A stretch of 33,742 nt of DNA from a bacterium (GTDB lineage Bacteria; RUG730), in the NCBI GenBank assembly GCA_031551405.1, contig JAVBNQ010000005.1, positions 1 through 33,742 of the forward strand. Direction: 5' to 3'. The notes beneath the pieces are model-generated. The model ran no database searches. It saw nothing but the letters and a program-made list of their open reading frames with translations, and was not told the origin of the DNA. Shown piece by piece: positions 1 to 33,742 of this stretch (positions within the stretch are counted from its first letter, which is position 1; each line of letters begins with the position of its first letter). Position numbers and translations under genes: made by a program.

Positions 1-89
1 TGGCTGCTCTCGTAACAATTGAAAAATTTATTATAAAACCCTACAAAAAAATTCGAAACCTTTGATCTCTTTTTGTTTATTATTTCCAT
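1..89 (-). CDS. 5' part of a hypothetical protein running off the left edge (MEIINKKRSKVSNFFVGFYNKFFNCYESS...)
   Basis: Minus-strand ATG at 87-89, GGAGG Shine-Dalgarno at 98-102, frame open to the window edge; not in the ORF track. Confidence 0.5.
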   Translation of the reverse strand, partial: MEIINKKRSKVSNFFVGFYNKFFNCYESS

Positions 90-258
90 TTATCTTTCCT
101 CCGATAAATTATTTTTCTTGTTATTCACGATATAAAATTACTATATGTCAAGCCTTTTGTAAAACGAATTTATTACGAATTTTTTGTGAGGATTTTTTAA
201 AATAAACACATTAAATTTAATAAGTTTAGACATAAAATTTATATGGAGTTACTAAAAG

Positions 259-1112
259 ATGGCAAAAAAAGAAGTAAAGACTGATTTGTGGGTGTATGAA
301 TTATTAAAAGAAGTGAATATAGATTTAGAGCCACACGGGAGCTCAATAAAAGAGATAAATGAAGTTTTAAAATCAGCTTCAAAAAGTGGAACAGGAAATG
401 AAGGGTTCCCAGAGTATGTAGGTGATGGAAAAAGTAGCTTAATTAATGAAAATTTTTTAAATCAAGACCCCAAAAAACTTCAATTAAAAGAATCAACTGT
501 TGGTATGATGAATCCGCCCTATTCGCAAGGCTCAAAACAAAATCCAGATTTATATGAGCTGTCTTTTACAGAACTTTTGCTTGATTCCTTAGTTGAAGAG
601 GGCAGAGCCGTAGTAATTATTCCTCAATCATCTATGACAGGAAAAACAAAAGAAGAACAATCAATAAAAGAAAATATTTTAAAAAACATACACTTGAAGG
701 AGTTATTACTCTTAATAAAGACACCTTTTATGGTGTTGGGACTATGCCTTGCATTGCATTGTTTACAACAGGTATCCCACATTCTAAAGATAAAGTAAGT
801 AAATTTATAGATTTTAGAGAAGACGGTTTTAAGGTAAGTCCTCATATTGGTTTAGTCGAAACAGAACAAGCTAAAGATAAAAAACAACATTTATTAGATG
901 TATGGTTTAATAAAATTGAAGCAGAAACTAAGTTTTGTGTACATACAACAGTTGAAGCAGACGATGAATGGTTGCATAGTTTTTACTATTTTAATGATGA
1001 AATTCCCACAGATAAAGATTTCGAAAAAACAGTAGGCGATTATTTAACATTTGAATTTTCTATGATAATGCAAAATAGAGAATATTTGTTTGGAGGTGAA
1101 AGTGAGGAATAA
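259..1112 (+). pseudogene. BcgI-like (type IIB) restriction-modification alpha subunit / N6-adenine methyltransferase, internally deleted and frameshifted
   Basis: N-terminus ASKSGTGNEGFPEYV is joined directly to GDGKS...MMNPPYSQ (motif IV NPPY); motif I and most of the nuclease region are absent. One base missing from the A6 run at 681-686 breaks the reading ILKKHTLEGVITLNKDTFYGVGTMPCIALF that links ORFs 259..798 and 744..1112. Confidence 0.85.
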
Positions 1113-1629
1113 AACAGTAAAGAATAATAGATGTTGTTTAAGTGATAAAAAATGAAAAAATTTTAAAATAAATGATTTATTTGAAGTTGATAAAGGCATT
1201 TATTTAAATGAGAAAAAGGTTAAACAAGGGGGAAATCCATATATAAGTGCGAAATCTTCTAATAATGGGATAAATTATTTTATAGGGAATAAAACTTTAT
1301 TTTTAAAAAATACTATTACTATTGAAAAGGTAAAATTATCCGCATTTTATCAACCAACAAATTACTATTGTTCTCATGATGTATCTGTTATTAAAAGTGA
1401 TAGTTTAAATAAAGAAAATTCATTGTTTTTATCTTCAATGATTAGTAGACAGGGTTTTAAATATTCATATGGAAGACGAGCACAACTGAATGTTGTTAAA
1501 AGAAAAATTTTATATTTACCAATAAATGATAAAGATAAACCAGATTATGAGTATATGAAGCAATATATAATTAATATGAAACATAAAAAGATAAAGCAGT
1601 ACTTAGATTATACTAAAACTACCAGTTAA
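1102..1629 (+). pseudogene. Restriction-modification specificity (S / BcgIB-like) subunit remnant with premature stop
   Basis: GGAGGT at 1092-1097 and GTG at 1102. The frame reads LSDKK*KNFKINDLF...PYISAKSSNNG...FYQ...KYSYG...LPINDKDKPDYEYMKQYI, with TGA at 1153-1155 where Trp is typical. Only one target-recognition unit is present. Confidence 0.8.
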
Positions 1630-1740
1630 TAAATATAAACTCATCGGTTTGCCTTTCTATAATGAACAAAACTTTAAAATAACATTTGATGAAAAAATTA
1701 TTTTAATTAAACAAGAATTTATTTGATGAAAATAAAAAGA

Positions 1741-1767
1741 TGTTATATTGTTCGCTTATACAGAACA
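1741..1767 (+). promoter_or_regulatory. Extended -10 (TGtTATATT) overlapped by inverted repeat TGTTC-N9-GAACA; candidate operator of the XRE gene
   Basis: TG 1741-1742, TATATT 1744-1749; TGTTC 1749-1753 and GAACA 1763-1767; 23 bp upstream of the ATG at 1791. Confidence 0.45.
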
Positions 1768-1790
1768 CAAATAAAAAGAGGGTTAAAAAA

Positions 1791-2254
1791 ATGAGAAAGT
1801 TTGGTGATTTTCTCAAAGATTTAAGATTGAAAAATAGTATTTCATTAAAGTCTTTGCGTCAAAAATAGGAATAGTTCCATCGTATTTGTCAGATATAGAG
1901 CAAGGCGAAAGAAATGCCCCGACGGAAGAGTTTTTAGATAAAATAATAAAAGAATTAAATTTGAAAGATGATGAAATAAAAACATTTTATGATTTGGCTA
2001 GGGAAGGCAAAGCAGTACCGATTGCCGAAGACGTAAAAGAGATATTAACAGGAAATCAAGATATGCCAGTTTTGTGTAGGGTGTTCAAGGAAGAAAATGT
2101 TGATATTAAAAAACTTATTATGGTTAGAGGACCTATTCGGAAAGACTACAAAAAACTAGAAATTGAATATTTAAGGTTAGAACCAGAAAAAAGCATTGAT
2201 AATAAAGGACAAAATGCTATTTCTGACCCTCTTTATAGCAAATGGGGTGACTGA
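1791..2254 (+). pseudogene. XRE-family HTH regulator, frameshifted near 1850, with an unrelated C-terminal tail (possible recombinase remnant)
   Basis: ATG 1791 gives MRKFGDFLKDLRLKNSISLK; the other frame continues FASKIGIVPSYLSDIEQGERNAP (HTH_3 pattern), so one base is missing near 1848-1853. The ORF stop lies inside the antisense strand of the tRNA. Confidence 0.8.
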
Positions 2255-2319
2255 CGGGATTCGAACCCGCGACAACAAGAGCCACAATCTTGTACTCTAC
2301 CAACTGAGCTACAGCCACC
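2243..2319 (-). tRNA. tRNA-His(GTG) with encoded G-1 and CCA
   Basis: Reverse complement GGTGGCTGTAGCTCAGTTGGTAGAGTACAAGATTGTGGCTCTTGTTGTCGCGGGTTCGAATCCCGTCAGTCACCCCA: acceptor GTGGCTG/CAGTCAC, anticodon stem CAAGA/TCTTG, GTG anticodon at 2283-2285, TTCGAAT T-loop, G-1:C73. Confidence 0.98.
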
Positions 2320-2368
2320 ATTTTTAATTTTTCAACTCAAAGTAGTTCCCAAGAATTTTTGGGAGTTT

Positions 2369-2397
2369 ATTATATTGATTTTAGATATTTTTGTAAA
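2369..2397 (-). promoter_or_regulatory. Candidate sigma70 promoter for tRNA-His
   Basis: Minus-strand TTTACA (2392-2397)-N17-TATAAT (2369-2374). Confidence 0.55.
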
Positions 2398-2842
2398 GAT
2401 TTATCATCTCCATAGCAGCCAATGCCGCATCACTGCCTTTGTTTCCGGATTTCGCGCCTGCTCGCTCAATTGCCTGCTCCAAATTTTCAGTTGTGATCAC
2501 GCCAAAAATCACCGGTATTCCGGATTCAAGTCCTACATTTGCAACTCCCTTCGAGACTTCCGAAGCCACAAAATCAAAATGCGGAGTTTCCCCTCGAACC
2601 ACAGCTCCTAAGCAGATTATTGCGTCAAACTTTTTTTTCAAAACGATTTTTTTTGCAACCGATGGAATTTCAAAAGCTCCCGGAACCCAAAAAACCGAAA
2701 TATTTTCTTCTGTAACATCATGCCGCACAAGGCTGTCGACAGCTCCGCTCAAAAGTTTGTTCGAGATAAATTCGTTAAACCTGGAAACAACAATCGCAAT
2801 TCTATGATTTTTTCCGACTAATTTTCCTTTAATTATTTTCAT
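2381..2842 (-). CDS. ribH: 6,7-dimethyl-8-ribityllumazine synthase
   Basis: [38 protein letters not shown] motifs. Confidence 0.98.
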
Positions 2843-2860
2843 TTTTTTCTCCTGCTATTT

Positions 2861-3370
2861 TTAATTTTGCAATAATTTTAAAATTTCTTCTCCAAATTTA
2901 CAAGCGGCTTTTGGTCCAGTTGCCGTAACCAATTTTCCATCGACTTTCACGTCATCATCTACAAGAACTGTGCCGCATTGCGTCAAAATCTCTCGTTCCG
3001 ATTCATACGAATTTGCTTTTTTGCCCTTCAAAACTCCGGCAAAAGCGAGAGTCGCCACACTCGAACAAATCGCAGCCAGAATTTTATTTTGCTCAACCAT
3101 TTCTTTGCAAATTTCCTGAGCTTTCTCATCATGCCAGTAAATTTTACAGCCAATTCCACCGATAAAAACAATCGCGTCAAAATCTTTTGAATTTACATTT
3201 TCAAGCTCTAAATCAGGCATAAATTCATAGCCTAATTTTCCCTTGCAAATGCTCATATTTTTTGCAATATTCACGATTTTTATTCCGGCTTTTTCCAAAA
3301 TTTTTTTGGGCTCCAAATATTCTTCATCTCTAAAAATCTCATTAGCAACTATGAATCCGACTTTTTTCAT
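2861..3370 (-). CDS. DJ-1/PfpI family protein
   Basis: FRDEE, FDAIVFIGGIG, AAICSS nucleophile elbow, VTATGP; start moved to ATG 3370, which has an AGGAG RBS. Confidence 0.93.
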   Translation of the reverse strand: MKKVGFIVANEIFRDEEYLEPKKILEKAGIKIVNIAKNMSICKGKLGYEFMPDLELENVNSKDFDAIVFIGGIGCKIYWHDEKAQEICKEMVEQNKILAAICSSVATLAFAGVLKGKKANSYESEREILTQCGTVLVDDDVKVDGKLVTATGPKAACKFGEEILKLLQN

Positions 3371-3371
3371 T

Positions 3372-4049
3372 TTAGCTCCTTTTTTCGGCTGCACTTTTTA
3401 GCGCTTTGATATTTTCGAGCACCTTTTTGTCGTGATAAATCGCATTGCCGGCCACAAGAATATTCGCACCTTTTTCCGTCGCATCTTTTATGGTTTCAAG
3501 ATTTATTCCACCGTCGACAGCTATATCAATATCAAGCTTTTGATTTAAAATAAAATTATGCAAATCTTGTATTTTTTTCGCAGCGCTCGATAAATATTCT
3601 TGGCCGCCGAAACCGGGCTCAACTGTCATCACCAAAACCATATCGACGAGATGCAAAATGCCGCCAATTTCCTCCCAATTCGTGTTCGGTTTAATGCAAA
3701 CGCCGGATTTCATATCTAAACTTTCGATTTGGTCAATCAGACGAATTGGATTTTGCGCAGTCTCAATGTGAAAAATTATAATATCGCTGCCGGCTTCTTT
3801 GAACGGCAAAACGTATTTTTCCGGATTTGAAATCATCAGATGCGTCTCAAACAAAAGTCTTGTTCCTGTTTTTTTACGCAAAGCCTTGACTACAGGCGGT
3901 CCGAAAGTGAGATTCGGCACAAAATGCCCATCCATCACATCGAGATGAATTCTGTCAACGCCGGATTGCTCGAGTACTTTTAATTCACTCTCAAGATTCG
4001 CAAAATCCGCTGATAAAATCGATGGCGAAAGTTTTATTTCTTTTTGCAT
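3372..4049 (-). CDS. rpe: Ribulose-phosphate 3-epimerase
   Basis: SPSILSADF, HLDVMDGHFVPNLTFG, MTVEPGFGGQ, VDGGIN. Confidence 0.98.
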   Translation of the reverse strand: MQKEIKLSPSILSADFANLESELKVLEQSGVDRIHLDVMDGHFVPNLTFGPPVVKALRKKTGTRLLFETHLMISNPEKYVLPFKEAGSDIIIFHIETAQNPIRLIDQIESLDMKSGVCIKPNTNWEEIGGILHLVDMVLVMTVEPGFGGQEYLSSAAKKIQDLHNFILNQKLDIDIAVDGGINLETIKDATEKGANILVAGNAIYHDKKVLENIKALKSAAEKRS

Positions 4050-4157
4050 TCTATAATTTTTCCGTTAAGAATTAAGTTTTTGCAAGATATATTTGGCTAT
4101 ATTTTTAGTCGACCCAAACATTCCATTTTATATTTTAAAAGTTAGAAATGTTTTATT

Positions 4158-5363
4158 TTACATGTTTTTTATACTTTCTTTCGTGTCTCGAGCGATCAAA
4201 AGCTCTTCGTCAGTCGACAAAACTAAAATTTTTATTTTTGAATCTTCAGTATTCACAAAACCTTCTCGTCCAAACACGATTTCTTTATTTTTTTCAAGAT
4301 CGATATTTATGTTCAAATATTCCAAGTTTTTGCAAATAAGCTCTCTCGTTAAAACATTATTTTCCCCAATACCGCCGGTAAAAACTATTGCGTCGCAATT
4401 ATTCAAAACTGCTAGATACGCTCCGATATATTTTTTGATTTTATAAGTAAACATTTCGAGAGCCAAAATCGCACGTTTATTTCCGTCGTGATAAGCATTC
4501 GTAAGTTCTCGCATGTCGTTACTGATTCCCGATACGCCCAAAAGTCCGCTGTATTTATTGAGGAGATTATCGATTTCGCTTAAACTCATATCGAGCTTAG
4601 TCGCCAGATAAAACACAATCGCCGGATCAATATCTCCTGAACGCGTTCCCATCATAATTCCCTCGAGCGGCGTAAAACCCATCGAAGTGTCAATGGATTT
4701 TCCATTTTTTATTGCAGTCAAACTCCCGCCATTTCCCAAATGACACGTAATAATATCGAGATTTTCTAGATTTTTCCCCAAGACATTTGCGGCCTTTTGC
4801 GAAACATATTTATGCGACGTACCATGAAATCCGTAGCGACGGATGGCTTCGTCGGTGTAATATTTGTATGGAAGAGCGTATAAATATGCGTATTCCGGCA
4901 AACTCTGATGAAAAGCTGTGTCAAAACTAGCCACCTGTTTCACATCCGGCAAAATTTTCTCAATAGCTTCTATACCTCGCAAGTTGTTCGGATTATGAAG
5001 AGGCGCCAGATCAATGCAATCTTTTATCTTTTTTTTGACTTCGTGATTGATTAAAACTGAGGACGCAAATTTGTCGCCGCCGTGAACTACTCTGTGTCCG
5101 ACGCCTTCTATCTCGGAAATATCTTCAATAGCTCCGTATTTTTTGTCAGTTAGAGTTTGAATCACAATTTCAATACCTTTGTCGTGATTTAAAATTTCTT
5201 TTGCATCTTTAAATTCTTTTCCGTCAAAAGTTTCCTGTTTAATCAAAGCATTTTGCGTACCAATTCTTTCGATTTGCCCTTTTGCCAAAACATGTTCGTT
5301 TGTCATAGAAATCAATTTGTATTTTATCGACGAACTGCCGCAGTTTATCACCAAAACTTTCAT
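4158..5363 (-). CDS. ackA: Acetate kinase
   Basis: VLVINCGSSSIK, GHRVVHGG, APLHNP, FDTAFHQ, RRYGFHGTSH, HLGNG, FTGGIGEN; start at ATG 5363 after GAGGT. Confidence 0.98.
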   Translation of the reverse strand: MKVLVINCGSSSIKYKLISMTNEHVLAKGQIERIGTQNALIKQETFDGKEFKDAKEILNHDKGIEIVIQTLTDKKYGAIEDISEIEGVGHRVVHGGDKFASSVLINHEVKKKIKDCIDLAPLHNPNNLRGIEAIEKILPDVKQVASFDTAFHQSLPEYAYLYALPYKYYTDEAIRRYGFHGTSHKYVSQKAANVLGKNLENLDIITCHLGNGGSLTAIKNGKSIDTSMGFTPLEGIMMGTRSGDIDPAIVFYLATKLDMSLSEIDNLLNKYSGLLGVSGISNDMRELTNAYHDGNKRAILALEMFTYKIKKYIGAYLAVLNNCDAIVFTGGIGENNVLTRELICKNLEYLNINIDLEKNKEIVFGREGFVNTEDSKIKILVLSTDEELLIARDTKESIKNM

Positions 5364-5390
5364 TTTTACCTCTTTCAAAGTCTATAAATT

Positions 5391-6149
5391 TTATTTTTTT
5401 CTATTTTGGATTTCCCAAAGTTTCGCATATTTTACCAGGCTCGAAAAACTCGAGAAGATGTGATAAAAAATACCAGGGAATCCATCTAAAAATCCGAACT
5501 TCAAAAAAAGTCTTTTAAATATTTCTATATTTAGCACAAAAATCTTTGAAAAAGTAAATTCTTTACCTTGATCAAACTTTTTTTGCGCGTCTAGCTCGGT
5601 ATATCTGTTGAATCTTTCGAAGTAATCGAAAATCGAGACGTAGCTAAAATGCAATAAACGATTTTTCAGATAAGCTTTTGAGCCGGTTATTTCCACGGAT
5701 TCGTGCACCAAAACATCACGAAATCGTCCATTTTTGCGATTAAAAAGTCTGAGCTGAAAATCCGGATATGCACCGCCAAAACGCACAGGTTTTCCGCAAA
5801 AATACAAAAGCCTTGGAATAAAATAGCCGTCGTTTTTCGGATTTTGCATTATTTTTAAAATCTCTGTTTTAAGATTTTGCGTCACGATTTCATCTGCGTC
5901 AATACTTAAAATCCAGTCGTTTTCCGCTAAATCAACACCTAAATTTTTAGTTTTAGCAAAACCTTGCCATTCTATATCGTGAATTTTTATTTTTTCATAA
6001 TTAAATTTTCGAATATTTTCGAGAGTTTTATCCGAACTTTTTGAGTCCAAAACTATGATTTCATCAGCAAAATCTACTAAATTTTTCAAGCATTTTTCAA
6101 TATTTTTTTCTTCGTTTTTTGTGATTATGACTACGCTGATTTTATTCAT
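5391..6149 (-). CDS. Glycosyltransferase family 2, WaaE/KdtX-like LPS core beta-glucosyltransferase
   Basis: ISVVIITKNEE, DSKSSDKT, WILSIDADE, RLF...VHE, GFLDG. Confidence 0.9.
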   Translation of the reverse strand: MNKISVVIITKNEEKNIEKCLKNLVDFADEIIVLDSKSSDKTLENIRKFNYEKIKIHDIEWQGFAKTKNLGVDLAENDWILSIDADEIVTQNLKTEILKIMQNPKNDGYFIPRLLYFCGKPVRFGGAYPDFQLRLFNRKNGRFRDVLVHESVEITGSKAYLKNRLLHFSYVSIFDYFERFNRYTELDAQKKFDQGKEFTFSKIFVLNIEIFKRLFLKFGFLDGFPGIFYHIFSSFSSLVKYAKLWEIQNRKK

Positions 6150-6150
6150 T

Positions 6151-6783
6151 TTACAGACTTTTTAAGAATGGATTTTTCGAAAATTCTTCAGCCAAAACTC
6201 CGGATGTTCCGTGGCCCGGATAAATTTTTAGTTTTGGGTTTAAAACGAGAAATTTTTTGAGGCTTTTTTGCATTGCTGCATCTGACGAATGCGCTAAATC
6301 AGTTCTTCCGATCGCACTTACAAACAATGTGTCGCCGGTGAAAAGAAACTCATTATTTAAGAGTAAACAAATACAACCCAGCGTATGACCCGGTGTCTCG
6401 ATAATTTTAAATTTATTGTTATTTCCAAAGAGCAATTCGTCATTTTCATTTAAGAATTTATCAGGCGGATATGAAGTAAAATCCTGATCAAGAAACGAGG
6501 ACAAATTTTTATCGGAATCTGTCAAAAAATCAGCATCATTTTTGTGGATTAAAATCGGAGCTTTACTGAAATCCTTTAACTCAGTATTTCCTCCAATGTG
6601 ATCGTAATGTCCGTGAGTATTCACGATATATTTTACTACCAAATTTTTGGATTTCAAAAAATCGATTATTTTCTCAGGTTCTGACCCCGGATCCACCACA
6701 ATAGCTTCTAACGTTTCATCAAAACAAATATAGCAATTTACCTCTAATTCTCCGACTACAATCGTTCTAATTTGAACAGACAT
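6151..6783 (-). CDS. MBL-fold metallo-hydrolase (glyoxalase II-like)
   Basis: THGHYDHIGG, TPGHT, FTGDTLF, GRTDL, YPGHG. Confidence 0.95.
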   Translation of the reverse strand: MSVQIRTIVVGELEVNCYICFDETLEAIVVDPGSEPEKIIDFLKSKNLVVKYIVNTHGHYDHIGGNTELKDFSKAPILIHKNDADFLTDSDKNLSSFLDQDFTSYPPDKFLNENDELLFGNNNKFKIIETPGHTLGCICLLLNNEFLFTGDTLFVSAIGRTDLAHSSDAAMQKSLKKFLVLNPKLKIYPGHGTSGVLAEEFSKNPFLKSL

Positions 6784-6786
6784 AAT

Positions 6787-7854
6787 CTACGCTTTTTCTT
6801 CTATTTCTTCGTCGACCGAAGCTTTTGAATCAATAGAAAATTGTCCTTTTTCTATCACCTTTTTTTCAATTTCATTAGCAATTTTTGCGTTTTCCTCGAG
6901 ATAAACTCTGGCTTTATCACGTCCTTGTCCGAGCCGAACATCGCCGTACAAATACCAAGTACCGGACTTAGAAATAATATTATGCTCGACACCAGCCTCA
7001 AGAATGCAGGCTTCGCGTATAATTCCTCGATCAAAATACATATCAAACTCAGTTTGTCTGAATGGAGGAGCGACTTTATTTTTAACGACTTTAACTTTTA
7101 CTCTATTCCCAATAATTTCTTCTCCACGTTTGAGACTCGTGACTCTTCGGATATCAAGACGTAACGATGAATAAAATTTAAGTGCTCGGCCGCCAGTTGT
7201 CGTTTCAGGACTTCCAAACATGATTCCAATTTTTTCTCGGAGCTGATTTATAAAAATTATACAAGTTTTGGATTTGGAGACTGTAGCCGTCAGTTTTCTC
7301 AAAGCTTTTGACATCAATCTAGCTTGAAGCCCGACTTGAAGATCATCCATATTCCCTTCGATTTCAGCGCGAGGAACCAAAGCCGCAACCGAATCTATCA
7401 CTATCACGTCGAGAGCTCCGCTTCGCACCAAAGTCTCAGCGATTTCCATTGCTTGCTCTCCATCGTCAGGCTGGGAAATTAAAAGTTCGTTTATGTTTAC
7501 ACCGAGCTTTTTTGCATAAATCGGATCTAACGCGTGCTCTGCATCGATAAACGCTGCGATACCGCCGTTTTTCTGAGCATTAGCGACTACGTTAAGAGAT
7601 AAAGTTGTCTTTCCGCTAGATTCCGGGCCAAAAATCTCAACTATCCTTCCCTTCGGAACTCCCCCTACTCCGATCGCTATATCGAGAGGCAAAATTCCTG
7701 TTGGAATTGATTCTACTGCTATTGATTTATTATCTCCGAGTTTCATGATCGCGCCTTTTCCAAAATCGCGTTCAATTTGTGTTAAAGCCAGCCCGAGAGC
7801 TTTTTGTTTATCGTCTTTAGACGGAATAGATGCGTGATTATTAGTTTCAGCCAT
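6787..7854 (-). CDS. recA: Recombinase RecA
   Basis: GPESSGKTT Walker [36 protein letters not shown]. Confidence 0.99.
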
Positions 7855-7895
7855 TTTTAATCTCCTTGTAATTTACTCTATCATTCTGTTATTAA

Positions 7896-7936
7896 AATTC
7901 AATTTGAATTATATAAAAAATATTATCTTTTGACTA
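7896..7936 (-). promoter_or_regulatory. Candidate recA promoter with overlapping palindrome
   Basis: Minus-strand TAGTCA (7931-7936)-N17-TATAAT (7908-7913); perfect inverted repeat AATTCAA-T-TTGAATT at 7896-7910. Confidence 0.5.
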
Positions 7937-8063
7937 TATTTTTATTTTGGGACCGCTCGACATTCTCTCACAAAGCCAAAAAGTTTCGTTTTAAAATTTT
8001 ACACACATTTCCTGAATTGCAAGTTTACTCCAAGCAAAGTCAAAAAGTTTTGCCAGAAAATGC

Positions 8064-9758
8064 CTACTTTGCCTTATTCAAAATCTCCAAAATTTCTGTA
8101 TCGAGTTTAGTCGCAAAAATTGTTTGAGCTAATTTTTTGCAGTCTTCTATAGAAATTTCTCTGATTAATGCTTTAATTTTTGGCACCAAAAGCGGGTTCA
8201 TACTCAAACTTCTGAAACCAATTCCCAAAAGTATTTTTAAAAGTCTATCGTCACCAGCCATTTCGCCGCAAATGCTTACTTCTTTCTGCGAATTTTCAAA
8301 AATAAATTTCAACATACGTAAAATCGCAATATGATGCGTTTTATAAAGGTTAGAGACATTTTCATCAGCTCGATCAACCGCAAAAAGATACTGCAACAAA
8401 TCGTTAGTTCCAATGCTAAAAAAATCTGCTTTTTCCGCCAAAAGGTCAATCGTCAAAGCTGCCGACGGAACTTCTATCATTGCTCCTATCTGGATTTTAT
8501 CGTAAAATTTCACACCTTCAGCCAACAAACTTTTCTTAATGTTTTTAACAAAATTTTTTGCCTCAATGAATTCCTCGAGCGAACTGATCATTGGGAACAT
8601 TATCTTAATATTGCCGTAAACGCTAGCTCTCAAAATAGCTCTGATCTGTGTTTCAAATAAATCTTTTCTTTTTAACGAAAAACGGATCCCTCTCAGCCCT
8701 AAAAATGGATTCCTCTCTGCCTCAATTCCAAGAGACTCTAAGAATTTGTCGCCTCCAATATCAATCGTACGAATAATGACCGGATGCGGATTCATGCTTT
8801 CAGCAGCTAATTTATATTTCTCGAATTGTTCCTCTTCCGACGGGAAATTTTCTCTGTCAACATACAAAAATTCAGTCCTAAAAAGCCCAATACCGGATGC
8901 TCCATGCAAAAGAACTGTTTTTATTTCCTCGGAAATTTCTATGTTAGCCATCAAATTTACCTTGACTTTATCTTTAGTAATTGCTGGTAAATTCTTAATT
9001 TTTGATAATTTTTTCTCGATCTGCTCGTAATTTCTTTTTTCTAACTCGTAATCTTCTAGCTCTTTTTTTGTTGGGTTTATTATTACGAGGCCTTTGTAAC
9101 CATCGACAATAATTTTATCACCTGACTCGATATTTTTAGAAATATCGTGCAACCCAACAACTGCCGGAATTTGTAAAGCCTGAGCGAGAATCGCCGTATG
9201 CGACGTTCTACCCCCGATATCAGTCACAAAAGCTCGAATTGATTTGGATTTAATTGACATAGTATCAGACGGAGTCAAATTATGCGCAACGATTATTTTA
9301 TCAAACATCGTTGCTTCGTCTCGGACATCGTTTTTTAGGTTTGCAGTAATTTTTGTAATCAAATCGAGTATGTCTCTCTCTCTTTCCCTGAGATAGGAAT
9401 TTTCAATATTTTTGAAAGACGTTCGCATATTTGCAGCAACTGTATGAAGAGATGATTCTGCAGTAAAAGAGTGTTTGATATTGTCTTTGATCTGATCCAA
9501 AAAAACCGGATCCTCCAAAATCATCGTATATGCATCAAAAAGTTTTGCATGTTTTTCTCCGAGATCTTCCAATACTTTCTTATACAAACTTGTAATTTCT
9601 TCTTTTGTTTTTTTGATCGCTAAATCGAGTTTCGTAAGTTCGACGGGAATTAAATTTTTTTCTATTTTAGAAACCTCAATTTTGTGGTCAATATGTTTCC
9701 TTAAAAAAACTTGACCATAAACAAGTCCGGGAGATGCGGGTATTCCTTTTAAAATCAT
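8064..9758 (-). CDS. ptsI: PTS enzyme I, phosphoenolpyruvate-protein phosphotransferase
   Basis: GIPASPG, TSHTAILA phospho-His, GLFRTEFL, RTIDIGGDK, NPFLGLRGIR, FSIGTNDL, CGEMAGD. Confidence 0.98.
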   Translation of the reverse strand: MILKGIPASPGLVYGQVFLRKHIDHKIEVSKIEKNLIPVELTKLDLAIKKTKEEITSLYKKVLEDLGEKHAKLFDAYTMILEDPVFLDQIKDNIKHSFTAESSLHTVAANMRTSFKNIENSYLRERERDILDLITKITANLKNDVRDEATMFDKIIVAHNLTPSDTMSIKSKSIRAFVTDIGGRTSHTAILAQALQIPAVVGLHDISKNIESGDKIIVDGYKGLVIINPTKKELEDYELEKRNYEQIEKKLSKIKNLPAITKDKVKVNLMANIEISEEIKTVLLHGASGIGLFRTEFLYVDRENFPSEEEQFEKYKLAAESMNPHPVIIRTIDIGGDKFLESLGIEAERNPFLGLRGIRFSLKRKDLFETQIRAILRASVYGNIKIMFPMISSLEEFIEAKNFVKNIKKSLLAEGVKFYDKIQIGAMIEVPSAALTIDLLAEKADFFSIGTNDLLQYLFAVDRADENVSNLYKTHHIAILRMLKFIFENSQKEVSICGEMAGDDRLLKILLGIGFRSLSMNPLLVPKIKALIREISIEDCKKLAQTIFATKLDTEILEILNKAK

Positions 9759-10025
9759 TTATTCCTCGTCAAACTTATTGTTAAACAAACTTGAAATTGC
9801 GGTGAGAGCTTCTTTTTCATCATTACCATGAACCTCAAGCTCAAGCTCTGAGCCAAATTCTGCTGCCAAAAGCATTATCCCAAGAATACTTTTGGCATTA
9901 ATTTTCTGAGTTTCTTTGATGATAAAAATATCGGATTCAAATTTTGCAGCTGTTTGAACCAACAAAGACGCAGGCCGTACGTGCAATCCGAGCTTATTTT
10001 GTATGAGCAATTTTTCTTTAATCAT
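9759..10025 (-). CDS. ptsH: Phosphocarrier protein HPr
   Basis: GLHVRPAS (His15), NAKSILGIM (Ser46). Confidence 0.97.
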   Translation of the reverse strand: MIKEKLLIQNKLGLHVRPASLLVQTAAKFESDIFIIKETQKINAKSILGIMLLAAEFGSELELEVHGNDEKEALTAISSLFNNKFDEE

Positions 10026-10795
10026 AATCCCACCTTAAAATACCCTAAAACAAAATTGACTCCAAAAACGCAAAGCAGCATTTTAAAAGACGAAAATTTT
10101 TTAATTTTTTTTATTAATTCCAGGCATAAAAACATGATATAAAAACCCAAAATACTTGCGACGCTATAATTTTTGTAAATGCAATAAACAAAAAATAGCG
10201 ATAGAAGCAGCAAAAACCCAATTTTTTTTATTTGCGGCTCAAGATCAAAATCACGCCACTTTTTTATAACTAGTACGACGTCCTGTCCTTTCGTATATGC
10301 GACAGAGAGGCCTCGAAAAATAAAATAAAAATGCGGAATGTTAAACAGAATCAAAAAAACGAATATTAAAACGCAAGCAGAAAATAAATAATGGGCAGTA
10401 ACTATCAAGGAGAAAAAAAACAGAATAAAAGCAATAATGGCTGAAAACGGCCTAAGCAAACCCCAAAATAAATAATCGCCCAATGCAGACAGCGGCCCTG
10501 AAAGAGCAGTTTTAAGACCAGAGATTTCTTTCCCAAAATCTTTTTTTTCTAACGCGGCTTTTTCCTCTAAATTTAGAACAAGACCGACTACAACTCCCAG
10601 CATGTACGGGTGAATATTAAAAAATTCTAAATGTCTTTCTACAGCTTTTTTGTAAGCTTCTTCGTCGTCTTTATAAATTTTTCTTAGCTCTGAAATGACA
10701 ACGAACAAAAAACCAATATTTTGCATTGACTTGAAATTCCAAAGACTTTGCAAGAAAAAAGATCGAATGCTCAGCTTAATAAAGCGTTTATTCAT
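10022..10795 (-). CDS. PTS mannose/fructose/sorbose family EIID component
   Basis: RSFFLQSLWNF..MQNIGF, RHLEFFNIHPY, GPLSALGD.LFW. Confidence 0.92.
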   Translation of the reverse strand: MNKRFIKLSIRSFFLQSLWNFKSMQNIGFLFVVISELRKIYKDDEEAYKKAVERHLEFFNIHPYMLGVVVGLVLNLEEKAALEKKDFGKEISGLKTALSGPLSALGDYLFWGLLRPFSAIIAFILFFFSLIVTAHYLFSACVLIFVFLILFNIPHFYFIFRGLSVAYTKGQDVVLVIKKWRDFDLEPQIKKIGFLLLLSLFFVYCIYKNYSVASILGFYIMFLCLELIKKIKKFSSFKMLLCVFGVNFVLGYFKVGL

Positions 10796-10850
10796 AAATT
10801 TTTAAACTTAAACCTGATTTTTGAATTTTGAGTTGAAAAACAAAAAAATT

Positions 10851-10899
10851 AATTTAGTTGAAAACTTAGTCTTTGTCAACTTATTTTGTCTGACAAAAT
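10851..10899 (-). promoter_or_regulatory. Candidate sigma70 promoter of the EIID-ptsH-ptsI unit with upstream palindrome
   Basis: Minus-strand TTGACA (10874-10879)-N17-TAAATT (10851-10856); perfect inverted repeat ATTTTGTC-T-GACAAAAT at 10883-10899. Confidence 0.6.
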
Positions 10900-10924
10900 T
10901 TTGCCAAAAATAATTACTTTTTAT

Positions 10925-12061
10925 TTAAATTTGTACTTTAAACGCGCAAAATATATTTGAATCGACTTTTTCAGAATCTTCGACCAAGGCAGTTCCAATA
11001 TCAAAACTCGCAATATTTTTAAAAAGCCCTCTAGAATAAGAGAAAGTATAGGCTCTAAAAACATTCTCCAAATCAGAGTTGCTCTCAATTTTCAATCTTG
11101 AATTATTTGAAACTTTCAAAGCAAAATTCACGAAAATAGAATTTGACGAAATATACAATGTTTTGTTAGCTTCCAACACAAAGATTGACAACATTTTCCC
11201 TCGAATGTAACCGCAACTAAAATCCAAAAGCGCATTCAGACTTTTCGTCGACGCAATATAGACATTAAAAGTATTTTGCGATAAATCTTTGTAATTATTC
11301 ATTAAGCTCGCCGTAGTGATTATGCCGGCACTTAGATTCATAAATTTTTCTCGGAACAAATTGTATCTAAAATCAAGAAGCGCGTAGATTTTGGCGCGTT
11401 TTTGATCCGTCCCATCTCCTAGGAAATATACGTTATTTACGTTTAGCGATATCTTCTTAGTCTGTTGCAAAAAACTATTCCAATTTAAGAGAGTTTGACG
11501 TCGGAACTCGCTAGTTGGCGAAATAATCCCGCTATTCAAAGAATCTTCATCTTGAAAATCTACATTATTTCCTAAACCCAAAATAATAATTGAGTCTTTT
11601 TGGATGTTTATTTCTAGTTCATCATCTAGCTTTTGGATAGTAATGACTATGTTCCCATCTTCAGAAAAGTATTCTTCGCCTATAGTGTCAATTACGGTAA
11701 AAAATCCATTCTGAATGTTTAGTACTAAATTTTTTGATTTTGAAATACCCTTTGTCGGGTTAAAATAAGTCAATTTTAAACTTGGCACAGAAATTTCTGA
11801 GTTTGACGAAGAATCTTGTTGTATTGGGAAATTCAACAAAATCTCATGCAATAAATTATCTTTTATCGGTAAATTCAGGTTATTAAATCTAAAAACAGCT
11901 GAAGAATTGCTTGCGAGCGAAACCGAAATATTTTTTTCATCCAGAATTTTATTGTTTACAACTACATAATTTGCTTTCACATTAGTCTCAGAGTAGCCTG
12001 CAAAGCAAAAACTTGAAAGAATCAAACAAAAAATAATGAATACTTTAGACTTTGAAAGCAT
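10925..12061 (-). CDS. Hypothetical exported protein, possibly with a C-terminal beta-barrel
   Basis: 378-aa ORF coupled to the leuS stop; signal-peptide-like N-terminus (KSKVFIIFCLILSSFCFA); alternating hydrophobic strands in the C-terminal half. Confidence 0.7.
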   Translation of the reverse strand: MLSKSKVFIIFCLILSSFCFAGYSETNVKANYVVVNNKILDEKNISVSLASNSSAVFRFNNLNLPIKDNLLHEILLNFPIQQDSSSNSEISVPSLKLTYFNPTKGISKSKNLVLNIQNGFFTVIDTIGEEYFSEDGNIVITIQKLDDELEINIQKDSIIILGLGNNVDFQDEDSLNSGIISPTSEFRRQTLLNWNSFLQQTKKISLNVNNVYFLGDGTDQKRAKIYALLDFRYNLFREKFMNLSAGIITTASLMNNYKDLSQNTFNVYIASTKSLNALLDFSCGYIRGKMLSIFVLEANKTLYISSNSIFVNFALKVSNNSRLKIESNSDLENVFRAYTFSYSRGLFKNIASFDIGTALVEDSEKVDSNIFCAFKVQI

Positions 12062-14541
12062 TAAAAATCCTTAGCATCTTTGGAAGCACTTTTCGTTACT
12101 AAACTCATCAGTTTATCTTTTACAAAAATTTTATTTATTATCTCGCAATTTTCTAAATATGGTTTCAATTTTTCGTCGGCTTCAATCAATTTTTCCAAGT
12201 TTTCCTGTGAAATTCCTTTTTCGAGACTATATTTTGCCCTAACTTTTCCATTGATTTGAATCACGAGAATTATTTCATCTTTCTCTGCCTTTTTGTCGTC
12301 GTAATCCGGAAATTTTTCGAATACTACAGAATTTTTATGACCGATTTTTTCCCAGATCTCTTCGCAAACGTGAGGGATAAACGGCGCCATTAAAATCGTA
12401 AGCTTTTCGATAAAATCCAAAATTTGCCTTTTTGGTGCGCCTTCCAAGTCTTTTTCCTTGTACAAAAAATTCGTAGCTTCCATCACCGTCGCTATTGCTG
12501 TATTGTAGGAAAAATTTGCAATATCTAAACTAATCTTTTTTATCGAAGAATGCAGCTTTTGTTCAATACTTCGTTTATATTCAAAATCGTCGTCATTTCG
12601 AGATAAAATCTCGTCAAAAAGCCTAAAAAATCGATTCAAGAATCGAAAACATCCTTCTATTCCTTCCTCGCTCCAGTCGAGATCTTTGTCAGGAGGCGCG
12701 GCAAAAAGCGTGAAAAGTCTCATTGAATCTGCGCCATATTTTTGCACAATATCGTCTGGATCCACGACATTTCCCTTTGATTTTGACATTTTTGCGCCGT
12801 CTTTTATTACCATGCCTTGGTTGAGAAGGTTGAGAAATGGCTCCGTTGAATTTTTGTTTAGCAAACCTAAATCAACAAAAACTTTCGCGAAAAATCTCGA
12901 GTACAAAAGATGCATACAAGCATGCTCAGCGCCACCGATATATTGATCGACTGGCATCCAATAATCTATTTTTTTCTTAGCAAAAATTTCGTTTTTATTT
13001 TTTGGATCGCAATATCTCAAAAAATACCACGACGAATCCACGAAAGTATCCATTGTATCCGTCTCTCGACTAGCTTCCTCGCCACAGGCCGGACATACGG
13101 CTTTTACGAAAGATTTCGAGTATTTGAGAGGAGAATCACCATGTCCGGTAAATTCTACGTCAGCAGGCAAAACTATCGGCAAATCCGACTCACGAACCGG
13201 CATTATCCCGCATTTTTCACAATAAACAATTGGGATAGGAGTTCCCCAGTATCTCTGACGAGAAATAAGCCAATCTTTCAGCCTAAAAGTTTTCATAAAA
13301 TCGCCTTTTCCGAGCGTGATCAGTTTCTCTGTAATTTCCCTTTTTGCCTCGTCTGAGCTCAAACCGTCAAATTCTCCGGAATTTATCAGAAATCCTTTTT
13401 CTTCATAAGCCTTCTCATTTAAAACAAAGTTTTTAGTATCTTTTTCCGGGACAATCACAATTTTTAGAGGCAAATTGTTTTTTTTCGCAAATTCGAAATC
13501 CCTCTGATCGTGACTCGGTACAGCCATTACAGCGCCAGTTCCGTAGCTTGCCAAAACGTAATTTCCGAGCCAAATCGGTAATTTCTCACCCGTGATAGGA
13601 TGAATCGCTTTAAATCCAGTGTCAATTCCTTCTTTTTCTTTAGCAGTTCTATCGAGATCGCTTTGTTTTTTTACTTTTTGCACAAATTCCAAAATGTCAT
13701 TCTTACGCGGAGAATTTTGTAACAATTTTTCGATTAAAATGTGCTCCGGCGCCAAAACTACATAAGTTACTCCCATGATCGTATCGATTCTAGTCGTAAA
13801 AACCTCAATATTTTCATTAAATCCTTCGACGGAAAATTTTATTAAACTTCCCTCGCTTTTTCCTATCCAATTTTTCTGCATGAAAAGGATTCGGTCTTTC
13901 CAGCCGTCTTTTATCAGCTCGTGATCGTCTAAAAGTGCTTCTTTATATTCGGAAATCTTGAAAAACCACTGTTCCAAATTTTTCTGCAAAACATCAGAAT
14001 CGCATCTCCAGCATTTTCCGTCTTCGACCTGCTCGTTCGCAAGAACAGTATTGCAGCTCTCACACCAATTTACAGTTGATTTTTTTCTGTAAGCCAGACC
14101 CTTCTCGTACAATTTCAAAAAAATCCATTGATTCCACTTGTAATATTCTTCGCTACACGTCGCGATTTCCCTGGACCAATCATACGCGAATCCCATCGCT
14201 TTTAGCTGCAGACGCATATTCTCTATATTTGCAAGAGTCCAATCTTTCGGGTGTTTTTTATGTTTTACGGCTGCGTTTTCCGCCGGAAGACCGAACGCGT
14301 CCCATCCAATCGGATGCATTACGTTGTAGCCCTGCATTTTCTTATATCGGGTAATGAGATCTGAAATTGTATAATTCCTGACGTGTCCCATATGCAATCT
14401 TCCCGACGGATACGGGAACATTTCTAAAACATAGTATTTTTTGTTTTTCTCAGCAGGCGATTCCGAGGCCTTAAAAATTTCTTTTTCTTCCCAAAATTCT
14501 TGCCATTTCTGTTCGATTTTTTTGTGATCGTACTCCATCAA
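12061..14541 (-). CDS. leuS: Leucine--tRNA ligase
   Basis: MFPYPSGRLHMGH, GWDAFGLPAENAA, GTGAVMAVPSHDQRD editing domain, SRQRYWGTPIP, KMSKSKGN. Confidence 0.99.
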   Translation of the reverse strand: MMEYDHKKIEQKWQEFWEEKEIFKASESPAEKNKKYYVLEMFPYPSGRLHMGHVRNYTISDLITRYKKMQGYNVMHPIGWDAFGLPAENAAVKHKKHPKDWTLANIENMRLQLKAMGFAYDWSREIATCSEEYYKWNQWIFLKLYEKGLAYRKKSTVNWCESCNTVLANEQVEDGKCWRCDSDVLQKNLEQWFFKISEYKEALLDDHELIKDGWKDRILFMQKNWIGKSEGSLIKFSVEGFNENIEVFTTRIDTIMGVTYVVLAPEHILIEKLLQNSPRKNDILEFVQKVKKQSDLDRTAKEKEGIDTGFKAIHPITGEKLPIWLGNYVLASYGTGAVMAVPSHDQRDFEFAKKNNLPLKIVIVPEKDTKNFVLNEKAYEEKGFLINSGEFDGLSSDEAKREITEKLITLGKGDFMKTFRLKDWLISRQRYWGTPIPIVYCEKCGIMPVRESDLPIVLPADVEFTGHGDSPLKYSKSFVKAVCPACGEEASRETDTMDTFVDSSWYFLRYCDPKNKNEIFAKKKIDYWMPVDQYIGGAEHACMHLLYSRFFAKVFVDLGLLNKNSTEPFLNLLNQGMVIKDGAKMSKSKGNVVDPDDIVQKYGADSMRLFTLFAAPPDKDLDWSEEGIEGCFRFLNRFFRLFDEILSRNDDDFEYKRSIEQKLHSSIKKISLDIANFSYNTAIATVMEATNFLYKEKDLEGAPKRQILDFIEKLTILMAPFIPHVCEEIWEKIGHKNSVVFEKFPDYDDKKAEKDEIILVIQINGKVRAKYSLEKGISQENLEKLIEADEKLKPYLENCEIINKIFVKDKLMSLVTKSASKDAKDF

Positions 14542-14548
14542 ATTCTCC

Positions 14549-14893
14549 TTAATTTATAACTACAAACGCGATTGCAAAATCTTCGCAATGCGATAAAGAA
14601 ATCGCGATTTTTTGATCCAAATCTGAATATTTTACGTTTTTTATGATTATGAACGGCGCACCGGATTCTTGATTTTTCACCACAATATCTTTGTAAGCCA
14701 AGGTTCTATCTCCCAGAGCTTTAATCACAGCCTCTTTTGCAGCAAATCTCGCAGCAAAATGTTGGTACTTATTTTTTTTCGAATTACAATAATCTAGCTC
14801 AACCTCGTCGAAAATCTTATTTAAACTTGCCTCATTTTTGTCTACGAATTTTTTGACTCGTTCTATTTCGATTATGTCAACTCCGGTTTGCAT
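14549..14893 (-). CDS. acpS: Holo-[acyl-carrier-protein] synthase
   Basis: GVDIIEIER, AARFAAKEAVIKALG, ISLSH. Confidence 0.96.
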   Translation of the reverse strand: MQTGVDIIEIERVKKFVDKNEASLNKIFDEVELDYCNSKKNKYQHFAARFAAKEAVIKALGDRTLAYKDIVVKNQESGAPFIIIKNVKYSDLDQKIAISLSHCEDFAIAFVVIN

Positions 14894-15041
14894 TTTTACC
14901 TCTACAAATTATCAAAACTAAATTTTAGTTATATCAAAAAAATTTTATTATTTTAACTTTTTTTTATTATTACTAAATTTATTGCTTTTTTTCCTGCTTG
15001 AAAATATAATAACTCTTTATTTTAAAAAATCTGGAAAAAAA

Positions 15042-16076
15042 ATGTTTCTAAATATTGTTGTTGCTTTTTTCTTTGTCAATTTCATAGTTTTTATCCACGA
15101 GCTTGGTCACTTTTTTAGTGCAAAAAGTTTTGGTATAAAAGTCAAAAAATTTTCGATTGGGTTTGGCCAAGAAATCGTCGGATTTACAAAAAATGAAACA
15201 CGCTATTCAATATCCGCTTTTTTGTTCGGCGGATTTGTAAAAATGGAAGGAGACAATATTTGGGAAGAAAATCCTGGCGAAAAAGGCGAATTTTTGAGTC
15301 TTGAGCCCTGGGAAAAAATTTTGATAGCGATTTCCGGCCCATTAATGAATATAATTTTTGCGATTTTAGTTATTTTTGTATTGAGTTTTTATATCGGGAT
15401 TCGGGATTTCGACAAAAACAATTTAGAGATTGGCGGACTCTTATCGGGAACGCCTGCCGTTTCACAAATATTGCCTGGCGATAAAATTTTACGTATTAAC
15501 CAGAAAAGTATTTCTGATTGGGATGAACTGACTAACGCAGTCAACCAAAACAAAAATGAAGAATTACAGATCGATATCGAGCGACAAAATGAAAATTTAA
15601 CAATTTTTTTGCGTCCAATTTTTGACAAAAATACGAGCAAGTTTATTCTGGGAATTACACCAAAACTCACGCTCAAAAAATTAAATTTTAGCCAAAGCCT
15701 AAATTTTTCATTAAAAACAGCGTCTAGGATTAGCAAAAGTTTTTTCGGAATTTTTACAAAAATTTTTACAAAAGGAAAAAATATCGAGCTAATCGGTCCA
15801 GTCGGAGTGATCCGAGAATTATCAAATGCCGTTAATAACAGTACTTGGCATTTCATGTTTCTTTTGGCAATTCTTAGCCTGAATTTGGGATTTATAAATA
15901 TTTTACCATTGCCGATTTTAGACGGAGGATATATTTTACTTTTTTTGTGCGAACTTTTTACTAAACGCAAATTCAACAAAAAATTTTTGGAAATAATTTT
16001 TACACTTATGTTCGTAATTTTGCTAGGGCTTACGCTTTTGATTTCTTATCGAGACATTTTGAAATTTTTCAAATGA
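15042..16076 (+). CDS. rseP: Site-2 (M50) intramembrane metalloprotease with PDZ domain
   Basis: HELGH, FSIGFG, GGFVKM, GPLMN, GPVG, NILPLPILDGG; start moved to ATG 15042. Confidence 0.95.
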   Translation: MFLNIVVAFFFVNFIVFIHELGHFFSAKSFGIKVKKFSIGFGQEIVGFTKNETRYSISAFLFGGFVKMEGDNIWEENPGEKGEFLSLEPWEKILIAISGPLMNIIFAILVIFVLSFYIGIRDFDKNNLEIGGLLSGTPAVSQILPGDKILRINQKSISDWDELTNAVNQNKNEELQIDIERQNENLTIFLRPIFDKNTSKFILGITPKLTLKKLNFSQSLNFSLKTASRISKSFFGIFTKIFTKGKNIELIGPVGVIRELSNAVNNSTWHFMFLLAILSLNLGFINILPLPILDGGYILLFLCELFTKRKFNKKFLEIIFTLMFVILLGLTLLISYRDILKFFK

Positions 16077-16111
16077 TAATTCAAAAATTCAACACTTGGT
16101 TTGGAGAAAAA

Positions 16112-16927
16112 ATGACGATTTTTCAAGCATTATTCTTAGCGATTATTCAGAGTTTATGCGAGTTTTTACCAATAAGTTCATCGGCTCATCTCACACTAGC
16201 TCCGTGGATCTTTGATTTTAAAACTCCGGGTCAAAGCTTTGATATTGCACTTCATTTTGCGACGAGTATCGCTGTGATTTATTTTTTCAGGAAAGATTTT
16301 TATCTTATAATCCGTGGTTTTTTAAGCCTTTTTTTCAAAAAAATAGAATCCGACTCTTTTTACCAAAGGTTGAGCATTTTAATGCTCGTAAGTTTAATAC
16401 CAATTTTCATTTTTGCTCCGATTATAAAGGATCCGATAGAAAGCATCATCAAAAATCCTGTTATAATTGCGATATTTTTGATATTTTTCGGTATAGTTCT
16501 GTATTTTGTCGATAAGGTATCACGCTCGCAAAAAGATTTGTACGATCTAACTAAAAAGCAAGCTTTTGTTATTGGTCTAGCGCAATTATTGGCAATAGGT
16601 CCGGGCGTTTCACGATCCGGTATCACGATCACAACTGGCAGGCTATATCATTTAAATCGGGAGACTGCAGCAAGATTTTCTTTCTTAATATCGACTCCTG
16701 CAATTTTGGGAGCAACTCTTTTGGAGGCAAAAAATATCGTAAAAATCTCTCATAACGCCTCAGGATTTTCCGCCGCTTTTTTTATTGGATTTTTCGCAAC
16801 GATTTTTCTCTCTTATTTAACAATCAAATATTTTTTAAAGTTTATCTCGACTCATAATTTCAAATCTTTTATGTTTTATAGAATTATTTTAGGATTAGTA
16901 ATTATTGTTTTTTCCGTATTAAAATAG
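16112..16927 (+). CDS. uppP: Undecaprenyl-diphosphate phosphatase
   Basis: EFLPISSSAHL, PGVSRSGIT, AARFSFL; ATG 16112 follows a GGAG RBS. Confidence 0.96.
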   Translation: MTIFQALFLAIIQSLCEFLPISSSAHLTLAPWIFDFKTPGQSFDIALHFATSIAVIYFFRKDFYLIIRGFLSLFFKKIESDSFYQRLSILMLVSLIPIFIFAPIIKDPIESIIKNPVIIAIFLIFFGIVLYFVDKVSRSQKDLYDLTKKQAFVIGLAQLLAIGPGVSRSGITITTGRLYHLNRETAARFSFLISTPAILGATLLEAKNIVKISHNASGFSAAFFIGFFATIFLSYLTIKYFLKFISTHNFKSFMFYRIILGLVIIVFSVLK

Positions 16928-16937
16928 ATGAGGCACC

Positions 16938-17192
16938 ATGAACACAAAATTAGGCACTATAGCCTCGCTAGCAGGGATCTTAGTGGCTTTAGCGTTCTTA
17001 GATCAGATTAGGCTCAATTTATCCGGACAAATTGGATCAATAATTTTTCCAACTATGAGCATATTTAATTCTCTCGCTTGGATGTCATATGGTTATTGTA
17101 GACGAGAGAAAGACTGGGCACTAATAATTTGCAATGGTTTTGGTTTTTTAATGGCTTTTTTAACGATTTTATCAGCTCTTATTCATAAATAA
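16938..17192 (+). CDS. SemiSWEET-family small transporter
   Basis: 84 aa, three hydrophobic helices, N...W..YG and DW..I..N..G pattern; GAGG RBS. Confidence 0.8.
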   Translation: MNTKLGTIASLAGILVALAFLDQIRLNLSGQIGSIIFPTMSIFNSLAWMSYGYCRREKDWALIICNGFGFLMAFLTILSALIHK

Positions 17193-17214
17193 AAAATTTG
17201 GGGAGTTTAATTTA

Positions 17215-19389
17215 ATGAATTTTAATAAAAAAATTATTGAATTTTGTTCGGAATTCACTGAATATTTCTTTCCGTTTTTATGTTTTTTAATCACAATCGC
17301 GTTTTATTTAAGAACTTATGATTCATGCCAAATCAAAATTACTCTCGTGCACATTGGCGGAATTGTTTTTTTTACATTATGGCTAATCAAAATTTTGCAA
17401 ACCAACGAATACAAACAAATTTTTAAAAACAAATATTTGAACCAATTTTTATTGCCAGTTCTGTTTTTTTTAATATCGGGAATAATCTCGTATTATCTTT
17501 CACCCTTTAAATCTGCTTCTCTTGAGGAAATCTCAAAACGTCTTATTTATGTTGCTACATTTCTTATGATAGTTTTTGAGTTTAACAGCCTGAAGAAAAT
17601 CGAGAGCCTCGCTCTTTGGATTACATTGGGTGCGCTAGTTTCTTCATTATACGGAATGGTTCAATTTTTTGGACTTGATCCTTTTGCTTGGAAAGGTGCG
17701 TTTGGGGATCGCCTTTTCTCAACTTTTGGCAATCCAAATTTTTTCTCAGCTTATCTCGTCTGGACAATCCCAGTCATGATTTCCTATGTTTTTCTCACGA
17801 AAAAATGGAGCTACAGTTTTATCATAATTTTATCAATTTTCTGCGTCATAATGTCGAAGAGCAAAGCCAGCTGGATCGGACTCAGTTTTGCGCTTTTCAC
17901 GTTTTCTATTTTAAGCATTCGTTATTTTGCTCACATCAAACAAGAAAATTTAAAAAAAATCATGACTATCATCGTGATTTCTGTTTTACTTTTTAGCGCG
18001 TTTGGTGTTTGGTTTTTATCGAGAAAAAGAATCGATTCTCTCAGATTCAGAGTTTTTACTTGGCAATCGACTTTAAATATGATTAACAAACCTGTTTTTG
18101 TTTCTCCTCAAAAATCAAAAATTTTAGGAACAGGAATTGGTACTTTTAAAATCGTTTATCCGGCGTACAGAATGCCTCAAATTTTTCATATCGAGGGGAA
18201 GCATAACACGGAAACTGATCATCCGGAAAACGAATTTTTGGAGATTTTATACGACGAAGGAATTATTGGATTTGGCATATTTTTGCTAATGCTTTTTTTA
18301 ATATTTTATGCCTCGTTTTACAAGCTAAATTACATCTCAAAAACAATTGGTTCAATCCAAAAAAAGAATTTAAGCCAGGAACAAAAAAATATCATTACAC
18401 TAGAGCATTATTTAGTTGGATTAATTTCCGGAGTGTCCGGGATGCTCGTTCATAATACCATGTGCGTCAATATGCGCTTTGTATCGAGTGGGTTTTTCTT
18501 TTGGATAATGCTTGGACTTATAATTTCTATCTTGAAAATCTACGATGTGAAAATGCAGAACTTTGAGGATTTAAAAGCTAGTAAAACTTCTTTTTATACG
18601 AAGATCGCGCTTACTTGCCTCCTCTTAATCTTTTGCGGACTTATTGTGAAAAAAAATATCGATTACTTCTCAGCAGATTATCATCACAATCGAGGGATTG
18701 CTTACTCAAAAGCCGGGATTTATGATAAAGCAATCAGCGAATATTACACGGCATTGCGACTCAATCCAAATTACATCATGAGTTATTATTTTATGGGAAA
18801 CGTGTTTCTTGATCGCTGGGATATGATGCCGAAATATAACGCTACGTGGGGCGATAAAAATAATATTTTGAGGAAAGATTCTGATCGAGCAAAAGATATT
18901 TATGAAAAGCTAAAAAGTCTTGCGCCAAATTACGTTCAAGTGCATTTTCAAATGGGAATGCTTTATTTGAAACTCGAGGATTATTCAAAATCTATCGAGA
19001 ACTTCGAGAAGTATTTAAAGCTAGATCCGGTTTATCCGTTCACTTATAGCCAACTCGGCTGGATTTATACGAAACAGCAAAATTGGCAAAAAGCTGAAGA
19101 AATTTATCAGAAAGGGTTAGAGCAAAATCCAAACTCCGGATTACTTTATTTCAACTTAGGAAATATGTGGTATTTCCGTCAAGATATTGAAAAAGCCATG
19201 AATTGCTATCTAAAATCTATCGATGTGGATAAAAATTTTGAGCAAGCATATAAAAATGCTATCTTCTTGCTTTTAAGCGCGAAACAGCTCGACAAAGCAG
19301 TTTATATTTCGAAAAAGCTTCTGGAAATCAATCCAAATGACGATTATGCAAAACAAGTAATAGCAGAAGCTACAAAATCTACCAACTAA
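17215..19389 (+). CDS. O-antigen ligase (Wzy_C) family membrane protein with C-terminal TPR repeats
   Basis: STFGNPNF, SKSKASWIG, R..TW, GTGIGTF, HPENEFLEIL..EGIIG; several TPR units after about residue 485. Confidence 0.9.
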   Translation: MNFNKKIIEFCSEFTEYFFPFLCFLITIAFYLRTYDSCQIKITLVHIGGIVFFTLWLIKILQTNEYKQIFKNKYLNQFLLPVLFFLISGIISYYLSPFKSASLEEISKRLIYVATFLMIVFEFNSLKKIESLALWITLGALVSSLYGMVQFFGLDPFAWKGAFGDRLFSTFGNPNFFSAYLVWTIPVMISYVFLTKKWSYSFIIILSIFCVIMSKSKASWIGLSFALFTFSILSIRYFAHIKQENLKKIMTIIVISVLLFSAFGVWFLSRKRIDSLRFRVFTWQSTLNMINKPVFVSPQKSKILGTGIGTFKIVYPAYRMPQIFHIEGKHNTETDHPENEFLEILYDEGIIGFGIFLLMLFLIFYASFYKLNYISKTIGSIQKKNLSQEQKNIITLEHYLVGLISGVSGMLVHNTMCVNMRFVSSGFFFWIMLGLIISILKIYDVKMQNFEDLKASKTSFYTKIALTCLLLIFCGLIVKKNIDYFSADYHHNRGIAYSKAGIYDKAISEYYTALRLNPNYIMSYYFMGNVFLDRWDMMPKYNATWGDKNNILRKDSDRAKDIYEKLKSLAPNYVQVHFQMGMLYLKLEDYSKSIENFEKYLKLDPVYPFTYSQLGWIYTKQQNWQKAEEIYQKGLEQNPNSGLLYFNLGNMWYFRQDIEKAMNCYLKSIDVDKNFEQAYKNAIFLLLSAKQLDKAVYISKKLLEINPNDDYAKQVIAEATKSTN

Positions 19390-19431
19390 AAAACGACTTA
19401 AAAACTTAAAGTCACTAAATACGAGGATTTT

Positions 19432-21021
19432 ATGATTTACAATTCTGAAGTTTTTTACAGCAAAAACAGTCAAAAAATGTCGCGAATGTTTTTGGCATTT
19501 AGTTTATTCATATTTTTTGTGTATAAAATGTTTTATGCTTCAAAATTTGGTCTTACGACGGATGAATCGTATTATTGGATGTGGTCGCAAAAACTATCGC
19601 TCGGTTACTATGATTCAGGGACAATTCTTGCGTGGGTAATACGATTTACGACGGATTTATTAGGACATTCTGAACTTGCGGTCAGATTCACGAGTATAAT
19701 CGTAACGACTATGTCCAGCATTTTGCTTTATATGCTCTCAAATTATTTCATGAACCCGATTCTGTCCTCAATTTTAGTTTTGGTTTTCAATATCACTCCG
19801 GGCGGAGCATTAAGCGGAATCTTGATGATGCACGACTCGATGATGATATTTTTTTGGATTTTAACAGTCTACAGCTTGTATCGAGCGATCTTTAGAAACA
19901 AAAATTTTTTCTGGTATATCGCAGGAATTTCGAGTGGATTTGGACTTTGGAGTAAAGATACGACGTACTTGATCATTCCGCTTACTTTTTTATTTCTGCT
20001 ACTCTCAAAAAAGCATCGCTTCTTTCTCAAAACGAAAGAGCCTTACATCGCGCTTTTTTTAATGCTAGCAATTTTTTCTCCGATTTTATACTGGAATTAT
20101 CAGCATGATTGGGTGACTTATCGTCATATATTTGCACTTGGAGCACGATCCGGAAGCGTCAAAGCATTTCAGCATATCGGCGATTTTCTCGGAAGTCAGC
20201 TCGCTTTGGTTTCACCGTTTTTATTTATCGGAATTCTCCTAGCTTGGATTCGAAGCACGATTATTTATTTTTATACGAAAAATGCGAGGCACTTATTCTT
20301 GCTTCTCTTCTCATTTTCTATTTTTCTGTTTTTCTTGGTCTTGAGCGCAAAATCAAAAATCGAAGGAAATTGGGCCGGTTTTGGATATATCGTCGGAATT
20401 TTGTGTTATTTTTTTAATTTACAAGACATTTGGAAAAAAACTCTGAAAACAAAATTTTTTTCTTATACATTATTCGCAAGTTTTTTTAGCTTTTTACTAG
20501 TTTTTTTAATGCTAAATCCAATTTTTTTGTATAAAATCGCCTACAAAATCCCAAATTTATCTGGCAAAATCGTCGAAGCGCTAAAGGACAACAGAACAAA
20601 TGACGTAAACGGCTGGCGTCAATTTGGAGACGAAATCGCAAAATTCCAAAAAGATTACTCAGAGTTTTATGAAGAAGAAGCCTTTTTCTTTGGCCTAAGA
20701 TATCAAGTTTCATCGCAAATGGCGTTTTATGGTCCAGGCCTAAAAACTTATTGTTTACCGATAGGACGACGAATGAATCAATATGACATCTGGTGGGGGC
20801 TTGACAAACTCGTCGGACAAATCGGAATTTTCGTCTCAGATGGGCACGAGGACTCAAATAATTTAGAAATTTTAAAACAATATTTTGATTCTGTAACCTG
20901 GACGAGACATTTTACGGTTTATCGAGACGATCTGAAAGACGAACCAATACGAAGCTACAATATTTACATTTGCAAAAACTTTAAAGGAATCGACAAAAAG
21001 ACATTTTTTGAAACTTATTGA
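19432..21021 (+). CDS. GT-C glycosyltransferase, ArnT/PMT (family 39/83)-like
   Basis: DESYYWMWS..L..GYYD, multiple transmembrane helices, G.G..SK, PILYWNYQHDW, soluble C-terminal domain. Confidence 0.9.
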   Translation: MIYNSEVFYSKNSQKMSRMFLAFSLFIFFVYKMFYASKFGLTTDESYYWMWSQKLSLGYYDSGTILAWVIRFTTDLLGHSELAVRFTSIIVTTMSSILLYMLSNYFMNPILSSILVLVFNITPGGALSGILMMHDSMMIFFWILTVYSLYRAIFRNKNFFWYIAGISSGFGLWSKDTTYLIIPLTFLFLLLSKKHRFFLKTKEPYIALFLMLAIFSPILYWNYQHDWVTYRHIFALGARSGSVKAFQHIGDFLGSQLALVSPFLFIGILLAWIRSTIIYFYTKNARHLFLLLFSFSIFLFFLVLSAKSKIEGNWAGFGYIVGILCYFFNLQDIWKKTLKTKFFSYTLFASFFSFLLVFLMLNPIFLYKIAYKIPNLSGKIVEALKDNRTNDVNGWRQFGDEIAKFQKDYSEFYEEEAFFFGLRYQVSSQMAFYGPGLKTYCLPIGRRMNQYDIWWGLDKLVGQIGIFVSDGHEDSNNLEILKQYFDSVTWTRHFTVYRDDLKDEPIRSYNIYICKNFKGIDKKTFFETY

Positions 21022-21090
21022 CGGCTTAAATTGACCAAAACAAAACTAACAAATTTCTATAAAAATTCTATTTTTCCTATGAGGTTTCAA

Positions 21091-22242
21091 GTGAAAAAAA
21101 TTTGCCCGATAATTCTAATATTTTTGTTGCAAAATTTTCTGGCTGCAGAAGCTAGCATCGACGAGATGTACAAACGATCGAAATTATTCACAAAAGCATT
21201 ATCATATATCGAGACGAATTATTCCGGCGACGAGGCTACAAATTTGGAAAATGTAATCGACGGAGCTATCACCGGCATGGTTTCAAAGCTTGATGAATTT
21301 TGCGTCTATCTCGATCCAAAAAAATTTAATGAATTTAAAGAAGATTTGAACGGCGGTTTCGGCGGAATCGGAATTAGATATGAGAAAAATGAACCTGAAA
21401 TCAAAATCATCGAGGTTTACAAAGATTCTCCTGCTGAGAAAGCTGGGATAAAAATTAATGACGTGCTCGTTTCCGTAGATGACAAGATTTTTAAAGAAGA
21501 CCAAAATATTTTTGAAATTTCGGAGTTGTTAAAAGGGAAAATCGGCACAAAAGTTCAAGTTGGCATAAAAAGGCTAGATGACAAAACGAAAATTTTTGAA
21601 ATCTTGAAAATTGAAATTAAACGTGAGCGAATTCAGGGACACAGTGTAATCGGGAAAATCTTACCGAACGAGATTGGCTATATTCGAATTTACGAATTTG
21701 CATTCTCGACAAAAGACGAATTCAACGCTGTTTCAAAAAATCTGCTGGCAAAAGGTGCAAAATATTTCATCCTCGATTTACGCTCGAATCCAGGCGGTTT
21801 ATTTCAGGGAGCAATCGATATTGCAAAAAAGTTTATTGGCGACAAAAAAATTATTGTGTCCACGATTGGAAAAAACATTAGCGAAATTTATTATGCCGAC
21901 GAAAAAGCTGATCTAAAAAACTTTCCTCTCGTAGTACTTATAAACAAAAACTCAGCGTCGTCAGCTGAAATCTTGACTGCAGCAATAAAAGATAATTTGC
22001 GAGGAATTGTTATCGGAAAAAAATCTTTTGGCAAAGGCTCGGTCCAGACTTTGCTTGAGCTAGACGATAAACGCGCCATAAAAATCACGACTGCAAAATA
22101 TTATACTCCGAGCGGCGAATGCATTCACAGAAAAGGCATCGAGCCCGATGTGACAGTCAAAAATTTTGACGACAACGATACAGTGTTTGACTACGCTATC
22201 CAGCTCGCAAAAATGAATAAAATCATTGAATCGCGTCAATAA
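21091..22242 (+). CDS. ctpA: S41 family C-terminal processing peptidase
   Basis: FGGIGI PDZ loop, IGYIRI, LDLRSNPGG, SASSAEI, FGKGSVQ, TTAKYYTPSG; likely GTG start at 21091 after GAGGT. Confidence 0.93.
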   Translation: MKKICPIILIFLLQNFLAAEASIDEMYKRSKLFTKALSYIETNYSGDEATNLENVIDGAITGMVSKLDEFCVYLDPKKFNEFKEDLNGGFGGIGIRYEKNEPEIKIIEVYKDSPAEKAGIKINDVLVSVDDKIFKEDQNIFEISELLKGKIGTKVQVGIKRLDDKTKIFEILKIEIKRERIQGHSVIGKILPNEIGYIRIYEFAFSTKDEFNAVSKNLLAKGAKYFILDLRSNPGGLFQGAIDIAKKFIGDKKIIVSTIGKNISEIYYADEKADLKNFPLVVLINKNSASSAEILTAAIKDNLRGIVIGKKSFGKGSVQTLLELDDKRAIKITTAKYYTPSGECIHRKGIEPDVTVKNFDDNDTVFDYAIQLAKMNKIIESRQ

Positions 22243-22276
22243 AAATAATTAAAAAAAATTAACTTTTGGAGGAAAA

Positions 22277-22597
22277 ATGGGAATAGGAGACATGATGAGC
22301 ATGGCAAAACAAGCCAAGGACATGTATGCGAAAATGAAAAATACGCAAAAAATGCTCGAGAAAAAACGAGTTGAGGTAGAATGTGAAGGCGTACGAGTAA
22401 TAATGAACGGAAAACAAGAAGTAATCGCGTTAGTTTTTCCGGACGAACTAATGCAGCAAAAAAAGACAAAAGCAGAAGGGATGGTTTTGAAAGCATTGAA
22501 TCTCGCGACGAAAAAAGTCCAAAAAGAAATGGAAGAAGAAACGAAAACTATGACCGGTGGACTCGACGTTGCGAAAATGATGGAAATGCTAAAATAA
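22277..22597 (+). CDS. ybaB: YbaB/EbfC nucleoid-associated protein
   Basis: 106 aa, V.V.MNG.QEV pattern, GGAGG RBS, directly upstream of recR. Confidence 0.88.
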   Translation: MGIGDMMSMAKQAKDMYAKMKNTQKMLEKKRVEVECEGVRVIMNGKQEVIALVFPDELMQQKKTKAEGMVLKALNLATKKVQKEMEEETKTMTGGLDVAKMMEMLK

Positions 22598-22600
22598 AAT

Positions 22601-23197
22601 ATGGAATACACGAAAAGTCTCGATAAACTTATTACAATTTTGAGATCTTTGCCCGGAATCGGCCCAAGGATGGCTGAGAGACTTGCATTTCATATTCTCA
22701 AATCTTCCGACTCTAATGCCAAAGATTTTATGCAGGCGATCGATGACGTTAAACTCAACATAAAAAATTGCGAAGTCTGTGGGAATTTAACAGAAGAGGA
22801 TATTTGCGATATTTGCAAAGACGAGCTCAGAAATAGAGAAATCATTTGTATTGTTGAGGAAATCTCGGAAATTTTTGCTATCGAACGCTCCAGAGAATTT
22901 CGAGGACTATTTCATGTTTTAGGTGGAGCGATATCGCCGCTATCAGGCATTTATCCGGAAGATTTAAACATTCAACGCCTGGAAGAAAGACTCGAAAACT
23001 CTCAAGTGAAAGAAGTGATACTCGCAACCAACCCAAATGTCGAAGGAGAAGCAACTGCTCTTTATTTAGCGAAAATCTTGAAAAAATATAACGTTAAAAT
23101 CACAAGAATCGCAAATGGAGTTCCGATAGGTTCAGATCTTGAATACGTCGACAGTCTAACTCTATCGAAAGCGATCGAAGGTCGAAAAGAAATCTAA
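22601..23197 (+). CDS. recR: Recombination mediator RecR
   Basis: LPGIGPR.AERLA HhH, C4 zinc finger, HVLGG.ISPL.G, EVILATNPNVEGEATA Toprim. Confidence 0.98.
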   Translation: MEYTKSLDKLITILRSLPGIGPRMAERLAFHILKSSDSNAKDFMQAIDDVKLNIKNCEVCGNLTEEDICDICKDELRNREIICIVEEISEIFAIERSREFRGLFHVLGGAISPLSGIYPEDLNIQRLEERLENSQVKEVILATNPNVEGEATALYLAKILKKYNVKITRIANGVPIGSDLEYVDSLTLSKAIEGRKEI

Positions 23198-23218
23198 AAA
23201 CCACGCAAATTAATGCTT

Positions 23219-23715
23219 TCAAAAATTCGCGCATTCACTCGCCAAAAAACATTTTTTGCATTTCATTAAATCTTGTTTTCTCTCGCAAATTAATTGATCT
23301 GAATTTTTCAAATCCACAATTTCCTTTGCCAGCTCAAAAATTTTTATGTACAAACTTTTGTCCAGCTCAAAACTCAAGTTTTTTTTTTGTCAAAATAATC
23401 AATTACGAATTTCATGCCAACCAAGTCTTCCGAAAAATAATCCAATCTTTTTATTCCTGAAAAAATCAAAAATTGCATCAAAATATTTATTTTTATATTC
23501 TCAAAAAGATTGCTCGGAGCATATTTCTCGATCTGAGCTTTAAATTCTCTTTTTCCAATTTTTGAAAACTTTATTTTGTCAACATTTAAGAGGAGCAGGA
23601 TTTTTTCACGAGACTTAGTCTTTAAAATTATTGTTTTTGTCTTGTAAATCTTAGTTGCAGATTTTTTATACGACGACAGATATATGAGACTCAAACCGAT
23701 AATTATAAAAAACAT
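23219..23715 (-). pseudogene. Membrane-anchored Cas4/PD-(D/E)XK-like protein interrupted by a frameshift in an A10 run
   Basis: ORF 23374..23715 stops right after T10 (23379-23388). Adding one A continues it as NLSFELDKSLYIKIFELAKEIVDLKNSDQLICERKQDLMKCKKCFLASECANF* ending at 23219, with a terminal C-x2-C-x5-C. Confidence 0.6.
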
Positions 23716-23718
23716 TGA

Positions 23719-24414
23719 TTAGTCGTTTCTTCTTCCAAAAAATCTGAGCAAATATAAAAACAAATTTATAAAATCCAAATATAAAGTCAAAGCTCCCAAG
23801 ATGGACATCTTTTTTCCCATCTCAGAATCCCCAAAAAACGCATAATTTTTAATTTTTTGAGTATCATAAGCTGTAAGACCGGTAAAAATTAAAACTCCCA
23901 AAATTGATATAACTAAAACGAAAGTTCCGCTTTTCATAAAAATATTAATGATTGACGCGATTATTATTCCAAAAAGTCCCATTATCAAAAAACCGCCAAA
24001 ATTCGTCAGATCTTTTTTCGTAATTAATCCGAAAATGCTCATCGCGCCAAACATTCCCGCTGTTGTGAAAAATGCAGAAGCGATCGAGGCTTTTGCATAA
24101 GCTATAAAAATAAACGATAAAGTAAGACCATTCACGAGCGAATACGCCAAAAATAAATTCATGGCAGCATTAAAAGACATTGTTTTTATTCGCATAGCGA
24201 GATAGCCCACCATAAATATTTCGAGTATAAATAACGCAAAAAATAATATCGAATTTCCAAGGATAGCTTTGAGTAAAACCGGACTGGTCGAAACGAAAAA
24301 CGACGTGATCGCAGTTATCGAAAGTCCTAGCGTCATCCAACCATAAACTTTCGTCATAAAATTTCTTTGGACAAGAGAAGTCTCATTTATATAATTTTCT
24401 GATTTAAATTGCAT
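23719..24414 (-). CDS. Bax inhibitor-1/YccA/YbhL family membrane protein
   Basis: FMTKVYGWM, TKKDLT, GLTAYDTQKIK, GALTLYLDFINLFL. Confidence 0.95.
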   Translation of the reverse strand: MQFKSENYINETSLVQRNFMTKVYGWMTLGLSITAITSFFVSTSPVLLKAILGNSILFFALFILEIFMVGYLAMRIKTMSFNAAMNLFLAYSLVNGLTLSFIFIAYAKASIASAFFTTAGMFGAMSIFGLITKKDLTNFGGFLIMGLFGIIIASIINIFMKSGTFVLVISILGVLIFTGLTAYDTQKIKNYAFFGDSEMGKKMSILGALTLYLDFINLFLYLLRFFGRRND

Positions 24415-24452
24415 TTTCCCTCCTAACCCAATTATGGGCGCTAATTTTTTTG

Positions 24453-25319
24453 CTAATTATTTGGTGTGGCTTGTTCACCGGGCTTTCTAACCCACTGATC
24501 AATCTTTGGAGAATCTTTCCGTTCTTTATTTATTATATTTCGCAGCATTTCCGTTAATTTTTTGTTATTATGTTTTTCAGCAATACTAAGAGCATCTTCT
24601 CCTTTGCTATTGACGAGCCAGACGTTTATTCCTCTTTTTATCAAGTTTTCTGCTAGCTCTATATCGTTATTTTCTATTGCAGCCATGAGTAGACTTTTCC
24701 CATTTCTGTCCTGCATGTCAATGTCAAAACCTTTCAGTTCTTTTAATAAAATTTTCGTCAATTTATAATAATTTTTTTCAATCGAAACTATAATCGGCGT
24801 TTTCCCAAGAACGTCTTTTTGCGATGGATTTACTCCTTTTTTTAAAAATAGCTTCAACATTTTCTCGTTATTATTTTCTACAGCAAGCCTTATAGCATTA
24901 ATTCCATTTTTTGTAATTATCTTCGGATCTGCGTCTTTTTTCAACAAAAATTTCACTGTTTTATCTTTATTTGCTTTTAATGCTTCGAGTAAAGCGGTCA
25001 TATCAAAATCATTTTTTTTGTTAATATTGATTCCTTTTTTTATGAAAAATTTTAGCGAGCTATTATCTCCTCTTTTTGCCATTACGAAAAACGCCGGATA
25101 TAAAAGTTCAATATCCTGCTCATTCGTCAATATATCGAGCTCAGGAATGTATTGCTTATAAACATACAAATCTTGTTCGGTCAACGTCTCATCTTTTGCA
25201 TCCAATGCAGACGAAACGAACTGTTTTACGGTTGTGAAACCGGCATCATTTTTGTCCTCACAATAAACGAAGCTTAAAGATAAAAAAAATAACATAAAAA
25301 AAAGATTAATGCGTCTCAT
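24453..25319 (-). CDS. Exported ankyrin repeat protein
   Basis: Signal peptide; repeats TALLEA...FLLKKDADP, NAIRLA...LKKGVNP, GKTPII, GKSLLMAA...LIKRGINV, GEDALSIA. Confidence 0.92.
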   Translation of the reverse strand: MRRINLFFMLFFLSLSFVYCEDKNDAGFTTVKQFVSSALDAKDETLTEQDLYVYKQYIPELDILTNEQDIELLYPAFFVMAKRGDNSSLKFFIKKGININKKNDFDMTALLEALKANKDKTVKFLLKKDADPKIITKNGINAIRLAVENNNEKMLKLFLKKGVNPSQKDVLGKTPIIVSIEKNYYKLTKILLKELKGFDIDMQDRNGKSLLMAAIENNDIELAENLIKRGINVWLVNSKGEDALSIAEKHNNKKLTEMLRNIINKERKDSPKIDQWVRKPGEQATPNN

Positions 25320-25335
25320 TTTCCCTCCATAAAAT

Positions 25336-25752
25336 CTAATCTTGAGATATGATTTCTTTCATTTTTTGTTTTAAATTTTCAGCCAAATCTCGATTAAACG
25401 AGGATATTTTTATATTTGTAAATTCACCGTTTTCTTCAAGTTTCAACAAAACTTCCGTCGACATATTAACATTTTTATAAACTTTACCAAAATTTCGAGC
25501 ATAAATTTTCATATTTTTTTGTTCTTTATAAACCACAACGCTATTTTTTGCAAAATATTTTTTTATCTCTTGGAAAACAAAATCAGGTTTGTAATTTAGC
25601 GAAATCTCAACGAAATTTTCATTTTTATCCAAAATTTTGCCAGGCGAACCGATAAAGCCCTGAAAAAAACTGCATCCACAAAAAAACAAATTAAAACTAA
25701 AAATCAAAAAAAAATAAATTGTATTTCGCTGTTTTATCAAGTTTTTATCCAA
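25336..25752 (-). CDS. Putative lipoprotein
   Basis: Hydrophobic signal ending in a lipobox-like FFCGC; TTG start with AAGGA RBS. Confidence 0.7.
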   Translation of the reverse strand: MDKNLIKQRNTIYFFLIFSFNLFFCGCSFFQGFIGSPGKILDKNENFVEISLNYKPDFVFQEIKKYFAKNSVVVYKEQKNMKIYARNFGKVYKNVNMSTEVLLKLEENGEFTNIKISSFNRDLAENLKQKMKEIISQD

Positions 25753-25826
25753 ATTCTTCCTTAAAAATTATTTTCTGCTATTTAAATTGCGTTTTTTAAA
25801 TGCATTTTCTGTTTATTTGAAAATTT

Positions 25827-27551
25827 TCAATCTTCGAATTGAATGCTGTAAAGCTTTGCATAAAGCCCACTCAGATCCAGAAGCTCATCGTGTGTTCCAG
25901 TTTCTTTTATGCTTCCATTTTCTATCACAAAAATTCTGTCAGCTTTTTTTATCGTTGAGAGTCTGTGCGCAACAATAAAAGTTGTGCGGTTTTTTATGAG
26001 CTTATCTAATGCTTCTTGCACAAAACGCTCAGACTCGCTATCCAGAGACGACGTCGCTTCGTCCAAAATTAAAATTCGCGGATCTCGAAGAAGCGCTCTT
26101 GCTATCGCGATTCTTTGTTTTTGCCCGCCGGACAATTTCGAGCCGTCCTCACCGATAATCGAATCATACGTGCTCGGCATTTTTGATACAAATTCATCGA
26201 CGTAAGCGGCTTTTGCTGCTTCGATTATATCGTCATAATTTTTATCCAGATTTCCATAATGGATGTTATTCGCAATCGTGTCATTAAAAAGCGTTATGTC
26301 CTGCGTCACAATTGCTATTTTTTGTCGCAGCGATTTTATATCAAATTCTTTCAAATTTTCGCCATCAATAAAAATTTCACCTTCAGTCGGATCAAAAAAT
26401 CTCGGAATCAAGTTCATTATCGTGGTTTTGCCGCCACCCGATGGACCGACGAATGCGACTACTTCGCCTTTTTTTACCTCAAAATTCATGTTATTAAGGG
26501 CAAATTCGTTTGAATTTTCGTACTTAAAATAAACGTTTTTAAATAAAATATTTTCTTTTATATCGACCAACTTTTTATCGCGGTCTTCTTCCGGAATCAT
26601 GATTTCGGCATCCAAAATCGTAAAAAAACGTTTGCTGGCAGAAATGGATTGCTGCAGCGTGTTATTAAAATTCGCCAGACTTTTAATCGGAGTGTACAGC
26701 GAAATAATCGCCGCAATAAATGCAAAAAAATCTCCTTGCGTTAAAGTCCCGCGAGCAACCTGGTATCCGCCAATCCCTATTATCGCCGCAACTCCGATAG
26801 ACCCAATAAATTCCATCATCGGAGAAGTCATTGAAATCACTCGATTTGTTCGCATACTGATATTAAAAAATTTTTGGTTTTCTTTTAAAAATATTTGTTT
26901 CCTTATTTTTTCCAGTAAAAACGCTTTTATAACCTTAATTCCCGATATATTTTCTAGTAAAAAGTTATAAATTTTTCCCATCTGTTTTTGGGTTTGCTTA
27001 CTAACGGAACGTAATTTTTTTGCAAACATAAAAAGCGGATACATTGCCAGCGGAAACACAAAAAGCGCAATAAACGCAAGCTTCCAATTCAGAGAAAACG
27101 CCAGGACAATTAGCGAAATTAAAGTCACGGCATCTTTGATCGCATTTGCAGGCAAATTTGTGACTGACATTTGGATTACAGACACATCATTTGTAATTTT
27201 TGCCATCAATTTTCCGGTCGAATTCGCGCCATAAAAATTCAACGACAAATCGCAAAGTTTCTCTACGACTTGTTGTCTCAAATCAAAAACAATTTTTTGA
27301 CCAATATACGACATCAAATAAGCTTGAATGTATGTAAAAACGCACTTTAAAAACGTGACGAGAATTATCACTCCGCTTATCGGGAGAATCATACTTACGC
27401 GTTTGTTTACGAAAATCTCGTTCAAAACCGGCTTGATTAGCCACATTGTGAGAGATGTCAAAAGCCCGACAAATGTCATAAAAATCAACGCGCTAATAAA
27501 TCGCGTTTTGTACGGTTTTATGTAGGTAATAAGCCTCTTGTATGTCGTCAT
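25827..27551 (-). CDS. msbA: Lipid A export ABC transporter (MsbA-like)
   Basis: Six-TM domain plus GPSGGGKTT, LSGGQKQRIAIARA, ILDEATSSLD, AHRLSTI. Confidence 0.88.
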   Translation of the reverse strand: MTTYKRLITYIKPYKTRFISALIFMTFVGLLTSLTMWLIKPVLNEIFVNKRVSMILPISGVIILVTFLKCVFTYIQAYLMSYIGQKIVFDLRQQVVEKLCDLSLNFYGANSTGKLMAKITNDVSVIQMSVTNLPANAIKDAVTLISLIVLAFSLNWKLAFIALFVFPLAMYPLFMFAKKLRSVSKQTQKQMGKIYNFLLENISGIKVIKAFLLEKIRKQIFLKENQKFFNISMRTNRVISMTSPMMEFIGSIGVAAIIGIGGYQVARGTLTQGDFFAFIAAIISLYTPIKSLANFNNTLQQSISASKRFFTILDAEIMIPEEDRDKKLVDIKENILFKNVYFKYENSNEFALNNMNFEVKKGEVVAFVGPSGGGKTTIMNLIPRFFDPTEGEIFIDGENLKEFDIKSLRQKIAIVTQDITLFNDTIANNIHYGNLDKNYDDIIEAAKAAYVDEFVSKMPSTYDSIIGEDGSKLSGGQKQRIAIARALLRDPRILILDEATSSLDSESERFVQEALDKLIKNRTTFIVAHRLSTIKKADRIFVIENGSIKETGTHDELLDLSGLYAKLYSIQFED

Positions 27552-27800
27552 GAAAACTCCAATTTCAAATATTTTTATTTTAGAAAAAAATGTTTTTGGA
27601 AAAATTTAGGGCTGACACCTAATATTTAATTTTCTGAATTTTGTACGCTAAAGAAAATTCTCTCGTTTTTTTGTACAAAAATCCATTTTCCCGTATCAAG
27701 TCCACACATTTTTAGGCACAAAATATTGCACGCGGCGTTCTTTTTTCTCGAAAAACCAACTCCAAAGCCGCAGGTTTTTCGAGCTTTTCCTAGGCTTTTC

Positions 27801-27845
27801 CTCGCAGAACTCGCTTCACTCCGTTTCGCTCATACAAGCTGCGAG
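27801..27845 (-). repeat. Hairpin enclosing a TGTATGAGC...GCGAGTT motif
   Basis: CTCGCAG 27801-27807 pairs with CTGCGAG 27839-27845; the minus strand reads CTTGTATGAGCGAAACGGAGTGAAGCGAGTT. Confidence 0.7.
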
Positions 27846-28028
27846 CAAGGATTCTTTACTTCTCACCCCCGCCAGTTCTTCTGCCCCTTCCTAAAGTCTT
27901 CTCGTCTAGCTTTTAAATTCTTTCAAACGTTTTTCTTTAAAACTCTTGTTTTAATTTTCTCAGTCTCGCGAGTTCGTGATGTTTTTAGTTTCTGTTTTTT
28001 CTCTAAAAATTGTGCAATTTTTAAAAAA

Positions 28029-28214
28029 CCCTTCGTGAGTGAAAGTGAGTAAAATTTTTTAAAAATCGTTTGAAATTTCTAAACTTGTTTGAGCCCCTTT
28101 TTGGGCTGCGAGTCTCTTTAGAAATTTAGATTTTTAGAAAATTTTAGTCCTATATCACGAGCGTGGGCGCCGTTTTTTTGGTACTTTTTTATGGGCGAGC
28201 AAAAAAAGTACCAA
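28029..28214 (+). other. Long nested hairpin plus pseudoknot-capable stem-loop; structured RNA or non-autonomous repeat element
   Basis: Stems 28033-38/28155-60, 28050-67/28129-46 (one G.U), 28073-83/28117-27, apical AGCCC/GGGCT; then the 13-bp stem 28178-90/28202-14. Confidence 0.75.
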
Positions 28215-28486
28215 CTAATAATTTGATAAGCTTTTGTTAAAAACAAGATGACCGTCTTCAGGGTTTAAACTGAAAATTGAAAAGTTTTTTTCTTCTCTTT
28301 TTAAATCGCAACAACAAAACCAAAATCCTATCATTTTTTTACTTCGACAAAACTTTTTTATTTTACAGTCCACACATCAGGATTTTCATTTTTTCTGAGC
28401 GCGGCGTTCTTTTATCTTTCTTTTTTTACATTGCTGTACAGCCTACAGACATATAAATAAGAGAAAAAAGACGGGAATTGAACAAA

Positions 28487-29851
28487 TCAAATTTCAAATT
28501 TTATTGCTCTTTCAGCTGCGATTTTAAAAATCTCCCCGACAGTCGGATGAGAAAAATTTATTTTTGCAACTTGAAAAGCTGTAAGTTTTTGCGAAAATAT
28601 AAAACTCGACAAATTGCTAAACTCGCTCGAGATATTTCCAATTGAGCTAATGCCTAAAATTTGTTTTGTAATTTTTAAAAAATTTATGAGCAAAAAACCT
28701 TTTTGATTATTTTCAGCAACCGCTTTACCAACTTCTGCAAAATTCACTTTTACTTGCAAAACCTCCGAATTTCCGAACTTATTTTCAACTTCAGCTTTTG
28801 TGAAACCTGCTCGTGAAATCTCCGGATGCGTAAAAATTGCCGTCGGAATTAAGCTGTAATCGATTTCTATTTTTTCACCGCGCAATCTTCTTGCTAAATT
28901 CTCCGCGTCATAATAGCCTTTGTGAGCAAGCTGAGGCCCTTTTGCTATGTCTCCGATAATAAAAACGTTTTCCGTAAGCCCAAAATTCTCGACGCTGTCA
29001 ACTTTCAAATTCTCTGGCAAAATTCCGATATTTTCCAATCCAATATCCTCAAAATTTCGTTTTCTCCCAAGACACAAAATCCCCAAATCAAAAAGCATTT
29101 TCTCGTCGCCAAAACTTACCTCAAGTTTGTCTTCGTAATTTTGCAAATTTACATCAGTGTTCAAAAAAATCTTCACGCCTTTGCTTTTCAGCTCGAGCTC
29201 GATTTGCTGCGAAATTTCAGGTTCTTCAGACAAAAGTAAACGCTGCATTTTTTCAAAAATCGTTACATTTACACCTAGATCCGCAAGACTCGACGCATAT
29301 TCGCAACCAATAACTCCGCCGCCGATAAGCGCTACATTTTCCGGTAATTTTTCCAGCTCCCAAAACGTTTGACTCGTCTTCAAATTCGTAATATTTTGCC
29401 AAACACTTGGAACCATCGGCTCAGTGCCTATAGCAAGAACGATATTTTTGTATTCGATCTCCAATTTTTCTACGCTAGAATGTATAGAAATAGTGTTTTG
29501 ATTTTTTATTTTTGCCAGGCCTTTGAAAACAGGAATTTCGCTATTTTTAAGACTATTTTCCAAACCCTTTTTTAACTTTAAAACAACGTTTTTTTGAAAT
29601 TTTTTGAATTCAGAATAATCAAAACACACATCTCTAGCCGTTATGCCAAATCTCGACAGATGAGATATCTCAGAAAATTTATTGGCTGCAGAGACAAGCG
29701 CTTTTGTCGGTATACAGCCGGAACTAAGACAAACTCCGCCTATCTCGTTTTTTTCAATTATACACACCTTTTTGCCTAACTCTCGAAGTTTCAATGCCAC
29801 CTCAGAACCACTCGGCCCTCCACCGATTACAACAAAATCAAATTCCTGCAT
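28487..29851 (-). CDS. lpdA: Dihydrolipoyl dehydrogenase
   Basis: IGGGPSG, GGVCLSSGCIPTKAL redox disulfide, IGGGVIGCE, GDI..GPQLAH, HPTVGE. Confidence 0.88.
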   Translation of the reverse strand: MQEFDFVVIGGGPSGSEVALKLRELGKKVCIIEKNEIGGVCLSSGCIPTKALVSAANKFSEISHLSRFGITARDVCFDYSEFKKFQKNVVLKLKKGLENSLKNSEIPVFKGLAKIKNQNTISIHSSVEKLEIEYKNIVLAIGTEPMVPSVWQNITNLKTSQTFWELEKLPENVALIGGGVIGCEYASSLADLGVNVTIFEKMQRLLLSEEPEISQQIELELKSKGVKIFLNTDVNLQNYEDKLEVSFGDEKMLFDLGILCLGRKRNFEDIGLENIGILPENLKVDSVENFGLTENVFIIGDIAKGPQLAHKGYYDAENLARRLRGEKIEIDYSLIPTAIFTHPEISRAGFTKAEVENKFGNSEVLQVKVNFAEVGKAVAENNQKGFLLINFLKITKQILGISSIGNISSEFSNLSSFIFSQKLTAFQVAKINFSHPTVGEIFKIAAERAIKFEI

Positions 29852-29860
29852 ATTTCACCT

Positions 29861-30487
29861 CTAATTTTTACCAGACGCAACCTTAAAAATATCATCTTTT
29901 TTAATAACGCCTTCTCGCACAATTGCAATTTTTTCTTTACTAACATCCACTATTGTCGATGGAACAGTCTCATATTTTTCGCCATCGTCAACAATAAAAT
30001 CTACGTTTTTAAAAATAATTTTCAATTGATTTAAATTGTTTACAGAGTCAAAGCCAGATATATTTGCAGAAGTTATGAAAACTGGCTCATTCAAAGATTC
30101 TAAGATTTGAAGTAGAAGATTGTGGCGAGGAATACGGACAGCAACAGTTTCAATTTCCCAAGCATATTTTTGCTTGAACTCGTGCGAAGCTTCAAAAATC
30201 AAAGTCAAGGCTCCAGGGGAAAAATTTTGCATTAATTTTTTTGCTTCAATCGAAATATTTTTCGCAATTTTTGTTAAATCGTAATTACGTCCAACTTGAA
30301 CGACTAGGCTCTTGGCAAAAGATCGCTGTTTGATTTTATAGATTTTTTGTTTCACAGCTTGGCTCGCAGCAATGCCTATCAATCCATAAACTGTGTCGGT
30401 GGGAATAATTCCTATCTTTTCACTTTTTAAGTCGTAAATTATATCGGCTGGATTAAAAAACTCATCACTAGTAAAATATTCTTTCAA
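29861..30487 (-). CDS. tsaC: L-threonylcarbamoyladenylate synthase (TsaC/YrdC; no Sua5 C-terminal domain)
   Basis: PTDTVYGL, KIYKIKQR, PGALT, VAVRIP, TSANISG, PSTIVD, REG. Confidence 0.93.
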   Translation of the reverse strand: MKEYFTSDEFFNPADIIYDLKSEKIGIIPTDTVYGLIGIAASQAVKQKIYKIKQRSFAKSLVVQVGRNYDLTKIAKNISIEAKKLMQNFSPGALTLIFEASHEFKQKYAWEIETVAVRIPRHNLLLQILESLNEPVFITSANISGFDSVNNLNQLKIIFKNVDFIVDDGEKYETVPSTIVDVSKEKIAIVREGVIKKDDIFKVASGKN

Positions 30488-30509
30488 TTTATTTGACTTC
30501 TTGGAAATT

Positions 30510-32210
30510 CTATTTAACTAAAACTTCAAAAGCTCTCATCATATAATCCGCTAAAACCTGATCCTTGCTTAGATTCAAAAATTCCGCTTCATTGTTTATG
30601 TACAAAGCTTTTTGCCCTCGGATTATTAAATAAAAATCCCCATATGTAGTTTCTGAATCGATCACCAAAGAAGACAATCCTTCACCTAAATATTTCCCGA
30701 TAATAGTAGCAAAATCTAATGCAGCAAAATACGGCGTTTTTCCATCTTTTCCATTTGCAAAAATTGTAAATTTCAATTCATTATCTATGAAAATATTGCC
30801 AATTTCTCCAATTGCCGTAAAGCCTTGCGCAACTACAATACGTTCACCAACTTTTTGTTTTTCTGTTTTTTTCCATGAATTTATAAGAAGTATTTTTTTC
30901 AATCTATCAATTGTTTCAAATGCAAACATATCAGGATCTTTTGCTGTTAGAAGAATGTCAAAATCTATCGGTATCATTAAATCTCTTCCAATTTCTACAT
31001 ATGTAATTCCATCTCTAACACTTTTTCGAATATCTTCTTCTCTTAAGACTTGAAATTTCATAATTTTCGATAGATCCCTCGCCAGATTTAATGCTCTCGC
31101 ATAAGGTTCTTCATTGCCTAGTGTAGCATAAAATCTATAAACTAGCTTTCCATCAAACAATAAATCAACAACGTTTTCTCCGGCTCTATAAGATGATAGC
31201 CCTTGGACGATAGAAAACTTTGGATGTACCTTGTCATATTCATAAAATTCTAGTTTCGGCTCTAAATAAGACTTGATTTCTCCAAATCTCAAATAAAGAG
31301 ATAATTGATGTGTTCCTAAAGTATCCTGCAGTTCCAATGGAAGCGATAATGAATAATCTAGTCCTATATTTAAATTATCAAAAATATCTTTTTTAAATAA
31401 AGAAAAACCAAAAGACGCTTCGTAATTGGTCAAGCCTGTTCTAACTCCTATCATGTCAGAAAACCACCATTCTAAACCAAGAGATGACGTAAATTTATTG
31501 TTCTCATCTCCCCAAATCTGATCTCTATACGAAAAATCTACAGGAATTATAAGATTGTTATACTTAAATGCGGCTCCAACTTTATAATCAGCAGGAATTT
31601 CATCTTTATTTTTTAGGCCAATATCCGGCTTATTGACATTCATAGCACTAAAACCAAGAGAAAAATAATCATTTAAATCATAAAGTAATCCTAAATTTAC
31701 ACCAACCGCGCTCTTACTCGTCCCATCTTGGAAAACCGGATCCAATTTGTCTTCTATTTTCCCATTAATATTATACGAATGCTTTAAAAAAGACACCCCA
31801 AGTCCTAAATTTAATTTATATAGAACTTCTTTTCCATAGTGAACCCCGATTGAATCCTCATCATACAAATCATCACCATTAAATTTATAATAATTCAATC
31901 CAAAACTACCCATATCATGAGTAGGAATAATTACCGAAGCATAACTCGAAGTAATGTCAACTCCTCTCAAATCAGAATATAAGTCAGAATACATAAAATA
32001 AACATCATAAAATTTAATTTTCCCAAGGCCGGCTGGGTTATGAATCAAAGCTCCACTGTCATCTGATAAAGCTACGAAAGAATTTCCCATACCTCTAGCA
32101 CGCGTATTCAAAGTTCTATTATTTGAAAAAGCTGCAAAAACAAAATTTTGAAAAACAAAAATAAATAATACGAACGTATAAAAAATTCTTTTGAGTTTTG
32201 AATTTATCAT
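30510..32210 (-). CDS. PorV/PorP-like outer-membrane beta-barrel protein with a duplicated C-terminal domain
   Basis: Signal peptide, then TRARGMGNSFVALSDD......NPAGL (FadL/PorV-like N-terminus), amphipathic strands, and LGTHQLSLYLRFG barrel end; about 250 aa extension. Confidence 0.8.
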   Translation of the reverse strand: MINSKLKRIFYTFVLFIFVFQNFVFAAFSNNRTLNTRARGMGNSFVALSDDSGALIHNPAGLGKIKFYDVYFMYSDLYSDLRGVDITSSYASVIIPTHDMGSFGLNYYKFNGDDLYDEDSIGVHYGKEVLYKLNLGLGVSFLKHSYNINGKIEDKLDPVFQDGTSKSAVGVNLGLLYDLNDYFSLGFSAMNVNKPDIGLKNKDEIPADYKVGAAFKYNNLIIPVDFSYRDQIWGDENNKFTSSLGLEWWFSDMIGVRTGLTNYEASFGFSLFKKDIFDNLNIGLDYSLSLPLELQDTLGTHQLSLYLRFGEIKSYLEPKLEFYEYDKVHPKFSIVQGLSSYRAGENVVDLLFDGKLVYRFYATLGNEEPYARALNLARDLSKIMKFQVLREEDIRKSVRDGITYVEIGRDLMIPIDFDILLTAKDPDMFAFETIDRLKKILLINSWKKTEKQKVGERIVVAQGFTAIGEIGNIFIDNELKFTIFANGKDGKTPYFAALDFATIIGKYLGEGLSSLVIDSETTYGDFYLIIRGQKALYINNEAEFLNLSKDQVLADYMMRAFEVLVK

Positions 32211-32235
32211 AAATTTTCCCTTTTTAAAATTAATT

Positions 32236-33399
32236 TTATTTAGCAACAGCTAAAGTTCCATTAATATACTCATCTTTTCCATTTATAGCGACTTTAAACT
32301 GGTAAATATACAAACCTGATTCAACCACTCGTCCAGAACCATCTTTTCCATCCCACTCGTAAGGACGTTGGCTAATACTTCTAACTTTTCTTCCATTAAC
32401 ATCAAATATTTTTATCTCAGTGTTTACATTATCTAAGTTTATAAATTTAATTACGTCATTAAATCCATCGCCATTTGGAGTAATAATTCTGTATTTGGGC
32501 ATATACGCCGCTCTGTTCAAAATCGTATAAAACAATCCGTATGTAGAAAAATGTTTTAAAGACGTAGCGACTGTTTTTGCATTAAGATCTACTAGTCCTC
32601 CAATCAAGTCCCAATCAGCGCCATTCAAATAATAAACTCTAAGGTTCTTTACATCATTAAATCCGCTAGGTAACGAATCTTCTTTTCCATCATTATTTAC
32701 GTCGTTATACATTATTTTTAATTCAACAGGTTTGCTAAAAGCAAGCCCTGAAGGTAAAAACTCATAAACAAATGCTGCTTTTCTATCTTGATATGTAGGA
32801 GCTTGTTCAACTCGTTTTTGGTTAATTTCTATCGTAGTACCCATAGTTAAAGCGCCTCTTGGAAAAATAAGCTGGACAATAGGCATGTTATTTAATCCAT
32901 TTATTGAGACAGTACCTCCTTCGTAATCCACATATACGGAAGTATTTACTATAATAGGAACAGCTTGTGGATTATTTATATTTTTTCCCTGCCAATACGC
33001 CGTAAGATTGCTTACTGGGTCCAAAGCCTCGATATAATAATATAATGTTCCAGCTGAAGTGATGTTTTCTCCTCCGATGTCTCCATTTATCGCATACGTT
33101 TTATTACCAATATCTTCCACTGTCATCGTAACTTTATTCCAAACATTATTATTGATTTTGTAGTATAAAAAAACCTTTGGGATGATATAAGGAGCGATCA
33201 CAACACCTTGCAATTTTAGAGGGATGTTTAAGCCAAATATAGATTGTGGAGCACTGTGGTTTATAACAGGACTTTCGATAGTTCCCAAAATCGCGCTACA
33301 CGTAAAAGTCGTTTTATAATTCGTATAATTAGCTGCATAAAGAGAACTGCAGGCTAAAGCAAATATTAAAAAAACTAAATAAATCAAATTTTTTTTCAT
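32236..33399 (-). CDS. Exported protein with a ZU5-like region and a C-terminal CHU_C / T9SS type-B-like sorting domain
   Basis: GGTV...FPRGAL...YEFLPSGLAFSKPVEL...HFSTY; C-terminus ITPNGDGFND...IFDVNGRKVR...WDGKD..G..VESGLYIYQ. Confidence 0.85.
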   Translation of the reverse strand: MKKNLIYLVFLIFALACSSLYAANYTNYKTTFTCSAILGTIESPVINHSAPQSIFGLNIPLKLQGVVIAPYIIPKVFLYYKINNNVWNKVTMTVEDIGNKTYAINGDIGGENITSAGTLYYYIEALDPVSNLTAYWQGKNINNPQAVPIIVNTSVYVDYEGGTVSINGLNNMPIVQLIFPRGALTMGTTIEINQKRVEQAPTYQDRKAAFVYEFLPSGLAFSKPVELKIMYNDVNNDGKEDSLPSGFNDVKNLRVYYLNGADWDLIGGLVDLNAKTVATSLKHFSTYGLFYTILNRAAYMPKYRIITPNGDGFNDVIKFINLDNVNTEIKIFDVNGRKVRSISQRPYEWDGKDGSGRVVESGLYIYQFKVAINGKDEYINGTLAVAK

Positions 33400-33740
33400 A
33401 ATTTTACCTTTAATTCATTTTTTTTATTAAGAAACTTTATTTTATATTTTTTTTCAAAATTAAAAACCTGGTCTTTGATAACAAGCTTCATTTTTTTACC
33501 TGCTTTAAACTGATTAAGCACAACTGTTGCAAAAGTTCTAGCGTTGTTGGGCAAGACAGGCAAATCATCAAAAAATTTTATGACTTTGTCGCCATCAAAT
33601 AATTCCATTACTGGCCTAATATGAAAATCACTCTCATTAAAAATATCTACAGATAAAAACTGGCCTTTTTCATTTTCTACAATCTTAGGATTTCCAAGTT
33701 TTATTTTGATACGAGGCTTTAAAGGCGGCCTTACATAAAT
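33396..33740 (-). CDS. 3' part of a hypothetical protein with an Ig-like, possibly pilus-chaperone-like domain; extends beyond the right edge
   Basis: Frame is open upstream of the listed ATG at 33608: IYVRPPLKPRIKIKLGNPKIVENEKGQFLSVDIFNESDFHIRPVMELF...PVLPNNARTF; stop overlaps the next start codon. Confidence 0.7.
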   Translation of the reverse strand: MYVRPPLKPRIKIKLGNPKIVENEKGQFLSVDIFNESDFHIRPVMELFDGDKVIKFFDDLPVLPNNARTFATVVLNQFKAGKKMKLVIKDQVFNFEKKYKIKFLNKKNELKVKL

Positions 33741-33742
33741 TG

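Follow-up and report, generated by a model that had tools for sequence, protein, structure and literature searches.

The window considered here, the whole stretch of 33,742 nt that was analysed, belongs to an Elusimicrobiota genome (G000; 1.21 Mb in 14 contigs, 35% G+C, 100% complete by marker genes) and contains, between two genes on the minus strand, a gene-free spacer in which a unit of about 190 nt can fold into a long hairpin followed by a second stem-loop. What kind of element is this unit, in what form does it act, and how widely is it found? The features on which the analysis rests are the following.

25827..27551, minus strand: flanking gene, ABC transporter (open reading frames and Pfam)
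27552..28486, no strand: gene-free spacer of 935 nt, a mosaic of dispersed repeat modules (open reading frames and Pfam; BLAST pieces)
27801..27845, minus strand: second, divergent core in another module, CTCGCAG / C TTGTATGAG / 15-nt loop / CGAGTT / CTGCGAG (regular expression and folding)
28004..28023, plus strand: small 5' hairpin, TAAAAATT / AATTTTTA (RNAfold of copies)
28029..28168, plus strand: long imperfect hairpin of 140 nt, nested helices from CCC at 28029-28031 to GGG at 28165-28167 (sequence, folding)
28073..28082, plus strand: 5' strand of P1, AAATTTCTAA, the 10-bp helix beneath the conserved loop (model R1, alignment A5)
28086..28113, plus strand: conserved core, TGTTTGAG, variable apical hairpin, GCGAGT (exact pattern matches)
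28092-28096 / 28103-28107, plus strand: variable apical hairpin AGCCC / GGGCT, inside the conserved core
28118..28127, plus strand: 3' strand of P1, TTAGAAATTT (model R1, alignment A5)
28168..28171, plus strand: CGCC, 5' partner in a possible pseudoknot (sequence; covariation in part of the family)
28172..28179, plus strand: pyrimidine linker L1 (G + T7), which mirrors the T-rich arm and is a candidate for a third strand beside the A-rich arm (sequence; tract lengths in relatives)
28173-28179, plus strand: T tract (sequence)
28178..28190, plus strand: T-rich 5' arm of the 3' stem-loop, TTGGTACTTTTTT (sequence, folding)
28191..28201, plus strand: loop ATGGGCGAGCA, whose GGCG at 28194-28197 is complementary to the CGCC at 28168-28171 (sequence)
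28202..28214, plus strand: A-rich 3' arm, AAAAAAGTACCAA (sequence, folding)
28487..29851, minus strand: flanking gene, pyridine-nucleotide disulphide oxidoreductase (open reading frames and Pfam)

The long hairpin, which the sequence-only reading had described as four nested stems, is present in that form at 28029-28168, and the CGCC, the T tract, the 13-bp stem and the GGCG in its loop all follow it as described. The plus strand of 28020-28225 folds at -67.5 kcal/mol (z -7.2), a stability reached by none of 200 dinucleotide shuffles (mean -39.1, sd 3.9), and the minus strand at -53.0 kcal/mol (z -5.7); the structure lies well beyond chance. Within the hairpin, the helix 28051-28067 / 28129-28145 (17-18 bp) has a single non-Watson-Crick pair, T28059.G28137, a wobble on the plus strand and A.C on the minus strand, and the observation that the sole mismatch of this stem is G.U on the plus strand only is therefore correct. 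Near the apex, a 10-bp stem is followed by the loop CUGUNUGAG, a variable hairpin, the loop CGAGUU and the returning stem; this internal loop is asymmetric and invariant, with C-UGUNUGAG on its 5' side and CGAGUU on its 3' side. An A run and a T run flank the hairpin, and the small 5' hairpin is retained as TTGC/GCAA or TTAC/GTAA in other copies of the genome. A coding reading was rejected: the open reading frame at 27726-28052 has no Pfam match, and the apical inserts differ by non-multiples of three.

The unit is one full copy of a dispersed, modular, non-coding repeat. The sequence-only reading had made its case depend on additional copies, and these were found by every method used: the 206-nt stretch has 24 BLAST matches in the source genome; three rounds of nhmmer gave 26, 44 and 57 matches, with 24 full-length copies; and the core pattern TGTTTGAGCC-N3-24-GCGAGT matches 25 times (18 forward, 7 reverse), its reversed control not at all. 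A covariance model, R1, built from 14 seed sequences (64 positions, 13 pairs), has 29 matches in the same genome, and eight sister copies of the module that carries the second core in the spacer score 28-31 bits with it. The spacer 27552-28486 itself yields 95 BLAST pieces elsewhere in the genome, with recurrent break points. Repeats cover 34.9 kb of the 96.9 kb of spacer DNA (217 spacers of at least 150 nt, delimited by rough calls of open reading frames), and almost all contig ends lie inside them. Among the 24 full copies, 22 were aligned (two fell in no fetched locus); they show three left-arm types, no fewer than five apical stems and three tail types, recombined among copies. The arms of the sub-families differ in sequence yet stay complementary (GTCTGC...GCAGAC versus CCC...GGG, for example), and recombinant copies are without the outer stems, with about 15-20 kcal/mol lost. 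Many copies are truncated or recombined, and modules occur in varied order and orientation within spacers, as in mosaic repeats of the BIME, NIME and BOX kind.

The plus strand folds better in 20 of 22 copies, by a mean difference of -6.5 kcal/mol, and G.U pairs across copies number 108 on the plus strand and 59 on the minus. This strand is T- and G-rich, and its composition may add to the asymmetry of folding. The genes on both sides are known in 17 cases out of 24, the other seven copies lying at contig ends: 13 copies lie between co-directional genes, four between convergent genes and none between divergent genes. Among the 13 co-directional cases the unit is antisense in 10 and sense in three. 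The absence of divergent contexts, the A run and T run that bracket the hairpin, and an RNA-library contig (28397-29300) that starts in the upstream gene, enters the spacer and shares sequence with another reaching 28106 would all fit a cis-acting element of transcript ends, a role that has been proposed for REP, ERIC, BOX and Correia repeats, in which the hairpin and tail, transcribed together with adjacent genes, terminate transcription or block 3' exonucleases. We regard this reading as improbable, since the mRNA would carry the weaker complementary strand in 10 of the 13 co-directional cases, and since such a role leaves the invariant apical loop and the mirror relation of the linker (see below) unexplained. 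In addition, a terminator scan of 27400-28650 found sites only at 27966-27979, 28397-28409 and 28547-28535, and none at the hairpin or the tail; neither of these has the short G+C-rich stem followed by a T run of an intrinsic terminator, which was rejected as an identity for both.

The repeat has a patchy and broad distribution. When 40 relatives were searched by BLAST, only one, G001 (same family, another genus), matched. With the element of G001 as query, 20 matches were found in G001 itself, 13 in G002 (likewise of the same family and another genus), two in G003 at the E-value limit (8.6e-4) and none in G004; the outer stem in G001 is preserved through a double change, GTCCGC/GCGGAC. A pattern made of the core and the start of the 3' stem, for which about one chance match is expected under uniform composition, was then scanned against one genome per species and gave seven loci, in a Crocinitomicaceae MAG (three loci), a Chitinophagaceae MAG (three tandem copies), another Bacteroidota MAG, [Clostridium] fimetarium DSM 9179 and a Syntrophaceae MAG; DSM 9179 contains three copies. 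The same pattern gave 16 loci in metagenomes, one of which (L077) is a chance match within a gene, and none in viral contigs. In every non-coding case the core sits atop a long hairpin (-50 to -132 kcal/mol; -195 kcal/mol at a [Clostridium] fimetarium locus), a feature absent from the search pattern, and in some relatives the arms reach 100 nt and are almost perfect. The units of Bacteroidota have the tail in common as well (CTAGC, T tracts, loop GGGGCAATG), again outside the search pattern. The sequence-only reading had stated that TGTTTGAGC..GCGAGT is followed by TTTGGT(T)ACTTT...AAAGT units in other bacteria, and these scans of sequence collections confirm the link. The loci adjoin unrelated housekeeping genes, and no neighbouring gene is constant among them.

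A wider sample, 151 genomes drawn one per family, was searched with R1: nine contain matches and 142 contain none. The matches number 29 in G000, 16 in G077, nine in G096, six in G075 and four in G002, with single matches in G010, G081, G131 and G132 (E 0.002-0.009, on a rough calibration). The listed matches of G096 are 63-69% G+C, and G075 is a complete genome of 5.0 Mb. The variants UGUUUGAG, UGUCUGAG and UGUAUGAG are tolerated in the core. When the unit of G075 was compared with plasmids by BLAST, weak matches (E 0.02-0.08) were obtained to 122 Ralstonia, seven Burkholderia and one Variovorax records; the unit of another relative gave no plasmid match, and a Ralstonia unit gave none in E. 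coli genomes and one marginal match in phages. The megaplasmid of Ralstonia wenshanensis carries 12 exact cores, six on each strand, against two for the control, and there the unit is unmistakable. Inverted pairs of cores, 200-550 nt apart, are the usual arrangement in Ralstonia, as seen in the neighbourhoods of three of these 12 cores. The Ralstonia copies differ in their arms chiefly by compensated transitions, blocks of the unit being invariant; their ends are not sharp, and no duplication is evident. Judged in this way, the core of the hairpin repeat is shared by Elusimicrobiota, Bacteroidota, Clostridia, Ralstonia and other bacteria.

The pairing of the core is maintained across these lineages by changes on both sides of the helices. 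In an alignment of 73 matches (68 distinct) to R1, designated A5, standard pairs account for 92.2% of 847 cells, compared with 69.9% in shuffles. In P1, 91.9% of cells are paired, and each of the 10 base pairs has changed in both strands (192 cells). Such an alignment is fitted to the model and so favours the structure, and controls in which the partner strand was slid by 1-3 columns, which carry the same bias, are only 26-55% paired; the covariation score was reached by none of 500 shuffles. The geometry of the apex, a 10-bp helix beneath an 8/5-nt loop, is fixed. The apical stems above it differ in length and sequence and are always self-complementary, with at least five kinds within G000, and their loops are mostly C-GNA-G triloops (C-GAA-G, C-GCA-G, C-GTA-G), the whole apex in Ralstonia being GCGAAGC or GCGCAGC. 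Triloops of this type are hallmarks of very stable DNA mini-hairpins.

Two questions follow from these data, whether the folded state matters at all and, if so, which strand folds. The invariance of the core sequence, and the pyrimidine mirror repeat of the tail, which is a classical substrate for H-DNA, could be explained by a site in double-stranded DNA that is bound by a nucleoid or replication protein, or that adopts H-DNA under supercoiling, the hairpin potential being a by-product. This explanation seems very improbable to us, because binding to a duplex would not require arms and apical stems that change freely to keep pairing, and because a purine arm on the same strand as both pyrimidine tracts is the intrastrand arrangement and not that of H-DNA. 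With regard to the strand, the core helices contain 24 G.U and 20 A.C combinations, a neutral balance, so that this region is silent on which strand folds. The argument for the plus strand that had been drawn from the G.U mismatch therefore holds for the copy in the window and for 20 of the 22 copies in this genome, but does not extend to the core helix across phyla.

The tail provides a second set of relationships. In the lineages that have one, it consists, in order, of an upstream segment a, the pyrimidine linker L1, a pyrimidine arm b, a loop and a purine arm b'. The sequence-only reading had noted that CGCC and GGCG allow a pseudoknot, and seven different complementary versions of the loop and upstream segment were found: CGCC/GGCG in type A of G000; CGTC/GACG in type C of G000, with CGTCC/GGACG in one copy; CTGTCC/GGACAG, GCTGG/CCAGC and TGCTC/GAGCA in G075, together with two 4-bp cases; GGCTGG/CCAGCC in G081; and CTTGAT/ATCAAG, read by eye, in the Chitinophagaceae MAG. 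Shuffles of the loop match pairs of 6 bp with p 0.03-0.04, of 5 bp with p 0.09-0.14 and of 4 bp with p 0.09-0.44, and the window's own 4-bp CGCC/GGCG is matched by 264 of 500 shuffles. An automatic finder of tails detected no Y/R hairpin in 13 of 34 tails, including all three type-A copies (that of the window among them), the Chitinophagaceae tail and most type-B tails, and the pairs of these were read by eye. Among the tails examined, the pairing is missing in type B of G000 (the commonest sub-family there, with loop GGGCAATG), G002, G010, Ralstonia and Crocinitomicaceae. Because the pairing is missing in several lineages, the pseudoknot would be a lineage-limited addition, supported by the group and not by this copy alone; the proposed pair thus covaries in some lineages and is absent from others. 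The loop of 1-3 nt between a' and b' would also be short for a classical coaxial pseudoknot with a helix of 4-6 bp.

A more general property of the tail is that L1 is the parallel complement of b', the single C/G position included. The pairs of L1 and b' are:

G075: UUUCUUUU with AAAGAAAA
G000 type C: UUUUCUUUU with AAAAGAAAA; UUUCUUUUU with AAAGAAAAA
G010: UUUUUUCUUUUU with AAAAAAGAAAAA
G002: UUUUCUUU with AAAAGAAA
G081 and Ralstonia: UUUCUUU with AAAGAAA

In tracts that are not mirror images of themselves, the parallel reading is 1-2 positions longer than the antiparallel one in eight tails (by eye), five of which come from G075 and so are not independent. A script confirmed the difference in G010 (12 versus 11) and G002 (8 versus 7) and nowhere else, with a tie where another fold was picked and 5 versus 6 in two T-only type-B tails. 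The lengths of the tracts co-vary in L1, b and b': 3+1+3 versus 3+1+4 in Ralstonia, where the extra residue appears in all three together; four versus five A in G075; 4+1+4 versus 3+1+5 in G000; 6+1+5 in G010; and 4+1+3 in G002. The relation of L1, b and b' reads as the code of T.A-T and C+.G-C triples on one strand, and the linker could occupy the major groove of the Y/R helix, as a third strand against the A-rich arm. The window's own tail, being T-only, fits the triple code and is uninformative by itself. An intrastrand triplex (ITxF) is defined by three blocks of 6-15 nt, loops of 1-6 nt and at most one mismatch (PMC4666352). Runs of 7-12 nt in which the purine block finds its parallel complement in the third block occur in G081, G010, G002, G075 (five copies), type C of G000 and Ralstonia; the hairpin loop of 5-11 nt lies above the loop limit of that definition. 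The constraints of pairing and of the triple code make sense only for a folded single strand.

Is that strand RNA? A family of small structured RNAs, possibly borne by a mobile repeat, would present the tandem-G.A loop of its hairpin to a conserved cellular partner, and its tail would protect the 3' end, as an ENE does, or bind a ligand, as in SAM-II. The invariant loop inside helices that covary across phyla is consistent with this, as are the better folding and the excess of G.U pairs on the plus strand in this genome and the covarying pseudoknot pairs of types A and C, G075, G081 and Chitinophagaceae. The invariant blocks and compensated arm transitions in Ralstonia are explained by old copies under purifying selection, such as paralogous structured RNAs, at least as well as by recent transposition. 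The locus was also recovered, as contigs, from both an invertebrate-gut DNA run and a metatranscriptome run (X2), the contigs of the RNA library covering 28014-28145 and 28106-28426 within the unit and its surroundings. These contigs say nothing about strand, ends or level, and in depth they track the DNA run; no RNA contig of X2 falls in the bins 27556-27723 and 27892-27975, and a second RNA library (X3) contained next to nothing. Since the unit is antisense to most of the co-directional genes, an RNA from the plus strand would need its own promoter, and a promoter scan found no promoter-like site in front of the unit, just as no terminator was found at it. A search of Rfam 15 with 27400-28700 gave a best score of 25.3 bits against a threshold of 49, and 13 loci of other phyla gave nothing on the element (an unrelated cobalamin riboswitch was found in L069 only), so that the covariance-model scan suggested in the sequence-only reading identified no Rfam family. 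Against an RNA there also stand the apical triloops, which are unusual in RNA hairpins, the neutral G.U to A.C balance of the core helix and the short third loop that the pseudoknot would have. Finally, 25 copies in 1.2 Mb, many of them truncated or recombined, of an element present in only nine of 151 genomes are atypical of a cellular RNA gene. We therefore consider an RNA family possible and rather doubtful.

Known structured RNAs resemble the unit in part. The SAM-II riboswitch, telomerase RNA and the ENE, cases of H-type pseudoknots with major-groove triples, resemble the tail in that a pyrimidine linker runs in parallel with the purine strand of an A-U helix and the hairpin loop forms a second helix; the tail differs from them in having no Rfam match, a helix of 13-16 bp and, in many members, no pseudoknot helix. 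The conserved loop is similar to the hammerhead core in that a stem is extended by tandem G.A and flanked by CUG...GA and GA..., and unlike it in its 5' strand, which has one extra residue and no invariant A, and in its 3' strand, which is GAGU and not GAAA. A hammerhead ribozyme was rejected, since there are two helices and not three, hence no strand with a cleavage site, and the invariant core positions differ. A K-turn was rejected by inspection (tandem G.A is present, but the helix across the bulge cannot form), as was an attC site, the apex being conserved here and not the foot.

The account that we favour, tentatively and with somewhat less than even confidence, is that the unit is a repeat similar in kind to REP/REPIN/BIME, non-autonomous and spread horizontally, that multiplies or is kept via a folded single strand, most likely DNA. 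The repeat reading draws on the modular and truncated copies, the patchy spread across phyla that includes megaplasmids, the lack of a constant neighbour and the constraints of pairing and triples; DNA is favoured by the triloops, the very long and near-perfect arms, the inverted pairs of cores and the absence of promoter signals. From these data we infer that single-stranded DNA is the active form, that it has a protein partner and that the repeat is mobile. Such an element would have three parts: a long hairpin whose arms may vary provided that pairing holds; an invariant asymmetric internal loop near the apex, closing a variable mini-hairpin; and a 3' tail of pyrimidine linker, pyrimidine arm, loop and purine arm in which triples are possible. 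The folded single strand would most likely be DNA that becomes exposed during replication or transposition. A trans-acting protein may recognise the apical loop, and the tail, with its capacity for a triplex, may serve as another structural signal. The element would have been amplified to at least 25 copies in this reduced genome, where it may now persist without a recognisable mobilising enzyme.

Several observations count against the DNA repeat. The plus strand lies on the C-rich (lagging-strand) sequence in 18 cases versus 10, a weak bias that includes up to three possibly chance matches to a relaxed pattern, and its direction is contrary to the prediction of the IS608 model. The presence of the element in metatranscriptome contigs and the neutral test of the core helix were likewise counted against DNA. 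Nor was an enzyme found that would mobilise the repeat. The assembly of G000, although its contig ends lie in repeats, has no match for Y1_Tnp, RVT_1 or the TnpB zinc-ribbon and contains one 100-aa rve fragment, and no insertion sequence carrying the ends of the unit was found in the neighbourhoods of the element or in the enzyme searches of G000. A Y1_Tnp gene is present in five of five multi-copy genomes tested and also in six of 14 control genomes. RAYT-like homologues occur in 69 of the 151 genomes, that is, in five of the nine with the element and 64 of the 142 without it, and a RAYT was rejected as the cognate enzyme because homologues are not enriched in element-bearing genomes. In G075, the apical stem of half an element contains a cassette that has GGGGTCAG-type inverted ends and encodes a 324-aa RAYT + DnaA_C protein, which we read as one insertion and not a partnership; a second RAYT gene of G075 has no element nearby, and the RAYT-like cassettes of G077 are flanked by other inverted repeats and are not next to elements. 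The lack of a mobilising enzyme, and of a RAYT that tracks the element, counts against mobility.

Among known repeats, BIME/REP of E. coli, NIME of Neisseria and BOX of pneumococci are confined to a genus or family. Like the unit described here, they form gene-free spacers of a few modules in varied order and orientation, with hairpin units and inverted pairs; unlike them, the unit has a core and tail common to several phyla and is about 190 nt long, versus 35-60 nt. REP/REPIN sequences with their RAYT are also multi-copy extragenic palindromes with inverted doublets and compensated stems, and recognition of a single strand is the likely logic of both. They are short G+C-rich palindromes with a GTAG or CGTC tag (PMC3733652). 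The present unit has a 140-nt hairpin and a tail, no constant GTAG or CGTC tag and a conserved apex rather than foot, and it differs further in that G000 is without a Y1 gene and that RAYT-like genes are not associated with it across the 151 genomes. MITEs are likewise short, non-coding, multi-copy and hairpin-forming, and the inverted pairs of Ralstonia resemble long terminal repeats; in MITEs the ends are conserved and the parent insertion sequence is known (PMC10969869), whereas the conserved parts of the present unit are its apex and tail, and the searches turned up neither a parent element nor a target duplication. Abundance, dispersal and conservation are reported for intrastrand triplex motifs (PIT, TMECO, BoxC), with A/T-rich versions common in some genomes (Holder et al. 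2015, PMC4666352). To that extent the tail is similar, with three consecutive blocks of the same strand able to fold as a triplex. TMECO is a free-standing, G/C-rich unit of the purine motif, about 40 nt long (PMC4666352); the triplex here would be of the T.A-T / C+.G-C type and is always the tail of a long hairpin that bears the core, and part of the family adds the pairing of loop and upstream segment.

Structured dispersed intergenic repeats are thus a kind already known. As far as our searches went, a core shared across phyla, its fixed geometry and a tail able to form a triplex are undescribed; no description of this unit was found in the openly accessible main texts searched. Dispersed intergenic repeats are usually taken as lineage-specific, and here one unit retains its loop of 14 nt, the geometry of its helix and its potential for a triplex tail across phyla, in carriers that range from a termite-gut Elusimicrobiota symbiont and freshwater Bacteroidota to a Clostridium isolate and Ralstonia megaplasmids. 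With a cultured carrier and a unit of 190 nt, the repeat is a testable object. It is conceivable, though we put it no higher than a minority expectation, that it represents an undescribed class of structured single-stranded nucleic acid, horizontally spread from Elusimicrobiota to Betaproteobacteria, in which a tandem-G.A loop is a handle for a conserved partner and the 3' side is closed off by a triple-helix tail (Y.R-Y) that a pseudoknot secures in some cases. If this is true and the strand is RNA, the family would be a bacterial counterpart of triple-helix-stabilised RNAs, borne by a mobile repeat; if it is DNA, the family would be a new hairpin-plus-triplex transposon end with an unknown enzyme. 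The finding bears on how non-autonomous repeats spread without a visible enzyme, on the biological use of intrastrand triplexes in bacteria, and on mosaics in reduced genomes, which here occupy some 3% of the sequence and interrupt the assembly at almost all contig ends.

The spacer that holds the hairpin element, a gene-free stretch of the window (27552-28486), is a mosaic of repeat modules. The module GTCCACACAT ... GCGCGGCGTTCTTTT occurs twice within it in identical orientation (27700-27745 and 28369-28413), and also adjoins other copies in the window's own genome, where it is reversed (C1:43414, C5:75777). A weak terminator-like site (28397-28409) lies within the second copy. In a DNA run from an invertebrate gut (X1), a single contig links window position 28145 to 28435 on opposite strands, a sign either that the modules are inverted in some of the population or that the contig was mis-joined at repeats. 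The spacer also contains an open reading frame, which has no Pfam match and is most likely not a gene:

27726-28052, plus strand: open reading frame of 108 amino acids with a TTG start, overlapping the pyrimidine-rich repeat module

Genes encoding a REP-associated tyrosine transposase domain fused to a DnaA carboxy-terminal HTH were found in two other element-carrying genomes, G075 and G077. They encode 322-324 amino acids and are housed in cassettes of about 1.15 kb whose inverted ends begin GGGGTCAG; one of these cassettes is inserted into a hairpin element, within its apical stem. Of the 151 sampled genomes (one per family), 69 have homologues of the fusion protein. The sole transposase-like trace in the window's genome (G000) is an open frame with a partial match to the rve integrase core.

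L125 (G075:C1:4952783-4956115), 807-2040: transposase/DnaA carboxy-terminal HTH fusion gene in its cassette
L126 and L129 (G077): the same fusion
G000:C4:37281-37424, minus strand: rve-like open frame of 100 amino acids

A Chitinophagaceae MAG (L058; JBEISB010000008.1, 4294-5572) carries three complete units of the element in tandem, spaced 298-338 nt apart and with no open reading frame between them. In C. fimetarium (L079; G044:C10, about 960-1230, reverse strand), roughly 100-nt units (GCTAGATTCCTCTGTCGCCTCCCGGGAGGGAGTGGC...) form a tandem array, and immediately downstream of it is a giant hairpin element whose right arm and apex are in part duplicated. Units of Ralstonia wenshanensis p56D2 (L143-L155) have, 3' of the tail, a third small hairpin (CCCC-GGCA-GGGG) that covaries among copies (TCCC/GGGA, GCCC/GGGT) and is followed by an A/C-rich stretch. 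One metagenome contig (L069) has a cobalamin riboswitch (1406-1578, 69.7 bits) separated by about 180 nt from a hairpin element; the two are probably unrelated.

When all contigs of G000 are considered, nearly all terminate within mosaic repeats; examples are:

C1, C2, C3, C4, C6, C8, C9, C10 and C14 (both ends)

Thus, the repeats set the assembly breaks of this genome, and their real copy numbers exceed the counts.
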